Of a stretch of 64,000 nt of DNA, positions 1 to 64,000 are shown in pieces. The notes below the pieces were generated by a model, which did no database searches, was not told the DNA's origin, and saw nothing but the letters and a program-made list of their open reading frames with translations. The DNA comes from Ignavibacteria bacterium UBA2360 (GTDB taxonomy: Bacteria > Bacteroidota > Ignavibacteria > Tepidaquicellales > OLB5). The DNA lies in NCBI GenBank assembly GCA_002344125.1, contig DDTQ01000012.1:424763-488762 (forward strand), given 5' to 3'. A program made the position numbers and the translations under genes. Each line of letters opens with the position of its first letter. Within the stretch, counting starts at the first letter, position 1.

Positions 1-398
1 CTTGAATCATTTACAAGTATTTCACTCAGCAGCTTCGCCATAAATGAAGCGTCAGTGATTATCTCATACAGCGCAAGCGCTTGCATATCATTTATGTACT
101 GCCTTATAGTTATCAATTCCGTGGAATTCAACTTTTCCTCCGCGCTCTTTAGCTTTCCCGAAAGCCTGCTGTAAACTTCAGAGTTTTCGCTGTCTTGTTC
201 CGTTATTTCATCCAGCGCCTTTTTTAGAAGTAACACTTCATTTTCCGCTTCATCCAGTTTCGTTGTATCTAGAGTGCTGGTATATTTATAATGCAGCTCC
301 CTGTATTTAGTTAAAAGGGGAGTTGCCCTGTGAAGCAGGTCAAGATCAAGCTCCCTCAGTCTGTACTTCTTTCCGTTAAATTCAAATATATTTTCCAT
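1..398 (-). CDS. Phage hypothetical protein, C-terminally truncated by the window edge (coiled-coil; position would fit a tail assembly chaperone)
   Basis: Own translation from ATG at 398..396: MENIFEFNGKKYRLRELDLDLLHRATPLLTKYRELHYKY... It stays open to position 1. It is absent from the ORF track because it has no stop in the window. Confidence 0.35.
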   Translation of the reverse strand, partial: MENIFEFNGKKYRLRELDLDLLHRATPLLTKYRELHYKYTSTLDTTKLDEAENEVLLLKKALDEITEQDSENSEVYSRLSGKLKSAEEKLNSTELITIRQYINDMQALALYEIITDASFMAKLLSEILVNDS

Positions 399-517
399 TT
401 ATTTGTTTTTTTCAATTACTAGTTGTTAATATCTTGTCTTTAATCCTCGATTAAAGATCAGCAATCCGAAATCATGAAACCTGCATCCTGTCAACCTGCC
501 ACCTGTAACCTCAGCAC

Positions 518-1075
518 TTACACCTCCGTCTCCATTATCACATGCTCACGCTCCGCAGGTATGGTAACTGGACCCGCTGCCCTGATATTCACACCCAGCG
601 CGGCTTCAATCGCGGAAATGTTCGCGCCTGATATCACTACAGGTTGTGACTGCACGATCGAAACTGATTCATATTTCATCGCTTTTGTTCCGCCTGGAGT
701 TTTAAAGCTCATTTGTGGAGTCACATCCGCAATCTTAAATACCTCCTGGTGTTTGCCGCCTTTTATACCCTGGTACTTTATCTCAAGGTGCAGCTTGCCC
801 CTTGTGCCGAAGGCAAGGTAATCAGCCAGCAGCTTTGAGCTTTCCATAAGCACGCCCGTTGTTTTGCCTTCGTACTCTTCATCCTGGCCGTAAGTTCTGC
901 CGTCTTCCGCTTTGAATTTTTCGGTCTTGGTCTCAATATCCACCCCCGACTCTAATATCAGTCCGCAGTTCAGCGCGTTTACACCGTTTGTAATGCTTCC
1001 CGGTAATCCAAGCTCGTCGTCAAGCTCAACTATCACCAGCTGGTTACCGCCTTTATCTCTTAATGCTCTTGCCAT
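518..1075 (-). CDS. Phage structural protein, candidate major tail (tube) protein
   Basis: 185-aa ORF following the neck-sized ORFs. Assigned by synteny and size only; no diagnostic motif. Confidence 0.35.
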   Translation of the reverse strand: MARALRDKGGNQLVIVELDDELGLPGSITNGVNALNCGLILESGVDIETKTEKFKAEDGRTYGQDEEYEGKTTGVLMESSKLLADYLAFGTRGKLHLEIKYQGIKGGKHQEVFKIADVTPQMSFKTPGGTKAMKYESVSIVQSQPVVISGANISAIEAALGVNIRAAGPVTIPAEREHVIMETEV

Positions 1076-1080
1076 AATTT

Positions 1081-1122
1081 TTTATAGTTTATAATTTATT
1101 GTTTATAGTTTTCAGTTTTATA
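1081..1122. repeat. 7-nt-period array, 6 units (TTTATAG TTTATAA TTTATTG TTTATAG TTTTCAG TTTTATA)
   Basis: Counted directly; lies in a phage intergenic spacer next to the double-hairpin element. Confidence 0.85.
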
Positions 1123-1127
1123 ATTAA

Positions 1128-1187
1128 TTGCTCACAAGAAAATTACGAAGTAATTTTCGAAGTCCCGCCATGGCGGGATTACTCATT
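1128..1187 (-). repeat. Double-hairpin element, copy 1 (GAAAATTAC-GAA-GTAATTTTC then TCCCGCC-ATG-GCGGGA)
   Basis: About 90 percent identical by eye to 63468..63527; overlaps the stop codon of 1179..1643. Confidence 0.8.
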
Positions 1188-1643
1188 ACTCATACTGAAA
1201 ATCTGCAGCTCAAACCCCACCACTGGAAAAATATACTCACCGCCCTTGTATGCTTTATCTATTTGGCTGATATTGATGCCGCATATGTTTGCGATCGTTA
1301 TTCCGTTGGAAACATACTCCAGCCCTGATTCAGTATTATAATTCAGTATATTACAGAACCTGAATAGCTTGTCATCTATCAGCTTTTTGTAAATTTCAGT
1401 TGATCTTTTATACAGCCTGAAATGAAATTCAAGTTTTACATTTACTGAGATCTCGCCTGCTTCATCATCGCCAAACGCAACTTCACTCAACTTTATGAAA
1501 TATGAATTATCCCTTAAGTTCGCAGGCAGCATATCCGGCTCAAAATTTACATTAACCGGTTTTAATTTTTCCTGTTCGGGCAGAGTGTCATTCATCAAAG
1601 TGATTTTCTCACTAATCCAATCGCAAATTACTTTATAAAGCAT
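1179..1643 (-). CDS. Phage structural hypothetical protein (head-tail joining region)
   Basis: 154-aa ORF, 6-nt gap to the upstream ORF; lies between capsid and tail candidates. Confidence 0.45.
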   Translation of the reverse strand: MLYKVICDWISEKITLMNDTLPEQEKLKPVNVNFEPDMLPANLRDNSYFIKLSEVAFGDDEAGEISVNVKLEFHFRLYKRSTEIYKKLIDDKLFRFCNILNYNTESGLEYVSNGITIANICGINISQIDKAYKGGEYIFPVVGFELQIFSMSNE

Positions 1644-1649
1644 AGTCGT

Positions 1650-2339
1650 CTATTTTAGTATTCTGATGTTTGTTGTTGTATTGTATTCACTTCTGCTCAC
1701 ATGTCCATCGCCATCATCATCTTCCCAGATTTTAATCTTGTTCAGCAGCAATTCGTATTCACTCCTGAAATATTTCATCTTCAGGTGATACTGATCATTT
1801 TCTTCCGTGAAGCGGTCAAGCAGAATTAGCTCGAGCCATTTATACATTACAAGCCGCTCAATGCCGGTATCGCACAGGAACGCTTCGTAATCAATTGCGC
1901 CGCCTGTGATGGTTACCCTGAGTCTGTAGTATAAGTATGAACCCTTAAGCAGGAATGTTACAATTCCAATGGCTTCAGCCTTGCGTGTTTCAAGCTCATA
2001 CCAGCTGCTTTTATCATTGCTGCCTTCCAAAATAAAAGTTTTAAGTCCGCCCGCTGTGAAAACTTTCACATCAAGCACGTAACGCAGCCTTGCTGCTTCA
2101 TCTTCGCCTGTGGGAGCGGTTTGGTGATCTGTCGTTTCGGTAACTCCCGCGTGACGAAGGTACAGCCTTGGCATGATCTCTGCGGGTTTGAACCCGCGGC
2201 TTATAAGCTCAGTTCGCACTTCGCTTAAAGCCTGCAGTTTCTGCATGGAATAATCTTCCTCTTCACTCCACAAAAACCTGTGCAGCTCCGGTATGCAGCT
2301 TTTTAATTCCGTTTCTGTTAAATATTCTTCTAGTGGCAT
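1650..2339 (-). CDS. Phage structural hypothetical protein
   Basis: 229-aa ORF in the structural block, same strand and tight spacing. Confidence 0.45.
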   Translation of the reverse strand: MPLEEYLTETELKSCIPELHRFLWSEEEDYSMQKLQALSEVRTELISRGFKPAEIMPRLYLRHAGVTETTDHQTAPTGEDEAARLRYVLDVKVFTAGGLKTFILEGSNDKSSWYELETRKAEAIGIVTFLLKGSYLYYRLRVTITGGAIDYEAFLCDTGIERLVMYKWLELILLDRFTEENDQYHLKMKYFRSEYELLLNKIKIWEDDDGDGHVSRSEYNTTTNIRILK

Positions 2340-2389
2340 AGTTTGTAAGTGTTAATTTGTTTTTTTATGCTTGCGGAAAAACTGTTTTT

Positions 2390-2755
2390 TTACCTGTTCT
2401 TCTTTTCGCTTTGTTTTGTATTCTTCCCGAAAAACTTCTTTCTGAAATCAGCTATCTGTTTTTCATTCATCAGAATTACTCCCGCTGAAACCAGCTGGAA
2501 AAGCTGCGTATCACTCAGGTTCTCGAATTTGCCTGATGCCGTCTTCTCACCATTGATAAGCACGAATCCCTCTTCTTTTATTAGCCTGATCTTCTCATTG
2601 CGGCTGTTGAATCCTTCACCGAATAAATGTGATACCACCATAATGTTATCACCTTCAATAACCGCGCTGTAACCCATTGGTGAATTCAGTATAGAAGGAT
2701 TGATATCATATATTTCGTTTTTACCCGGGGATTCATTTATGTTTGTATTACTCAT
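2390..2755 (-). CDS. Phage hypothetical protein
   Basis: 121-aa ORF, first gene after the capsid gene. A 340-nt repeat-filled spacer separates the two. Confidence 0.4.
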   Translation of the reverse strand: MSNTNINESPGKNEIYDINPSILNSPMGYSAVIEGDNIMVVSHLFGEGFNSRNEKIRLIKEEGFVLINGEKTASGKFENLSDTQLFQLVSAGVILMNEKQIADFRKKFFGKNTKQSEKKNR

Positions 2756-2786
2756 TATATCTTTCTTTGATGTTGTTTAATATTTA

Positions 2787-3090
2787 CCTCTCCCTGCCCG
2801 TTTTTATTGAGCAGGGGAGGAATTTAAAGTAAGGGTGAAAATTCTTTTGCTGATATGTTCACTTTGCTGTGATCTTGATTACTCTTCCCCCCCTTTCCCT
2901 CCTGCTAGGAGTAGGGCAGAAGGTGAGGTCAGCTTTTATTCAGATTACTTTGCCACCCTCTCCCTTGACTGCCTAAGCAGTTTTTTTTGGAGATGGCCAG
3001 GGGTCAAACCAATCATTGACCCCAACTCGATAATCTTGAATATTTTGCCCCCCTCTCCTGCTAGGAGAGGGGTAGGGGGTGAGGTTTATC
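2787..3090 (+). repeat. Cluster of four C-arm/G-arm hairpin elements in the capsid-downstream spacer
   Basis: 2787-2820 CCTCTCCCTGC…GCAGGGGAGG; 2887-2930 …CCCTCCTGCTAGGAGTAGGGCAGAAGGTGAGGTC; 2951-3010 with mini-palindrome GACTGCCTAAGCAGT at 2967-2981; 3047-3090 CCCCTCTCCTGCTAGGAGAGGGGTAGGGGGTGAGGTTTATC. Confidence 0.75.
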
Positions 3091-3095
3091 ACCTT

Positions 3096-4109
3096 TTACT
3101 CAGTTTTCAGTTCAGCTACCCTTATGAGTTTATCGGGTGCCACCTTTGACCAGTTACTTCCTGTTGCAAGCTGCGCTAAGGTCGGATTCTCAGGCGCGGC
3201 ATCCGCCCAGGCTACGCCCGGGGTATGCACCATACATGATACCCTGGTAATTATTTCATCTGTTCCCCCCGCCTGCTTCGCGTCGCGGGTCAGCTCAAGA
3301 TAAATTCCGCCGGTCTTTACAACATTGCGGTTTGTCATCGCGCTGCCGGGTCTGTTGCGAAGCTTGTACACCATTGAACCTCTTCCGCCGAGGAAAGTTG
3401 AATACACTCCCGCTGTTGCTGTAAGGTCATCATCAGCGTAGGGCATCAACCCGAGTATCTGGCCCGGATTGCCCGTTACGAATGTATTGTTGCCAACCGG
3501 ACCCGCCGGGAAGGTTATTAGATTATTTGTCACCGCATCCCCGTGTACTTTTGAGTGCATCAATATAAGGCTGAGCATTCTGTGCCAGTCGCCCAGCTTG
3601 TATTTTGCCGCCAGTACTCCCGCGTTTGAAATTGTATCACCTGAATATGTGTTGCCTGTTGAGTGGCTTGATGCAAGTGCGGTGGCAAAATTGCCTTTTA
3701 GAATATTGATCGCCCTTTTCTGCAGCGCGTACGCCCAGTATTCACCGATGTGAACCGCAATTTCTTCGATCATATCGTTACCTCTGCCTGCAACCGTGTT
3801 CACAAGCTCCTGCGCGCCCCAGCCCTTTTCAAGTTCCATCCATGAAAACCGGTCCTTGTATGCTGAAAGCTTGTTTATCGGAGTTGTTGAAGATGTTGTT
3901 ATCTGGTCGGGATCGCTGGTATCCGTGTTCCATTGAGGCAGATTGCCGAATGTTCCTGTCTGGTTGGGATCAACAACCTCATCAGGCGCCTCAGTCATAA
4001 AACCTGATCCGAAAAAACTTAATGCCTTGGTAAATGTTCCGCGCAGTGTGGCTTTAAAGGTCTCACTCTGGAATTTACCCGCTAGATCATCCAATGTTAA
4101 TGATGCCAT
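3096..4109 (-). CDS. Phage major capsid protein
   Basis: 337-aa ORF directly after the scaffold-like ORF; canonical order terS-terL-portal-scaffold-capsid. Confidence 0.7.
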   Translation of the reverse strand: MASLTLDDLAGKFQSETFKATLRGTFTKALSFFGSGFMTEAPDEVVDPNQTGTFGNLPQWNTDTSDPDQITTSSTTPINKLSAYKDRFSWMELEKGWGAQELVNTVAGRGNDMIEEIAVHIGEYWAYALQKRAINILKGNFATALASSHSTGNTYSGDTISNAGVLAAKYKLGDWHRMLSLILMHSKVHGDAVTNNLITFPAGPVGNNTFVTGNPGQILGLMPYADDDLTATAGVYSTFLGGRGSMVYKLRNRPGSAMTNRNVVKTGGIYLELTRDAKQAGGTDEIITRVSCMVHTPGVAWADAAPENPTLAQLATGSNWSKVAPDKLIRVAELKTE

Positions 4110-4154
4110 AAGATTACTTTCTGTTTTTAGTTTGTAAAAGTGTTAGTTAGTATG

Positions 4155-4202
4155 GTGAAATATTCAAATAGTGAAATATTGAAATAGTGAAATTGTTTAG
4201 TG
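4155..4202. repeat. 16-nt tandem repeat GTGAAATATTSAAATA x about 3
   Basis: Units at 4155-4170, 4171-4186 and 4187-4202 (the third is diverged). Confidence 0.8.
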
Positions 4203-4225
4203 TAAGATAATTAATCAACTTCTAA

Positions 4226-4260
4226 TTGTTCATTGATCATTGTTCATTGTTCATTGTTAA
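4226..4260 (-). repeat. 7-nt-period array, 5 units (plus strand TTGTTCA TTGATCA TTGTTCA TTGTTCA TTGTTAA) spanning the scaffold gene stop codon
   Basis: The stop TGA (4246..4244) lies inside unit 3. The last two units encode …NNEQ. Confidence 0.85.
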
Positions 4261-4762
4261 ACCCAAATTTCTCTCTATACAACTTCCGCCAGAGTTCCGG
4301 CCTTTTTTTGCGGAGCTCCTCCTTTTCATTGTAGCTAAGCTCATCCCATTTACTGTTGAAGTTATCTCCTGTGCCTGTTCCCGGCCGGTTGGAATCACTC
4401 CCCGCAGGCGGCTTTGCCGCGTTGAGCTTAACATATTCCTTCAGCCCTTCTATGGTGGGTATCAGCTCCGCGATCTTCTTATGTTCTTCCGGCAGCTGTT
4501 CGTAGAATTGCTGCTTAACATTTCCTTCAAGGTCTGCGAATCTTTGAGCAAGCTCTTCCTTTTCACCGGTCAACGCGTTTACACTACCTTCAAGCTCCTT
4601 TATCCTGCCTTCTGACTTCCCCGAACTTTCTTTAAGTTTCATAAATTCGTTTGAGTCATTTACAAGCTTTTCATGCTCCGCTTTTGTTATGGTGATGTCC
4701 TCTTCCGGAGTTGAACCGCCTCCGCCTTGAGAACTATCACCACTGTTAAATGTTATTTCCAT
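4244..4762 (-). CDS. Phage scaffolding protein
   Basis: 172 aa, Gly/acidic N-terminus then a long charged coiled-coil (…KELEGSVNALTGEKEELAQRFADLEGNVKQ…); lies between portal and capsid. Confidence 0.6.
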   Translation of the reverse strand: MEITFNSGDSSQGGGGSTPEEDITITKAEHEKLVNDSNEFMKLKESSGKSEGRIKELEGSVNALTGEKEELAQRFADLEGNVKQQFYEQLPEEHKKIAELIPTIEGLKEYVKLNAAKPPAGSDSNRPGTGTGDNFNSKWDELSYNEKEELRKKRPELWRKLYREKFGFNNEQ

Positions 4763-4899
4763 GGTTATTTATTAGTGTTATTAAGATTATTTTCTATTTA
4801 ATTATCAGTTTCGACTCCCGCTTACTAAGGGGGGATCTTGCTTTAGCAGGGAGGGGGTCTTATTTAATTTTATTTTTAAGTTTGTTCATAATTCTGCAT

Positions 4900-6264
4900 T
4901 CATGCCTCTGCATTGCTCCGCTCTTTCCTTACCCTGATTATCTCCTTCGCTTCATCTTCGCTTACTTCAAGTTCTTCCGCGGCAATATCGATCGTATCTT
5001 TGTAGCCGAAATTTATTGCCATATCGTACCGCTTCCGTTTATCGTCAATTGTCTCAAACATATCAGCTTCTGTAAATCTCACATCAAACTTTCCATCCGC
5101 AGGCAAAGCCTGCTTTGGATTGTAGCAATTCCACACCATCGTTATAACTCTTAGAAGCTCAGCCATAAAATGGTGCAGCGTTGTTTTATATTCTTCCCTG
5201 CGTTCAAATAGTTCAAGTTCATCTATCTTCTTAGCCGCTCCTGATTCAGCTGTTACTTCTGTGCTTGCGGAATTCCCACCGATAGCTTCGCTGCTGAGTA
5301 CCAGTTTATTATGCCAGTCAATGTTATCTCTCACCGCGCCGTAATCAGCATTGGAAATTATGCTTTCTATTTTCGGTTCCTTATCATCATCCTTTACATT
5401 ATTTATCTGCTTAAAATCTCCTGCTTTGAATGATTCACCCGCAGTGAAATTGGTATTAATTCCAAGGTAGATCTGGTGCAGCGTCTTAAGTTCCGTTTCA
5501 TTCAGATCGGTAAGCCTGATATCCAGGTTTTTCTGATGAAGGAAAATATTCCAGTTAGGCTCACCAAAATAATCTTCACCTTCCTCTATCCTCAGCGCTG
5601 CAAAGGGAAGCGAGCTGCTTTTGCTTGCCGGGTTGTAATATGGATTCACCATCTCACTGTTGTTTTCAGGGGGAATTATTGCATCACCCTTAACAAGGTA
5701 GTGTCCCGTTTCGCTCCAAACCGACCAGTATATCTCACCGGCTTTATCAGCCTTGCGTACCGCAATTACCGATTTCTCCAGGTAGTCACCTCCTGTTTCA
5801 ACTGTGTAATTGTTGGGTGTAACTATATCTATCCTTATCCGCTGCATCTCATGATCCCATATTACATTCGCTTCAACAGTATTAAAGTAAACAGCCTTTC
5901 GGAACGCCTCTTTAATTTTCTGTACAAACCTGCATTCGGTCAATAGTTCGGTTAACAAATCCTGCTGACTTTTCTCAGCCTCAACATGCTTAATTACCGG
6001 ATCTTTCGTAAATATTCCGCTCGTTATCCTGTTAATTATTTTTTTGATTATGTTTATATGCCTGAACCTGAGATCCTTAAGAGTTTCTTCTGAAAATGGG
6101 TTGTTCAAAGTCGCTTCGCGAAGGTATGAGCAAATAGTTTCATAATCGTTGTTATAAAAGGCTGCGAATTCTTCGTGAATTGCCAATCTGTGGATTTCAC
6201 TTTTCTTTAAAGCTGTGGTGAATGCTTTGTTAAGTTCACTGAAAATATTTCCTGTTAAGAGCAT
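4900..6264 (-). CDS. Phage portal protein
   Basis: 454-aa ORF immediately downstream of the large terminase; size and position are typical of a portal. Confidence 0.65.
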   Translation of the reverse strand: MLLTGNIFSELNKAFTTALKKSEIHRLAIHEEFAAFYNNDYETICSYLREATLNNPFSEETLKDLRFRHINIIKKIINRITSGIFTKDPVIKHVEAEKSQQDLLTELLTECRFVQKIKEAFRKAVYFNTVEANVIWDHEMQRIRIDIVTPNNYTVETGGDYLEKSVIAVRKADKAGEIYWSVWSETGHYLVKGDAIIPPENNSEMVNPYYNPASKSSSLPFAALRIEEGEDYFGEPNWNIFLHQKNLDIRLTDLNETELKTLHQIYLGINTNFTAGESFKAGDFKQINNVKDDDKEPKIESIISNADYGAVRDNIDWHNKLVLSSEAIGGNSASTEVTAESGAAKKIDELELFERREEYKTTLHHFMAELLRVITMVWNCYNPKQALPADGKFDVRFTEADMFETIDDKRKRYDMAINFGYKDTIDIAAEELEVSEDEAKEIIRVRKERSNAEA

Positions 6265-6284
6265 AGTTGGTTATATTAATGTTA

Positions 6285-7619
6285 TTATATTGTTCTGAAT
6301 GATACTGCTTCCGGTCTCCCTCGAATTGAGTATTCATACTCATTGTAGTAATCCACAGCGCGGCATAAATGAGTTCTCAACGGGTCCCTTTCATCAAGTT
6401 CTCTGCCGTTATCTTTCCATGCGCAGTATTCCCAGTCCTTGATAAGCTCCGCGCAGTTTACAGGATCCGCGTACTGCCGTATCTCTTCCTTTGAATTACA
6501 CAGCTGCGCGTTTGTTGCTCCTATTGAATCGCGGATTGAAATGCATGGCTTTATCCTTTTTTCGATTCTTGTTTTCCGGCTGAAATAATTCTCAATTATT
6601 TCCCAGTCGCTTGTGCTGGAATTTGATGTATGCTTCCGGCCGGCGTAATCACCATAAAAAATTATCTGTTTCGGGTAGCCGCACTGCAGTGACTGCAGAT
6701 GTTCCTCGTCCAGTATCCTGCACATTGTTAAGGTGTTTGTGTACTGGAACGATAGTGCTTTATGCCAGTATGTTATTTCTGTATTCCCTTGTTTATGCCT
6801 TTGGCCTACTACCCAGCTCATGGGTTTTTCCTGCGCGTTAAAATCACATGCCACTATTACCGGCAGGTGTGGCAAAAATTCCATTCGTTTGTTGTTCTTT
6901 TCTGTGTAGCTGTAATATGGCCGCTGTGTCGCGGTTTCAAATGAGGCTTTGTATTCTCGCTCATAATCAGGTTTTGCAAGATTTGCCTTTGCTTCCTCTA
7001 TCTGTTCCGCGCTCAATATATCCTCGCTTGTCCAGTGATAAGAACTCCAGCCCTTTTGCTTCTTTTTGCCTTTTAGAAAATCATCAAAGAAGTGGTTTTT
7101 ACCGAAAGGTCTGCCTTCCTTAATGCACCAGCCCCGGGTATCGTTTATCATCGGTTCAATTGATTCATTGTAAACTCCCGGGTCGCAATCCTGGTATTCT
7201 GAAAGAACTATGCCGTGCATCAACTGCCCCTGCACCCGCTTGAATTCTTTCAGACCGATAACACGCAGTGTTGATCCGTTTACAAAGGTTATCTTTAGTG
7301 AAGTTTCATTCACATTTAATACAAACTCCGGGTGCGATAGTTTTTTGAAGTCATCCCAGAAGATTTCCTTTGCCTGCTGCCTGGTAGGTGCCCCCGCGAA
7401 ATACCGTTTACTGTAGTTCCTTGAACGCACGCAGCTTTTGATAAGCAGCCTCTTGGCGAATCTTTCTGTTTTGAACGATCTTCTGCCTGCGGCTATAATG
7501 AAATTTCTGTACTTTTCTGAATCTATATCTGAATCAAGCATTACTTGTACGGGATGTTCCCTGGCTCTTTTATTTATTTCAAACCATCTGTTTGTAAGAT
7601 AGGATGGGTTATTGTTCAT
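6285..7619 (-). CDS. Phage terminase large subunit
   Basis: 444 aa; Walker-A-like AAGRRSFKTE, acidic GIVLSEYQD, C-terminal nuclease-like half (VACDFN…); follows the small-terminase-like ORF. Confidence 0.8.
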   Translation of the reverse strand: MNNNPSYLTNRWFEINKRAREHPVQVMLDSDIDSEKYRNFIIAAGRRSFKTERFAKRLLIKSCVRSRNYSKRYFAGAPTRQQAKEIFWDDFKKLSHPEFVLNVNETSLKITFVNGSTLRVIGLKEFKRVQGQLMHGIVLSEYQDCDPGVYNESIEPMINDTRGWCIKEGRPFGKNHFFDDFLKGKKKQKGWSSYHWTSEDILSAEQIEEAKANLAKPDYEREYKASFETATQRPYYSYTEKNNKRMEFLPHLPVIVACDFNAQEKPMSWVVGQRHKQGNTEITYWHKALSFQYTNTLTMCRILDEEHLQSLQCGYPKQIIFYGDYAGRKHTSNSSTSDWEIIENYFSRKTRIEKRIKPCISIRDSIGATNAQLCNSKEEIRQYADPVNCAELIKDWEYCAWKDNGRELDERDPLRTHLCRAVDYYNEYEYSIRGRPEAVSFRTI

Positions 7620-7638
7620 ATTTTTTTGTCCTGCAGTG

Positions 7639-8124
7639 TTAAGAGTTAACCTTCATTTCGTCTTCTGCTGTTTTGTTCTTCTTCAGGAAATCTTCGTATG
7701 ACCCCTTGTTATCGGCAGCAGCCGGATTCTTTGTCCATCTTGCGCCATCCCTGTTTGTAAGCCATGCCAGTATTGCCGCCAGATCAGGATGAACCGTCTT
7801 TGTCACAATACGCACTTCTTTAAGTATTGTATTATCCTCATCAGTTCCTTCTTCTGAGGGAACGCGAATCAGCTGTTTTTCTGTGACTTCATATCCCATT
7901 GCTCTTTTTATGAACGCTTCTTCTATTGCTATCTGCACCCTTAGTTCCGCAATTTCTGAATCACGTTTAAATGCGGCCGATTTTTTCGCGTATCTTTCGA
8001 TCGTGCCTTCACTCTGGCCCAGCAGTTTTTCTATCTGAAGTAAACTCAATCCAAACTTAGCAAGCTCTATCGCTTTTTTAGCCGTTTCAGTGGTAATTTT
8101 TGTCAGTATCTCTTTTATCGCCAT
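7639..8124 (-). CDS. Phage terminase small subunit (HTH DNA-binding)
   Basis: 161 aa; N-terminal HTH-like LSLLQIEKLLGQSEGTIERYAK; first gene of the packaging block. Confidence 0.55.
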   Translation of the reverse strand: MAIKEILTKITTETAKKAIELAKFGLSLLQIEKLLGQSEGTIERYAKKSAAFKRDSEIAELRVQIAIEEAFIKRAMGYEVTEKQLIRVPSEEGTDEDNTILKEVRIVTKTVHPDLAAILAWLTNRDGARWTKNPAAADNKGSYEDFLKKNKTAEDEMKVNS

Positions 8125-8209
8125 AAGGGTATTTTGTGAAATTGTTTTGTGATTTAGTTTAAGGATTTTATTCTTATATTTGTAAAAGTATCAAATCAAC
8201 CTTACAAAG

Positions 8210-8230
8210 ATATATGCAAATTGCATATAT
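8210..8230. promoter_or_regulatory. Candidate operator: perfect 10-1-10 palindrome ATATATGCAA-A-TTGCATATAT in the divergent terS/repressor spacer
   Basis: Read directly from the sequence. A related half-site, GTGCAATATGT, follows at about 8236. Confidence 0.45.
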
Positions 8231-8295
8231 GTCAAGTGCAATATGTGGTAATAGCAAATATATTTTCATAACTTATTGTTATATAGTAATTAAAT

Positions 8296-8970
8296 ATGAA
8301 GAAAAAAAGCAAAAAAGACCGCTCGCTTACCCGGAAGATCAACGACAGACTTTTCCCTATGCTGGCGGCAAAGGGGATCAACTCAATTTACGCTCTCGCT
8401 AACAGCATTGATGAAAATGCCGGTTCGCTCAGCAAGATCAAAAGGGGCTTAAGCGACTGGACAATTGACCAGCTCGAAAAGATCAGGCTTATTCACGGCA
8501 TTTCGGTTGATTCAATGTTCGGGGCTGAACACAAAAACAGGGCCGAGAGCGAAAGCAAAAGCATTAAATTCCGGCGCGTGCCTGTACTTGGCTATGCGGA
8601 GTGCGGGTCGCCTTCTGCTACATGGCTGGATAATGCCGTTAAGATCACAGATCTCTCAGATACCGGCTCCATGATAAATCCCTTTATCCTTATTGCCAAA
8701 GGTGACTCAATGAAACCATACATTAACCCCGGTGATAAGCTGCTCTGCAGCGAACACACCGAAAAGATCAAGGATAATACTGCCGTGGTTGCCGTGTTCA
8801 AATCAATGCCCGATACCATAGAAGCTAATGCCAAACTTATCAGCTGGGATAGAAAGAAGAAACTCATCACTCTTTACAGCATTAACACAAAATATCCGCC
8901 CACGAACCATTTGGAAAGCGAGTTTGTTAAGATATATAAACTGAACCGTATAATACGTGATGTAAAATAA
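8296..8970 (+). CDS. CI/LexA-like phage repressor (HTH + S24 peptidase)
   Basis: 224 aa; C-terminal S24 signature AKGDSMKP with a downstream Lys region; N-terminal HTH-like segment; divergent from the packaging genes. Confidence 0.8.
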   Translation: MKKKSKKDRSLTRKINDRLFPMLAAKGINSIYALANSIDENAGSLSKIKRGLSDWTIDQLEKIRLIHGISVDSMFGAEHKNRAESESKSIKFRRVPVLGYAECGSPSATWLDNAVKITDLSDTGSMINPFILIAKGDSMKPYINPGDKLLCSEHTEKIKDNTAVVAVFKSMPDTIEANAKLISWDRKKKLITLYSINTKYPPTNHLESEFVKIYKLNRIIRDVK

Positions 8971-8979
8971 AATGACCTG

Positions 8980-9447
8980 ATGGTAAAAAAACAATTTGTT
9001 ATTTACGCCCTTTTTTTTATGCTGCTTCATTCTGATCTTTTTTCGCAAACTGTATGCGGGATCAATGTATCTGATCCCAATGATACCACAGGCTACGTTT
9101 TCAATAATTCTCTTGATGCCATAGGTACTGAGTTCTATCTGAAAAATGACGCAGGTCTTTTCGATAGGGTTCTTCTTAATAAAGGCCTTGGTTACATCTG
9201 CACTATAAATCACCCGACGGCAAACCGTTTTGTTGAAATATACGATAGTGTTGTTCAGGTTTTTGGATATGAAAATGAGATCAAAGATCTCGTTCCGAAA
9301 AATGCTGTGGAAGATGACATTACTGAACTTGCAATGCTGATCTTTGAAGGCAAGGCTGAGATCCTAAGGTATTGGTACGAAAAAAATTTCAACGTTAAAC
9401 TGCAATTCACACAAAAAAACCTCGAACTATACATATCATATTTCTAA
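8980..9447 (+). CDS. Secreted hypothetical protein (possibly prophage cargo)
   Basis: 155 aa with an N-terminal signal-like segment FVIYALFFMLLHSDLFSQ; starts 10 nt after the repressor. Confidence 0.4.
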   Translation: MVKKQFVIYALFFMLLHSDLFSQTVCGINVSDPNDTTGYVFNNSLDAIGTEFYLKNDAGLFDRVLLNKGLGYICTINHPTANRFVEIYDSVVQVFGYENEIKDLVPKNAVEDDITELAMLIFEGKAEILRYWYEKNFNVKLQFTQKNLELYISYF

Positions 9448-9610
9448 GTTATTGTTTTTTACTAATTAACCTTGTACTATTGGTTAACTAAAAATATGAT
9501 TTTTGATGTAATTATGGCTTTATTTTTATGTTTCTGCCATGTATAATTGATGTAAATAATTACTGGATTTACGCTGATTAGACACTACTTTAACAAAGTA
9601 ATTAAAAAAT

Positions 9611-10318
9611 ATGAAACCCCAGTTTGAACATCCCGTTTGTGATGAATGCCGCTCAAGGCTAGGAAATGTTTTCTGCTCTCTTACCGCTTCGCAGGTTAAC
9701 GAAATGGATTCCGAAAAGAATTGCAGTATTTATAAAAAAGGTCAGATCATTTTTAATGAAGGAAATAAACCTGCAGGGGTTTATTGCGTTAACAAAGGCA
9801 AAATAAAAATTTACCAAACCGGAGAAGAAGGAAAAGAACAGATATTAAGGCTGGTTAAAGAAGGTGATGTACTGGGTTACCGCTCTCTTATTAGCGGAGA
9901 AGCTTATTCAGGCACTGCTGCTGTTATGGAAGATGCCACTGTTTGCTTTATTCCTAAGAGAACATTCTTCGATTTTTTACACACCAACGCTGATCTATCC
10001 ACTCAAATGATGCAGCTTCTTTCCCACGATCTCAAAGAAGCCGAAAGCAGGCTTACAGGTCTTGCGCAAAAACCGGTCAGGGAAAGAATGGCAGAAGCCT
10101 TGCTTATGCTTCTTGAGTTCTACGGAACCGATAAAGAAGGCGCCATCAATGCTGTGATATCAAGAGAAGATATCGCCAACATTGTCGGCACTGCTACAGA
10201 AACAACCATAAGGATCCTTTCTGATTTTAAGAGTGAAAAACTTATTGACCTCATTGGTAAAAAGATAAAGGTAAATAACCACCAGGGATTGGTAAAAACT
10301 GCGCACATTTACGACTAA
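9611..10318 (+). CDS. Crp/Fnr family transcriptional regulator with an N-terminal Cys cluster (FNR-like)
   Basis: cNMP-type beta-barrel (GQIIFNEGNKPAGVYCVNKGKIKIY), C-terminal HTH (REDIANIVGTATETTIRILSDF), N-terminal C-x2-C-x8-C (CDECRSRLGNVFC). Confidence 0.85.
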   Translation: MKPQFEHPVCDECRSRLGNVFCSLTASQVNEMDSEKNCSIYKKGQIIFNEGNKPAGVYCVNKGKIKIYQTGEEGKEQILRLVKEGDVLGYRSLISGEAYSGTAAVMEDATVCFIPKRTFFDFLHTNADLSTQMMQLLSHDLKEAESRLTGLAQKPVRERMAEALLMLLEFYGTDKEGAINAVISREDIANIVGTATETTIRILSDFKSEKLIDLIGKKIKVNNHQGLVKTAHIYD

Positions 10319-10408
10319 AAGATCATCAGATAAGTAAATATTAGTTTTAACAATACTATACTACACACCTTAAATCATCTTTTCTAACTACATAAATCAT
10401 GTTTTTTC

Positions 10409-10422
10409 ATGATTCAAATCAT
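10409..10422. promoter_or_regulatory. FNR/CRP-type box ATGAT-TCAA-ATCAT
   Basis: Perfect inverted repeat 57 nt upstream of the second Crp/Fnr gene. Confidence 0.45.
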
Positions 10423-10478
10423 TGTAAAATGCATTGAAAAAGAGCTAATTTTGTTATGAAATTGAATTTTATAACAAA

Positions 10479-11144
10479 ATGGCAACCAACACTGGTTTAG
10501 AAGAGATCATAAAAAATTACGGAGAACTAACCCAGTTCATTTTTCATAAAAATGACGTTCTCTTTAAGGAAAACGATCAGCCTGCCGGCCTGTATTGTCT
10601 GGAATCCGGCAGCGTGAAAATATTCAAGGAAGAGCATGACCAGCAGGAAAGAATACTTCATCTGGCAACTGCCGGCGAGATCCTGGGTCTGCATTCAGTA
10701 GTCAACAATCATCCATACACAAATTCTGCGGCCGCAATTTCTGAAACCAGGGCCAGTTTTATTTCAGCAAGTGAGTTTATGAAGCTCATTAACTCAAATA
10801 ACACTTACAAGCTGCTGGTGATGAAGAGCCTCTGCTCCAGGATCGATTCCATGGAAGATCATATCGTTCGCATAAGCGAAAAAATGTCTGATGAAAGGTT
10901 TGCTGATACTCTGCTTGTTTTAGTAGAAAAGTACGGCGTTAATAAAACCAAAGATCTCAATATTCATCTTTCAATTGATGAACTTGCAAGCTACACATGT
11001 ACTTCCAAAAGTTACATGAAAAAGATCATAACTGAATTTACACACCGCGGACTTATCACTTTTTCAGGAGGTAATATAAAAATACTTAATCTGCCTCTTC
11101 TCAAAAGTACCGCTGTGGTGAATGTTAGACCGGCTGCACTGTAA
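10479..11144 (+). CDS. Crp/Fnr family transcriptional regulator (no Cys cluster)
   Basis: 221 aa; beta-barrel (NDVLFKENDQPAGLYCLESGSVKIF) and HTH (IDELASYTCTSKSYMKKIITEF). Confidence 0.85.
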   Translation: MATNTGLEEIIKNYGELTQFIFHKNDVLFKENDQPAGLYCLESGSVKIFKEEHDQQERILHLATAGEILGLHSVVNNHPYTNSAAAISETRASFISASEFMKLINSNNTYKLLVMKSLCSRIDSMEDHIVRISEKMSDERFADTLLVLVEKYGVNKTKDLNIHLSIDELASYTCTSKSYMKKIITEFTHRGLITFSGGNIKILNLPLLKSTAVVNVRPAAL

Positions 11145-11184
11145 GGTTAATAACCAATTTTTCATTTGTATTTCCTTTTCTATA

Positions 11185-11217
11185 AACTGCGCTAAAACCC
11201 AATGGCGCAGTTTTTTT
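11185..11217 (+). terminator. Rho-independent terminator
   Basis: AACTGCGC…GCGCAGTT stem followed by T7. Confidence 0.7.
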
Positions 11218-11440
11218 ATTCCTTTCTTTCAGAACTGATTAACCCTGGATTTTGTTTAATTTATAGAAGCTTCTGCTTATTTGTAACTCGATCTGCATGA
11301 TCAGTGCGATCGAATCAGAAAAATTTCATTATTATTTCCCTTCTTGCGAGGGGATGGAGCGAAGCAGGAGGGGGTAGTCCCTGTTCACTCAATAATGACT
11401 GTTTCCAAAGTGCAATATTTTAGCAATAAAACACTTTTTT

Positions 11441-11454
11441 TGAATGTTTATTCA
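11441..11454. promoter_or_regulatory. Variant palindromic box TGAAT-GTTT-ATTCA upstream of the 11507 operon
   Basis: Perfect 5-4-5 inverted repeat about 55 nt upstream of the ATG at 11507. Confidence 0.3.
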
Positions 11455-11506
11455 TATCTAAGTTAGTTATTTTTGTATCAGCAATTAACTTTAATACCTA
11501 TAGATC

Positions 11507-11791
11507 ATGTCAATACGAACAAAATTTTCCACGGAAGAAGCAAGATGGGCCGGAGAGCAGCTGGGTATCGACTGGAACGTTTATGATATCGAGCAGTTCC
11601 GGATGGGGCTGGAAGTGGAGTTAGAGCACGGTCTAACCGACCCTGTTACCAATATCACAAATGATGATCTTACAATGACAGCAAAAATTGCTCTTGCACA
11701 CCTGCGGGAGATCCCGGATTATTATACCAGGCTTAAAAAAATGGAAAGAGAAGCTCTTGCTGAACTCGAATTATTAAAGGCTGGTAAATAA
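11507..11791 (+). CDS. Conserved hypothetical protein (small, helical; …LEVELEHG… motif)
   Basis: 94-aa ORF, 17 nt upstream of the USP gene; likely co-transcribed with it. Confidence 0.5.
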   Translation: MSIRTKFSTEEARWAGEQLGIDWNVYDIEQFRMGLEVELEHGLTDPVTNITNDDLTMTAKIALAHLREIPDYYTRLKKMEREALAELELLKAGK

Positions 11792-11808
11792 ATAAATTCT
11801 AAAATTCT

Positions 11809-12684
11809 ATGACCATGAAAACAATACTCGTTCCCACAGATTTTTCTGAACCTTCTTACTACGGACTTGATGCCGCCGCTGAACTGGCAAAAAAAACAAG
11901 GGCTTCAATTCATATCTTCAATGCCTGCGAGGTCTCGAACTACTATTATGCCGCTGATCCGCTCGTTATGGCTCCGCCTGCCGCCATTATGATTGAAGGC
12001 ATCAATGAAAGTCTGCTGAAGGCGGCAAATAAGAAACTCGCCGCCCTAAAAAGCAGGGCTTCCTTAAAAGGATTGAAGGTCACAACGCATTGTGAAGTCA
12101 CTTCAAACATCCACGATGCGATAATTGCCTACGGCGATAAAATTAAATGTGATATCATTATTATGGGCTCTCATGGCGCAGGGAATATCCGGGAAGTGAT
12201 ACTCGGAAGCAACGCGGAACGAGTTGTTAGATTCTCCCTGAAACCCGTCATAGTTTTTCCGCTTAAGCCTGTTAAAGGACTCTTTAAAAAAATAGTGTTT
12301 GCGTCAGATTTTTCTCCTGAAGCTTACAGCGTGTTCCCGCTTGTTAAGGAAGTCGCGAAAATTAACTCTTCCGAGATCCACCTGCTTAAGATCAATACCA
12401 TGGATCAGTTTTCTAAAACTAAGGATGACAGGGAATTGCTCAGCGCTTTCAGCAAAAAATTCGGCGGTAAGTTTACAACTGCTGTGTATAACGACTACAT
12501 GAAAGAAGAAGGCATCCTGAACTATTCCCGGGAAGTGAAAGCCGATCTTATCGCTATTGGTACGCACGGCAAAAGGGGACTCCGCAGGTTCTTTTCCGAA
12601 GATGTATCTGAGGGGATTGTAAGGCTCTCTCATATACCCATACTCATCGTAAATTTGAAAAAGGCCGCCGGCAAAAAGAAATAA
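11809..12684 (+). CDS. Universal stress protein, tandem UspA domains
   Basis: Two halves, each with ILVPTDFS / IVFASDFS starts and GSHGAG / GTHGKRG nucleotide-binding-like motifs. Confidence 0.85.
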   Translation: MTMKTILVPTDFSEPSYYGLDAAAELAKKTRASIHIFNACEVSNYYYAADPLVMAPPAAIMIEGINESLLKAANKKLAALKSRASLKGLKVTTHCEVTSNIHDAIIAYGDKIKCDIIIMGSHGAGNIREVILGSNAERVVRFSLKPVIVFPLKPVKGLFKKIVFASDFSPEAYSVFPLVKEVAKINSSEIHLLKINTMDQFSKTKDDRELLSAFSKKFGGKFTTAVYNDYMKEEGILNYSREVKADLIAIGTHGKRGLRRFFSEDVSEGIVRLSHIPILIVNLKKAAGKKK

Positions 12685-12713
12685 CCGCAGCCGTACTAAG
12701 AGAGATTCATTTT

Positions 12714-12747
12714 AAAACCCGTAAATTTCAGAATTTACGGGTTTTTT
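12714..12747 (+). terminator. Rho-independent terminator
   Basis: AAAACCCGTAAAT-TTCAG-AATTTACGGGTTTTTT. Confidence 0.8.
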
Positions 12748-12749
12748 AT

Positions 12750-12763
12750 ATGATATATATCAT
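12750..12763. promoter_or_regulatory. FNR/CRP-type box ATGAT-ATAT-ATCAT
   Basis: Perfect palindrome just after the terminator and upstream of the ferredoxin gene. Confidence 0.45.
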
Positions 12764-12936
12764 ATTGAATATTGAGCAACATCATAGGAAACGCATGCGT
12801 TTAAATGCTATTTTTGAATAGAAAGAAACAGGATAAGTGGAATACGAGCACACTTTAAACCTTTACCATTTTACTCAAAAGTAAAAGTGCGTTGCTTTCC
12901 TGCTTCAGGCAGCGAACACGTTTAACAGATTCCAAT

Positions 12937-13287
12937 ATGGCAGTTCATATTACAGATGATTGTATCAATTGCAGTGCATGCGAGACCGAGTGCCCCGAGC
13001 ACGCAATAATGCCTAAGCTCAATAATCCGGCTTCTGCCGGCGGCGATGCCAAACGCCCTAAATTTCTGAATAACCTGTATATGGCAAAATACTACCAGTC
13101 TTTCGATCACTATTACGTAATCCCTTCTAAGTGCAGCGAGTGCAGCAACGTTTATTCTGAACCAAGGTGTAATGCAGTCTGTCCCGTTTCCTGCTGCATC
13201 ACTGGCACGGAAAAAGAAATGAAAGAGAGCATCAGCACTAAAGTCAAAATAGAGATAGTATCTTTAAACAAAATTTGCCTGAACTGA
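12937..13287 (+). CDS. 4Fe-4S dicluster ferredoxin-like protein
   Basis: CINCSACETECP plus C…C…CNAVCP motifs. I prefer the ATG at 12937 over the track's TTG at 12892. Confidence 0.8.
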   Translation: MAVHITDDCINCSACETECPEHAIMPKLNNPASAGGDAKRPKFLNNLYMAKYYQSFDHYYVIPSKCSECSNVYSEPRCNAVCPVSCCITGTEKEMKESISTKVKIEIVSLNKICLN

Positions 13288-13288
13288 C

Positions 13289-13816
13289 ATGAAAAATAAA
13301 GAAATATTCAGCCTTAAGGTTAAACAGTCAGAAAGCCCGATTAGCTTTTTCGAAGAAGAATACAGCAGAATGACGGATATGGCGGCTGCCCTTGATGAAC
13401 TTTACTGGGATATTGAAAAAGAAGGTATTAATACCCACGTGATAAAAACTATCAACGAAACCGTGAACGGTTTTTATAATGAGCTTAGCGCGCTGTTCAA
13501 AATGGAAGAAGACATTCTGTTCAAAGAATTGAAGCAGGCTATGCCCGAAAAAGGGCTTGCTGACGCGCTGATTAATGAAAACGCGAATATTTTACTGCTG
13601 TTTGATGCGCTCAAAAATATCTTTTCTGAAAACGATGAGATCAGGAAAGAAAAGGACCTGCTGCAGGCCGAAATGATAGCCCTGGCAGATCTTCTGCAGC
13701 GTGACGCTGTGAAGAAAAATAATATGCTTGTTCACGAAATAAACATTCTATTGCCTCGGCAAAAACTTGAAGAAATGCGAACTAAACTGAAAAACGGACA
13801 GTTTGTACATGCCTGA
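13289..13816 (+). CDS. Hypothetical helical protein (weak hemerythrin-like resemblance, metal ligands not evident)
   Basis: 175 aa; starts 1 nt after the ferredoxin stop; …MEEDILFKEL… resembles the hemerythrin HxxxEE..LFP segment but lacks the His. Confidence 0.35.
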   Translation: MKNKEIFSLKVKQSESPISFFEEEYSRMTDMAAALDELYWDIEKEGINTHVIKTINETVNGFYNELSALFKMEEDILFKELKQAMPEKGLADALINENANILLLFDALKNIFSENDEIRKEKDLLQAEMIALADLLQRDAVKKNNMLVHEINILLPRQKLEEMRTKLKNGQFVHA

Positions 13817-13891
13817 TAAAATTACCAGGAACCAATAATCAATAAACAGGTATAATTCTATAGAGAGAGTTCATTTAGTTAAATAAATATC

Positions 13892-14017
13892 ATGAAACAG
13901 GTTGTTAAATACGGCAGCCTCAGGATTTTAACAGAGCATCCCACTCAAATGCAGGAGGATGCTTTTAATTTTTTTATCAATTTCAATTTAACAAATAACA
14001 GGAGGGCGTTGTTATGA
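13892..14017 (+). CDS. Possible 41-aa small ORF overlapping the tonB start (ATGA)
   Basis: Own translation MKQVVKYGSLRILTEHPTQMQEDAFNFFINFNLTNNRRALL*; no homology evidence. Confidence 0.15.
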   Translation: MKQVVKYGSLRILTEHPTQMQEDAFNFFINFNLTNNRRALL

Positions 14018-14817
14018 GCGCTATTTTTACATTAGACAGTCTTCCTTCAAGCTTTACTGATGAGTTAAAGTTACCATATCGTAAATACCTGAAGAAAGGT
14101 CTGATCTATTCAATAATTCTGCATATTTGTGTAGTTGCGGCTTATGGCGGAGCGCACTATTATCAAATGTATAAGCAGGAACAGGAATCGAAAAATATTC
14201 AGCAGCGAATAATTAATGTCTCATTAACTGATCTTGAACCGCCGCCATCGGCTCTTGACGAAGAAACACCGCCGCCAAAAGTGGAAGAACTTACGGCTCC
14301 AACTAAAGACCTGGAGGCGTTAACACCGCAGCCGGTCGCGAAGGAAAAAGCTGATGTTGAGACCATTAAAACCCAGAAAGAACTCGAAGAAATTAAAACT
14401 CCCGTTTCCAGCACCGGTGATACGGGTAAATTCAATTATTCAGGGGTTGTTAAGATAGAAGATAAGAAGATAGAAGAGAAGATCATAAAAAAGGAAATTA
14501 CTGAAGAAAAGGAAAAAACTGTTTACCAGTCTTTTGAAGTGGAAAAAGCGCCCGAATGCGTGAATCTGCAGCAAGTCAGGTCCTCAATGGTTTATCCGCC
14601 GATGGCTATAGAAGCGCAAATAGAAGGCAAAGTAACAGTTAAAGTCCTTGTCGATCCTTCCGGAAACGTTATCAAGATAGGAAGTATCAGCGGACCCGAA
14701 GTATTCAGGGATGAGGTATCTTCAAAATCCATGCAGCTCCAGTTTACACCCGGCTTGCAGAACGGCAAACCGGTAAAAGTGTGGGTAACAGTTCCGTTTT
14801 CCTTCAAACTGAATTAA
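14014..14817 (+). CDS. tonB: Energy transducer TonB
   Basis: N-terminal TM, Pro/Glu-rich linker, C-terminal TonB domain YPPMAIEAQIEGKVTVKVLVDPSGNV; AGGAGG 8 nt upstream of the start. Confidence 0.8.
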   Translation: MSAIFTLDSLPSSFTDELKLPYRKYLKKGLIYSIILHICVVAAYGGAHYYQMYKQEQESKNIQQRIINVSLTDLEPPPSALDEETPPPKVEELTAPTKDLEALTPQPVAKEKADVETIKTQKELEEIKTPVSSTGDTGKFNYSGVVKIEDKKIEEKIIKKEITEEKEKTVYQSFEVEKAPECVNLQQVRSSMVYPPMAIEAQIEGKVTVKVLVDPSGNVIKIGSISGPEVFRDEVSSKSMQLQFTPGLQNGKPVKVWVTVPFSFKLN

Positions 14818-14912
14818 TGTAATTTCAGCAGCAAGATTAACCTCGATATTCCATCTATTCTCGTGCCCAAGCTTCCGCTTGGGCACGCTGTTTCTCGCTT
14901 CTGACCGCTTCT

Positions 14913-15119
14913 AAAATCCTCTCTTTGAAGGGGGAGGATCACTCCGGGTTTCATAATTACCGCAATTATACCCTAATCTCTTCTACCGCAAATCATCGAT
15001 GGGGATGTTCTATAATAACAAATGTTCAAACATCTTAAAATTATGTCGCACTGAGCGGAGTCGAAGTGCAAAGAAGCAATAATAACAAAAGACGACCCGC
15101 CGGATCGTCTCTACAAAAG
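14913..15119 (+). repeat. Roughly 200-nt conserved downstream element, copy A (carries a nested insertion at 15043..15069)
   Basis: Shares the blocks GATCACTNCGGG, TTCTACCGYAAATCATCGAKGGGGATGTTC and AAAAGAC…TCGTCTCTACAAA with 17632..17795. Confidence 0.6.
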
Positions 15120-15314
15120 TAATGTACTATATATAAACACAAAGCGGGATCCCTCCCGCCTTGTTGAATGGCTCAATGCCACCTTCATCCATCCTTACCG
15201 AGGAGCAGCCCTCAATAAGTACCGTTACAAAGATACTATTTGTACTTTATCCTAAAAATGACGGGTATCAATGTAAAATATGATTTTTGTCGTTATTGAT
15301 TTTTTTTTCCCGTT

Positions 15315-16052
15315 GTGATGATTATTTCCATGTGCTATATTCGTAAAATCACAATTTTATCTATGCAGGCAGCCATTGAAAAAAGGTCAAACTCAATTAA
15401 AGCCTCCGGCTTTAAAATTTCAGGTGCAAAGGTCTTTTACTTTCTGCTTATCCTGATATATACCTACTTTTCATATCTGCTGCTTAAGATCACTCTTCAA
15501 TATATACCTTATAACTCTGATGTCGCGTTCCTCCGCATTAAGCAGGATGTCATAAACATTCCATTCTACAAAATGGCTTTCTTTACTCACGTTTATACCG
15601 CTATGCTTGTTCTACCGGCGGGACTCACACAATTCTCTCTCTATATCAGGCGAAGCTTCCCGCAGATTCACAAATATACCGGATGGCTTTACGCAGCTGT
15701 GGTAATTCTGCTTGCGGGACCCTCGGGGCTTTATATGGGAATTTATGCGAACGGGGGATTAGTTTCACAAATCTCGTTTTGTCTTCTGGCTGTACTCTGG
15801 ATATATTTCACCGCAATGGCTATCGTCAAGGTCACCCGGCATGATTACAAAGCGCACAGGGAATTCCTCATTAGATCTTTCGCGTTGACACTTTCCGCCA
15901 TCACGCTTCGCGCATGGAAATACCTGCTGGTATTCCTGTTTGAACCAAGACCAATGGATGTCTATCAAATTGTAGCCTGGCTGGGGTGGATCCCCAATTT
16001 GATTATTGCGGAAATGCTGATAAGAAAATTTATAAAACTAAAAATAAAGTAA
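15315..16052 (+). CDS. Multi-pass membrane protein (DUF2306-like, tentative); start uncertain
   Basis: 245-aa ORF with about 6 hydrophobic segments. Confidence 0.4.
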   Translation: MMIISMCYIRKITILSMQAAIEKRSNSIKASGFKISGAKVFYFLLILIYTYFSYLLLKITLQYIPYNSDVAFLRIKQDVINIPFYKMAFFTHVYTAMLVLPAGLTQFSLYIRRSFPQIHKYTGWLYAAVVILLAGPSGLYMGIYANGGLVSQISFCLLAVLWIYFTAMAIVKVTRHDYKAHREFLIRSFALTLSAITLRAWKYLLVFLFEPRPMDVYQIVAWLGWIPNLIIAEMLIRKFIKLKIK

Positions 16053-16053
16053 T

Positions 16054-16980
16054 ATGAACTACCTGAATAAAATAGCCATGCTTTTGATGTTGATAGCCAT
16101 AATTGCTTGCGGTAAAAGATCAGAGCAGAACACTCAGCAGAAGGAAAACAACAGCACCGGAAGCACAACAGAGCAGCAAAACAATCCAAACAATCCAAAC
16201 AATGACCCCGCGCCTGTAACCAAGACCGATAAACTGCCCGTCATAGGATCATACACCGGCGGTTTCACCGCCTCAGTGTATGATAATTCAAAAAACTATG
16301 TTTACGAAAACCGTATAACCGTATTTATCGATTCACTTGCAGGTGATATGATGTACGGCCGCAGCGTGGTTGCGGGAAATAACAGGCAGTTCAAAGGTAA
16401 GTTCACCAAAGAAGGCTCAAATTATAAAGCTGAGGTAACTGAACCCGGCGATGATAAATATGACGGTAAGTTTACTTTTACCGTTAAGATCGATGAAGCT
16501 AATACCAATGAGATCTATATGGAAGGCAAGTGGCAGGCAAATGATAAAAAACTTGACGTGACTGAAAGAACTTACAATCTTTACAAAAAGGATTTTGCTT
16601 ACGATCCGCAGCATTCGCTGCCTGAAAATGTTCAGTGGGCTGAGCTGTATGGATCTGATCCCAAATTTCCCGATAGAATTGAATCGCTTACTGCAGAAGT
16701 CACAAAATATAACGGATCAACTACCGAACTAAAGAAAGAAGACCTGCAAAATCTGTATAAAGGAGATCTTGAAATTATCCGAAACGCAATTTACGCCCGT
16801 CATGGCTATTCATTTAAGAATCGAAGGGTCAGGTTCATTTTCGATCAGTTCGTTCCGTGGTACATGCCTGTATCAACAGATGTAAGGGGGCAGCTCACCG
16901 ATCTTGAAAAGAAAAACATTGATCTCATTAAACGATTCGAAGAACATGCCGAAAAGTACTACGATGAATACGGAAGATGA
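16054..16980 (+). CDS. YARHG domain lipoprotein
   Basis: Lipobox LIAIIACG; C-terminal IRNAIYARHGYSFKN motif. Confidence 0.7.
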   Translation: MNYLNKIAMLLMLIAIIACGKRSEQNTQQKENNSTGSTTEQQNNPNNPNNDPAPVTKTDKLPVIGSYTGGFTASVYDNSKNYVYENRITVFIDSLAGDMMYGRSVVAGNNRQFKGKFTKEGSNYKAEVTEPGDDKYDGKFTFTVKIDEANTNEIYMEGKWQANDKKLDVTERTYNLYKKDFAYDPQHSLPENVQWAELYGSDPKFPDRIESLTAEVTKYNGSTTELKKEDLQNLYKGDLEIIRNAIYARHGYSFKNRRVRFIFDQFVPWYMPVSTDVRGQLTDLEKKNIDLIKRFEEHAEKYYDEYGR

Positions 16981-16984
16981 AAAT

Positions 16985-17054
16985 AATGTGCAATGTGCAA
17001 TGAGCAATGAGCAATGAGCAATGAGCTATGAGCTATAAACAATGAAAAATGAAT
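16985..17054 (+). repeat. 7-nt-period microsatellite, 10 units (AATGTGC x2, AATGAGC x4, TATGAGC, TATAAAC, AATGAAA, AATGAAT)
   Basis: Counted base by base; begins 5 nt after the stop at 16978..16980. Confidence 0.9.
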
Positions 17055-17069
17055 CATTCTATATAACTT

Positions 17070-17107
17070 TGCGAGGAGCGAAAGCGACGAAGCAATCTCA
17101 TAAATTT
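17070..17107 (+). repeat. Copy of the …GCGACGAAGCAATCTCA… repeat family (second copy at 61266..61350)
   Basis: Shared core CGAAGCAATCTCAT. Confidence 0.5.
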
Positions 17108-17117
17108 ATTTTAAATC

Positions 17118-17615
17118 ATGAAAAATCTAATACTAATCCCATTTCTGGCGCTTGCACTGACAGGTGCCATCTGTTCAAAGAGCGATAACACAACATCCGA
17201 TAGCGATCTTAAAAAGAAAGAGCTTGAGCTCAAAGAAAAAGAACTCCAGCTTAAAGAAAAAGAGCTCGAAATGCAGAAACGTTCCGAAGGCTCCTCAAAC
17301 ACGAACGAGAACACTGACGGAAATTCCTCAGCCGGCAACTCCAGCATTTATCCTCAAGCCTCCGAAAGGCTGCTCACAAGTGATGATGTAAGCAATCTAA
17401 CGGCTTGGGAGCTTAAAATTATGCGTAATGAAATTTTCGCAAGGCACGGCTATATTTTCAAAAAAGAAGAAATGCGCAATTATTTTTTGTATGAAAAATG
17501 GTATGTTCCAAGGTTTGAGAATGTTGACGGAATGCTGAGCGATGTTGAAAAGAAAAATATCGAACTCATAAAGAGATACGAAAGCCGCCTCGGTAACAAC
17601 GATTACAGCAGGTAG
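17118..17615 (+). CDS. YARHG domain protein (secreted; coiled-coil KKKELELKEKELQLKEKELE)
   Basis: Signal peptide; MRNEIFARHGYIFKK motif. Confidence 0.7.
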   Translation: MKNLILIPFLALALTGAICSKSDNTTSDSDLKKKELELKEKELQLKEKELEMQKRSEGSSNTNENTDGNSSAGNSSIYPQASERLLTSDDVSNLTAWELKIMRNEIFARHGYIFKKEEMRNYFLYEKWYVPRFENVDGMLSDVEKKNIELIKRYESRLGNNDYSR

Positions 17616-17631
17616 GTATGTTTGTATTCAT

Positions 17632-17795
17632 CAAATTTCCCCCCTTTGACGGGGAACGATCACTACGGGCTGGAGAAATACCCCGATCATTCACCGAACT
17701 ATTCTACCGTAAATCATCGAGGGGGATGTTCCATCAGAATTAACAAAAAAAAGACCCAACTGTCTATGCCAGTCGGGCCGGGTCGTCTCTACAAA
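17632..17795 (+). repeat. Conserved downstream element, copy B
   Basis: Aligned by eye to 14913..15119. The first hairpin shows compensatory changes (TTCCCC/GGGGAA versus ATCCTC/GAGGAT). Confidence 0.6.
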
Positions 17796-17898
17796 GCCTT
17801 GACAGCTTGTCATACACCTGCCTGCAGTAAGGCAGGGGCAAAGGCTTGTATCTTATGTTGCCTTAATTATCAAATAAGGATTTTCACAATAAACCTCT

Positions 17899-18588
17899 TT
17901 AATGACATATCACCTCAGTATCCGGCTTATGCTCCAGCTTTGGGCTTAAATAAGGTATCCCAAGGTTCAATCCGCGAAGTATAAATATTATAGCCAGAAC
18001 AATAGATAGCGCAGGAAGAAGCCTTGTTAACTTTTGCCGTAAATTAATGTTAATTGCGCTGCCTATCAGTGATGTACCAAGCATAACCGGAAGTGTGCCC
18101 AGACCGAACATAGCCATGAACAGCATACCATTCAATGTACTTCCAACCGCTATTGCGCCTGTAATGCCTATATAAACAAAGCCGCAGGGCAGCAAACCGT
18201 TTAGCAAACCTATAACAAGCATAGAAGATATTGTATGCGTTTTGAGCATCCTTCCGAAATACATTTTCAGTATTCCTATCGGTTTGTACAATCCCAGGCT
18301 GTTAGATACCCTGATCCTGTAAGATACAGGAGTAATGACCGTTAGAATTATGAGGATGCCGAGTGAAATGGAAATTATCCTCTGCAGCCCGAACATTTCA
18401 AGCCTTGAACCAAGCAGACCGAACAGCAGACCCAGCATTGAATAGGTGATAATTCTGCCAAAATTGTAGATCAATCTTGAGCTAACAGGATTATTTGTCT
18501 TTGGAAGGGCAATGGCTATCGGCCCACACATCCCAATGCAGTGAAAACTTCCCAGCAAACCGACTAAAAATCCTGTTAATAATTCCAT
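17899..18588 (-). CDS. TauE/SafE-like membrane protein of the cbb3 assembly cluster
   Basis: 229 aa, multi-TM, N-terminal GSFHCIGMCGPIA motif; last gene of the cco cluster. Confidence 0.7.
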   Translation of the reverse strand: MELLTGFLVGLLGSFHCIGMCGPIAIALPKTNNPVSSRLIYNFGRIITYSMLGLLFGLLGSRLEMFGLQRIISISLGILIILTVITPVSYRIRVSNSLGLYKPIGILKMYFGRMLKTHTISSMLVIGLLNGLLPCGFVYIGITGAIAVGSTLNGMLFMAMFGLGTLPVMLGTSLIGSAININLRQKLTRLLPALSIVLAIIFILRGLNLGIPYLSPKLEHKPDTEVICH

Positions 18589-18643
18589 CTCTGTTATTTT
18601 TTTATCCTGTTTCCTAAACTCCCGTTTGGGAAACTAAATATAT

Positions 18644-19075
18644 TCACTGTATCATGATCTTTTCTTCGTTAAAATAATCTTTCCCGTCCATTGCCCAGTT
18701 TATCTGTACTTTCCACAATCCTTTATGCAGATTATCGGTGCTTAGCACCTGCTTCATTTCTGCTGTAGGTTCAACATTTATTTTAAAATCACTCTTTGCG
18801 TCAGAAGGTTTGTAAAAAGAGATCTCACCGGTTACATCTTTCCTTCCCGCAGGATAGTTGATTATTATCTCTCTGCCGTTAAATTCTACTTTCACTCCTT
18901 CTTCAAGAGAGTTTGTTCTGTTGATCTTATCTATCTGCTCTTGGTACTTCAACTCTTTTTCGTAGTAATTGTTTGTAACCAGGTCTATATTCCTTGTCAT
19001 CGATCTGTAAACCATTACTCCAATACCAAGAAAAAATACAATGAATACAACTACAATTCCTTTTCCCCAGCTCAT
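18644..19075 (-). CDS. fixH: FixH family protein
   Basis: 143 aa; N-terminal TM then …DLVTNNYYEKELKYQEQID… typical of FixH; lies after ccoG. Confidence 0.8.
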   Translation of the reverse strand: MSWGKGIVVVFIVFFLGIGVMVYRSMTRNIDLVTNNYYEKELKYQEQIDKINRTNSLEEGVKVEFNGREIIINYPAGRKDVTGEISFYKPSDAKSDFKINVEPTAEMKQVLSTDNLHKGLWKVQINWAMDGKDYFNEEKIMIQ

Positions 19076-19094
19076 AACTTCACCTTTTTTCTCT

Positions 19095-20513
19095 TTAATT
19101 AATTTGTGGAGCGGGCCCTAAAAAATTGATCTTCACAAGCTCAAATCTATTTTCACCGCTGTATAGCCCTATTTCCAGCGGAATGTTCATAGTTGTAAGT
19201 GAGCTCTTAGGAAGCAGCACAAGAAACTTAGTTTCTGAAACATCATTTGAGCCTGCTTTTATATCATTACCAATGACCTTTAACTCACCCTCACGGTTTT
19301 CCAGTTTAAGCGTTACCGGAACCTCATTAAATGTCTTATTGGTGAGTTTCATCGTGTATAAATTACTTATCTTGTTATCAGGCTGTTCCTGGAAGATCAT
19401 TCCCGGGGCCCTTAATATAGTTACATCGATCGGTTTTCTCGTTGAAACCAGGTATGTTAATACACCCATCAATATTACCAGTACTGCGGAATAAGCCACT
19501 ACTCTTGCGGTCACCCTGAACTTTGTTTTATTCCTGATGTTATTTTCCGATGCAAATCTTATTAATCCGCGCGGTTTGCCTATCTTATCCATTATGCTGT
19601 CACAAGAATCAATACATGCTGTGCAATTAACGCATTCCAGCTGCGTACCGTTCCTTATATCTATAGCTGTAGGACATACTGCCATACATTCTTTGCAGTC
19701 AATACAGTCACCGTTGGTTCTTTCTTCGCCTTTATGAATTTTTCCCCTTGGCTCTCCGCGTACATAGTCATATGCTATCACTGTGGAATTTTTATCAAGC
19801 AATACCCCCTGAAGTCTGCCGTAGGGACAAACATAGATACACGCATATTCTCTGAAATAAACAAATACAAAATAAAATACACCCGAAAAGATAAGCATGG
19901 CAATAAAACCGCCCAGGTGCATTTGAACAGGTTCTGTGACGATCTTTACAAGCTCATCGGTCCCGATTATCCATGCCAGAAAAGTATTTGCTATCAATAC
20001 TGAAAGTCCGAAAAAGATCCCCCATTTCGTCATTTTTTTAAATATCTTTGAAGCTGTCCATGGCGCGGCATTAAGGTTCTTCTGTTTAATGTAGTCGCCT
20101 TCAAACAGGAATTCAATTTTCCTGAATACCATTTCAAGAAATATTGTTTGCGGGCATGCCCATCCGCAGAAAACCCTGCCAAATATCGCCGTAAAAAGAA
20201 TGATCGAAACTACCAGCGTTATAAATCCTAGGGCAAGAATAAAAAAATCGTGTGTGCCGAAAACCTGCCCGAATAAAATGAACTTTCTGTCCACAATATT
20301 AAGCATCATAAAGGGATGACCGTCTATTTTAATTAGCGGCATCCCGAAAAGAAAAGCAAGCAAAACTAAACTGAATATAGTTCTTGCATTGTAAAATCTG
20401 CCTTTGGGTTTCTTCGGGTAAATGTTCTTTCTTTTACCGTCATCTGTAATAATACCTAAATGATCCCTGAAAGAGTCTGTTTCCGTATTTGTTAATGTAC
20501 TTTGCGTTTGCAT
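19095..20513 (-). CDS. ccoG: Cytochrome c oxidase accessory protein CcoG (4Fe-4S)
   Basis: CGWACPQ, CIYVCPYGRLQ, CIDCKECMAVCP and CVNCTACIDSC motifs. Confidence 0.9.
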   Translation of the reverse strand: MQTQSTLTNTETDSFRDHLGIITDDGKRKNIYPKKPKGRFYNARTIFSLVLLAFLFGMPLIKIDGHPFMMLNIVDRKFILFGQVFGTHDFFILALGFITLVVSIILFTAIFGRVFCGWACPQTIFLEMVFRKIEFLFEGDYIKQKNLNAAPWTASKIFKKMTKWGIFFGLSVLIANTFLAWIIGTDELVKIVTEPVQMHLGGFIAMLIFSGVFYFVFVYFREYACIYVCPYGRLQGVLLDKNSTVIAYDYVRGEPRGKIHKGEERTNGDCIDCKECMAVCPTAIDIRNGTQLECVNCTACIDSCDSIMDKIGKPRGLIRFASENNIRNKTKFRVTARVVAYSAVLVILMGVLTYLVSTRKPIDVTILRAPGMIFQEQPDNKISNLYTMKLTNKTFNEVPVTLKLENREGELKVIGNDIKAGSNDVSETKFLVLLPKSSLTTMNIPLEIGLYSGENRFELVKINFLGPAPQIN

Positions 20514-20588
20514 AAAATTGAACCGCTGCTCTTGGTTAAATTTTCCCTGCTGCAGGATGAATTGCAGCAGGGAATTTAAATATAAATA

Positions 20589-21533
20589 TTACTTTATTGT
20601 ATCCTTTTTGATCTTGCTTGAATCTGATTTCTGTTTAACTGAATCAGTTTTAACTTTGCTGCTGTCTGTGATCTTAAGTGAGTCATTACCGGTTGTCTTA
20701 ACCGAATCGACCCAAATATTACCTTCAGGCGGCTTGCCTGTAGCCGGTTTGGTACCCTGCAGGCTTAAAACATAACTGCTTACCTGTTGAATCTGTTTTG
20801 GTGTAAGCAGTGTTTTCCATGATATCATACCTTTTGCCGGTACTCCGTTTGATACCGTCATGAATACATTTTTAATGCCGCCGCCGTGTATCCAGTTCTG
20901 GTCAGTCAGGTTTGGTCCTACTGTTCCGCCGCCATCCGGTCCGTGGCAGGGTGTGCAGTTCACATTCCATATCTGTTTGCCTTTTTCAAGGTCTGCGGCA
21001 TCCGTCAAGAGTGTTACGTTGTTTTCGTTTATGAATGCGCCTGTCCTTATCAGCTCTTCGCGTTTATCGTTGGCTATTTTTACCTCGTTAAGATATTCAT
21101 CTACCATCACATTCCCTGAGCCAAGTACATGGAAGTCTATCATATAAACTATGGCTATTACAATTGTGCCGTAAAATAACAGGTTAAACCACGGCGGAAC
21201 TGTATTGTTCAATTCCTTGATGCCGTCAAAATCATGATCCAGCATTATATCTTTCTCACGTTCTATCGGCACGCCCCTGTTAAGTACTGCTGATATTTTG
21301 GCAAGGAAAGAATACCTTTCTTTCCTTCTTTCTGCGGAGTAATTATATTTTGGCGAGGAAAGTATAAAAAACAATATGAATAAAAACGCAACAAGCAAAA
21401 ATACCATGGCGCCTGCAAGTTTGGAATATTCATCTGTACCGCTTTCGCTGCCTGTTGTTGCCTGCGCAAATACTCCTGCGTTCAATAGCAGCATTGCGCA
21501 AATTGAAGTTATTGCATTAAGGAAATATCTCAT
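20589..21533 (-). CDS. ccoP: cbb3-type cytochrome c oxidase subunit CcoP (single CxxCH), low-complexity Ser/Lys tail
   Basis: N-terminal HDFDGIKELNNTVPPWF domain; NCTPCHG heme-c site. Confidence 0.85.
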   Translation of the reverse strand: MRYFLNAITSICAMLLLNAGVFAQATTGSESGTDEYSKLAGAMVFLLVAFLFILFFILSSPKYNYSAERRKERYSFLAKISAVLNRGVPIEREKDIMLDHDFDGIKELNNTVPPWFNLLFYGTIVIAIVYMIDFHVLGSGNVMVDEYLNEVKIANDKREELIRTGAFINENNVTLLTDAADLEKGKQIWNVNCTPCHGPDGGGTVGPNLTDQNWIHGGGIKNVFMTVSNGVPAKGMISWKTLLTPKQIQQVSSYVLSLQGTKPATGKPPEGNIWVDSVKTTGNDSLKITDSSKVKTDSVKQKSDSSKIKKDTIK

Positions 21534-21733
21534 TTCACACCTCCTGCGTTTAAATTACTGCTTTTTTCGCTGCTGCTGTCATCCAGCGGGATGTTTTCCA
21601 TCGTGCTGATGTATTTTTTACTTCTGGTAAAGCTCCATACTATTACTCCAAGGAAGAATGCGAAAAATATTATTAAGGCTATTTCCGGGTAAATTTCTAT
21701 TCCTGAAATACTTTGAAGTACTTGTTTGTACAT
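21530..21733 (-). CDS. ccoQ: CcoQ/FixQ-like small membrane subunit
   Basis: 67 aa, single TM (IYPEIALIIFFAFFLGVIVW), …NIPLDD…; ATGA overlap with the ccoP start. Confidence 0.7.
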   Translation of the reverse strand: MYKQVLQSISGIEIYPEIALIIFFAFFLGVIVWSFTRSKKYISTMENIPLDDSSSEKSSNLNAGGVK

Positions 21734-21734
21734 T

Positions 21735-23870
21735 TTACTTTACCTCCTTCATATCGGCGGTTTTGTTGCCCTTAATATCTGTGCCTAATCTCTGCAGGTA
21801 TGCAATCAACGCGACTATTTCTTTTTCAGGTGTAACAGGCGCGCCGTTCTTTTGAAGATCTGCTGCTATTTCCAGTGCCTGTTTCATCAGTTCTTCGTTT
21901 GCGATCTTTTCATAACCGGCAGGGTAGGGTACGCCAATTGATCTTAAAGCGTTTATCTTATCTTCTGTGGTGCTCATATCAAGTTCGTCCTCAAGCAGCC
22001 ATGCGTATGCCGGCATTAACGAACCCGGCGATATTTGCTGCGGATCCTGCATATGCAGGTAATGCCATATGTTCGGGTATTTCATACCTTCCCTGTGAAG
22101 ATCCGGCCCGGTGCGTTTTGAGCCCCAAAGGAATGGATGATCATAAACATATTCTCCCGCTTTTGAATACTCTCCGTATCTTTCTGTTTCACTGCGGAAA
22201 GGTCTTATCATCTGAGAGTGGCAGTTGTTGCAGCCCTCTCTTATATAAAGATCTCTGCCCTGAAGCTCAAGAGGTGTGTATGGCTTTACGCTGGAAATTG
22301 TAGGTACATTCGATTTCACAAGGAATGTGGGTATAATTTCAATTAAACCGCCTATTAATACCAATACTGTTGCAGCCAGCGCGAATTGTAATGGTTTTCT
22401 TTCAAGCCATCTGTGTTTTGTTTCACCGGGCTCTGCAGTGTTAAGCATTCTTGCCGGTGCTTCAGCGGGTTCTTCGGCCAGCAATGAACCTGCTTTAATT
22501 GTTTTCACAAGGTTATATACACCTATTATTACACCAACAAAATACATTGTTCCGCCAACTGAACGGATAGCGTATAATGGGATCAGGTTGGTTACGGTTT
22601 CAAGGAAGTTGGGATACTGAAGAATTCCTTCCGGTGTGAACTGTTTCCACATTAATGATTGTGTAATACCTGACCAATACATAGGCACTGCGTAAAATAC
22701 TATGCCAAGCGTTCCTATCCAGAAATGGATGTTAGCGAGTTTTTTGGAGTACAGGTTCGTCTTATATATCCTGGGAATAAGCCAGTACAAAATACCGAAT
22801 GTTAAAAATCCGTTCCACCCCAGGGCGCCAACGTGAACATGTGCCACTATCCAGTCAGTGTAATGCGCTATTGCGTTAACATTTTTTAAAGAAAGCATCG
22901 GGCCTTCAAATGTTGCCATACCGTATGCTGTAACAGCAACTACCATGAATTTTAGTATTGGGTCCTCACGGACTTTATCCCATGCCCCGCGAAGTGTTAA
23001 CAAACCGTTTATCATACCGCCCCATGATGGAGCAATAAGCATGATAGAAAATACCGTTCCCAGTGATTGCGCCCAGTCAGGCAGTGCTGTGTAAAGCAGA
23101 TGATGTGGACCTGCCCAAATATAAATGAAGATCAGCGACCAGAAATGGATTATTGAAAGTTTGTATGAATAAACCGGTCTACCTGCGGCTTTTGGCAAAT
23201 AATAATACATTAAGCCTAAGAACGGTGTTGTTAAAAAGAACGCTACGGCATTATGACCGTACCACCATTGAACCAGCGCATCCTGAACTCCGGCGTACAT
23301 TGAGTAACTTTTGAACAGGTTTACCGGTATCTCAATGGAATTAACAATGTGCAGCACTGCGACTGTGACTACGGTCGCTACGTAGAACCAGATCGCAACA
23401 TACATATGCTTCTCCCGGCGTTTCGCTATTGTCCCGAACATGTTGATGGCAAAAACCACCCACACGAGTGCGATCAGGATATCAATAGGCCACTCCAGTT
23501 CAGCATATTCTTTGCTTGTGGTAATACCTAAAGGAAGTGTTAGTGCTGCACTTAAAATTATTGATTGCCAGCCCCAGAAATGGATCTTGCTGAGCAAGTC
23601 GCTGAACATCCTGGCTTTGGTTATTCTTTGAAGTGAATAATAAATACCCATGAACATCGCGTTGCCTACGAATGCGAATATCACGGCGTTTGTGTGTAAA
23701 GGTCTTAACCGGCTGAATGTTGTGTACGGCAGCCCGAAGTTCAAGACCGGCAGATAGATCTGAAATGCTATCAATAATCCTACAAGCATGCCTACTACGC
23801 CCCATACCATGGTGGCGATCGCAAAATTGCGGACTATACGATTATCATAACTGAACTTTTCCATTTCCAT
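21735..23870 (-). CDS. ccoNO: Fused cbb3-type cytochrome c oxidase subunits CcoN-CcoO
   Basis: 711 aa; heme-copper His-rich TM core (HFWSLIFIYIWAGPHH, HVHVGALGW); C-terminal CcoO part with CNNCHS. Confidence 0.95.
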   Translation of the reverse strand: MEMEKFSYDNRIVRNFAIATMVWGVVGMLVGLLIAFQIYLPVLNFGLPYTTFSRLRPLHTNAVIFAFVGNAMFMGIYYSLQRITKARMFSDLLSKIHFWGWQSIILSAALTLPLGITTSKEYAELEWPIDILIALVWVVFAINMFGTIAKRREKHMYVAIWFYVATVVTVAVLHIVNSIEIPVNLFKSYSMYAGVQDALVQWWYGHNAVAFFLTTPFLGLMYYYLPKAAGRPVYSYKLSIIHFWSLIFIYIWAGPHHLLYTALPDWAQSLGTVFSIMLIAPSWGGMINGLLTLRGAWDKVREDPILKFMVVAVTAYGMATFEGPMLSLKNVNAIAHYTDWIVAHVHVGALGWNGFLTFGILYWLIPRIYKTNLYSKKLANIHFWIGTLGIVFYAVPMYWSGITQSLMWKQFTPEGILQYPNFLETVTNLIPLYAIRSVGGTMYFVGVIIGVYNLVKTIKAGSLLAEEPAEAPARMLNTAEPGETKHRWLERKPLQFALAATVLVLIGGLIEIIPTFLVKSNVPTISSVKPYTPLELQGRDLYIREGCNNCHSQMIRPFRSETERYGEYSKAGEYVYDHPFLWGSKRTGPDLHREGMKYPNIWHYLHMQDPQQISPGSLMPAYAWLLEDELDMSTTEDKINALRSIGVPYPAGYEKIANEELMKQALEIAADLQKNGAPVTPEKEIVALIAYLQRLGTDIKGNKTADMKEVK

Positions 23871-23953
23871 AATATGGAATCTCCTTTGTTGAATTAAGTT
23901 TAGTTCGTTTATTTAGGTTTTAATACTTTTTTAAATGATCTCTGAAAATATTA

Positions 23954-25162
23954 TTAAGCTTGTATGATGCCTATTTTTTTCATGCATTTTGTGATTCTCT
24001 CATATGCCAGCTTTATATCGCCATCCAGACCTATCGAAAATCTTACTAATCCCTCTGATAAACCCATTTCTTGCTGCTCATCTTCGGGAATTTCAGAAGA
24101 GGTGCTGTGACCCGGGGAACTGAAAAGCGTTTTGAAATAACCCAGGCTTACTGCAAGGTAACCGACTTTTTCCTGTTGCATCATCTCAAGAAGCGATGCC
24201 GCTCTTTCATAGGTGCCAACATCAATCGCTATCATTCCACTGTACCCAAAGCCTTCATTCCTGATATCTTCTATCAATCTGAAATGTTTACTGCTCTTTA
24301 GGCCCGGGTAAAAAACTTTAAGTCCCAGCTTCTCAAATTTCTCTGCAAGATACATGGCGTTTTCGCCGTGTTTTTTCATTCTGATATGCAGTGTATGAAG
24401 ATTTTTCAGAAGGCTTGCAGCACGCAAACTATCCAGCACAGGTCCCAGCAGCATTGTTGCCCCCGAATTCACATCAGTCAGACTGTCTATAAATTCCTTT
24501 GTTGAACAAATACAGCCTGCTACGCAGTCACTCGAGCCGTTTATGTACTTGGTCATACTGTGTATCACAATATCTGCCCCAAGATGAAGCGGCGAAATTA
24601 CCATCGGACTGAAGGTATTATCAACCACCAGCTTTATATTATGCGCTTTGGCTATTTTGCTTATTGCAGGTATATCTGTTATTTCAAGCAGGGGATTGCT
24701 GACAGATTCAGCATAGATCATTTTGGTTCTTTCCGTTACAGCCAGTTCAACCATTTCCGGTTTCTGCATATCTACAAATTTTACCGTGATGCCAAGCCTG
24801 GGAAGAAAGTTCTTGAAGAAAGCATAAGTGCCGCCGTATATCGTTCTTTCCGATACTATCTCGTCGCCCGCGCTGCATATTTGCAGCGCCGTTGAGCTTA
24901 TTGCCGCCATTCCTGATGATGTAACCTGCGCAGCTTCCGCGTCTTCAAGCCTGGCAAGGGCGTTTGAAAGGAATTTATTTATCGGATTCCAGTGCCTTGA
25001 ATAAAGAAAGCAGCCTTCCATTTCATGCTGAAATGATTCAGCCATCGTTTTCGGGCTCAGGAAAGTAAACGTTGATGAATCTGTGATACTTGGATTCACA
25101 TCCCCGAATTCACCGAACACCAGGTAATCATGTATGTTTGTACTTGGATCGAAATTTCTCAT
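23954..25162 (-). CDS. Cys/Met-metabolism PLP-dependent enzyme (methionine gamma-lyase / sulfhydrylase family)
   Basis: 402 aa; PLP-lysine motif HSMTKYINGSSD; family-typical length. Confidence 0.8.
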   Translation of the reverse strand: MRNFDPSTNIHDYLVFGEFGDVNPSITDSSTFTFLSPKTMAESFQHEMEGCFLYSRHWNPINKFLSNALARLEDAEAAQVTSSGMAAISSTALQICSAGDEIVSERTIYGGTYAFFKNFLPRLGITVKFVDMQKPEMVELAVTERTKMIYAESVSNPLLEITDIPAISKIAKAHNIKLVVDNTFSPMVISPLHLGADIVIHSMTKYINGSSDCVAGCICSTKEFIDSLTDVNSGATMLLGPVLDSLRAASLLKNLHTLHIRMKKHGENAMYLAEKFEKLGLKVFYPGLKSSKHFRLIEDIRNEGFGYSGMIAIDVGTYERAASLLEMMQQEKVGYLAVSLGYFKTLFSSPGHSTSSEIPEDEQQEMGLSEGLVRFSIGLDGDIKLAYERITKCMKKIGIIQA

Positions 25163-25320
25163 TTATTTTTTATACCGTCCGTTTCATCGTCAAATAAAAT
25201 TCTTACTGAAGGAGTGTACCTGTCTTCATATTGCCCTGATCTTACAGCCCATAAAAATGCAGCCAAAAATCCCCCTGCTACCAGAACGCTGAAGAAGATC
25301 AATATTATTATAACTCCCAT
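25159..25320 (-). CDS. ccoS: cbb3 oxidase maturation protein CcoS (53 aa; below the ORF-track cutoff)
   Basis: Own translation MGVIIILIFFSVLVAGGFLAAFLWAVRSGQYEDRYTPSVRILFDDETDGIKNK*. Its start overlaps the ccoI stop (TAATG) and its stop overlaps the next start (ATGA). Confidence 0.85.
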   Translation of the reverse strand: MGVIIILIFFSVLVAGGFLAAFLWAVRSGQYEDRYTPSVRILFDDETDGIKNK

Positions 25321-27764
25321 TATAGTCCTTTCCTTCTTGCCATAATGTTTGTCGCAAGTATCGTAAACAGAACAACCGTTATGGAGCTTGCCGGCATTAA
25401 TATTGCAGCAAGCAAAGGTGAAATTTCTGATTGAAATGCAAGCGTTACCCCCGCTATGTTATATATCACAGAAATCACAAAACTCATTATTATTATCCTT
25501 TTAGTAGCCTTCGCGAAAGCTATCATCTTATCCAGCCGGCTGAACTCACCGGCGTCAAGTATTGCGTCACAGGCTGGTGAAAAATTCGTAACATCCTCGG
25601 ATATTGCTATCCCAACATCGCTCTGCTTCAGCGCGCCCGCATCGTTTAGCCCGTCGCCTATCATAAGTACACGGTGACCCGTTTCCTGCAGCACTTTTAC
25701 ATATTCCAGTTTATCGGCGGGCGACTGGTTGAACCTTATCCTGCCTTCACTACCGAAATACTTCTGAAGGTTTTCTCTTTCGCCTTCGTTATCACCTGAT
25801 AGAACTACTAATTTGAATCTATTCTTCAGTGAAACTATAATATCATCAAGTCCGCTGCGGTAAACATTGTTTACCGCGAAAAATCCTTTTATTGAGCCAT
25901 TGATTGATAAGAATATCCTTGAATCAAGCTTTGAAGTCAGTTTATCATTGTTAAGCAGAACTTTATTGTTATCTGCTGCAAACAGTGCGCTGCCAAGTTT
26001 AATTGTATTTCCTTCTATTATTGCTTCAATGCCTTTACCGGAGTGTTCAGTGAAAGAACTGCAATAAGGTACATCAGTTTCGCTGATAGCTTCATATATT
26101 CTGCTGCTTAAGGGGTGAGTGGAATTCCTCGCCAGAGATTTTACAAGCATTTGCTCCTTGGTGTTAAGCACATTGCCGTTAAATGTAATTTCAGCATCGC
26201 CGGTTTGCGTAATTGTGCCCGTCTTATCAAATACAATTGTATCTATTTTGGAAATTCGCTCTACTACGGATGCATTTTTGGCATAGAATTTATTCCTGCC
26301 AAGCAGCCTTATTGCGTTTCCAAGCGCGAACGGATTGGTTAAGGCTATTCCGCATGGACAGGCAATAATAAGTACTGCGGTGAACGCGTTTATTGCAGTC
26401 CTTAAACTTGATGGATACCAGTAAACAAAAGCCGCTGCGGCTATCATAAGTATTACAATTGTAAAATACTTGCCAACCACGTTTACCAGTGAATTAAACT
26501 TATCTTCATCCTTTTTAATAAAGGTATCTTTGTTCCATAATTGGGTTAAATAGCTTTGTGAAACTGTCCTGATCACTTCAAGCTCAATTGCGCTGCCGCA
26601 TTGCCGGCCTCCGGCATAAACTATCTCGCCGGCTACCTTCGGTACGGGTATCGATTCACCCGTAACAAAGCTGTAATCCAGGTTCGCGTTACCGTTGAAC
26701 ATAATTGCATCTGCGGGAATAAGCTCATTGTTCCTTATAAGGATCCTGTCGCCCTGTTTCAGGTTTGATACCGGGATACTTGTTTCTTTACCTGATTTCT
26801 TTACTGTTACTGAAATTGGGAAGTATGATTTGTAATTTCTTTCAAAGTTCAGCGCATCGTAGGTCTTGCTTTGGAATATCTTGCCGAGCAAAAGGAAAAA
26901 GATCAATCCGGTCATTGAATCAATGAACCCAACACCCGTGTTGGTTACTATCTCAAATGTACTCCTGAAAAACAGAACAAGTAGTCCCAGCACGATCGGG
27001 AAATCAATATTTATACTTCTTTGTTTTATTCCGCTCCAAGCTGATTTGAAATAGTCGCTCGCAGAATAAAAAAGCACGGGCGCGCCCAACAACAGGTTCA
27101 GAAGTCCAAAAAATTGTTTGAAGGAATGCTCAAGAGATCCCACCGGGGCTAGATATTCAGGGAAACTAAGCAGCATTATGTTACCGAAACAGAATCCGGC
27201 TACGCCTATTTTGTAATACAGGCTCTTGTTGGAATGATACTTTACTTTATTCTCTATATCATTCAGGCTGATCTGAGGCTCATATCCTACTGAAACCAAC
27301 AGCTCTACAACCTGCCTCAGCGAAATTTCCGTGTTGTTGAATTTTATGTTAACGGTCTTCTGAACGAAGTTGACTTCGGAGTGGATAATTCCCTTATTAA
27401 GCTTGTAAAGTTTTTCAAGAAGCCATATGCACGATGAGCAATGAACCTGGGGAATGATAAAAGTACAGACGGAAATATTTCCTTCTGTAAAATTTGTAAG
27501 CTGTGTAACAATGTTTGGGTCATCAAGATACGTGTACCTCGAGCCGACCGCACTATTCAGCTTCTTTTGTGATATTCCGGGAGTGTTATCAAGGTCATAG
27601 TAACGGCACAGGTTGTTCTCGTTCAGTATCTCATATACTGTTTTACACCCCGTACAGCAAAAAACCTTGTCACCACTCTGAATATCCAGACCCTTTTTGC
27701 AAACATCACCACAGTGATAGCAAAGAGTCCCTTCCTTTAGGTTTACTTCTTTTGCAATCTGCAT
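25320..27764 (-). CDS. ccoI: Copper-translocating P-type ATPase CcoI/FixI
   Basis: 814 aa; CPC in IIACPCGIAL, DKTGTIT, GDGLNDAGAL; N-terminal Cys-rich metal-binding region. Confidence 0.9.
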   Translation of the reverse strand: MQIAKEVNLKEGTLCYHCGDVCKKGLDIQSGDKVFCCTGCKTVYEILNENNLCRYYDLDNTPGISQKKLNSAVGSRYTYLDDPNIVTQLTNFTEGNISVCTFIIPQVHCSSCIWLLEKLYKLNKGIIHSEVNFVQKTVNIKFNNTEISLRQVVELLVSVGYEPQISLNDIENKVKYHSNKSLYYKIGVAGFCFGNIMLLSFPEYLAPVGSLEHSFKQFFGLLNLLLGAPVLFYSASDYFKSAWSGIKQRSINIDFPIVLGLLVLFFRSTFEIVTNTGVGFIDSMTGLIFFLLLGKIFQSKTYDALNFERNYKSYFPISVTVKKSGKETSIPVSNLKQGDRILIRNNELIPADAIMFNGNANLDYSFVTGESIPVPKVAGEIVYAGGRQCGSAIELEVIRTVSQSYLTQLWNKDTFIKKDEDKFNSLVNVVGKYFTIVILMIAAAAFVYWYPSSLRTAINAFTAVLIIACPCGIALTNPFALGNAIRLLGRNKFYAKNASVVERISKIDTIVFDKTGTITQTGDAEITFNGNVLNTKEQMLVKSLARNSTHPLSSRIYEAISETDVPYCSSFTEHSGKGIEAIIEGNTIKLGSALFAADNNKVLLNNDKLTSKLDSRIFLSINGSIKGFFAVNNVYRSGLDDIIVSLKNRFKLVVLSGDNEGERENLQKYFGSEGRIRFNQSPADKLEYVKVLQETGHRVLMIGDGLNDAGALKQSDVGIAISEDVTNFSPACDAILDAGEFSRLDKMIAFAKATKRIIIMSFVISVIYNIAGVTLAFQSEISPLLAAILMPASSITVVLFTILATNIMARRKGL

Positions 27765-27803
27765 ATTCTGTTACAAAATTAGCCTTAATGGTCATATTTA
27801 AAT

Positions 27804-27817
27804 ATGATTTGCGTCAA
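27804..27817. promoter_or_regulatory. FNR/CRP-type box ATGAT-TTGC-GTCAA upstream of ccoI
   Basis: About 40 nt upstream of the ccoI ATG (27764); 8/10 match to TTGAT-N4-ATCAA. Confidence 0.4.
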
Positions 27818-27825
27818 TGGAAAGT

Positions 27826-27839
27826 ATGATATTTATCAC
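27826..27839. promoter_or_regulatory. Second FNR/CRP-type box ATGAT-ATTT-ATCAC
   Basis: 22 nt from the first box, in the same spacer. Confidence 0.4.
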
Positions 27840-27967
27840 CTAATGAAGATATAATTGCGGTTTTTGAGGCTTTTTTATGAAAGTGAAAACCTTCCCAAAA
27901 TATAAATTTAAATTTTCCATAATTATTAGATTTATATTTTGTTATATTTACTCTATTATTATTAATA

Positions 27968-28336
27968 ATGAATAGACTTTATCCAAAATATATTGCAAAT
28001 TTAGTAATAACAGCTATTTTGGGAGTTTTGTTAGTTTCATGCGGAAGTGAGCCCAAATTGCAGGGTAAATGGTCGTCATCGGGTAATACAGCTGACTCCA
28101 TCGATATGCATTCCTGGTTCCTGGAATATGAATTCAGTGGAAGTAACTATACAATGAAGGGTTATCCTCCCATTTCTGAACAGGGTACTTATGAAGTGGT
28201 GCAGGAAAGGGGAGATAGTCTTGAGATTTACTTTAATGTACTCAATTCCAGCCCCGAAACTAAAAGCCACAAAGATTGGATAGTAGTTACAGATAGTATA
28301 TTAATTTCAGGACAATTGAGCTTACGAAAGAAATAA
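27968..28336 (+). CDS. Hypothetical lipoprotein
   Basis: Lipobox LLVSCGS; 122 aa. Confidence 0.45.
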   Translation: MNRLYPKYIANLVITAILGVLLVSCGSEPKLQGKWSSSGNTADSIDMHSWFLEYEFSGSNYTMKGYPPISEQGTYEVVQERGDSLEIYFNVLNSSPETKSHKDWIVVTDSILISGQLSLRKK

Positions 28337-28378
28337 CATTTTTAGATCATTCAATGTAAATATGCAGTTTAACGTAAT

Positions 28379-28400
28379 CGAGCCCTTTTAGGGCTCGTTT
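28379..28400 (+). terminator. Hairpin terminator candidate CGAGCCC-TTTTA-GGGCTCG-TTT
   Basis: Read directly from the sequence; the T-tract is short. Confidence 0.45.
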
Positions 28401-28442
28401 ACAATTGCTCAAATTTATTTTTCTTAGTGACTCTGAATATAC

Positions 28443-29123
28443 TTAATCCTTTTTACCCAAAACTTTATACACAACACCTGCAAGAATCGCTCCAACAATC
28501 GGCGCCGCTATGAACATCCACAGCTGCTCAATTGCCCAGCCGCCAACAAACAATGCCTGGCTTATGCTGCGGGCGGGATTCACAGATGTATTTGTAACCG
28601 GAATACTTATTAAATGCACCAGTGTTAATCCTAACCCTATTGCAATACCCGCAAATCCTTTCGGAGCGCGTTCATCTGTTGCGCCAAGTATAATTATCAA
28701 GAACATAAATGTCATAACCACTTCACATACCAGCGCGCTTATCATATTATACTTGCCCGGTGAATGCTCTCCATATCCGTTCGCGGCAAAATTACCTATT
28801 GCGCTGCCGTTACCGGTTGCTATTACATACAACACACCGGCAGCTGCAATTGCTCCAAGTATCTGTACCAATATATACGGCATAAGTTCTTTTGCGCTGA
28901 ACCTTCCGCCCACCCATAAACCGATCGATACAGCCGGATTCAAGTGCGCGCCTGAAATATGACCCAGTGAATACACTATTGTTAAAACTGTCAAACCGAA
29001 AGCAAGCGATACGCCAACAAGCCCTATGCCTACCTCAGGAAATGCCGCTGCCAATACTGCGCTTCCGCATCCGCCGAGTACAAGCCAAAATGTGCCTAGA
29101 AATTCTGCCAGTAATTTTTTCAT
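28443..29123 (-). CDS. aqpZ: Aquaporin Z
   Basis: Two NPA boxes (HLNPAVS, VNPARS). I prefer the start [12 protein letters not shown] at 29123. Confidence 0.9.
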
Positions 29124-29210
29124 AATCTGTATTAATTTAAATTCAAGCAAATTTATGATTATTTATTACTTTATGCAATTTATTAAATCCTCTTCTTAAC
29201 TTAACAAAAG

Positions 29211-29302
29211 ATATGTCGCTTAAAGCACTTTCTGATTGTATCGCACTGAGCGCCACATTGCGCAGCACTTTATATGTCGCACTGAGCGGAGTCGAAGTGC
29301 GG
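29211..29302 (+). repeat. Three adjacent copies (two degenerate) of the ATGTCGCACTGAGCGGAGTCGAAGTGC hairpin family
   Basis: Other members lie at 15043..15069 and 30683..30739. Confidence 0.6.
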
Positions 29303-29340
29303 AACAAAAATCACAATCACCACACATTGACGAAGTTCAT

Positions 29341-29400
29341 CTGCCCTCCTTTCCCTCGACTGCCACTGCAGTTTTCGAGAGGGGTTGGGAGAGAGGTCAT
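29341..29400 (+). repeat. C-arm/G-arm hairpin element with the mini-palindrome GACTGCCACTGCAGT (29358..29372) in its loop
   Basis: CCCTCGA[CTGCCACTGCAG]TTTTCGAGAGGGG TTGGGAGAGAGGTC. Confidence 0.6.
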
Positions 29401-29411
29401 TCTTAACTCAG

Positions 29412-29456
29412 CCACTCACCACTCAACCACTCACCACTCAACCACTTACTACTCAA
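29412..29456 (+). repeat. Tandem 15-nt repeat CCACTCACCACTCAA, about 3 units
   Basis: Read directly from the sequence. Confidence 0.7.
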
Positions 29457-29580
29457 CAATCCTCACCATTTCGCTTTTCCTTTGAAACTCCCTCAAATTA
29501 TGGGTATATTTGCAGATTATAATAAAAATAGCAGCGCTTATCTACCGGATTGGCGCATTTTAATACTGGAAAGGCATATA

Positions 29581-30603
29581 ATGCGTAAATATTTTTTCTT
29601 GAACTTCATACTGGCTGCTCTATTCATATATGTTTACGGCTGCGGTGATAAAAAAGACGATAAAAAAACTGATGGCAATAATAATACTACTCAATTCGTA
29701 AAAAAGGATAGCATTACAGGCAAAGATGTAGTTACATTGAAATATGTGGTTAATAAGGGCGATAAGTTCTATTATAAAATGGTCGCAAAGACATCCAACA
29801 TGGAAAAATCACCCGCAACCGAAAACAAGGAAGTTAAACAGGATAATGAGATCAATTACTACTATTCCAAAGAAGCTGATAACGTGGAGTCTTCCGGAAT
29901 TGTAAGCTATAAAATTACCTTCGATTCAATTAATATTTCCTCTTCAATGGGTGAACAGAGTATTAAGTATAATTCAAATGTGAACGATAGTGTAAAATTG
30001 AATCCTGCGTTCATTCAGTACAACGCTGTAATTGCCAATCCTTTCTACATCAGGGTGAGCCCTGCCGGCGAAATTACCGATGTTTACGGCATGGAAAAGA
30101 TATACGAAGTACTCTTCAAAGCGCTTGGTGATACATTAAAGGAAAAAGATAAACAGGAGATCAAGCAATCATTCGGCGAGGAATCTATCAAAGAGATCCT
30201 TCAGCAGGAATACCAGGTCTGCCCCACAACACCTGTGGTTATGGATTCCAACTGGACCAAAGCATTTAATACCTCAGTCTTATTCTTCGAAGTGGTAAAT
30301 AACGCGAAGTACACCATGAAGTCAGTGGAAACAAAAGACGGCAAGCAGATTGCCAACATCGAAGCCGCGCTTGTTGTGGAATTCAAGAACAAAGAAGTTA
30401 AAGAGCAGGGTATGACAGTTAAAGTTGAAAACGCTGAAACTTCCGGAAGCGGTAAGATCGCGCTGAATCTCTCACGCGGCTGTATTCAGAATAAAGAAAC
30501 TATGACCAATCTAAAACTCGATCTGAAACTTTCCGCCCAGGGACAATCAGCCAACTCAACACAGGCTGTTACAACAAATTTAACTGTAACATTGCTGAAT
30601 TAA
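29581..30603 (+). CDS. Hypothetical lipoprotein
   Basis: Start MRKYFFLNFILAALFIYVYGCG (lipobox) preferred over the track start at 29482. Confidence 0.5.
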   Translation: MRKYFFLNFILAALFIYVYGCGDKKDDKKTDGNNNTTQFVKKDSITGKDVVTLKYVVNKGDKFYYKMVAKTSNMEKSPATENKEVKQDNEINYYYSKEADNVESSGIVSYKITFDSINISSSMGEQSIKYNSNVNDSVKLNPAFIQYNAVIANPFYIRVSPAGEITDVYGMEKIYEVLFKALGDTLKEKDKQEIKQSFGEESIKEILQQEYQVCPTTPVVMDSNWTKAFNTSVLFFEVVNNAKYTMKSVETKDGKQIANIEAALVVEFKNKEVKEQGMTVKVENAETSGSGKIALNLSRGCIQNKETMTNLKLDLKLSAQGQSANSTQAVTTNLTVTLLN

Positions 30604-30682
30604 CTAGAGTCTATTTAAACATTCTAAGCTTGCTGAATAAAATAATGTTTCTTGCTCAGTTGCTGAATGAATCGGAAAAATT

Positions 30683-30739
30683 ATGCCGCACTGAGCGCCT
30701 GACTGCCGAAGCCCTGGCGTAGGCAATGAGTCGAAATGC
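30683..30739 (+). repeat. ATGCCGCACTGAGCG…GAGTCGAAATGC family member with a 30-nt insertion in its loop
   Basis: The insertion begins CCTGACTGCC, the same motif seen in the tRNA-like units. Confidence 0.5.
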
Positions 30740-30769
30740 TCATTCTGAAGGCTAACCACGAAATTAATT

Positions 30770-31408
30770 ATGGCTTATAAAAATCTGATCGAACTTTCTC
30801 ACCCGCTGGTAAAAAGCTACATAACCAAAATAAGAGATAAAAATACCTCGTATTTTGAGTTCAGGCAGTATGTTGATAAACTCTCCGTACTGCTTGCCTA
30901 CGAAGCAGGCAAGGAGCTTGGATTAAAAGCGCGCAAGATCAAAACACCGCTTGCTCCGTATAACGGCTCTGTGATAAAAGATGAAATAGTGTTAATGCCA
31001 ATACTCAGGGCGGGACTCGGTCTAATGAACGGCTTCTCATCCATCTTCCCCGAAGCCAGAATAAGCCACCTCGGCGTATTCCGTAACGAAGTTACGCTGC
31101 AGCCTATCAGGTACTATTTCAAATTTCCCAGGCTTAGAGATAAAAAAAATACCATAATATATATTTTAGACCCCATGCTCGCAACTGGCGGCAGCATGTG
31201 CAGCGCCATTGATGAAGCCAAAAAAACGGGAGCCGGAAAAATTGTCGCAGCATGCCTCGTAGCCGCACCCGAAGGCATAAAAGAAGTGCATAAGTATCAC
31301 AAAGAAATTAAAATTTTCACCTGCGCAATTGATAAGAAGCTGAACAATAAAGGCTACATTGTACCCGGCCTGGGAGACGCGGGCGATAGATTATTCGGAA
31401 CACTATGA
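30770..31408 (+). CDS. upp: Uracil phosphoribosyltransferase
   Basis: 212 aa; PRPP-binding ILDPMLATGGS; C-terminal YIVPGLGDAGDRLFGT. Confidence 0.9.
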   Translation: MAYKNLIELSHPLVKSYITKIRDKNTSYFEFRQYVDKLSVLLAYEAGKELGLKARKIKTPLAPYNGSVIKDEIVLMPILRAGLGLMNGFSSIFPEARISHLGVFRNEVTLQPIRYYFKFPRLRDKKNTIIYILDPMLATGGSMCSAIDEAKKTGAGKIVAACLVAAPEGIKEVHKYHKEIKIFTCAIDKKLNNKGYIVPGLGDAGDRLFGTL

Positions 31409-31457
31409 CAATTACGAATTACTAATTACAAATTATGAGTTATGGATTGTGGGTCAT
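31409..31457 (+). repeat. 7-nt-period array, 7 units (CAATTAC GAATTAC TAATTAC AAATTAT GAGTTAT GGATTGT GGGTCAT)
   Basis: Starts on the base after the upp stop codon. Confidence 0.85.
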
Positions 31458-31560
31458 GACTCAAGAACTATTCTGCAGCAAGCAGCTTGACTAGTAAAAG
31501 TTACTGATTTTGACAATAGCCCACGACTTCAGTCGTGGGAACATAGAACGTGAACAACTG

Positions 31561-31582
31561 AAAACCGTTTCAACGGTTTTTT
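31561..31582 (+). terminator. Rho-independent terminator AAAACCGTT-TCA-ACGGTTTTTT
   Basis: Stem plus T6. Confidence 0.7.
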
Positions 31583-31808
31583 GATATTGGACTTAAAAGG
31601 AATTAAATTTCGGGATTCTTCGTTTATTTTATTAACTGGCTAAATACAAAATAGTAGGGCTATTGTCCCATTTCTTAGTTTTGAAAGATTCCCGATATTC
31701 TTCTTTTTGAGTTGCCACGACCTTTAGGTCGTGGATAAAATTGCCCCCAAAAAGGGGCTTTAGCCCCGGTTGATAATTCAAAAGAATTATAATTAACCCG
31801 TAATTGAT

Positions 31809-34034
31809 TTGTTAAGCACACTATATAAAAAGAAACTCGATGACCTGCTTTCACTTTGCAGGAAAAACCTGGGTGAATTTAACGAAAAGCTCATAACAGA
31901 TGCTTTCAAATTCAGCCTCAACGCGCATAAGCTAGATAAACGCGCCTCGGGTGAGCCATTTATAATACATCCCTACGAAGTTGCCTCAATTGTAGCCAAA
32001 GAAATTCCGCTCGATGATATCACAGTCGCCGCAGCCTTGCTGCATGATGTAGTTGAAGATACCAAGTTCACCTACGAGGATGTTAAAGCTGAGTTCGGCG
32101 AAACTATAGCCGATATTGTTGATGGCGCTACCAAAATTGAAGGCATGTTCGAAAACTACGAAGCCAAGCAGGTGGAAAATTACCGCAAAATGCTGCTTTC
32201 AATGTCTAACGATATCAGGGTAATTCTTGTAAAGTTCGCCGATAGGCTTCATAACCTGAAAACGCTGGAATACCTCAATCCCGAACGCCAGGTTAGAATG
32301 GCCCGCGAAACCATGGAAATATACGCGCCGCTGGCGCACAGGCTGGGACTCTCACAGGTAAAATCAGAATTTGAAGATATGGCCTTCAAATATCTTGACC
32401 GCCAGTTCTACAAGGATATTTCCAAGAAGGTAATAGCCAAAAAACGAGAACGCGAAAACTATGTTAACAAGTTCATTCAGCCTATCAAAGCGGAGCTTGA
32501 CAAAGAAGGCTTCAAGTACGAAGTCTCAGGGCGCGCGAAGCATCTGTATAGTATAGCCAAAAAAATGATCTCCCGCGGTAAATCTTTTGAAGAAATTTAT
32601 GATCTCTTTGCTGTAAGAATAATCCTTGATACCCAGGAAAGAAATGACTGCTTCACTGCCTATGGCATCGCAAGCGAAATTTATATTCCCGTGCCCGAAA
32701 GATTTAAGGATTATATCTCGCTGCCCAAACAGAACGGGTACCAGTCAATCCATACCACGCTTATCGGACCCGAAGGTAAAATGGTTGAAGTCCAGATACG
32801 TACCCGAGATATGCATGAAGTCGCCGAAAAAGGTGTCGCTGCCCACTGGAAGTATAAGGAGAACATCAGCACCAACGATAGGCAGATGGAAGACTGGATA
32901 ACATGGATAAGAGAGCTCTTTGATACCAGTTCAAAGGAATCAACACCAAAGCAGATAATGGAAGGGCTCAAGCTCAACCTGTACCAGGATGAAATTTACG
33001 TTTTCACGCCTAAAGGCGATCTGAAAATTTTGCCGGTCAATTCTACGCCGGTTGATTTTGCCTTCGATATACACAGCGAAGTTGGATACAAATGTATCGG
33101 CGCCAAAGTTAACGGCAAAATTGTGCCGCTTGATTCCAGGCTAAAAAGCGGCGACCAGGTTGAAGTCATCACCTCAAAAATTAAAAAGCCGCACCAGGAT
33201 TGGGAAAAATTTGTCGTTACCCATAAAGCCAAATCTGATATTCACAAATATTTTAATAATGAGCGCAGGCTGAAAATTGAAGAGGGCAGGGAACAGTGGC
33301 TGAAAAAGCTGAAAAAAATGAAGCTCTCGCTTTCCGAAGATGAAATGATAAAACTCCTGCAAAGGCTGAAGTTTGAAAGCCTGCAGCACATGTATTTAAG
33401 CCTCGCCGAAGGCAGGCTAACATCCGATGAACTGTATGAACTGGTTAAAGACCGCAATAAACTCATAAGCGGTGAGATAGTTTCTCCATGGGTTAAACCC
33501 GTGGAAAAATCGACTGCGCTTAAGACCAAAGAAAATGAGCAAACCCTGTTTGAAACATATATCAAAACGGCGCGCGGCGCCAAAAATAAGATCATTGCCG
33601 GCGGAGATGTTAAAGATCTTCTCTTCAGTTACGCAAACTGCTGCAACCCCATCCCCGGTGAAGATATTATCGGTTTTATATCAAAGACCGAAGGAATAAA
33701 AATTCACAAGAAGTCCTGTAAAAATCTTTCCAACCTGTTCCTTTCAGATCCCCAAAGGATAATTGATGTTCAATGGCCGGAAGAAGTTGAAGATGAATTT
33801 TTTGTCGGTATAAAGATCAGTGGTGAAGATAGACCCGGTATGCTGAACGAAATTACTAACGTAATTTCTGTTTATAGTAATACTAATATAAAAAGTGTAA
33901 GTATCGCTTCAAAAGGTTCCCTGTTTGATGGCACAGTTATCCTAATGGTTAAAAATATTACACACCTAAATGAGCTCATCGAAAAGATAAAAAATATTGA
34001 AGGCGTATTCGAAGTGAAACGCTTCGAAGAGTAA
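31809..34034 (+). CDS. relA: Bifunctional (p)ppGpp synthetase/hydrolase (RelA/SpoT homolog)
   Basis: 741 aa; HD motif LHDVVEDT, synthetase core, TGS and C-terminal ACT-like region; TTG start as given in the track. Confidence 0.9.
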   Translation: MLSTLYKKKLDDLLSLCRKNLGEFNEKLITDAFKFSLNAHKLDKRASGEPFIIHPYEVASIVAKEIPLDDITVAAALLHDVVEDTKFTYEDVKAEFGETIADIVDGATKIEGMFENYEAKQVENYRKMLLSMSNDIRVILVKFADRLHNLKTLEYLNPERQVRMARETMEIYAPLAHRLGLSQVKSEFEDMAFKYLDRQFYKDISKKVIAKKRERENYVNKFIQPIKAELDKEGFKYEVSGRAKHLYSIAKKMISRGKSFEEIYDLFAVRIILDTQERNDCFTAYGIASEIYIPVPERFKDYISLPKQNGYQSIHTTLIGPEGKMVEVQIRTRDMHEVAEKGVAAHWKYKENISTNDRQMEDWITWIRELFDTSSKESTPKQIMEGLKLNLYQDEIYVFTPKGDLKILPVNSTPVDFAFDIHSEVGYKCIGAKVNGKIVPLDSRLKSGDQVEVITSKIKKPHQDWEKFVVTHKAKSDIHKYFNNERRLKIEEGREQWLKKLKKMKLSLSEDEMIKLLQRLKFESLQHMYLSLAEGRLTSDELYELVKDRNKLISGEIVSPWVKPVEKSTALKTKENEQTLFETYIKTARGAKNKIIAGGDVKDLLFSYANCCNPIPGEDIIGFISKTEGIKIHKKSCKNLSNLFLSDPQRIIDVQWPEEVEDEFFVGIKISGEDRPGMLNEITNVISVYSNTNIKSVSIASKGSLFDGTVILMVKNITHLNELIEKIKNIEGVFEVKRFEE

Positions 34035-34047
34035 AAAATTTGCATAT

Positions 34048-34072
34048 ATATAAGACTGTTATAGTCTTATAT
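34048..34072 (+). terminator. AT-rich hairpin, possible terminator of relA
   Basis: ATATAAGACT-GTTAT-AGTCTTATAT; weak T-tract. Confidence 0.35.
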
Positions 34073-34154
34073 TCGCAAAATGAAATATTTGAGGTTAAAT
34101 CGATTATGACTTTTGTCATAAAAGGTCATAACTATTATTAATATATTTGAAATT

Positions 34155-35237
34155 ATGAAAACAAAAATCACTGCATTATTTATTTTGTGTTTACTCACAT
34201 CAGCGTTTTTATGGAATTTTAACGATTTATCTGCCCTCAAGGGTGAAATGCATTCGGCAGATACTCTCATCTACCCGCAGGAAAAACACTTCAAGAATAT
34301 GCAGATGTTAACCAACGGCGGCGAAAATGCCGAAGCTTATTTTTCCTTTGATGGCTCAAAAATAATATTCCAGGCAACAGGTGAATATGAATGCGATCAG
34401 ATATTTATCATGAATCCCGATGGTTCCGGAAAGCATCTTGTAAGCACAGGTAAGGGCAGAACAACCTGTTCATACTTTTACCCCGATGGCAAGAGCATAC
34501 TGTACGCTTCAACGCATTTAGGCGGCGATATGTGTCCCCAGAAGCCTGATCACTCCAAAGGTTATGTGTGGGCTTTGTATTCTGATTACGATATTTTTAA
34601 AGCTGATCTTGATGGCTCTAACCCGGTTAAACTAACCGACGTTAAAGGTTACGACGCCGAAGCTACCGTTTCACCAAAAGGCGATAAAATTATCTTCACT
34701 TCAACCCGTAACGGAGATATTGATCTTTATTCAATGAATCTCGACGGCTCTGATGTTAAGCAGCTTACAAATATTCCCGGTTACGATGGCGGCGCGTATT
34801 ATTCCTATGACGGGACAATGATAGTTTTTCGCGCATCAAGATTTGATGACCCCGCTAAGCTGAAGGAATACCAGGATCTCCTTGCCGAAGGGCTTATCAG
34901 GCCCGGGCAGCTTGAAATCTACGTTATGAATGCAGACGGTTCAAACATCCGGCAGGTAACAAATAACGGTGCCGCAAACTTCGGGCCGTACTTCTTCCCC
35001 GATGGAAAAAGGATAATCTACTGCTCAAACCAGGATGACCCCAAAGGCAGAAATTTTGATCTGTATATGATAAACGTTGATGGTACAGGCAATGAAAGAA
35101 TAACTTATAACGATACTTTTGACGGTTTCCCAATGTTCTCACTTCACGATGGCGGCAAAAAATTCGTGTTCTGCTCAAACCGCTTCAACGCTAAACAGGG
35201 CGAAACCAACGTTTTCATCTGCGATTGGGTAGAATAG
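34155..35237 (+). CDS. TolB-like PD40 beta-propeller protein (secreted)
   Basis: Repeated …PDG..I.F.S.R.G..D.Y.MN.DGS… blades; signal peptide. Confidence 0.75.
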   Translation: MKTKITALFILCLLTSAFLWNFNDLSALKGEMHSADTLIYPQEKHFKNMQMLTNGGENAEAYFSFDGSKIIFQATGEYECDQIFIMNPDGSGKHLVSTGKGRTTCSYFYPDGKSILYASTHLGGDMCPQKPDHSKGYVWALYSDYDIFKADLDGSNPVKLTDVKGYDAEATVSPKGDKIIFTSTRNGDIDLYSMNLDGSDVKQLTNIPGYDGGAYYSYDGTMIVFRASRFDDPAKLKEYQDLLAEGLIRPGQLEIYVMNADGSNIRQVTNNGAANFGPYFFPDGKRIIYCSNQDDPKGRNFDLYMINVDGTGNERITYNDTFDGFPMFSLHDGGKKFVFCSNRFNAKQGETNVFICDWVE

Positions 35238-35243
35238 GCATAA

Positions 35244-35285
35244 TGTCAAATGTCAAAGGTCAAAGGTCAAATGTCAAATGTAAAA
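35244..35285 (+). repeat. 7-nt-period array, 6 units (TGTCAAA TGTCAAA GGTCAAA GGTCAAA TGTCAAA TGTAAAA)
   Basis: Begins 7 nt after the stop at 35235..35237. Confidence 0.9.
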
Positions 35286-35362
35286 CGTGATGCTACTAAG
35301 CAAATGTGCTGAACTGCAAAATGCGCAGAATGCCAAAATTCAAAATGAATACTTTTGAACAA

Positions 35363-35413
35363 ATTCCCCTCTCGAGAGGGGTGGCTGGCTTTAGCCAGTC
35401 GGGGTGTGTAAAA
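35363..35413 (+). repeat. ATTCCCCTC…GAGGGGTG[inner hairpin]CGGGGTGTGTAAA element, copy 1
   Basis: Second copy at 40469..40520 has a different inner hairpin (GCTGGCTTTAGCCAGT versus TTCCGATTTATCGGAA). Confidence 0.6.
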
Positions 35414-35448
35414 ACTAAATATTGATTTCCCGCGCAGTCTTTTTTGTC

Positions 35449-35582
35449 CCCGCAGAGTCTCTTCAAACAAGGACTCTGCGATAGCTCAATCACTGTGAAA
35501 ATATAATGCTTTTCGTTGGAGTGCATTGACTAAGTCAATGCTTCGTCCGGAATCCGTAGGAGTTACAAATATATAGATTTTT
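35449..35582 (+). repeat. About 130-nt direct repeat, unit 1
   Basis: Core ATCACTGTGAAAATATAATGCTTTTCGTTGGAGTGCATTGAC is identical in both units. Confidence 0.8.
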
Positions 35583-36054
35583 TCACAGCGGAGTCTCTTC
35601 AAAGAAGGACTATGCGATTGCTCCATCACTGTGAAAATATAATGCTTTTCGTTGGAGTGCATTGACTGTGCTTGCCCGCCTCGGGCGTGGTCAATGCTCC
35701 ATCCAGACTCCGCAGGAGTCAAAGATTCATAGATCTTCACAAGAATAATATTATATGACTCCGTAGGAGTCACATATTTATAGAATAGCAAACAAATGTG
35801 TATACGACTCCATCGGAGTCGCACATAAACTGCAGTAAATTGTTCATTATGTCAACATAGCTCCCCTGTTTTCTAAGTAAATCTGTAAATAGCCCCGTAG
35901 GGGTGGTATGTTTGTAGCACGCAGTAATAAAGTTTTTCAGAGCTCCGTAGGAGCGGCATAAAAATTCAAATGTTTCCAAATCCCGAAGGGATGACATTAT
36001 TGTAACAAACCCGCAAAAAAAAATCAAAAAAAACCCGAAGGGTGATATAATAAT
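35551..36054 (+). repeat. Array of 8 hairpin-plus-tail elements (stem 4-6 bp, loop 3 nt, then ACATATTTATAGAA-like tail)
   Basis: Copies start at 35551, 35706, 35757, 35806, 35893, 35942, 35981 and 36033, all on the + strand. The last ends at the ATG of the M28 peptidase gene. Confidence 0.7.
35584..35740 (+). repeat. About 130-nt direct repeat, unit 2, with an extra hairpin inserted in the GCATTGAC/GTCAATGC loop
   Basis: TAA loop of unit 1 is replaced by TGTGCTTGCCCGCCTCGGGCGTG. Confidence 0.8.
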
Positions 36055-37839
36055 ATGAACACAAAAATTAAATTTCTATCCGCATCACTGCTGCTTATAT
36101 TGTTTGCGGCATTTGTAAACCCATCGGGTAACGATCCGAAGATCACCGAAGGTGAAGTATCAGACCACATCAAATACCTATCCAGCGATGAGCTCGGCGG
36201 GCGTTTCCCCGGCACAGATGGGGATAAACTCACGGTTGATTACATCACAGGCGAATTCAAAGAATACGGTCTGAAGCCCGCCGGTGAAAAAGGTTACCTG
36301 CAGCCATTCGATTATATCAGCGAAATAAAACTCGGCACCGGCAACTATGTCGCCTTCGGCAACGGTGAAGTTCTTAAGGGCGCAGGTGATGAATTCACAC
36401 CCGTTTACCTATCCTCAAACGGCTCCGCCTCCGGGAATATGATATTTGTGGGTTACGGCATTAACGCGCCGGAACTTAATTACAACGATTATGCCGGGCT
36501 TGATCTCAATGGCAAAATTGCCGTGATGCTGATGTTCTCACCAGGCTACAACAATCCCCATGATAACCCGTTCAGCAAGTATGAGCGCCTGCGCGTTAAA
36601 TGCGCTGCCGCAAAAGAGCAGGGCGCTGCGGGTATAATTGTAATTAAAGGACCCGAAACAGGGGAGGAAGAACTCATAAAACTCAGAATGTCAGGTCCGG
36701 GTGAAAATATTGAGCTGCCAGTTATGAATCTGAAACGGGTTTACATCGAAACATTCTTAAAAGATAGAAAGCTCACACAGATCCAAAGAGAAATTGATAG
36801 CCTTAGGGTACCGCAGTCATTTGAATTGAACCAAACAGCGCAGATAAAAACTGATCTTAACAGAATTAAAGCTGAAACGAATAATGTTATCGGCATGATA
36901 GAAGGCAGCGATGCTGCCCTGAAAAATGAATATATCCTGATTGGCGCGCACATGGATCACTTAGGCGACGGCTTAAAATACGGTTCATTACACGATAGCC
37001 ACATTGCCGAAATTCACAACGGCGCCGATGATAACGCCTCCGGCGTTGCAGGCATTTTGGAACTTGCCGAATATTACGCCGCCATCAAAAAGAAACTCAA
37101 ACGCAGCATAATATTTATGACCTTCAGCGGCGAAGAAGCGGGATTGATCGGCTCTGCTTACTTCACAAAAAGCGACCTGATGAAAAAGTACAATATCGTT
37201 ACAATGATAAATCTCGATATGGTAGGCAGGCTCACAGATAAAAAGCTTACCATTGGCGGTACAGGCACATCATCAATATGGCAGGGCTTGCTTGATTCAT
37301 TAAACAAAACCTACAATTTTGCTGCAGCCTATAACAAAGATGGATTTGGTCCAAGTGACCATGCCAGCTTTTACGCGAAAGATATTCCCGTGTTATTTTT
37401 CTTTACCGGGCTGCATAAGGATTACCACAAGCCAAGCGATGATTGGGAACACATTAATTCCGCCGGCGAAGCTGAAATACTCAATATGGTCGCATCGATC
37501 GTAAACTACATAAACTCTCAGCCGGTAAAACCTGATTTCATCAAAGTTACCGAAGAGAAAAAGGAAACCAACATGGGCTTCCGTGTTACGCTGGGCGTTA
37601 TACCTGATTATTCCAGCACCAAAGAGGGTCTGGAGCTATCGGGAGTAAAAGCCGGAGGTATTGCTGAAAAAGCGGGTCTGATGGCAGGGGATATCATCAC
37701 AAAGCTCGGACAGTATGAAATAAAAAATATCTATGATTACACCGATGCGCTTACAAAATTCAAACCCGGCGAAGAAGCAGAAGTAACATATCTCCGCGGA
37801 ACCGAAACCACAACCGTGAGGATCACCTTCGCAAAGTAG
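36055..37839 (+). CDS. M28 family metallopeptidase with PA and C-terminal PDZ domains
   Basis: HMDHLGDG, GADDNASGVAGILELA, FSGEEAGLIGS; PDZ-like GIAEKAGLMAGDIITKLG. Confidence 0.85.
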   Translation: MNTKIKFLSASLLLILFAAFVNPSGNDPKITEGEVSDHIKYLSSDELGGRFPGTDGDKLTVDYITGEFKEYGLKPAGEKGYLQPFDYISEIKLGTGNYVAFGNGEVLKGAGDEFTPVYLSSNGSASGNMIFVGYGINAPELNYNDYAGLDLNGKIAVMLMFSPGYNNPHDNPFSKYERLRVKCAAAKEQGAAGIIVIKGPETGEEELIKLRMSGPGENIELPVMNLKRVYIETFLKDRKLTQIQREIDSLRVPQSFELNQTAQIKTDLNRIKAETNNVIGMIEGSDAALKNEYILIGAHMDHLGDGLKYGSLHDSHIAEIHNGADDNASGVAGILELAEYYAAIKKKLKRSIIFMTFSGEEAGLIGSAYFTKSDLMKKYNIVTMINLDMVGRLTDKKLTIGGTGTSSIWQGLLDSLNKTYNFAAAYNKDGFGPSDHASFYAKDIPVLFFFTGLHKDYHKPSDDWEHINSAGEAEILNMVASIVNYINSQPVKPDFIKVTEEKKETNMGFRVTLGVIPDYSSTKEGLELSGVKAGGIAEKAGLMAGDIITKLGQYEIKNIYDYTDALTKFKPGEEAEVTYLRGTETTTVRITFAK

Positions 37840-38095
37840 TATGGGAAATTCGCGTTTGCCTTGTTTCTAAGGCAAAAGCGGGCATCAAATCAGTATTATA
37901 TTAAAGGAACGCCATCTCAGCGTTCCTTTTTTTTATGTCACGCCGTTTGTCATACCCCGCCCTCAGCAGTCATGCGCGCAGGCGGGTATCCAGATGATAA
38001 TTATGAAATTTCGAAAATCTATGAAGTGCTATGTTCAAAAGAATGATAACTTCATTCACATTATTTAATAAATATATTATCCTTTACATCATAAA

Positions 38096-38237
38096 ACCGC
38101 GAAGCGGTGAAATTATTGTAGATTGTTATCCAAAACGACTTTCAAAACCCCAAAGGGGTGACATTATAATTTCACCCCTTCGGGGTTCGTAAAATGTTTG
38201 ATATTTCTATCTACAATAATATCATCCCTTCGGGATT
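38096..38237. repeat. Four hairpin-plus-tail elements (three on +, one on -)
   Basis: ACCGCGAAGCGGTGAAATTATTGTAGATT; CCCCAAAGGGGTGACATTATAATTTC; ACCCCTTCGGGGTTCGTAAAATGTTTG; minus strand TCCCGAAGGGATGATATTATTGTAGA. Confidence 0.7.
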
Positions 38238-38490
38238 ATTTTAAGTCTTCAGTTAGATAATATCTTAACAAAGAAATTCTATACAACCAAAAAAAATGAA
38301 ACACCGAAAAGCCGAAGTGACTCACATATCTGCCCGCAGCAGTCATGCGCGCCTTTTACAATCCCCCATGAAAAGTCGCAGAACTGGCTTTGACAGTGGG
38401 ATTGGATTGATCTGGTACTCCGTTAATCTGAAATCTATAATAATACTTGAATCCCCGACAATTTTAATGGGGGATTTAATATAACCCAAC

Positions 38491-38519
38491 AAAAAAGGAG
38501 CCCTTTAGCTCCTTTTTTT
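38491..38519. terminator. Bidirectional Rho-independent terminator A6-GGAGC-CCTTTA-GCTCC-T7
   Basis: Lies between convergent genes. Confidence 0.7.
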
Positions 38520-38530
38520 ATTTACCTTTT

Positions 38531-38589
38531 TGCGTTCAAGAAATCCCGTAGGGATTTCGCAGTCCCGCCAAAGGCGGGATCACATTCAT
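38531..38589 (-). repeat. Double-hairpin stop-codon-abutting element, variant copy
   Basis: GAAATCCC-GTA-GGGATTTC then AGTCCCGCC-AAA-GGCGGGAT; ends 3 nt from the stop at 38593. Confidence 0.6.
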
Positions 38590-38592
38590 CGT

Positions 38593-39099
38593 TTACTTCA
38601 ATATCTTTATCCCTGTCGCCATAATCCTGTACATCTTCTGTGGACCCACAACTAAATTCGGGTCAGTACCCGCTTCTTCGGCGAAGTGTTTTGCCTGGTC
38701 TTCGGTAATTTCCCTGATGCTGAAAACGCCTTCAACTACAGCAACCTTGCCTGTGATATCCATTTCCTTTGGCATAATGAACTTATGCATCGTTAATGCG
38801 CGGATATTATTCGTACCGTCGCTAATGACAGTCCAGCAGCCGCCTGTGCGGCATAACTCGCTCATGTTTCCTTTTAATACAACGGTCTTGCCCACAAACG
38901 CTGATGTATCAGCATAAATATCGCCAACGCTGATAACTTTAAGTTCACCGTTTATATCGGTGCCGTATAACGTGCCGTCCGGAAGCTCTTTAGCTTCGAC
39001 CTTTTCATCATCTTTTTTATTTTCTTCGCCGCTCTGCGCACTCGCTGAAAGCGATGCGAAAAATAATACTAATGGCAGTAAATACTTTATAAATTTCAT
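38593..39099 (-). CDS. DUF4920-like secreted protein
   Basis: …CRTGGCWTVISDG…, …EDQAKHFAEEAGTDP…; I prefer the start MKFIKYLLPL at 39099. Confidence 0.6.
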   Translation of the reverse strand: MKFIKYLLPLVLFFASLSASAQSGEENKKDDEKVEAKELPDGTLYGTDINGELKVISVGDIYADTSAFVGKTVVLKGNMSELCRTGGCWTVISDGTNNIRALTMHKFIMPKEMDITGKVAVVEGVFSIREITEDQAKHFAEEAGTDPNLVVGPQKMYRIMATGIKILK

Positions 39100-39220
39100 T
39101 GTGTAGAATTGATTTAGTTTAAGTGAATTTACAAAAATACTTATAATCCGCAAAATTTGGAATGTAAAAAAATGTCATAAGTTTAACCAATATCCCTAAG
39201 AGGTAGTTGGAAGGCACACC

Positions 39221-39343
39221 TATCAACCCTGCCCCTAAAGGGGGGCTGGGGTCACAATTATCAACCCTCCCCCTTTAAGGGGGGCTGGGGTCACAATTAT
39301 CAACTCTCCCCCTTTAAGGGGGAGCCGGAGGGGGTCACAAAAA
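39221..39343 (+). repeat. Three head-to-tail 39-46-nt units TATCAACCCTCCCCCTTTAAGGGGGGCTGGGGTCACAAT
   Basis: Units at 39221-39258, 39259-39297 and 39298-39343; each contains a C-arm/G-arm hairpin. Confidence 0.85.
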
Positions 39344-39373
39344 TAGATTTCTACCTCACAAGAACCAACTATT

Positions 39374-39874
39374 CTATAGAACAAACATTACACCTGCAGT
39401 AAACAAAAACATTGCAGAGTTATCATAATGAATAGGACTTTTGATTTCTATAGATACGGCTTGTTTTTTGCTTAAGAAATAACCGGCTTTGAAACCAGCC
39501 ATGAAATCAAAACCCAACCCGCCCTGGCCAATCAAGAGTGCACCGCCTGCCCCAATTGATAATATTAAGTTATCCTCTTCAAACCCAACTGATGGAATGA
39601 AATCAAATGACACGACAACTTTTCTGCTGAATTCAGGTTTGTAAATATCGATGCCTGTATTTAAAGAAACAAAACTGTTTAGTCTGTTTGTTAAAGTTCC
39701 TGATACTACATAAGATGTTTCATCCTGTCTACTTTCTGATAGTGAAAAAACTTTATATATACCTGCTCCTGTATAAAGCAAAGTTTTATGAGAACGCCAT
39801 GAGTCTGTTATACTTTGTGAATTGAGAGATTCTAAGAGTAAGAATGCTAATAATATAACGGCTCTTGATCTCAA
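39374..39874 (-). CDS. Small predicted outer-membrane beta-barrel protein (paralog family)
   Basis: Signal peptide, alternating beta-strand pattern, C-terminal …TAGVMFVL; 4-nt overlap with the upstream paralog. Confidence 0.45.
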   Translation of the reverse strand: MRSRAVILLAFLLLESLNSQSITDSWRSHKTLLYTGAGIYKVFSLSESRQDETSYVVSGTLTNRLNSFVSLNTGIDIYKPEFSRKVVVSFDFIPSVGFEEDNLILSIGAGGALLIGQGGLGFDFMAGFKAGYFLSKKQAVSIEIKSPIHYDNSAMFLFTAGVMFVL

Positions 39875-40428
39875 AAAAACACCACTCCAATCGTCGCAAA
39901 CGGATTATGATAGAACTCATCATAATGCGATCTTCTTATCACCGGCATCTGAATGCCCGCTGAAAGCGAAACATACCTGTTGAATCTGTACAGGTAATTT
40001 ACACCCACAAAAAATGCTATAATTGCAGTATTGTCATTCGGGGTGAACATACTCAATCCCGTATTAACACTGATGCTGTGTTGCTTTATAACCAAAGGCA
40101 CTCCTGTAAATCCCACTGAAAAGTATGGCGCAGTATTTCCTATCTCATTATTCGTTTTCAAATTTCCGTAAGCCGCCCTCAAAAATATTCTTTTGTCATA
40201 AAGATTAACTTGACCGAAGATCCACCACCCATTATAAAAATATTTCTTCTCCTTTAGTGGTATGGCGGGACCGAATTCCATCCCAACCTGAAAGGGGAGA
40301 TCCGATAACGAATTATTCCCCTTAAAATCAGCGGACTTGTTGAAACTTACTTCACTTTCCTGTGAATACACAGAAGTAAACAGACCGGCGAGAATAAAAT
40401 ACAATAACCCGGCAATTCTTGTTTTCAT
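39871..40428 (-). CDS. Small predicted outer-membrane beta-barrel protein (paralog family)
   Basis: Signal peptide; ends …ATIGVVFF. Confidence 0.45.
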   Translation of the reverse strand: MKTRIAGLLYFILAGLFTSVYSQESEVSFNKSADFKGNNSLSDLPFQVGMEFGPAIPLKEKKYFYNGWWIFGQVNLYDKRIFLRAAYGNLKTNNEIGNTAPYFSVGFTGVPLVIKQHSISVNTGLSMFTPNDNTAIIAFFVGVNYLYRFNRYVSLSAGIQMPVIRRSHYDEFYHNPFATIGVVFF

Positions 40429-40468
40429 ACTATTTACTTTATAAGTACCATTTTCCTGGTTTCAATAT

Positions 40469-40520
40469 AATTCCCCTCTGGCGAGGGGTGTTCCGATTTA
40501 TCGGAACGGGGTGTGTTAAC
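40469..40520 (+). repeat. AATTCCCCTC…GAGGGGTG[inner hairpin]CGGGGTGTGTTAA element, copy 2
   Basis: See 35363..35413. Confidence 0.6.
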
Positions 40521-40579
40521 TCAGATTCTGTAAAAATACACACCGCTTGGTATGTATGATGCATCATAGCCATAGGTAA

Positions 40580-41176
40580 TCAATTTGTTAAAAATTGAAA
40601 ACCTGCTGTAATTAAAGTATTACGAAAGCCGCCAAACGGATATCGTAAGCTTAACGATATTCCAAAATACTCAGTTGTTGAGTACATGTAGTTCAGTGCC
40701 GCAAAGCCGGATAAACCTCCTCCAATACCCCCGGAATCGGACGAATTCCACACGCCAAATACTGCTGAATGTAATGCTAAACTGCTGTGTTTTGTCTTCA
40801 AGAATTTATATCTCAAACCTGCTGAAGAATACGAAGTATTGGTTTTTAATTTACTTTCAAAGAACTGACCATACTCTAACAATAAGAATAGTTTCTTTGA
40901 TGATAAATTAACACTGAAGTTTCCTATAATTCCCGGAGTCACAAGTTTCTGTTTCAGGTCATAGTTCAGTGCAAAACTAATCCCAAATCCAAACGGAAAA
41001 TTCCGAAGGTTGTTATCTGCCCCTGAATAATATGATTTAAGTCTCAAAGTACTGCTGAAATTAATATTAGTAAGCGGATTTAAATTGATTCTCTCCTGGC
41101 CAAAGGATTCTACTGCATTTAGAGAATAAATACTTATGAGGATGTATATATGATATTTTAAGGATTTAAGGATCAA
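40580..41176 (-). CDS. Small predicted outer-membrane beta-barrel protein (paralog of 59493..60008)
   Basis: Shared blocks LVTPGIIGNFSVNLS / SAGLRYKF / SLRYPFGGF…TAGFQFL. Confidence 0.5.
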   Translation of the reverse strand: MILKSLKYHIYILISIYSLNAVESFGQERINLNPLTNINFSSTLRLKSYYSGADNNLRNFPFGFGISFALNYDLKQKLVTPGIIGNFSVNLSSKKLFLLLEYGQFFESKLKTNTSYSSAGLRYKFLKTKHSSLALHSAVFGVWNSSDSGGIGGGLSGFAALNYMYSTTEYFGISLSLRYPFGGFRNTLITAGFQFLTN

Positions 41177-41260
41177 ATTATAGAGTATTCATTTTTTCTT
41201 TGGGTTTATTGATCTAAAATAACAAACAATCGGTCACTTATCAAGCCGAATTTCCCCCAT

Positions 41261-41288
41261 AAAAAAAGCCGCCCCAATTGAGACGGCT
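41261..41288 (-). terminator. Rho-independent terminator downstream of glmS
   Basis: Minus strand AGCCGTCTCAATTGGGGCGGCT followed by T7. Confidence 0.6.
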
Positions 41289-41431
41289 GTTAAGCATTAA
41301 AATTAATTAAATCTCACCCTGAGCTTATCGAAGGGTGTAGTATCCAGTCCAACATCCCTCGACAAGCTCGGGATGAAGAATTCTATCAGTGTAGACTATG
41401 TCGATTAATGATCTTGGTAACTAAAACCCTC

Positions 41432-43276
41432 TTATTCCACTGTTACGCTTTTAGCCAGATTTCTCGGCTGATCAACATTACAGCCGCGCAGTACTGCTAA
41501 GTGATACGCAAGCATCTGCAGCGGTATCGTTGTAAGTATCGGTGAAAGCATTTCCAGCGTGTGCGGTATCCTTATCACGTAATCGGAATATTCATCAATA
41601 TGCCCGTCGGAATCAAAATCAGTGATAGTTATCACAACGCCTTTTCTTGCCTTTACTTCGCGGATATTTGAAATTACTTTTTCGTAAGTTGAATCCTTCG
41701 GCGCAATTACTATTACAGGCATGTTCTGGTCAATTAATGCGATCGGTCCGTGTTTCATCTCCGCTGCGGGGTAACCCTCAGCGTGGATGTACGAAATTTC
41801 TTTCAGCTTCAGTGCGCCTTCAAGCGCTACCGGGAAGTTATATCCTCTGCCCAGGTACAGCATGTGCTGACAGAACTTGAAGACTTTAGCAATTTCAAGT
41901 ATCTTATTGTTTAACGCAAGTATTTCTTTTATCTTCTCAGGTATCCTGAGCAGTTCGTCGGTGATTTCTTTTATCTCATGCGCCGGCAGTGAATTCCTGT
42001 ATTGCGCTATCATTAATGAAATTAACGCAAGTCCGGTTAACTGTGATGTAAACGCCTTTGTTGATGCAACACCAATTTCGGGTCCCGCGTGAGTGTAAAC
42101 ACCTGCGTGGGTTTCCCTTGCAATTGTGCTTCCAACAACGTTTACAATACCATATACATCAGCGCCCCGTGATTTAGCTTCCTTAAGCGCAGCAAGTGTA
42201 TCAGCGGTTTCACCGCTCTGGCTGATAACGAACATTATATCGTTGGGGTAAATTACCGGGTTGCGGTAACGGAACTCAGACGCGTATTCAACCTCAACGG
42301 GTATCTTGCACATCTGTTCTATCATATACTCGCCAACCAAACCGGCATGCCATGCCGTTCCGCAGGCGGAAATAATTATTCTGGGCGCGAATTTTAATTT
42401 ATCGGTAACGTTCATTAAGCCGCCAAGCTTAACCAGGCCGTTATCCTTTATTATTCTTCCGCGCATTGTGTTTGTTATTGAATCAGGCTGCTCGTTGATC
42501 TCCTTTAACATAAAGTGATCGTAGCCGCCTTTTTCTATCTCTTCAAGATCAAATGTGATTTCTTCAAGCTCGCGCTCAATGGTTTCATCGTGAATAGTTT
42601 TTATAACGAACTTATCACGGTTAACAATAACCATTTCGCCATCCATTAGATACAATACCTGGCGCGTATGCGGAACTATTGCCGCAGCATCTGAAGCTAT
42701 TATAAACTCATCATCACCAACGCCCAGTACAAGAGGTGATCCTTTTCTTGCCGCAATGATCTTATCGGTTTCGAACTTTGAAAGTACGCACATGCCATAA
42801 GTACCGTCAACTTCAGCAAGTGTAAGCTGTACAGCTTTTTCAAAATCCATTACATTCTTGTAATGAGAGCGTATTAAATGCACAAGGCACTCAGTATCCG
42901 TATCGGTCATGAACTGGTAACCTTCGCGCTCAAGCCTTGTTTTCAGTACATTATAGTTTTCTATGATACCGTTGTGTATCACAACAATTTCATTGCCATC
43001 ATCAAAGATAGGGTGCGCGTTGCGGTTGTTAGGTTCACCGTGTGTTGCCCATCTTGTATGCCCGAATCCTATATTGGCTGTATGATCATACCCGTTTGAG
43101 CCTAAAAGATTTTCAAGATCTGTGACCTTTCCCGCGGTTTTGCGAACCGCAATTTCATTATCAAACATCAGCGCAACCCCGGCAGAGTCGTATCCTCTGT
43201 ATTCAAGCTTCTTCAATCCGCTAAGGATTATAGGAAGTGCCTGTTTATTACCTAAATACGCAACTATTCCACACAT
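41432..43276 (-). CDS. glmS: Glutamine--fructose-6-phosphate aminotransferase
   Basis: MCGIVAY N-terminal nucleophile, two SIS domains, C-terminal …NLAKSVTVE. Confidence 0.95.
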   Translation of the reverse strand: MCGIVAYLGNKQALPIILSGLKKLEYRGYDSAGVALMFDNEIAVRKTAGKVTDLENLLGSNGYDHTANIGFGHTRWATHGEPNNRNAHPIFDDGNEIVVIHNGIIENYNVLKTRLEREGYQFMTDTDTECLVHLIRSHYKNVMDFEKAVQLTLAEVDGTYGMCVLSKFETDKIIAARKGSPLVLGVGDDEFIIASDAAAIVPHTRQVLYLMDGEMVIVNRDKFVIKTIHDETIERELEEITFDLEEIEKGGYDHFMLKEINEQPDSITNTMRGRIIKDNGLVKLGGLMNVTDKLKFAPRIIISACGTAWHAGLVGEYMIEQMCKIPVEVEYASEFRYRNPVIYPNDIMFVISQSGETADTLAALKEAKSRGADVYGIVNVVGSTIARETHAGVYTHAGPEIGVASTKAFTSQLTGLALISLMIAQYRNSLPAHEIKEITDELLRIPEKIKEILALNNKILEIAKVFKFCQHMLYLGRGYNFPVALEGALKLKEISYIHAEGYPAAEMKHGPIALIDQNMPVIVIAPKDSTYEKVISNIREVKARKGVVITITDFDSDGHIDEYSDYVIRIPHTLEMLSPILTTIPLQMLAYHLAVLRGCNVDQPRNLAKSVTVE

Positions 43277-43330
43277 TAATTTTTTGTTTAAATGTTAAAA
43301 AATCCGATTTAATTACAGTAAACATAGTAT

Positions 43331-43404
43331 AAAAGGTGTAGGTTAACAATACCACCTATACGTTACAAAAGCACCTTATGGTTTACAAAACCCACCATGG
43401 GTTA
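43331..43404 (-). repeat. Three to four hairpin-plus-TTTGTAA-tail elements on the minus strand
   Basis: Minus strand: ACCCATGGTGGGTTTTGTAA / ACCATAAGGTGCTTTTGTAA / CGTATAGGTGGTATTGTTAA. Confidence 0.55.
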
Positions 43405-43412
43405 CTATCTTA

Positions 43413-44879
43413 TTAAATCCCAAGCAAATTTGAGCAATATTTTGCCCAGTTCAATAAAGGGGATAAGTAAAATCCCTGTAATATTGCCGTAAATAAAAGA
43501 ATTAACAATATAATAAGGGATATCGTTTCCGTATTTTGTTTATTTTCAGGCACTTCACCCCGGAAAATTAACGCAATAAACCGGTAAATTACGAATAGAA
43601 ATACCGCGCTTGAAAGCACGCCAACTGAGGTAAGCCATAAGTAAGGAGTATTAGTTAGTGTAAAGTAAAGCATCAACTTTCCTGTGAATCCGCCCGTTAA
43701 CGGAAAGCCCGCAGATGACAACAGAAAAAATATAAATGCCGAAAATAAAAATTTATCACTCCGGCCTTTGCCTTTAAGATCATCCTTTTGTGTGATTTCG
43801 TATTTTTCCTTAAACAGCTTCAGACAAATTGTTAAACCAAGCGTATTGAGGGCAAACAATACAGCATTGAAAATAAATGCGGCGATACCCTCATGCGAAG
43901 CTGAGATGAGACCTAATAACAAATATCCCGCGGATGATATTGAAATGAAAGTTACTATTTTTTTCAGGTCATACTGCCACAGTATAATGAAGTTACCTGC
44001 AAGAATCGAAAATGCCGCAATTATCACAAGCATTAATTGCCAGTTTATACCCTGAATGAAAATAAGCCCTTCACTTCCCGTCTGAAAAGTGCCGCTATCA
44101 TGAAGTATTGTAAAAATAAATCTGGCCGCCGCAAACAGCGAAGCCAGTAAATTGATAAGAATAAACTGAAGTAAGTGTTCTTTCTTTACTGAATTACTGA
44201 ATGCCGCGAAGTTCAGGTTCAACGGTGCGAGCAGGGCGTTATAAAATATTCCCGCAAGTACCATAATAAAGCCAACAAGAAAAATCTGTATGTTAAACGG
44301 ATTACCTGAAATGAATTTCGCTATTGCTGAATAATCACCAGACCCCGATACCCCATATATCAATGTTGCGCCATACAGCATTATGGCGGCGAAGACTCCG
44401 TTGAATATGTAATATTTAATTGCGGATTTGAGTTCATATCTGAAAATGAGCAGTAGGGGAATAACCATCACCTGCATTGAAACGAACAACACAAATATAT
44501 TCGATGCGCTCACACTTAGCAGCGCGCCTATGAATGATACAGATGCAAGATTGAGGTCACCCTTATTACTTTTGCCGCGATAGAACACCAATGCTATTAC
44601 AACCATGGATGTAGTTAATATCACGCGCGCTCCGTAACTAAAATGATCTGCCGAGAATGCTCCGCTGAAAAGATGTTGCGGCGCGAAGTACGCCTGCGCG
44701 TAACTGGATATAGCTGCTGCAATCACACCACCGGAAAAAACATAGTACGCGATCTTTTCAGTCAGTTGTTTACCGCTTGAAATATTTGCGGAGCTTAATA
44801 CATTAAGAATAATTACCGCAAGAGAGAGTGTTATTTCAGGAAGAAAATTGAATAAAATATTAACTGTTTCCTGGTTCAA
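43413..44879 (-). CDS. NuoN/MrpD-family proton-translocating antiporter-like membrane subunit
   Basis: 488 aa, about 14 TM; N-terminus …FNFLPEITLSLAVIILNVL typical of NuoN. Confidence 0.75.
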   Translation of the reverse strand: MNQETVNILFNFLPEITLSLAVIILNVLSSANISSGKQLTEKIAYYVFSGGVIAAAISSYAQAYFAPQHLFSGAFSADHFSYGARVILTTSMVVIALVFYRGKSNKGDLNLASVSFIGALLSVSASNIFVLFVSMQVMVIPLLLIFRYELKSAIKYYIFNGVFAAIMLYGATLIYGVSGSGDYSAIAKFISGNPFNIQIFLVGFIMVLAGIFYNALLAPLNLNFAAFSNSVKKEHLLQFILINLLASLFAAARFIFTILHDSGTFQTGSEGLIFIQGINWQLMLVIIAAFSILAGNFIILWQYDLKKIVTFISISSAGYLLLGLISASHEGIAAFIFNAVLFALNTLGLTICLKLFKEKYEITQKDDLKGKGRSDKFLFSAFIFFLLSSAGFPLTGGFTGKLMLYFTLTNTPYLWLTSVGVLSSAVFLFVIYRFIALIFRGEVPENKQNTETISLIILLILLFTAILQGFYLSPLLNWAKYCSNLLGI

Positions 44880-44997
44880 TTATTTTATGTTTTTTGTACA
44901 TAATTCCCGCGAAAGCGGGAATCTAATTGTGCATTTTGTTCTCATTACGAAAGGGAGCAAATCATAACATATAGATTGCAATGCTAAATAATACTTT

Positions 44998-45167
44998 TGT
45001 ACCGCCAAACGACTGCGGTGGCAGTCAGGGACTTTCTCACCGTTACAATGTTACCATTACTAGAATCTAACTTAGCGCGCCTGACTGGAAACTGCAAAGC
45101 AGTTAACAGTCCTGACTTGCAACTGCGTAGCAGTTGAAAGTTCTACCAATTCCGCTGTAATCCTATT
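44998..45167 (-). repeat. tRNA-Leu-derived unit 1 (not a functional tRNA): D-arm to 3-prime end retained, hairpins inserted in the D- and T-loops, extra 31-nt subrepeat
   Basis: 44998-45080 is identical to 45168-45250. T-loop TTCGAGT is replaced by …GACTGCCACCGCAGTC…; the anticodon stem is disrupted. Confidence 0.8.
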
Positions 45168-45306
45168 TGTACCGCCAAACGACTGCGGTGGCAGTCAGGG
45201 ACTTTCTCACCGTTACAATGTTACCATTACTAGAATCTAACTTAGCGCGCTTGACTTGCAACTGCGTAGCAGTTGAAAGTTCTACCAATTCCGCTGTAAT
45301 CCTATT
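45168..45306 (-). repeat. tRNA-Leu-derived unit 2
   Basis: GGAATTGGTAGA[ACTTTCAACTGCTACGCAGTTGCAAGTCAA]GCGCGC…AACGGT[GAGAAAGTCCCTGACTGCCACCGCAGT]CGTTTGGCGGTACA. Confidence 0.8.
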
Positions 45307-45308
45307 TG

Positions 45309-45392
45309 TACCGCCAAACGGACTCGAACCGTTACAATGTTGCCATTACTAGATTTTGAGTCTAGCGCGTCTACCAATTCCGCCATGGCGGC
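45309..45392 (-). tRNA. tRNA-Leu (anticodon CAA), class II with long variable arm
   Basis: Manual fold: acceptor GCCGCCA/TGGCGGT, D-arm GCGGAATTGGTAGACGC, anticodon arm CTAGA-CTCAAAA-TCTAG, variable arm AATG-GCAA-CATT, T-arm AACGG-TTCGAGT-CCGTT. CCA is not encoded. Confidence 0.85.
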
Positions 45393-45423
45393 AAGGCACA
45401 AAAACTATTAAATGAACTTAAAC

Positions 45424-45490
45424 CTAACTTAGAGCGCTTGACTTGCAACTGCGAAGCAGTTAACAGTACTAACAATTCTGCATAAGCCGC
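45424..45490 (-). repeat. Partial tRNA-derived unit (5-prime half only, with D-loop hairpin)
   Basis: GCAGAATTGTTAGTA[CTGTTAACTGCTTCGCAGTTGCAAGTCAA]GCGCTCTAAGTTAGG; lies between the GIY-YIG stop and the tRNA. Confidence 0.7.
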
Positions 45491-45497
45491 AAGCTTA

Positions 45498-45746
45498 CTA
45501 TTTGCCTATCAAACTTCTCAAAAACTTTCTTCCGGCTGATAACTTCAATTCTCTTTCACGCCGCATCGCGGCTGATTTATCAGGCTGCTCTTCGTTATAT
45601 ATCATCCTGTACGGCCTGTATGGTTTTGTTGATTCAACATATCCATCACAGTTCTGCTTAAATCTTCTGTCAAGATTATCCGTGTGACCCACATAAATCC
45701 TGTCTCTGGTTTCAGAATACAGGCAATAAACGAAGAATTTTCGCAT
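45498..45746 (-). CDS. Small GIY-YIG nuclease family protein
   Basis: 82 aa; FVYCLYS…RIYVGHTDNLDRR…, downstream Arg/Glu (RRERELK). Confidence 0.85.
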   Translation of the reverse strand: MRKFFVYCLYSETRDRIYVGHTDNLDRRFKQNCDGYVESTKPYRPYRMIYNEEQPDKSAAMRRERELKLSAGRKFLRSLIGK

Positions 45747-45781
45747 TTCCGCTTATCTTAAAGAACACAATAATAATAAAA

Positions 45782-46201
45782 TTAGAAAATACTTAAAATG
45801 ATATAAAATACCACAACTAAACCTGTGCTTATACCTATAAATGCGGTTTGATTCTCATTATACAGCTTCCTGAAGACAAGCGACACTATATTAACAGGCT
45901 CTATTATAACAGGCCGTATGATTCGTGTAATATTCAGCTCTGAAACTGAAATCGATTTACCGGACCTGTCTAGATAACCCGCAATTTTCTTAAATGCAGT
46001 GCCAAGCGGTACTGTTATGTGTTTCTGTATGCTGCCGGAGATCGTGATGTAAAAACTCTGCTTTGAAACATTCAACCGGATACTCATTGCAGCATTGCGT
46101 ACCCGTGTAGAAATTTTCAATAGCGCATAAATGAAAATTATAAAATAAAACATTGCTGCCAACACAACAAACCATGTAGTATTTATGAACAGATCATTCA
46201 A
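45782..46201 (-). CDS. Hypothetical membrane protein (N- and C-terminal TM); start uncertain (TTG at 46201 or ATG at 46153)
   Basis: The track ORF 45782..46345 overlaps nuoK-like by 150 nt. Only the part downstream of the nuoK-like stop is plausible. Confidence 0.3.
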   Translation of the reverse strand: MNDLFINTTWFVVLAAMFYFIIFIYALLKISTRVRNAAMSIRLNVSKQSFYITISGSIQKHITVPLGTAFKKIAGYLDRSGKSISVSELNITRIIRPVIIEPVNIVSLVFRKLYNENQTAFIGISTGLVVVFYIILSIF

Positions 46202-46499
46202 TTGATATATTTTCCCGTATATTTTGTGTGGAAAATTTCTTTTGGTGCAGTGTAAACAGCAAAATTCCCCCGGCAATATTAAGCAGGCATATGAAAGAAA
46301 CAAGATAAAGCAAAATTTGTCCTTCCGCATTAAAAGCATCCACACCCGCTATTGCCGCAATATTAATTAGTGATGCTGAAAACATCATTGTTATGCCTGT
46401 AATTATTCTAATTGAATTCTTTGAACTGAGTAGTACATATAAACCCGCTGCAAATACAATTGCGCTAACAAAAATATAAAAATTTATTCCCTCTGACAT
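46194..46499 (-). CDS. NuoK/MrpC-like small membrane subunit
   Basis: 101 aa, 3 TM; …AGLYVLLSSKNSIRIITGITMMFSASLINIAA… resembles NuoK. Confidence 0.75.
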   Translation of the reverse strand: MSEGINFYIFVSAIVFAAGLYVLLSSKNSIRIITGITMMFSASLINIAAIAGVDAFNAEGQILLYLVSFICLLNIAGGILLFTLHQKKFSTQNIRENISIE

Positions 46500-46981
46500 T
46501 AACTCTTTACTCCTTCACCAGTTCGGATACTTCCCGCAGCGCTTATGATAACGGAAGCTAACAATGCTAGTACCATTAATACCGGGAGGTATTTGGCGAA
46601 AATCAGGTAAAATGAATTAACATCATAATTTACAGCAAACACTTTCCATTTCGCGCTGCCGCCCAGACCCGCCAACACTGCTGCCAACGCACTGATCATT
46701 ATTACCGGTAGTAAATTCACCCGCGGCTGAGCTGTTTCTGTGTGTTCAATGTATTTGCTGAGCTTTGTGTATAATAAATTCCATAAGCTAAAGAATAAGA
46801 GCAGTGCCAGTATCAATAATGCTGAATAAAGCTGTGAGTTTAGTATCAACATTAATCCACTTAGACCCGCCGCAAAATAAGCGAAGTATTTCAACGAATT
46901 CTTGACTGAATACGAAAACGCTATCAGCAGCGAAGCTGATAGAGTAAGTAAAGCTGCTACATAGAATATAAATTCCTTCAA
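46499..46981 (-). CDS. NuoJ-like membrane subunit (divergent)
   Basis: 160 aa; N-terminal FIFYVAALLTLSASLL and C-terminal …LIFAKYLPVLMVLALLASVIISAAG resemble NuoJ. 1-nt overlap with the nuoK-like gene. Confidence 0.55.
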   Translation of the reverse strand: MKEFIFYVAALLTLSASLLIAFSYSVKNSLKYFAYFAAGLSGLMLILNSQLYSALLILALLLFFSLWNLLYTKLSKYIEHTETAQPRVNLLPVIMISALAAVLAGLGGSAKWKVFAVNYDVNSFYLIFAKYLPVLMVLALLASVIISAAGSIRTGEGVKS

Positions 46982-46987
46982 AATAAT

Positions 46988-47614
46988 TTATTTCAGTTCA
47001 ATTTCTTTTAGCACATAATATGTGCGGGTCAGCTGTGGGGGATTCGTACGGTTAGCGCCCCATTTTACTATCCCAACATCTTTCTTAAACCACATTTCAT
47101 AAGAAAATGTAAATCCGTCTGTCATGGATACATATATACAATCATTGTAAGTACCTGCTTCCGTAACTGCCGTTTCGTTTTCGCTGTTAACGTAACCCGT
47201 GAAGATGCCGAATTTCCAGTCATACCCTGTTCTCATATCACCAGCTTTTGGTACTATGGTACCACTTGCGCCCATATAATCTTTAATTTCAATCTCACCG
47301 CTGTTGCGAATTTTCACTGTACGCTCTTCATTGGATTGAGTTAAGTAGGGGAATGTTGATACTTTAGACTGCATCCCGTCCTCAACCTTTTTCAGGTCTT
47401 TTACTTGTACCGTATATAATACGGTTTCTTCTCTGGGAGCTTCGTTGATATATACCCATTTATTCCCCTCTGATATTGGGAAGTATTCATTAAAATTTAC
47501 AGAGTTTGTTTTTTTATCCTTTACACTTGTTTTTGTATCACCGGAATTACAGCTAAACGCGCTCCCCGCCAATATGATAATTACTAATAATGTATATTTA
47601 CTAAAACTTCTCAT
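46988..47614 (-). CDS. Hypothetical lipoprotein
   Basis: Lipobox AGSAFSC; 208 aa; 4-nt overlap with the upstream gene. Confidence 0.5.
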   Translation of the reverse strand: MRSFSKYTLLVIIILAGSAFSCNSGDTKTSVKDKKTNSVNFNEYFPISEGNKWVYINEAPREETVLYTVQVKDLKKVEDGMQSKVSTFPYLTQSNEERTVKIRNSGEIEIKDYMGASGTIVPKAGDMRTGYDWKFGIFTGYVNSENETAVTEAGTYNDCIYVSMTDGFTFSYEMWFKKDVGIVKWGANRTNPPQLTRTYYVLKEIELK

Positions 47615-48267
47615 TTCTTCCCGCCGGACTTTCTGTTCGTGCCGCTTCGCTTTGACCGGGTATTTGCCGAGCCATGTTTTCTTACGGGTTTTTTCTTTGG
47701 TGTGGCCTTAACCTCCGGTTCTGTAACCTGCTGCTCTACTACATTCTCTTCCAGTGCTTTAGGTAACTGTATTTCTTCTTCTATAATAACTTCCTCTGTA
47801 ATAACTTCCTCTGTAACAACTTCCTCTGTAGCAACTTCCTCTGTAATAACTTCCTCTGTAATAACTTCTGTAACTTTCAGGTCTTTAGTTAGAATTTTAT
47901 CGCTTCCTGTTTTAATGATCTCTTTAATAATTATATCTTCTTCAATTACATTGCCTTTGGGTATATAAGCAAATTTTTTCCCGCTTACGAAGTTTATCAT
48001 CTTGAAAAGCAGTGGTGAGAAAGTTATTGCTGTAAGCACAGCTATCAAAAGCGCAGCATTTAAACCATAATAAATATCAAACTTCAAAACATATGTAAAA
48101 GTTAATATCTGTAAAGAAATGAATGAGAGAACTAAAACTCCTGCAAAAAAGGGATTAGTTAATTTATTGAATTTTAAGCGGAAATTACTGCTCAGAATCC
48201 CCGGCACTAATATTATCAACGCCGCAAGGAAAGGCAAAGCCTGCAATATTGTAATTTGCTCACTCAT
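47611..48267 (-). CDS. Membrane protein with an acidic (V/I)TEEV pentapeptide repeat and a basic tail
   Basis: 3 N-terminal TM; VTEVITEEVITEEVATEEVVTEEVITEEVIIEEE encoded by 15-nt repeats at 47786..47872. Confidence 0.5.
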   Translation of the reverse strand: MSEQITILQALPFLAALIILVPGILSSNFRLKFNKLTNPFFAGVLVLSFISLQILTFTYVLKFDIYYGLNAALLIAVLTAITFSPLLFKMINFVSGKKFAYIPKGNVIEEDIIIKEIIKTGSDKILTKDLKVTEVITEEVITEEVATEEVVTEEVITEEVIIEEEIQLPKALEENVVEQQVTEPEVKATPKKKPVRKHGSANTRSKRSGTNRKSGGKK

Positions 48268-48311
48268 TTGCCGTAAAATTACTTAAAAAAATATAAAAAA
48301 ATTAAATAAAT

Positions 48312-48340
48312 AAAAAAGACAGGTTAATAACCTGTCTTTT
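48312..48340 (-). terminator. Rho-independent terminator after trxA
   Basis: GACAGGTTA/TAACCTGTC stem flanked by an A6 and a T4 run. Confidence 0.7.
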
Positions 48341-48366
48341 AGAACTTAATTGTGCTGATGAACCGC

Positions 48367-48696
48367 TTACGCCGGCTGAAGCTGAGCATCTAATTTCTGC
48401 GCAAGCGCCTGCTTGGGTACTGCGCCAATTATCTGGTCAACAATTTTGCCGTCTCTGAAAATTAATATTGTCGGAATACTTCTTATTCCGTATGTTGTTG
48501 AAATATTTGGATTGTTATCAACATCAACTTTGCCAACTTTTGCTTTGCCCTGGTATTCACCTGCAAGCTCTTCAACAAAAGGCGCTATCATTTTACAGGG
48601 TCCGCACCATACAGCCCAGAAATCTACCAATACCGGTACATCTGATTTAATTACTTCCTGGTCAAAATTAGCGTCTGTGAATTCAATTGGATGCAT
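48367..48696 (-). CDS. trxA: Thioredoxin
   Basis: WAVWCGPCK active site; 109 aa. Confidence 0.95.
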   Translation of the reverse strand: MHPIEFTDANFDQEVIKSDVPVLVDFWAVWCGPCKMIAPFVEELAGEYQGKAKVGKVDVDNNPNISTTYGIRSIPTILIFRDGKIVDQIIGAVPKQALAQKLDAQLQPA

Positions 48697-48739
48697 TTTC
48701 TCTCCTTTTACAATATAAATGTATATAAAAATTTTCCTG

Positions 48740-51700
48740 TTACTGCAATATAATATTATCTTTACCGAAAATCTCTGTTAAAACTTTTTCAGTGTATTTA
48801 TCATAATGTATTCTTACGTTTTCAAGTTCCATTTGGCTCTCTTTGTGCCCGTTTTTGAGGTGAATTTCAACAATTGACTCGCCCTCGTGAGCGCTGAAAA
48901 TTGTCTTTGCCTGGAAAAGCTTTGCAGCGTCAAAGCTGTTTGAATCTATTTTTATCAATATCTTCTCAGGCTGTTTTGCGCTCTCAGCGGATTTTGTCAG
49001 AGGCTTTATCTCATCCACTATAAGTTTTATCGAATTTCCGTTCTCTTCGGCCTTACCTATAATAGTGACTATTGAATCATCCACTAATATTTCGCGGTAC
49101 TGCTCGTATGTCTTTGGGAATACAACACACTCACCCTGACCCGTAAAATCTTCAAGTGTAAACACTGCGAAGCGGTTGCCCTTCTTGCTCATCTTTACCT
49201 TCATATCGGTAATTATTCCGCACATTCTAACCCTTTGCAGCTGCTTGAAATCAATTTCTTCGCTGTCAACATCGGCAACATCACTGAACTTGAACGGGTT
49301 CAGTTTGCTTATCTCGTTTTCGTAATCGCTGAGCGGGTGCGCGCTTACATATAAGCCAAGTACAGATTTTTCCAGTGATAACTTCTCGCGGTCAGACCAA
49401 TCCCTGTAATCCGCGCTCAGCTTGCTGAATATCACATCCTTAATTCCTGCAGCCTTTTTACCCGTATCAAATAGGTTCGATTGACCCTTCGATTCATTCT
49501 TCTTTACGCTGTACCTGTGCATTGCCGCTTCATAATTATCGTAGAACTTCTTGCGCACCTTATCAAAGCAGTCAAACGCACCGGCGTATATCAGCGATTC
49601 CAATGTCTTTTTATTCACCACCCGTGGATCAACCCTCGAAGCAAAATCTACAAAACTTTCAAATTTACCATGCTCCAGGCGTTCTTTGATAATATTATCT
49701 ACGGCAGTTTTACCTACATTCTTAATTGCAGTCAGTCCAAATAGTATCTGGTTTTCTATTTCAGGATTAATTGTGAATGCCTTGTAGCATACATTAATAT
49801 CAGGCAGGCTAAGGGTGATCTTCATGCGCTTACATTCATTTATCAGCAATACCATTTCATCCATATCTTCATAGCGGCAGTTTAGCTGCGCCGTCATGAA
49901 CTCAAGTGGGTAGTGGGTTTTTAAATACGCAGTATAATAAGCCAATACGCTGTATGCCACACTATGAGACTTGTTAAAACCGTAATCAGCGAATTTTAAT
50001 ATTAACTTAAATATTTCTTTCGCAACTTTTTTGTTATATCCTTTTTCTGCAGCGCCTTTAATGAATTCCTCTTCCTGCTCCTTCATCAGCTTCTCATCTT
50101 TTTTGCCCATCGCGCGTCTAACAAGATCCGCTTTTGCAAGCGAGTAACCCGCAATTACCCTCACAAGCTGCATAACCTGCTCCTGGTAAACTATAACACC
50201 GTACGTTTCATTCAGAACAAGCTCCATATCGGGGTGAAGATATGTTACATCCTTTCTGCCGTGTTTGCGATCAATGAATTCAGGGATAAGATCCATCGGA
50301 CCCGGTCTGTAAAGCGCGTTCATAGCCGCAAGGTCATTTATATTCTTCGGCTTAAGCTTCGCAAGGTATTCCCGCATCTTAGGTTTCGAAAACTGGAAGA
50401 TACCTATGGTATGACCGTTCGCAAAAAGCTCATATGTCTTTGCATCATCCAAAGGGAGCGTATCAAGATCTATTTTGATCTTATGCCGCTCTTCTATCAG
50501 GTCAACTGCCTGCTGAAGAATCTTTAATTCCTTCAGTCCCAGAAAGTCCATCTTTATCAGACCCGCATCTTCCAGCATCTTCATATCATACTGGGTCATG
50601 TACTGATTTTCTGATTGCGGAGCTTTTGCAATTGGTACATAATCAGAAATATCCGAAGGCGCTATCACAACGCCCGATGCGTGCATGCTCACGTTCTTAT
50701 TAAGATTCTCAAGCACCACCGCGTAGTCAAGCAGCTTTTTGCGTTCTTTTGCCTGGTCGAAATACTGCTTGAAATCAGGTATTTCATTGTAACAATCGGT
50801 CAGTGATTTTATCTTACCAAATACCGATGGTACATGTTTGGTAACTTCATTGATTGTATCAAAAGGATAGTTCAAAACTCTGCCAACATCTTTTAATACA
50901 GCCTTGGTCTTGAGTTTATTAAAGGTTACGATCTGCGAAACTGAATTCACGCCGTATTTCTGCCTGGAGTATTCAATTACCTCATCGCGCTTATCATCCT
51001 GAAAATCGATGTCAATATCTGGCATCGAAACACGCTCAGGATTCAAAAATCTCTCAAACAGCAGGTTGTAATCTATCGGATTCACATTCGTAATGCCCAG
51101 CGCGTAACAAACCAGCGAACCGGCGGCAGATCCTCTGCCGGGTCCCACATATATACCGCTCTTCTTGGCGTGATTGACAAAATCTGCCACAATAAGGAAG
51201 TAACCCGAAAATTTCATTGATGTGATAACATCAAGCTCCAGATCAAGTCTGTCAATTTCTGTTTGGGTCACATTTTTAATTTTTTCCCTTAATCCTTCAT
51301 GTGAAAGCTGCCTGAAATACTCATCCAGAGTGGCCGCGCCTGATTCTTTCGGAATAGGGAAGTTGGGCATGTGGTAAACGTTCCTGGGAAGTTCCAGGTT
51401 GCACTTATCAGCTACCTCTAAGGTCGATTGGATCGCCTCAGGGAAATCTTTAAATATTTTACACATCTCTTCTGCTGATTTAAAATAAACCTGGTCGGTT
51501 TCATATCTTAAGTCAGTTTCAAGATTTTTGCCCTCTTTATCTTTTGAAAGATCAGTGCTTATATAAAGGTAAAGATTATGCGGTATATGATGCTCGTATT
51601 TTATGTAGTGTATATCGTTTGTGGCTATTGTCTTCAGTCCAAGCTCTTTCGCCAATGCTGGTACGTGTTTGCGGATCTTTGCCTCAATTTCCATCCCGTG

Positions 51701-52300
51701 ATTCTGCATCTCAAGATAAAAATCCTCGCTCCCGAATATATCCCTGTAAATTATTGCTGTCTCTTTTGCTTCGTCAAGGTCTCCACGCGCAATATGCGAT
51801 GAAACAACACCACCCGCGCAGGCTGAAAGGCATACAAGCCCTTCGCTGTATTGACGCAGTACTTCAGTGTCAATTCTTGGCTTGTAGTAAAATCCTTCGG
51901 TGTGTCCAATGGAACATAATTTAACTAGATTTTGATACCCTTTGTAACCTTTTGCAAGCAGAACAAGATGATCGTAATTGGATTTACGGTTTGAGAGTTT
52001 GCCTATGGTTTTTCCTGATTTATCCTTGCCGAGCATTGTATCGGCATTATCATCTGCTTTGCCTTTGGTAAACCGTGAGCCCTTTGTTACTATATATACT
52101 TCGCAGCCCAGGATTGGCTTTATTCCCGCTTTTTTGGCTTTGTTGTAGAACTCCATTGAGCCGTACATCACCCCGTGATCGGTCAACGCAAGCGCAGGCA
52201 TGTTATGCTCCTTCGCCGCGCCAACAAGACCCTCTATGGTGCAAATAGCATCAAGCAGTGAGTAATGCGAATGGTTATGTAAATGTATGAATTTAGACAA
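48740..52300 (-). CDS. dnaE: DNA polymerase III alpha subunit
   Basis: 1186 aa; PHP domain HLHNHSHYSLLDA; polymerase core; OB-fold tail. Confidence 0.95.
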   Translation of the reverse strand: MSKFIHLHNHSHYSLLDAICTIEGLVGAAKEHNMPALALTDHGVMYGSMEFYNKAKKAGIKPILGCEVYIVTKGSRFTKGKADDNADTMLGKDKSGKTIGKLSNRKSNYDHLVLLAKGYKGYQNLVKLCSIGHTEGFYYKPRIDTEVLRQYSEGLVCLSACAGGVVSSHIARGDLDEAKETAIIYRDIFGSEDFYLEMQNHGMEIEAKIRKHVPALAKELGLKTIATNDIHYIKYEHHIPHNLYLYISTDLSKDKEGKNLETDLRYETDQVYFKSAEEMCKIFKDFPEAIQSTLEVADKCNLELPRNVYHMPNFPIPKESGAATLDEYFRQLSHEGLREKIKNVTQTEIDRLDLELDVITSMKFSGYFLIVADFVNHAKKSGIYVGPGRGSAAGSLVCYALGITNVNPIDYNLLFERFLNPERVSMPDIDIDFQDDKRDEVIEYSRQKYGVNSVSQIVTFNKLKTKAVLKDVGRVLNYPFDTINEVTKHVPSVFGKIKSLTDCYNEIPDFKQYFDQAKERKKLLDYAVVLENLNKNVSMHASGVVIAPSDISDYVPIAKAPQSENQYMTQYDMKMLEDAGLIKMDFLGLKELKILQQAVDLIEERHKIKIDLDTLPLDDAKTYELFANGHTIGIFQFSKPKMREYLAKLKPKNINDLAAMNALYRPGPMDLIPEFIDRKHGRKDVTYLHPDMELVLNETYGVIVYQEQVMQLVRVIAGYSLAKADLVRRAMGKKDEKLMKEQEEEFIKGAAEKGYNKKVAKEIFKLILKFADYGFNKSHSVAYSVLAYYTAYLKTHYPLEFMTAQLNCRYEDMDEMVLLINECKRMKITLSLPDINVCYKAFTINPEIENQILFGLTAIKNVGKTAVDNIIKERLEHGKFESFVDFASRVDPRVVNKKTLESLIYAGAFDCFDKVRKKFYDNYEAAMHRYSVKKNESKGQSNLFDTGKKAAGIKDVIFSKLSADYRDWSDREKLSLEKSVLGLYVSAHPLSDYENEISKLNPFKFSDVADVDSEEIDFKQLQRVRMCGIITDMKVKMSKKGNRFAVFTLEDFTGQGECVVFPKTYEQYREILVDDSIVTIIGKAEENGNSIKLIVDEIKPLTKSAESAKQPEKILIKIDSNSFDAAKLFQAKTIFSAHEGESIVEIHLKNGHKESQMELENVRIHYDKYTEKVLTEIFGKDNIILQ

Positions 52301-52598
52301 TCAGCAGTCATTCCCGCCAAAGCGGGAATCCATTATTATTATGTTTATCTCATTCCCAATCTGCCCCAACGATAGCTGGGTTTGGGAATGCAATCAGTTT
52401 TTTATTGGAATGATTGCAAATATACGAAATTTTAAATTCTTAATTTAGAACATTAAAATTCCTATTTATTAATTATCATTGAAACTATAGTTTACATTTA
52501 CTTAATTGCATTGTATCATTTTAGTTTATAGTAACCTAATAATTGTTTTATAGGGAATAGTAAACGGATTTTATTTATCCAACAGGTTATAATCAAGT

Positions 52599-53599
52599 AT
52601 GCTTGATAATATTCAAATTTACAGAGATGAAGATAATCTAATTCAAATTGAAGTGAAATTTGAAGATGACACTGTCTGGCTAAACCAACAGCAGATGTCA
52701 AGTCTTTTTCTTACTGATAGAACTTCAATTTTGAAGCATCTGCAAAATATATATAAAAACAAAGAGTTAAAGAAAAGCCAAACTTGTGCAAAATTTGCAC
52801 AGGTTCAAAAAGAAGGAAGAAAGAAAGTAAGCAGGAAGATACTTTACTATAATCTGGATGCCGTAATATCCGTTGGGTATAGAGTGAATTCAAAAAGAGG
52901 AGTCCAATTCCGTCAATGGGCAACAAAGAGATTGAAAGAAATTTTGGTTGAAGGATATTCGATTAATCTCAAAAAACTTGAAAAGCAAACCGAAAAAATC
53001 AAGGATCTAAAAAATACAATTCAGATAATTTCTCGTATACCAAAAGAAAAACAACTTGAACCATCTGAGGCTAAGGGCTTAATTGATGTTATTACTCAGT
53101 ATTCATTTGCTCTTGATACTCTGGATGAATATGATTATCAAAGGTTGACTTATAAAAGACTTAACACCAGAAAAGCGGCAAAAATTACTTATGAAGAATG
53201 TATAAGTATAATATCTCAGTTAAAAAGTAAGTTCAACAGTTCCAAATTATTCGGAAAAGAAAAAGACAGTTCCTTTAAGAGTTCAATTAATACATTGTTC
53301 CAGACATTTGATAAAAAAGAATTGTATCCCGGTTTTGAAGAAAAATGCGCAATATTACTTTACCTCATCATAAAAAACCATTCATTTGTTGATGGAAATA
53401 AAAGAATAGCAGCATCAATTTTTATTTGGTTCCTTTCGAAAACAATTCTCTTTACAATACTGATGGGAGCAAGAAAATTTCCGATAATGAACTGGTTGTT
53501 CTATGTCTAATGATTGCATCCAGTGACCCAAAAGAAAAAGACATAATTCTGAAAGTTATCGTAAAGCTATTATCTGAAAAGGGAAAAAGCATAATCTAA
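52599..53599 (+). pseudogene. RhuM-family N-terminal domain fused to a Fic/Doc domain; frameshifted at the A4 run 53439..53442
   Basis: Fic/Doc motif HSFVDGNKRIAA. After …IWFLSK the homologous C-terminus NSLYNTDGSKKISDNELVVLCLMIASSDPKEKDIILKVIVKLLSEKGKSII* continues in another frame to 53599. One extra A would restore the frame. Confidence 0.7.
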
Positions 53600-53675
53600 T
53601 ACGGAATATTTAAATTCGGAATTAACATGATTCGTATACATAAAAACAAAGTATCGAGAACTAATTTTATTCAAT

Positions 53676-55073
53676 ATGAACACTAATACCCCCGTTTCCA
53701 ACAAAATGCCTAAAGGCATTCCCTATATTATAGGCAATGAACTTGCCGAACGCTTTAGCTATTACGGAATGAAAACAATACTCGTTGTATTTATGACGCA
53801 GTATTTAATGAACCGCTCGGGCGCTGTTGAACCAATGACCGATGCCGATGCCACTACATGGTATCACTACTTTTCAATGGCTAATTATTTCTTCCCCATA
53901 CTCGGTGCAATTCTATCCGATGTGCTGTGGGGTAAATACAAAACTATTATGACCCTTTCTATTGTGTATGTATTAGGGCACGTTGCACTAGCAGTTGATG
54001 ATACAAGGCTAGGTCTCTCTATCGGATTGACACTCATAGCAATGGGCTCAGGCGGTATCAAACCGTGCGTTTCCGCGCACGTGGGCGATCAGTTCACCCA
54101 AGCGAATAAACATCTCCTCGAAAAAATATTCGGCTATTTTTATTTTTCTGTAAATCTCGGAGCCGCAGCTTCATCACTGCTGACTCCCGTACTGCTTGAT
54201 GTTTATGGACCGCATCTCGCTTTCGGTGTACCCGGATTCCTTATGCTGGTTGCAACTATAGTATTCTTTATGGGCAGAAAGGTCTTCGTGGCGGTACCGC
54301 CGGTAGGGTGGAAGCAATACAAAGGCGACCTGCTATCCAAACAGGGGAAGAAAGCTATTGTAAATCTTTCAGTTATGTATATATTCATTGCCGTGTTCTG
54401 GTCTTTGTTCGATCAAACCGGTTCCAGTTGGGTGCTGCAGGCCGAGCAAATGGATAAATTCGTGGATCTTGGATTCGTTAAGTTTGAACTCCTCGCTTCG
54501 CAAATTCAGGCCATCAATCCGCTGCTGATAATGATCTTTATACCGCTTTTTACTTCAGTGTTATACCCGTTCCTGAATAAATTTTTTAAACTGACTGCCC
54601 TTAAAAAGATCGTTATCGGTATGTTCATTGCCGGGTTTTCATTCGCGCTGCTGGCTGTCGCCCAAATGCAGATTGTCGGCGGTTCAACACCCAGTATATT
54701 ATGGCAGTTCTTTGCGTATTTTATACTTACTGCCGCCGAAGTCATGGTTTCTATTACCGGACTCGAATTTTCATATACACAGGCTCCTAACAGCATGAAA
54801 TCGTTTGTAATGGGACTCTGGCTCCTTTCAGTCGCGCTCGGTAATTTTATTACCGCGCAGGTAACATCACATCTTCAGGATATTGTTACCATTGGCACAC
54901 CTCTGTATTTTTGGTTCTTTGCCGGACTCATGTTCGTTACTGCGATCATATTTGTTATAATCGCCTCAAGGTACAAAGAAGAAAGCTATATCCAGAATCG
55001 TGACGAAAAACCAAAACCGCTTGCCGGTACTGAAGGCATATTAACCGATATGGATGGCGTTGATAACAAATAA
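53676..55073 (+). CDS. POT/PTR2 family di-/tripeptide:proton symporter
   Basis: …GNELAERFSYYGMKTILVVFM… signature; 465 aa, multi-TM. Confidence 0.9.
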   Translation: MNTNTPVSNKMPKGIPYIIGNELAERFSYYGMKTILVVFMTQYLMNRSGAVEPMTDADATTWYHYFSMANYFFPILGAILSDVLWGKYKTIMTLSIVYVLGHVALAVDDTRLGLSIGLTLIAMGSGGIKPCVSAHVGDQFTQANKHLLEKIFGYFYFSVNLGAAASSLLTPVLLDVYGPHLAFGVPGFLMLVATIVFFMGRKVFVAVPPVGWKQYKGDLLSKQGKKAIVNLSVMYIFIAVFWSLFDQTGSSWVLQAEQMDKFVDLGFVKFELLASQIQAINPLLIMIFIPLFTSVLYPFLNKFFKLTALKKIVIGMFIAGFSFALLAVAQMQIVGGSTPSILWQFFAYFILTAAEVMVSITGLEFSYTQAPNSMKSFVMGLWLLSVALGNFITAQVTSHLQDIVTIGTPLYFWFFAGLMFVTAIIFVIIASRYKEESYIQNRDEKPKPLAGTEGILTDMDGVDNK

Positions 55074-55274
55074 AATCCCGCTTAAGCGGGACCAGCAAAA
55101 AAAGCTGGAATGACAGATATCAAAGCTCAAATATCAAATATTTTTAACAAATGATTAAACATTTTTGTCATCCTGAAGAGTCCCGCGAAAACAACGCGGG
55201 ACGATAAAGGAGCCGGACGACAATCTCGGATTCTATACTTCGCCTCCACTTGCATTCATCTCCATTCAAACACT

Positions 55275-55351
55275 GACTCCAGCGGAGTCAAACATTTATA
55301 GAACAATTGTAAAATAAAAAAAACGACCCCATAGGGGTCGCACTTAGAAAC
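55275..55351 (+). repeat. Two hairpin-plus-tail elements
   Basis: GACTCCAGCGGAGTCAAACATTTATAGAAC; GACCCCATAGGGGTCGCACTTAGAAAC. Confidence 0.65.
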
Positions 55352-55390
55352 TTTATTTGTCTTACTGAGTCCAATCAAAGTAATATATCA

Positions 55391-55427
55391 TTTCCCACGT
55401 TTCACATTTCACATTTCACATTTCACA
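55391..55427. repeat. 7-nt-period array (TTTCACA x4 preceded by TTTCCCACG)
   Basis: Counted directly from the sequence. Confidence 0.85.
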
Positions 55428-55599
55428 TCAATAAATTCCTCTATTAACCATTTCCTGTTTCACCTCTGGCTAGGCGATCATAACTAGAGCTGTTATTCCA
55501 AAAACAGTACCTTTAATACATTCAACTGATTATTGTATATTATTATTCAATTCTTCACAATTGTGACATTTATTTTGTAATCTTTATGAATACTTAAAT

Positions 55600-55627
55600 T
55601 TTGACATTTGAGCTTTGTCATTTGAAA
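55600..55627 (-). repeat. 7-nt-period array abutting the stop of 55635..56006 (plus strand TTTGACA TTTGAGC TTTGTCA TTTGAAA)
   Basis: Ends 7 nt from the stop codon. Confidence 0.75.
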
Positions 55628-55634
55628 TTACGCT

Positions 55635-56006
55635 TCAATAGATTCCTTTGTCCTTCATATACTGTTTCACTTCCTCATTGTTCAGGAAAACCAGTCCAAC
55701 AATACCAAATACCATACTTGCAACGTTACCTGTCAAAATTGATGCAATATCAAATATTGAGGCAAACTGAACGGAACTATATGTGCCTGAACGGTTCATT
55801 TTATTCAGTCTGTTGTAAGCAACAAAATCCATTACACATGCAATTATGTTTATTATCGGAAATGCGCCAAACAGGCACCCAAGTCCGCAGGAAATGAGAC
55901 CGCCTATGAATGTATAGCCTGTCCATCCGAAAGCGTAAAGTCCGTTTACAATACCGGATATCAGGAAAAAAGTTCTGAGTAGATTCAGCTGCTCGTTATT
56001 ATTCAT
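55635..56006 (-). CDS. Small integral membrane protein, unknown function
   Basis: 123 aa, 3-4 TM. Confidence 0.45.
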   Translation of the reverse strand: MNNNEQLNLLRTFFLISGIVNGLYAFGWTGYTFIGGLISCGLGCLFGAFPIINIIACVMDFVAYNRLNKMNRSGTYSSVQFASIFDIASILTGNVASMVFGIVGLVFLNNEEVKQYMKDKGIY

Positions 56007-56021
56007 TTTATTGTGATTGAA

Positions 56022-56279
56022 TTATAATATAAAACCTCCGGCTGCCCACCGGAAAAATCCGAATACCAGGGTTATCAGATTCAGCGCAAGGCCAATTCCC
56101 GCAAGATGCCTGTTTTGCTTTGCGTAAATATCATCCTGCAGCAGCCCTATCAGGCTTAAGATCAAACCCACAATTGCAACCGGCAGGGTTACCCAAAAAG
56201 TCCACCCCAAACATGGTATAAACCCAATGACCATTGCAATTATTACTATTATACCGATTATTAAACCTGCTTTTGTCAT
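56022..56279 (-). CDS. Small integral membrane protein, unknown function
   Basis: 85 aa, 3 TM; 4-nt overlap with the upstream gene. Confidence 0.45.
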   Translation of the reverse strand: MTKAGLIIGIIVIIAMVIGFIPCLGWTFWVTLPVAIVGLILSLIGLLQDDIYAKQNRHLAGIGLALNLITLVFGFFRWAAGGFIL

Positions 56280-56614
56280 AATTTGTTTCCTCCATATTGA
56301 AAATGATAAGATCCTTTAGAAATTAATTTTTTGATACCGTAAACCAAAAAGATCATTGTATTCACCGCAAACAAAACAAAAATAAAGAGCGAATTCCCGT
56401 TTGCAGTACTTGCCCTGTTAAAATCTCCCGATGTAATTGCGGCAAAGCCGCGTGTCATCCCGCATGCTATGCATTCTGTGTGATTTTCTGTGATATCGCT
56501 GCATATAGGGGTTTTGTTAAGCAGTAATTCATCGTTCATACTGAAGAATATAACCAGCACTGCCATTATCAGCAGACTGTAAAATAACCATGCGCTTTTA
56601 ATTGCATTTAACAT
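56276..56614 (-). CDS. DUF2752-like membrane protein
   Basis: C…C-x2-CGMTRGF motif typical of DUF2752. Confidence 0.55.
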   Translation of the reverse strand: MLNAIKSAWLFYSLLIMAVLVIFFSMNDELLLNKTPICSDITENHTECIACGMTRGFAAITSGDFNRASTANGNSLFIFVLFAVNTMIFLVYGIKKLISKGSYHFQYGGNKL

Positions 56615-56618
56615 ACTG

Positions 56619-56657
56619 TTGTTTAGATCAGATTATTGTTTAGATCAGATTATTGTT
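56619..56657. repeat. Tandem 17-nt repeat TTGTTTAGATCAGATTA x2.3
   Basis: Read directly from the sequence. Confidence 0.85.
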
Positions 56658-56683
56658 TCCGCGATAACTGAGTTTTGGTAAAT

Positions 56684-56712
56684 AAAAAAGCGCATTCATT
56701 TATGAATGCGCT
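56684..56712 (-). terminator. Rho-independent terminator
   Basis: Minus strand AGCGCATTCAT…ATGAATGCGCT followed by T6. Confidence 0.75.
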
Positions 56713-56740
56713 CCTGTAATAATATATGAAATTTCTTCTA

Positions 56741-57079
56741 TTATTTGACGAGGTTGAATTTTTCGCCGAACTGACCTATCATCGGAAGCGGTTTGCATTC
56801 ACCTTTTGAGGCATTCATCATACCCATGATCAGGAAAACGACCCATGGTATATATAAAATAAAACCTATTCCGCAGGTTATTGTACCGATTATACCCGCC
56901 AGAATATTCACTATAAGCAGAACTATTGACTGCTCTGTGTGATACATTACAAAATTATTCTTCTTCATATCATCCATTAGTAATGGAATAAAGAATACCA
57001 AATAGGCAATGATTGCCATCGTTTTTCCGTTTGCTACATCTTCCTGTGTGAAGTTAACCTGTCTTGTTGATTCTGCCAT
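56741..57079 (-). CDS. DUF4870-like membrane protein
   Basis: …MAIIAYLVFFIPLLMDD…FVMYHTEQSIVLLI…. Confidence 0.55.
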   Translation of the reverse strand: MAESTRQVNFTQEDVANGKTMAIIAYLVFFIPLLMDDMKKNNFVMYHTEQSIVLLIVNILAGIIGTITCGIGFILYIPWVVFLIMGMMNASKGECKPLPMIGQFGEKFNLVK

Positions 57080-57110
57080 TAATATTTCTCCTTATTATGC
57101 AGTATAAATT

Positions 57111-57497
57111 TTATTTTACTAAATTGAATTTTTCACCATATTCACCGATTATTGGTAACTTCTGCACTTTACCTGTTGCTGCATTTATGATACCCATAAT
57201 CATTAAGATAAAAACGAACAAACGCAACAAACCTCCAATCAGTCCACCAAAGCAAGGTATTGTAAAGCTAATTGTATTATATAACATTGAATCTATAATT
57301 CCGCCTGCAATCCAGATAACAATAGAACAAATTAATAGTATCAAACCTTGCTCTACATGAAACATTACAAATTTGTTTTCTTTTGAAGTCAGCATTGGAA
57401 TAAAAACTAAAATCCCCAAGTAAGCCAATATTGCCATTAACTTACCTGTATTCTTATCCTGGTCTGTAATCTGTGTCAAAACTGTTCTATCTGCCAT
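57111..57497 (-). CDS. DUF4870-like membrane protein (paralog)
   Basis: …MAILAYLGILVFIPMLTS…FVMFHVEQGLILLI…; same C-terminal …GE(Y/F)GEKFNLVK. Confidence 0.55.
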   Translation of the reverse strand: MADRTVLTQITDQDKNTGKLMAILAYLGILVFIPMLTSKENKFVMFHVEQGLILLICSIVIWIAGGIIDSMLYNTISFTIPCFGGLIGGLLRLFVFILMIMGIINAATGKVQKLPIIGEYGEKFNLVK

Positions 57498-57626
57498 GAA
57501 GAATTCTCCTTTAGGTTAATTATAAAAAGTGAAATTCCATTATGTCTGATTCGGTATAACCTAAAATTAAAGCCGGAAGGGAAGTATGGTAATTGTGTAT
57601 AGCGCTGATGTGTGAAAAACCGTCCG

Positions 57627-58043
57627 CTATCTGAAGATAGCCTTTATGCTGCCCCAGGTATCACGTACACTGGAAATAACATGTGTAACGGTTATTGTCT
57701 GCGAATATACATAATTGCCGTTATTATCTACTAACTTCAGCCTGTAATAATATACCGGGGCTGATGAATTCATCATGGAAGAATTATCCCTGAAATAATA
57801 ATATGAATTGCTCCCAATTGCTGTTACGCTGCCAATATTCATGTAGTTGTTTGGCTCAGATGCACTTCTTTCAATTTCAAAACGGTTCAGGTTATCCTCT
57901 GAGCCCGTCTTCCATTCCAAAAGAATTGTATCTGATTCATTTTTACCCGTAAAATATTGCAGCTCTGTTGCCGCGTAAACTACACCGGCAACTAATATAA
58001 TTAGCAGACAAGCTATACTCGCTATTTTTAGTGGCTTTTTCAT
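57627..58043 (-). CDS. Secreted hypothetical protein (Ig/FN3-like repeat; C-terminal …TWGSIKAIFR)
   Basis: Signal peptide; 138 aa. Confidence 0.45.
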   Translation of the reverse strand: MKKPLKIASIACLLIILVAGVVYAATELQYFTGKNESDTILLEWKTGSEDNLNRFEIERSASEPNNYMNIGSVTAIGSNSYYYFRDNSSMMNSSAPVYYYRLKLVDNNGNYVYSQTITVTHVISSVRDTWGSIKAIFR

Positions 58044-58195
58044 TGGAAATTATTCAAATATATATGCATTTATTAAAAAATGCAAGTATTTTACGATTAA
58101 ATATCAGTTAATTTTTCGGAAATTTTGTATGAAAAGTTTGGAAAAGTGGAAATAACAGGACTAAATACCTAATTGTGATATATTAACTGGTTAAA

Positions 58196-58262
58196 CGACC
58201 TTTTTGCCTTTTGCATTCTGCGTTTTTTGCAGTCCCGCGATTCTGCTTAGCGGGATGACTTT
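58196..58262 (-). repeat. Downstream element with GCAAAAG-type words plus hairpin TCCCGC[TAAGCAGAAT]CGCGGGA, copy 1
   Basis: About 75 percent identical by eye to 61395..61455; both lie just after minus-strand stop codons. Confidence 0.65.
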
Positions 58263-58273
58263 TGCCTGTTCAT

Positions 58274-59416
58274 CTATTCAAGTTTCTTATTAAACCTCAG
58301 CGAACTAAGCGCAAGTATAACTACCCCGAAAATAAACAAAGCAAGGAACTGATCATACAACTCACCAAAACCAACACCCTTTAATATGATCCCCCGCACA
58401 ATTGTAATGAAATAGCGAAGAGGAATAAGGTAAGTGATATACTGAACCCACATCGGCATATTTTCTATCGGAAAAGAAAAACCGCTTAAATATACCATCG
58501 GCATCATCACACCGAAAAATGAGGTCATAGTTGCCTGCTGCTGCGTTTTTGAAATTGTTGAAACGAACAAACCCAATCCCAATGTTGAAAGCATAAACAG
58601 GAACGCGGATAAATAAAGCAGAGGTACACTGCCCTTAACATCAATCCCAAACCAATAGCGCATTACCGTCATTACAATTGTTATCGAGATGAATCCAAGT
58701 ATGGAAAAGGGTACGAGCTTGCCTATAATTATCTGGTATGATTTCAGAGGTGTAACTATCAGCTGCTCAAATGTACCGATCTCCCTTTCCTTAACTATCG
58801 CAAGTGATGTCAGATTTATCGTCACCACCATAATGAGTAAACCTACAATTCCCGGCAGCATGTAATTGCGGGTAACGAGATCCGGATTGTACTACCACGC
58901 CCGAGTTTCAGCTTCTATAACGGGAATCCTCATAACAGGCAGATTTTTTCTTCCAGAGCGTTCAATGAATTCACTCACTATGTTTGAACCGAAACTCAAA
59001 GTGATTCCCTGGGAATATCCCGCCGCTATCAGAGCCTTATTACCGTCGGAGCCGTCAAATATAGTTTGCAGCTTTGATGTTCTGCCGCTTCGCACATCTT
59101 TTTCAAAATCAGGTGGTATAATTATTGCCATTATTACCTCGCCGTTATCCAGAAGCTCCGTAATTTCACTGTAACTTGAAACATAATACTTCAAAGTAAA
59201 GTAACCTGATTTTTCATATTTCCCAAGGAACTCCCTGCTTGTTTCGCTTTTATCCTGGTCCCATACAACTGTCTTTACATCCTTCACGTCTAGCGTTGCA
59301 GCATACCCTAAAAATATAAGCTGTATAACCGGTGCAAGCAGTATAACCGCGAACATTCTCTTATCGCGCTTAAACTGCAGAAATTCTTTTTTTATGAAAT
59401 TTAATATCAGGTTCAT
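58274..59416 (-). pseudogene. ABC-2 type transporter permease interrupted by a single in-frame TAG (58892..58894)
   Basis: Track ORFs 58892..59416 and 58274..58861 are in the same frame. Junction …ETRAW*YNPDLVTRNYMLPGIVG aligns with paralog …PLFWYNPDLDTTKFLIPGLF, so TAG sits where TGG (Trp) is expected. Confidence 0.7.
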
Positions 59417-59492
59417 TATTTAAACTATATGATAAACTTCATTTGAAAACGAATTAAAATCATTAAATTTGTAGTAAATAGCTCTTGATAAT

Positions 59493-60008
59493 ATGCGATT
59501 ATTCAATTATTCAGTTGTTTTATTAATTTTCATTTTTCTGAATACTGCAATATTCACGCAGGACCCCGAAAATGGTAATTACAAAAATCTGAGCAGTATC
59601 CCATTCCGGCTTGGAGCTGAAACGGGCGCAATTTTTAGTTTTAATAGTAATGATAAATTAGTAAACCCCGCTTTGCTTGGCTTCTTTGATATCAACTTAT
59701 CAAAACGAAACATATTCCTTAAATTTGAAGGTGGAATATTTAAACGAATTAACGATAAAAATTCTGCAGCCTATGTTTCAGCAGGTTTAAATTACAAAAT
59801 ATTCAATATTAAAAAGAACAAGTTTTATCTTCATGGAGCAATTTTTGCAGCATGGAGTAAATCAGGCGGAGGAGCTTCATTTTTTCTGTCGTTCAGGCAT
59901 CTATATCCATTCAATAAAATAATTGCGTGGGTATCCAGCATTCGCTATCCATTTGGCAGATTTGACTCTGTCTTCTTGTCTACAGGATTTCAACTGTTCG
60001 CCGATTAA
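59493..60008 (+). CDS. Small predicted outer-membrane beta-barrel protein (paralog of 40580..41176), antisense inside the ABC locus
   Basis: Signal peptide; LVNPALLGFFDINLS / SAGLNYKI / SIRYPFGRF…STGFQLF. Confidence 0.5.
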   Translation: MRLFNYSVVLLIFIFLNTAIFTQDPENGNYKNLSSIPFRLGAETGAIFSFNSNDKLVNPALLGFFDINLSKRNIFLKFEGGIFKRINDKNSAAYVSAGLNYKIFNIKKNKFYLHGAIFAAWSKSGGGASFFLSFRHLYPFNKIIAWVSSIRYPFGRFDSVFLSTGFQLFAD

Positions 60009-60015
60009 TTATTTA

Positions 60016-60075
60016 TTGTTCACTAGAAAATTTCAGAGTAATTTTCGAAGTCCCGCCTTGGCGGGATTGCCATTT
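60016..60075 (-). repeat. Double-hairpin element, copy 2 (first hairpin degenerate)
   Basis: …GTAATTTTCGAAGTCCCGCCTTGGCGGGATTGCC; lies 8 nt from the stop at 60078. Confidence 0.65.
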
Positions 60076-60077
60076 GT

Positions 60078-61205
60078 TTACCCATTAGCTTTTCGCATCT
60101 TCAATGCTGCAATGCCCGTGAAAAATACCGCGAAGGCAAGCAGACTCAATATCTGTTTCCAGAATGCTTCAATTCCAACACCCTTTAAAATAATCGCTCT
60201 TAAAATAATAATGTAAAACTTAGCCGGTGTCACATTTGTAAGTATCTGAATAGGCCAGGGCATGCTTTCTATCGGAAAAATAAATCCCGAAAGTATAAAT
60301 GTAGGCAGCATTGTTGCTATAGATGCTATCTGAAAGGCCACCTGCTGCGAATCAGATACCGATGATATAAATATACCAAGGCTTAATGTGGCGATTAAAA
60401 AAATAATTGTTGTGAAAAGAAGAGTCAGGAAATTTCCCTTAATTTCCAAACCGAACGCGATATTACTTATGAACAACGTTAACACCGCGACAAATAACGC
60501 CACAACCGTATAGGGGATAGTCTTACCAAGTATCAGTTCAATTGAGCTCATAGGCGAGACCCTCAGCTGCTCCATTGAACCAAGTTCCTTTTCGCGCACA
60601 ATTGAAAGCGTTGTAAGGATCACTCCCGTCGTTATGAGTATCATGCAAAACAGACCGGGTATAAGGAATTTTGTCGTATCCAGATCAGGGTTATACCAGA
60701 ACAGCGGCTGTGGATCTATTGGTATAAATGAACTTACTCCCGTCCGTTCAAGGAATTCCTGTGTGATCCGGCTGTTATAAAATCGGGTTGCTGATGTTAC
60801 ATAATTCATTATAACCGTTGCGGTATTTCCGTCAACACCATCCACCAAAAACTGTATCTGCACATTTTTACCCGCACGCATATCCGAAGTAAAGTTCGCA
60901 GGGAAAACCATCACACATTGCGCCTTCTTTTCATCAAGCCAGCTGTTAATTTCATGTTCACTCCTTATATATCCAGCCACATTAAAGTAACTGGAGCTTT
61001 CAAGCATTGCAATGAAATCACGGGTTTCTTCTGAGTTGTCATTATTCTTCACAGCTATCTTGACATGTTTTACATCCAGCGATAGTGCATAACCAAAGAG
61101 CATCAACAGAAACACAGGGAAGAAAAATATCAGGTAAAGCGTCCTTGCGTCACGCCTTATCTGCCTGAATTCCTTCTTAACCAATGCGTATATTCTGTTT
61201 ATCAT
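60078..61205 (-). CDS. ABC-2 type transporter permease
   Basis: 375 aa; N-terminal KKEFRQIRRD, 6 TM, ABC-2 signature region. Confidence 0.85.
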   Translation of the reverse strand: MINRIYALVKKEFRQIRRDARTLYLIFFFPVFLLMLFGYALSLDVKHVKIAVKNNDNSEETRDFIAMLESSSYFNVAGYIRSEHEINSWLDEKKAQCVMVFPANFTSDMRAGKNVQIQFLVDGVDGNTATVIMNYVTSATRFYNSRITQEFLERTGVSSFIPIDPQPLFWYNPDLDTTKFLIPGLFCMILITTGVILTTLSIVREKELGSMEQLRVSPMSSIELILGKTIPYTVVALFVAVLTLFISNIAFGLEIKGNFLTLLFTTIIFLIATLSLGIFISSVSDSQQVAFQIASIATMLPTFILSGFIFPIESMPWPIQILTNVTPAKFYIIILRAIILKGVGIEAFWKQILSLLAFAVFFTGIAALKMRKANG

Positions 61206-61265
61206 TTCAATTTGCAGTTAACAATGAAGAATGATTAATTTATCAAATAGGAATAACTTTAAATT

Positions 61266-61350
61266 TTGCGAGCGCAGCGAAGCAATCTCATTTATTTTAC
61301 GAGATTGCTTCGCCCGCCCCAAAAGCTGGCGCTGCGCTTTGCGTGACAAA
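61266..61350. repeat. Long hairpin GCGAAGCAATCTC…GAGATTGCTTCGC plus flanking GC-rich arm
   Basis: The core is shared with 17070..17107. It yields the spurious ORF 61231..61425. Confidence 0.6.
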
Positions 61351-61394
61351 ATCCAATATTCAATTTCACTTAACATTTTAAACCGCATATCCGG

Positions 61395-61455
61395 ATTTTT
61401 TTGCCTTTTGCTTTCTGAGTTTTAGCAGTCCAGCGCTACTGCTTAGCTGGATTTC
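61395..61455 (-). repeat. Downstream element, copy 2 (hairpin TCCAGC[TAAGCAGTAGC]GCTGGA)
   Basis: See 58196..58262. Confidence 0.65.
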
Positions 61456-61458
61456 TTT

Positions 61459-62400
61459 TCACTCTGATTCCTTCTCCAGCAGATTTACAAATACATCTTC
61501 CAGTGAAGGAGCAATTCTCTCAATCCTGTTCACCATAATATTATTCTTCTCTAAAATACCTTCAATCTCCGTTTTCCTCTCTGCGGCATTTCCGGATTCG
61601 CTGCTCTTCAGGGTTATATGAATATACTCCCCGAAGAATGCTGTACTCTTTATCCATGGCACTTCATCCAGCACATTTATCGCAGTATCAGCAGGCCGGC
61701 ATTCTGCTTCAAAGATCGGATTGGATAAATACCTGCTCTTCAGTTCACCCGGTGATCCGCCCGCGATAATTTTTCCCGCGTCAATCATCATTATCCTGTT
61801 ACAGAACTCAGCTTCATCAAGGTAATGAGTTGTAACAAATACAGTAATCCCTTTGCTTGAAAGCTCATTGATCAGGTCCCAGAAATTTTTCCTCGAAACA
61901 GGGTCAACCCCGCCGGTAGGCTCATCCAGGAAAACTATCTTCGGTTCATGGATCACCGCGCAGCCAAGCGCAAGCCTTTGCTTAAAACCTGTTGAAAGTG
62001 TACCTGTTAACGACCTTTTCCTGTCTTCAAGTCCCGCTGTTTCAAGAACCCACTTTTTCCGCTCTTCAAATTTTTCGCCTTCAAGGCCGTAAACGCTTGC
62101 GAAAAAATTGATATTCTCTTCTATGGTCAAGTCGCTGTATAACGAGAATTTTTGTGACATATAACCGATATTCCGCTTCACCATATCCGGATCTTTGTTA
62201 ATACTGTAACCTGCCACCATAGCGTCACCGCTTGTTGATTGCAGTATAGCGCACAGCATTTTGATCGTAGTTGATTTCCCCGCGCCGTTGGCGCCCAAAA
62301 AACCGAATACCTCGCCTTCCTTCACATCAAATGAAATATTATCAACCGATGTGAACTTGCCGTACTTCTTCGTTAAATTTTTTACCTCTATGGAATTCAT
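61459..62400 (-). CDS. ABC transporter ATP-binding protein
   Basis: Walker A GANGAGKST, signature LSTGFKQRL, Walker B IVFLDEPT. Confidence 0.9.
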   Translation of the reverse strand: MNSIEVKNLTKKYGKFTSVDNISFDVKEGEVFGFLGANGAGKSTTIKMLCAILQSTSGDAMVAGYSINKDPDMVKRNIGYMSQKFSLYSDLTIEENINFFASVYGLEGEKFEERKKWVLETAGLEDRKRSLTGTLSTGFKQRLALGCAVIHEPKIVFLDEPTGGVDPVSRKNFWDLINELSSKGITVFVTTHYLDEAEFCNRIMMIDAGKIIAGGSPGELKSRYLSNPIFEAECRPADTAINVLDEVPWIKSTAFFGEYIHITLKSSESGNAAERKTEIEGILEKNNIMVNRIERIAPSLEDVFVNLLEKESE

Positions 62401-62491
62401 ATTCTTTGTAACCTTACTCCCTGCTTACTCGACTGCCGGTGCAGTTCCCCTAACAGTAGAGGAAAGAGCTATGCTGAAAATTTCCGGTATA

Positions 62492-62535
62492 TTCCCCCCT
62501 TCTCCTTTCAGGAGAAGGGGACGGGGGTTGAGGTT
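62492..62535 (+). repeat. C-arm/G-arm hairpin + GGGGGTTGAGGTTT tail element abutting the stop at 62536
   Basis: CCCCTTCTCC-TTTCA-GGAGAAGGGG-AC-GGGGGTTGAGGTTTTA; same family as 3047..3090. Confidence 0.7.
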
Positions 62536-63387
62536 TTAATTCTCCTTTAAAACATGTATAAACACATTTTCAAGCGATACCGGTTTTATCTTTTTGCTAA
62601 GGAGCTGTATATTATTTTCCTTCAGTAATGATTCTATCGATCTTAACTCATTCTCATTATTCAGCGCAATATCAATTCTATCCCCAAACAGCTGCGCTTC
62701 ATACCCGTTTTTCTGTACTATTAAGTTATATGTATCACGTAAATTCTCAGTTAAAATTTCGGCAATGATCTTATTCATAGAGCTTTTTATTTCGGCGGGG
62801 GAGTCGTTCATTAGCAATTTCCCGTTATTTATCATTGCTATCTTATTGAACCGCTCCGCTTCATCCATGTAAGGAGTTGAAATCACTATCGTAACTCCAT
62901 CATTATGCAGGTCACTCAGGATCTTCCAGAAATCGCGCCGCGAAACAGGGTCAACCCCGGTAGTCGGTTCATCCAGAAAAATGATCTTTGGCTTGTGTAT
63001 AAGCGTGCACGCCAGTGCCAGCTTTTGTTTCATACCCCCGGAAAGTTTTCCCGCAAGTCTGCCCCTGAAACTTTCAAGCCTTGTGAAATCCAGAAGCTCA
63101 TTTCTTCTGTCACTGAAATTTTTCACACCATGCAGTTCCGCGAAGAATTCGATGTTCTCATCAATGGTCAGATCCGCGTAAAGACTGAACTTCTGCGAGA
63201 GATATCCTATCTCATCCTTTATCTTACCCGTTTGCTTCAGTAAGTCAAACCCCAATATATCCGCTGTGCCGGAATCCGGCTTCAGCAGTCCGCATAGCAT
63301 CCTGATAAGCGTAGTCTTTCCCGCGCCATCCGGACCCACAATGCCGAAGACTTCTTTGGAGCCTATGGTAAATGAAATATTATCCAC
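62536..63387 (-). CDS. ABC transporter ATP-binding protein; true start probably upstream of the GTG at 63387
   Basis: Walker A GPDGAGKTT, signature LSGGMKQKL, Walker B IIFLDEPT. The reading frame stays open to 63447 and encodes the conserved first strand …AIDIKGLSKAFDTLKAVDNISF, with no ATG/GTG/TTG in that stretch. Confidence 0.85.
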   Translation of the reverse strand: MDNISFTIGSKEVFGIVGPDGAGKTTLIRMLCGLLKPDSGTADILGFDLLKQTGKIKDEIGYLSQKFSLYADLTIDENIEFFAELHGVKNFSDRRNELLDFTRLESFRGRLAGKLSGGMKQKLALACTLIHKPKIIFLDEPTTGVDPVSRRDFWKILSDLHNDGVTIVISTPYMDEAERFNKIAMINNGKLLMNDSPAEIKSSMNKIIAEILTENLRDTYNLIVQKNGYEAQLFGDRIDIALNNENELRSIESLLKENNIQLLSKKIKPVSLENVFIHVLKEN

Positions 63388-63467
63388 TGCCTTCAGCGTA
63401 TCAAAAGCCTTGCTTAATCCCTTTATATCAATCGCCTGTTTGATAGTCTAAATATTTTAATTGTATT

Positions 63468-63527
63468 TTGCTCACAAGAAAATTACGGAGTAATTTTCGA
63501 AGTCCCGCCTTGGCGGGATTGCTCATT
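63468..63527 (-). repeat. Double-hairpin element, copy 3
   Basis: TTGCTCACAAGAAAATTACGGAGTAATTTTCGAAGTCCCGCCTTGGCGGGATTGCTCATT; overlaps the HlyD stop codon (63523..63525). Confidence 0.8.
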
Positions 63528-64000
63528 GAAAATTGATCTTCGCATCTGCCGGCAAACCCGGTTTAAGCTCAAACTGCGGATTAGGGATCTCTATCTTGAC
63601 CGCAAAAACTAACTTAGTACGTTCATCGGGTGTCTGTATATTCTTCGGAGTAAATTCAGCCTCCGGTGATATAAAAATTATCTTTCCTTTGTATTCCTTA
63701 TCTTTAAATGCGTCGATCTTTATTTCCGCTTCCTGTCCCAGCTTCACCTTGGCAAGTTCGGTTTCAGGAATGTAAATTACAAGATTCACTGTCTCAAGAT
63801 TGCTTAACCTTAATAACGATCCGCCCATAACTGCATTTTCACCTTCTTCTACAAACTTTTTGGATACAAAACCATCGGAAGGGGAATATACTTTGCAGTC
63901 TTCAATATTCTGTTTCAATAAGTCAACCATTGATACAGCCTTTTTCAGATTTGCCTGGGCCTGCTCAATTTCTTCGGGTCTTATGATTGTTTTTACTTTC
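63523..64000 (-). CDS. HlyD-family membrane fusion / periplasmic adaptor protein, N-terminally truncated by the window edge
   Basis: The frame is open beyond the track's internal start to position 64000 (…KVKTIIRPEEIEQAQANLKKAVSMVDLL…); C-terminal beta-barrel …IPNPQFELKPGLPADAKINFQ. Confidence 0.8.
   Translation of the reverse strand, partial: KVKTIIRPEEIEQAQANLKKAVSMVDLLKQNIEDCKVYSPSDGFVSKKFVEEGENAVMGGSLLRLSNLETVNLVIYIPETELAKVKLGQEAEIKIDAFKDKEYKGKIIFISPEAEFTPKNIQTPDERTKLVFAVKIEIPNPQFELKPGLPADAKINFQ

What the first reader, a model, noticed from the sequence alone, without database searches (positions are those of the whole stretch)
43413..48267. Orphan NuoJ/NuoK/NuoN-like membrane module without L, M or any peripheral-arm genes, split by the GIY-YIG/tRNA insertion
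The minus-strand order is: a membrane protein with an acidic TEEV repeat; a lipoprotein; a NuoJ-like gene; a NuoK-like gene; a 2-TM hypothetical; then the GIY-YIG gene and tRNA array; then a NuoN/MrpD-like gene. The first four genes overlap by 1-4 nt, consistent with translational coupling. Canonical complex I has J-K-L-M-N preceded by A-I, and Mrp has A-G; neither pattern is present. A J+K+one-antiporter-subunit set is the minimal ion-translocating unit seen in Mbh/Mrp-type complexes. This could therefore be a stand-alone ion-translocation module with novel partners. The apparent insertion of a nuclease gene and tRNA array between K and N is itself unusual.
Basis: partly seen in the sequence, partly recalled or inferred. 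Interest (0 to 1): 0.55.

Follow-up and report, generated by a model that had tools for sequence, protein, structure and literature searches.

The report
Stripped-down relic of complex I operon
These six membrane-protein genes are what remains of an Ignavibacteria respiratory complex I operon after its catalytic genes were deleted; the leftovers have been kept by selection but have lost the residues needed to pump ions.

Summary
NuoK- and NuoN-like identities are confirmed. NuoJ is confirmed only by profile-profile comparison.

The cluster is not an orphan module with novel partners. It is collinear with a canonical ignavibacterial nuo operon: nuoA-B-C-X-D-H-I-J-K-L-tRNALeu(CAA)-M-N, where X is an unannotated lipoprotein.
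- The window's lipoprotein is an X homolog.
- The "2-TM hypothetical" occupies the nuoL slot, and its C-terminus aligns with the NuoL C-terminus.
- The tRNA-Leu is an ancestral resident of the operon, not an insertion.

Two intermediate loci link the forms: A'-X-J-K-full-length L'-tRNA-N-glmS, with the canonical upstream flank.

The redox module, NuoH and NuoM are gone. In the window lineage NuoN' has lost the TM5 Glu, TM7 Lys and TM8 Lys. NuoK' has lost both Glu, in 0 of 17 relatives. NuoJ' has a deletion in TM3.

Even so, dN/dS is 0.1-0.4 and the ORFs are intact in more than 25 relatives. The most likely reading is a non-pumping relic subcomplex kept for a structural or X-linked role. The stand-alone ion translocator idea is weakly supported. 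The "tRNA array" is one tRNA plus two pseudo-tRNA repeats. The GIY-YIG gene is a recurrent mobile guest.

The parts
47611..48267 (-). g1: a 3-TM membrane protein of about 95 aa, followed by a disordered acidic (TEEV repeat) then basic tail. It occupies the nuoA position of the operon.
   Evidence: It is the first gene of the cluster in all relatives and overlaps X by 4 nt. The gene at the same position in the intermediate locus L064 is NuoA-derived (hhalign Prob 82.5, E 1e-5). g1 itself is not statistically linked to NuoA (E 0.08-0.17). Its tail is low-complexity and variable among relatives.
46988..47614 (-). g2 = X: a lipoprotein homologous to the extra gene between nuoC and nuoD of ignavibacterial nuo operons.
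   Evidence: The lipobox Cys22 is invariant, and mean column identity is 72%. The window protein is 35-40% identical to X in canonical operons L031 and L032 (E 1e-48 to 8e-52). The AF2 model has pLDDT 83.9 and is all-beta. Its best PDB matches are Bacteroidales lipoproteins of unknown function, 4fvs and 3fzx (YmcC-like), followed by LolA/LolB-like folds.
46499..46981 (-). g3 = NuoJ-derived subunit (J').
   Evidence: There is no Pfam hit. The family profile hits NdhG/NuoJ 6hum_G at E 0.004. hhalign against ignavibacterial NuoJ gives Prob 97.8 and E 7e-13 over the full length, and shows a 4-residue deletion at the TM3 YVGG site. Less diverged cluster members hit canonical NuoJ directly by BLAST (L037, 6e-18).
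46194..46499 (-). g4 = NuoK-derived subunit (K'), lacking both membrane glutamates.
   Evidence: PF00420 scores 28.4 bits. The profile hits NdhE/NuoK chains at E 6e-8 to 3e-6 over the full length. The Glu36 and Glu72 equivalents are T and N here. Neither Glu is present in any of 17 reduced-cluster homologs, whereas all canonical sequences have both.
45782..46201 (-). g5: a TM - helical region - TM protein, and a probable remnant of the NuoL C-terminus (end of the lateral helix plus TM16).
   Evidence: It lies between K' and tRNA-Leu, exactly where nuoL lies in canonical operons and where a full-length L' lies in intermediate operons. Its last 50 aa or so align to the extreme C-terminus of NuoL: hhalign E 6e-5, 5.5e-4 against full-length NuoL with controls at 0.02-0.5, and 8.8e-5 against the L063 L'.
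45498..45746 (-). An 82-aa GIY-YIG gene, a recurrent mobile guest next to the tRNA.
   Evidence: PF01541 matches at 1.4e-13. The gene is present on either side of the tRNA in most relatives. It is absent in L002, L015, L017, L018, L030 and L063, occurs twice in L064, and also occurs inside the canonical operon L032.
45308..45392 (-). tRNA-Leu(CAA), an ancestral resident of the operon at the nuoL|nuoM junction.
   Evidence: ARAGORN and Rfam (58.9 bits) both detect it. It is at the same position in all 24 reduced clusters scanned and in all 6 canonical operons scanned.
44996..45304 (-). Two tandem 170-nt pseudo-tRNA-Leu units interrupted by a small hairpin element (AACTGCnnnnGCAGTT).
   Evidence: Direct repeats were found. 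Neither ARAGORN nor Rfam calls them as tRNAs. There are 3 units in L034, 1 in L029 and none in L030.
43413..44879 (-). g6 = NuoN-derived antiporter-like subunit (N') with a degenerate proton relay.
   Evidence: PF00361 matches at 7e-19, and NuoN models are the best NCBIfam hits but fall far below their cutoffs. The family profile hits NuoN/NdhB chains at E 5e-45. The AF2 model has pLDDT 82.5, keeps the broken TM7 and TM12, and its top 15 Foldseek hits are all N-type chains with TM 0.78-0.83. The TM5 Glu is replaced by Gln, and the TM7 Lys and TM8 Lys are lost. The TM12 Lys is kept. The family is sister to the canonical ignavibacterial NuoN.
48314..48340 (-). Terminator-like hairpin (12-bp stem plus T run) between trxA and g1. 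It marks the start of a separate transcription unit.

Best explanation
**Origin.** The cluster is the reduced descendant of an Ignavibacteria-type 11-subunit nuo operon, nuoA-B-C-X-D-H-I-J-K-L-tRNALeu(CAA)-M-N. X is a lineage-specific lipoprotein gene. The genes for the quinone-reducing module (B, C, D, I), NuoH and NuoM were deleted, most likely in situ. NuoL was later cut down to its C-terminal anchor, which is g5.

**What survives.** The remaining genes are g1 (in the nuoA slot), X, J', K', the L-tail and N'. From published complex I structures (my knowledge), their canonical counterparts are neighbours in the complex: the A/J/K/N block, with TM16 of NuoL docking near N.

**Likely assembly (inferred).** These proteins probably still assemble as a small inner-membrane subcomplex, with X on the periplasmic face.

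**Likely activity.** Redox-driven pumping is impossible because there is no redox module. In the window's lineage the canonical proton relay is also broken:
- N' has Gln in place of the TM5 Glu and has lost the TM7 and TM8 Lys.
- K' lacks both Glu.
- J' has a deletion at the TM3 pi-bulge site.

The subcomplex is therefore most likely not an ion translocator. It is probably retained for a structural, scaffolding or X-linked function.

**Shown versus inferred.** Homology, collinearity, residue loss and purifying selection are shown. Assembly and present function are inferred.
For: **Collinearity and shared markers**
- X homologs sit between nuoC and nuoD in canonical operons L031, L032, L044, L055, L062 and L065.
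- tRNA-Leu(CAA) lies between nuoL and nuoM in all six of those operons.
- The same tRNA lies between g5 (or L') and N' in all 24 reduced clusters scanned.

**Intermediate loci L063 and L064**
- They carry a NuoA-like gene (hhalign E 1e-5 for L064), then X, J, K, a 578-585-aa NuoL homolog (E 1e-30), the tRNA, N and glmS.
- Their upstream flank (TonB receptor / BNR_2 / PSII_BNR) matches canonical operons.
- Their downstream glmS flank matches the window.

**Homology of the window's genes**
- g3 is NuoJ-derived: hhalign Prob 97.8, E 7e-13.
- g4 is NuoK-derived.
- g6 is NuoN-derived by sequence, model and tree, and is sister to ignavibacterial NuoN.
- g5 aligns with the NuoL C-terminus.

**Residue decay follows phylogeny**
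- Basal members keep the TM5 Glu and TM7 Lys of N'. The crown clade, which includes the window, lost them.
- None keep the TM8 Lys.
- 0 of 17 K' sequences keep either Glu.

**Evolutionary rates**
- In canonical operons identity is K 87 > J 73 > N 68 > X 50%.
- In reduced clusters with GlmS at 95% identity, the values are K 53, J 44, N 49 and X 57%.
- So constraint on J/K/N is relaxed while X is unchanged.

**Still real genes**
- dN/dS is 0.1-0.4, against 0.015-0.02 for DnaE and GlmS.
- ORFs are intact despite near-saturated dS.
Against: - Assembly of the six proteins was not tested, because no multimer prediction was available.
- g1 is not statistically linked to NuoA (E 0.08-0.17).
- The g5-NuoL link rests on about 50 residues with moderate hhalign probability (60-65%), plus position.
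- Some polar residues remain conserved in N': the TM12 Lys/Arg in all members, K306/K307, D78 and R253. Basal members keep the TM5 Glu-TM7 Lys pair. Residual transport cannot be excluded.
- dN/dS near 0.1 for J', N' and X is strong constraint for a mere scaffold.
- X is absent from two basal clusters (L017, L020), which argues against X being the sole reason for retention.
- I could not determine whether these genomes carry another complex I. The contig-length comparison found no co-occurrence, but that is weak evidence.
Confidence: 0.68

Rival explanations
1. **Stand-alone ion-translocation module.** Under this reading J', K', N' and their small partners form a minimal cation/proton conduit or secondary antiporter that works without any redox module. 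Mrp and the membrane-arm-only partial nuo operons of actinomycetes are proposed to work this way.
For: - The N-type antiporter fold is preserved, including the discontinuous TM7 and TM12.
- The TM12 Lys/Arg is conserved in all members, and K306/K307 are nearly invariant.
- Basal members keep the TM5 Glu-TM7 Lys pair.
- Purifying selection is clear, with dN/dS 0.1-0.4.
- A partial NDH-1 (nuoA, H, J-N) is discussed as a functional unit in marine actinomycetes (PMC4018334).
Against: - The central TM8 Lys is absent in every member. In the window lineage the TM5 Glu and TM7 Lys are also gone.
- Neither of the two NuoK glutamates is present in any of 17 homologs.
- J' has a deletion at the TM3 site.
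- There are no Mrp E/F/G/B-type Pfam hits.
- J/K/N evolve much faster than their canonical counterparts.
Confidence: 0.15
2. **Alternative or auxiliary subunits.** Under this reading the proteins plug into another respiratory complex encoded elsewhere in the genome, for example a 14-subunit complex I like the second set in Ignavibacterium album. They would replace or extend its J/K/N block. Cyanobacterial NdhD/NdhF paralogs work this way to create NDH-1 variants.
For: - Ignavibacterium album carries two NDH-1 gene sets, of 11 and 14 subunits (PMC3362086), so a second complex may exist in these genomes.
- The retained set corresponds to a contiguous block of the membrane arm.
- The genes are under purifying selection.
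Against: - No second complex I could be examined in any genome that carries the cluster.
- A K subunit lacking both glutamates and an N subunit lacking the TM8 Lys would be expected to uncouple a canonical complex. This expectation rests on established mutagenesis knowledge of NuoK and NuoN, not on a test here.
- The rapid divergence of J'/K'/N' is unlike subunits that must fit a conserved partner: 27-54% identity among genomes whose GlmS is 84-96% identical.
Confidence: 0.1
3. **Functionless relic kept open for the tRNA.** Under this reading the reading frames persist only because transcription and translation must continue through them to express the embedded, probably single-copy tRNA-Leu(CAA). 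Nonsense mutations would be avoided to prevent polarity. Toxic misfolding of the expressed membrane proteins would also be selected against.
For: - The tRNA is fixed inside the operon in every canonical and reduced version.
- A terminator-like hairpin precedes g1, which suggests that g1-g5 and the tRNA share one transcription unit.
- The catalytic residues are gone.
- Evolution is fast.
Against: - dN/dS of about 0.1 for X, J' and N' is far below neutrality.
- N' lies downstream of the tRNA and is conserved all the same.
- X keeps long invariant motifs such as GIVKWGANRTNPP.
- NuoL could be cut to a fragment and five or six genes could be deleted without loss of the tRNA. Read-through therefore does not require these particular ORFs.
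Confidence: 0.07

Closest known systems
Canonical 11-subunit NDH-1 (nuoABCDHIJKLMN, lacking nuoEFG) of Chlorobi and Ignavibacteria. The closest form is the ignavibacterial variant with an extra lipoprotein gene X and an embedded tRNA-Leu.
   Same: - Gene order is collinear: A-slot, X, J, K, L-slot, tRNA-Leu(CAA), N.
- N' is sister to the NuoN of this operon type.
- X is 35-45% identical between the two forms.
- J' and K' are homologous over their full length.
   Different: - NuoB, C, D, H, I and M are absent.
- NuoL is reduced to about 139 aa.
- The canonical charged residues of N, K and J are lost.
- J/K/N evolve several-fold faster.
- The A-slot protein carries a long disordered acidic/basic tail.
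Partial NDH-1 operons (nuoA, H, J, K, L, M, N) of marine actinomycetes such as Salinispora and sponge-associated Streptomyces.
   Same: Both encode a membrane-arm-only subset of nuo genes with no peripheral arm (PMC4018334).
   Different: - The actinomycete operons keep NuoH, full-length NuoL and NuoM.
- They are extra copies alongside a complete operon.
- They are proposed to be functional pumps.
- I did not examine their residues.
- The cluster here lacks H and M, has only an L fragment, has lost the relay residues, and appears to replace the canonical operon rather than supplement it.
Mrp (MrpA-G) antiporter and the Mrp-like module of Mbh/Mbs.
   Same: - Both contain a NuoK-like subunit (MrpC) and a NuoN/M-like subunit (MrpD) as the core.
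- The g6 model also matches MrpD chains, with TM about 0.80.
   Different: - N-type complex I chains outrank MrpD both by sequence and by structure.
- There are no MrpA, B, E, F or G equivalents by Pfam.
- Phylogeny places N' inside NuoN.
- The conserved Lys/Glu residues that define active Mrp subunits are missing.
The ND2 (P_P-b) assembly module of mitochondrial complex I: ND2, ND3, ND4L and ND6. This comparison rests on my own knowledge of the assembly literature.
   Same: The subunit set is the same: N, A, K and J equivalents. That set forms a stable, independently assembling sub-block of the membrane arm.
   Different: The mitochondrial module is a transient assembly intermediate of a complete enzyme. 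It is not a free-standing end product, and it keeps all functional residues.

Membership tests
NuoN / ND2-type antiporter-like subunit (for g6) | Proton_antipo_M domain and a 14-TM fold with discontinuous TM7 and TM12. N-type chains should be the closest relatives. | tested here: met
   PF00361 matches at 7e-19. The family profile hits NuoN 8e9g_N at 5e-45. The AF2 model shows broken TM7 and TM12. The top 15 Foldseek hits are all N-type, with TM 0.78-0.83. The NJ tree places the family inside NuoN, sister to ignavibacterial NuoN.
NuoN / ND2-type antiporter-like subunit (for g6) | A conserved proton-relay set: TM5 Glu, TM7 Lys, TM8 Lys and TM12 Lys/Glu. | tested here: not met
   In the window the residues are TM5 Gln, TM7 Asn/Tyr region, TM8 Leu and TM12 Lys. 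Across 16 family members, TM5 Glu is kept in 3, TM7 Lys in 2, TM8 Lys in 0, and TM12 Lys/Arg in 16. The protein also scores 142 bits against a 333-bit curated cutoff for TIGR01770.
NuoK / ND4L (for g4) | A protein of about 100 aa with 3 TM segments that matches Oxidored_q2 over its full length. | tested here: met
   PF00420 scores 28.4 bits against a 26.1-bit cutoff. The profile hits NdhE/NuoK chains at E 6e-8 to 3e-6 over residues 6-95. Three TM segments are predicted.
NuoK / ND4L (for g4) | Two membrane-embedded glutamates, Glu36 and Glu72 in E. coli numbering. | tested here: not met
   The window has Thr and Asn at these positions. Neither Glu is present in any of 17 reduced-cluster homologs.
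NuoJ / ND6 (for g3) | Sequence match to Oxidored_q3 / NuoJ over the full length. | tested here: met
   No single-sequence Pfam or NCBIfam hit was found. The family profile hits 6hum_G at E 0.004. hhalign against ignavibacterial NuoJ gives Prob 97.8 and E 7e-13 over residues 2-155, with controls at E 0.17-0.57. The less diverged L037 homolog hits NuoJ by BLAST at 6e-18.
NuoJ / ND6 (for g3) | The conserved TM3 segment (Y-x-G-G) that carries the pi-bulge. | tested here: not met
   The alignments show a 4-residue deletion exactly at the canonical LIYVGGI site. The basal member L037 still has the segment.
NuoL (for g5) | A full antiporter-like domain (Proton_antipo_N plus Proton_antipo_M) followed by a lateral helix and TM16. 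| tested here: not met
   g5 is about 139 aa with 2 TM segments and no Pfam hit. Only its last 50 residues or so align to the NuoL C-terminus (E 6e-5 to 5.5e-4). It is therefore a remnant, not a member.
NuoA / ND3 (for g1) | A 3-TM protein matching Oxidored_q4, with a conserved TM1-2 loop and the TM2 FD.E motif. | tested here: inconclusive
   g1 has 3 TM segments and is first in the operon, but hhalign against NuoA gives only E 0.08-0.17. The gene at the same position in L064 is NuoA-like (Prob 82.5, E 1e-5). The loop motif is absent from g1.
Respiratory complex I / NDH-1 as an enzyme | Presence of the quinone-reduction module (NuoB, C, D, I) and NuoH. | tested here: not met
   None of these genes is in the cluster or anywhere in the 64-kb window (tblastn with ignavibacterial queries). 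They are also absent from all reduced clusters in relatives. The rest of the genome could not be inspected.
Mrp-type multisubunit cation/proton antiporter | MrpA-G subunit set, including the MrpB, E, F and G families. | tested here: not met
   No MnhB, MNHE, MrpF or PhaG Pfam hits were found for any of the six proteins at E <= 1. MrpC NCBIfam models score weaker than NuoK models for g4. NuoN ranks above MrpD for g6.

The most novel reading that the evidence does not exclude
After losing its redox module, the leftover A'/J'/K'/L-tail/N' membrane block may have been repurposed as an inner-membrane platform for the periplasmic lipoprotein X. X has a YmcC/LolA-like open beta-barrel fold and may bind a lipid or quinone-like ligand.

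This would be a new, non-bioenergetic function for complex-I antiporter-like subunits. It would also imply that X is a previously unrecognised accessory subunit of ignavibacterial complex I that contacts the J/K/N region.
Probability: 0.25. Interest if true: 0.7.

Novelty: new variant of a known kind. Interest (0 to 1): 0.5.

Why it matters
Complex I is usually discussed as having been built up from modules: an Mrp-like antiporter plus a hydrogenase-like module.

This locus shows the reverse process caught in stages within one bacterial class.
- A full operon.
- An intermediate with A', X, J, K, L and N.
- A further-reduced form in which L is a stub and the proton-relay residues have decayed.

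All the stages are anchored by the same embedded tRNA and the same flanks.

It is a natural experiment on three questions:
- Which parts of the membrane arm can persist without the enzyme.
- Which residues are maintained only for pumping.
- What else such subunits might be used for.

It also flags two unannotated features of ignavibacterial nuo operons that annotation pipelines miss: the lipoprotein gene X and an in-operon tRNA-Leu. Finally, it warns against reading "NuoN/NuoK" annotations in these MAGs as evidence of respiratory capacity.

Tried and rejected
**Searches that found nothing informative**
- Single-sequence Pfam and NCBIfam searches returned nothing for g1, g2, g3 and g5.
- PDB profile searches for g5 and g2 returned only noise, such as ATP synthase b and a Fab.

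**Homology tests that were not significant**
- g1 against NuoA by hhalign, with 13- and 19-sequence profiles and through the intermediates A63 and A64, was not significant. I therefore do not claim homology.
- The g5 N-terminus against NuoL, NuoM or NuoA gave only a weak hit to NuoA TM1 (E 0.022), which I regard as chance.

**Co-occurrence of canonical and reduced operons**
- The metagenome scan with the X family returned no contig carrying both.
- Comparing contig lengths between canonical-type and reduced-type X hits found no shared contig.
- This is weak negative evidence only.

I judged a single-sequence run unlikely to be decisive and did not run it.

**Readings I rejected**
- Mrp-type: there are no E/F/G/B subunits, and N-type complex I hits outrank MrpD.
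- Recent insertion of the tRNA: the tRNA is ancestral to the operon.
- Pseudogenes: ORFs are intact and dN/dS is 0.1-0.4 at near-saturated dS.

**Literature**
- Searches found no description of this cluster.

Full report
**1. What is in the sequence**

The window comes from an Ignavibacteria MAG. g6 is 100% identical to a protein named "IAE93_13525 [Ignavibacteria bacterium]".

The following lie on the minus strand between trxA (48367-48696) and glmS (41432-43276):

| Feature | Coordinates | Size |
|---|---|---|
| g1 | 47611-48267 | 218 aa |
| g2 | 46988-47614 | 208 aa |
| g3 | 46499-46981 | 160 aa |
| g4 | 46194-46499 | 101 aa |
| g5 | 45782-46201 | about 139 aa (TTG start) |
| GIY-YIG gene | 45498-45746 | 82 aa |
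| tRNA-Leu(CAA) | 45308-45392 | - |
| g6 | 43413-44879 | 488 aa |

- Overlaps are 4 nt (g1/g2), 1 nt (g3/g4) and 8 nt (g4/g5). g2 and g3 are 6 nt apart.
- A strong terminator-like hairpin at 48340-48314 separates trxA from g1.
- ARAGORN and Rfam each find only one tRNA.
Both copies are interrupted by a small hairpin element.

**2. Family assignments**

- g6 matches PF00361 at 7e-19. NuoN models are its best NCBIfam hits, but at 142 bits against a 333-bit cutoff.
- g4 just passes Oxidored_q2, at 28.4 against 26.1 bits.
- g1, g2, g3 and g5 hit nothing.

With alignments of relatives the picture sharpens:
- The g6 profile hits NuoN/NdhB chains at E 5e-45.
- The g4 profile hits NdhE/NuoK at 6e-8.
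- The g3 profile has NdhG/NuoJ as its best PDB hit, at E 0.004.
- Against ignavibacterial NuoJ, g3 gives hhalign Prob 97.8 and E 7e-13 over the full length. Controls give E 0.17-0.57.

An AF2 model of g6 has pLDDT 82.5 and pTM 0.87, and keeps the discontinuous TM7 and TM12. Its top 15 Foldseek hits are all N-type chains with TM 0.78-0.83, and MrpD ranks lower. The J/K/N labels are therefore right.

**3. Conservation in relatives**

The arrangement dnaE-trxA-g1-g2-g3-g4-g5-(GIY-YIG)-tRNA-Leu-g6-glmS recurs in more than 25 Ignavibacteria contigs.
- tRNA-Leu(CAA) is at the same place in every reduced cluster scanned.
- The GIY-YIG gene is optional. It lies on either side of the tRNA, is absent from several loci and is duplicated in one.
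- The flanking genes are very conserved: GlmS 84-99% and TrxA 79-100% identical.
- The cluster genes diverge fast: g6 27-85%, g3 25-83% and g1 24-62%.
- Against the two closest relatives, dN/dS is 0.09-0.40 for g1-g6 and 0.013-0.019 for DnaE and GlmS.
- dS is near saturation, so these ratios are approximate.
- These are real genes under purifying selection, but the selection is clearly weaker than on housekeeping genes.

**4. The key lead: g2 and the canonical operon**

g2 is the best conserved of the six, with 72% mean column identity. Its family has 159-199 members, and every source name given is Ignavibacteria or Chlorobi.

The more distant members (35-45% identical) sit inside canonical nuo operons: nuoA-B-C-[X]-D-H-I-J-K-L-M-N (L031, L032, L044, L055, L062, L065).

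Every one of those operons also has a tRNA-Leu(CAA) gene between nuoL and nuoM.

The window's order g1-X-J'-K'-g5-tRNA-N' is therefore collinear with A-(B,C)-X-(D,H,I)-J-K-L-tRNA-(M)-N. The tRNA is an inherited landmark, not an insertion that split an orphan module.

The same small GIY-YIG gene also occurs next to the tRNA in the canonical operon L032. It is an ordinary mobile guest in these genomes.

**5. Intermediates**

L063 and L064 have this layout:
- Upstream: TonB receptor / BNR_2 / PSII_BNR genes, the same flank as canonical operons L032, L065, L031 and L062.
- A 141-142-aa 3-TM gene.
- X, J and K.
- A 578-585-aa NuoL homolog. It hits canonical NuoL by BLAST at 1e-30, and its C-terminus ...VIFYFIFRSM compares with the canonical ...VIFYFIFRTM.
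- tRNA-Leu(CAA).
- N.
- glmS, the same downstream flank as the window.

The first gene of L064 is NuoA-like over its full length, with hhalign Prob 82.5 and E 1e-5. Controls give E 0.11-0.85.

These loci show that the reduced cluster occupies the canonical nuo locus. They also show that B, C, D, H, I and M were removed while X was kept.

g5 sits exactly where L' sits. Its last 50 residues or so (consensus ...SLxxRKxYTxxxTAVI...VVFYFILTIF) align to the extreme C-terminus of NuoL:
- E 6e-5.
- E 5.5e-4 against full-length NuoL, with other subunits at 0.02-0.5.
- E 8.8e-5 against the L063 L'.

I conclude that g5 is probably the stub of NuoL, comprising the end of the lateral helix plus TM16.

g1 is in the nuoA slot and has 3 TM segments, but it is not statistically linked to NuoA. 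That homology remains an inference from position.

**6. Phylogeny and decay**

In an NJ tree the reduced-cluster N proteins form one clade, sister to the NuoN of the X-type ignavibacterial operon. The slowest member (L037) is 40% identical to that NuoN and 24-27% identical to other NuoN sequences.

Residue mapping for N':
- All reduced-cluster N proteins lack the TM8 Lys, and the PFH histidine is replaced by Asn.
- Basal members (L037, L002, L018, L033, L017, L020) keep the TM5 Glu and TM7 Lys.
- The crown clade, including the window, has lost both. The window has Gln136 and no Lys.
- The TM12 Lys/Arg is kept by all.

Other subunits:
- In K', neither of the two membrane Glu residues survives in any of 17 homologs, including the intermediates.
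- In J', a 4-residue deletion removes the TM3 YVGG site in most members.

Evolutionary rates invert:

| Comparison | K | J | N | X |
|---|---|---|---|---|
| Canonical L031 vs L044 | 87% | 73% | 68% | 50% |
| Reduced L063 vs L064 (GlmS 95%) | 53% | 44% | 49% | 57% |

Constraint on J/K/N was therefore relaxed after the enzyme was dismantled. Constraint on X was not.

**7. The X protein**

The AF2 model has pLDDT 83.9 and is a 12-strand all-beta fold. Its best PDB neighbours are Bacteroidales lipoproteins of unknown function: 4fvs at E 7.5e-7, and 3fzx ("YmcC-like fold") at 3e-6. Weaker matches are to LolA, LolB and nitrobindin barrels.

Its function is unknown. It is a candidate periplasmic accessory subunit of ignavibacterial complex I. 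Its co-retention with J/K/N hints that it contacts that region, which is an inference.

**8. Interpretation**

The best explanation is a relic of the complex I membrane arm.

From published complex I structures (my knowledge), the canonical counterparts of the retained proteins are neighbours in the complex: the A/J/K/N block, with TM16 of NuoL. Continued assembly into a small subcomplex is therefore plausible, but I did not test it.

Redox-coupled pumping is excluded because there is no redox module, and the canonical relay is broken in this lineage. Persistent purifying selection argues for some retained role, either structural or linked to X.

Rival explanations:
- A residual stand-alone transporter (0.15).
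- Auxiliary subunits for another complex encoded elsewhere (0.10). I. album has two NDH-1 sets (PMC3362086).
- A functionless relic kept open only for expression of the embedded tRNA (0.07). This is contradicted by dN/dS near 0.1 and by the conservation of N' downstream of the tRNA.

**9. Comparison with known systems, and novelty**

Membrane-arm-only partial nuo operons (nuoA, H, J-N) are known in marine actinomycetes (PMC4018334). Mrp and Mbh use K-like and N-like subunits.

This cluster differs in several ways:
- It has lost H and M, and most of L.
- It has lost the defining charged residues.
- It carries a lineage-specific lipoprotein.
- It apparently replaces the canonical operon rather than adding to it.

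I found no description of it in the searchable literature. I class it as a new variant of a known kind. Its interest is moderate, and lies in it being a staged natural example of complex I deconstruction.

**10. Limits**

- I could not see the rest of any genome that carries the cluster.
- I had no multimer prediction.
- dS is near saturation, so dN/dS values are approximate.
- The tree is a simple NJ tree without support values.
- The g1-NuoA link is positional only, and the g5-NuoL link is moderate.

Noticed in passing
L031 16489-16575; L032 18047-18129; L044 16607-16692; L055 9794-9878; L062 16526-16610; L065 16538-16623; window 45308-45392: A tRNA-Leu(CAA) gene is embedded between nuoL and nuoM in every canonical ignavibacterial 11-subunit nuo operon examined. 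It is inherited at the same junction by all reduced clusters. A tRNA fixed inside a respiratory operon is unusual in itself.
   Followed up: partly
L031 10001-10624; L032 10001-10639; L044 9962-10603; L055 3333-3947; L062 10001-10594; L065 10001-10651; window 46988-47614: An unannotated lipoprotein gene of about 205 aa (X) lies between nuoC and nuoD in ignavibacterial nuo operons and is translationally coupled to nuoD. It has no Pfam family. The predicted fold is like the YmcC/LolA-type barrels 4fvs and 3fzx. It is a candidate lineage-specific accessory subunit of complex I.
   Followed up: partly
window 44996-45304 (also 45424-45507): Two tandem 170-nt pseudo-tRNA-Leu units keep the 5' D-arm, variable/T-arm and 3' pieces of the real tRNA. 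Both are interrupted by a hairpin element, AACTGCnnnnGCAGTT, which has 4 copies, all within 45090-45461. There are three units in L034, one in L029 and none in L030, so the expansion is recent.
   Followed up: partly
window 45498-45746; L032 18090-18422; L064 13285-13542 and 13632-13901; L053 2440-2685: A small GIY-YIG gene of 81-90 aa recurs immediately beside the operon's tRNA-Leu. It can lie on either side of the tRNA, sometimes in two copies, and in both canonical and reduced operons. Close relatives lack it. It behaves like a tRNA-proximal mobile gene.
   Followed up: partly
window 47611-47968 (C-terminal half of g1): The g1 tail is a disordered acidic stretch followed by a basic end (KKKPVRK...GGKK). 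The TEEV repeat is specific to the window's lineage. All relatives have an E/K-rich tail of variable length (86-301 aa total) with a basic terminus, and some basal members lack the tail.
   Followed up: partly
L063 5517-9462; L064 6840-9469; L031 4474-8368; L032 5210-8338; L062 5771-8355; L065 3921-8219: A conserved block of T9SS-cargo genes (PSII_BNR / BNR_2 with Por_Secre_tail), plus TonB-dependent receptors in several loci, lies immediately upstream of nuoA in canonical and intermediate operons. In the window-type clusters it has been replaced by dnaE-trxA.
   Followed up: no
window 39871-41176: Two adjacent minus-strand ORFs of 185 and 198 aa carry signal peptides and have beta-strand-rich, aromatic-terminal sequences. 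They may be small outer-membrane beta-barrel proteins. They lie just downstream of glmS and were not examined.
   Followed up: no
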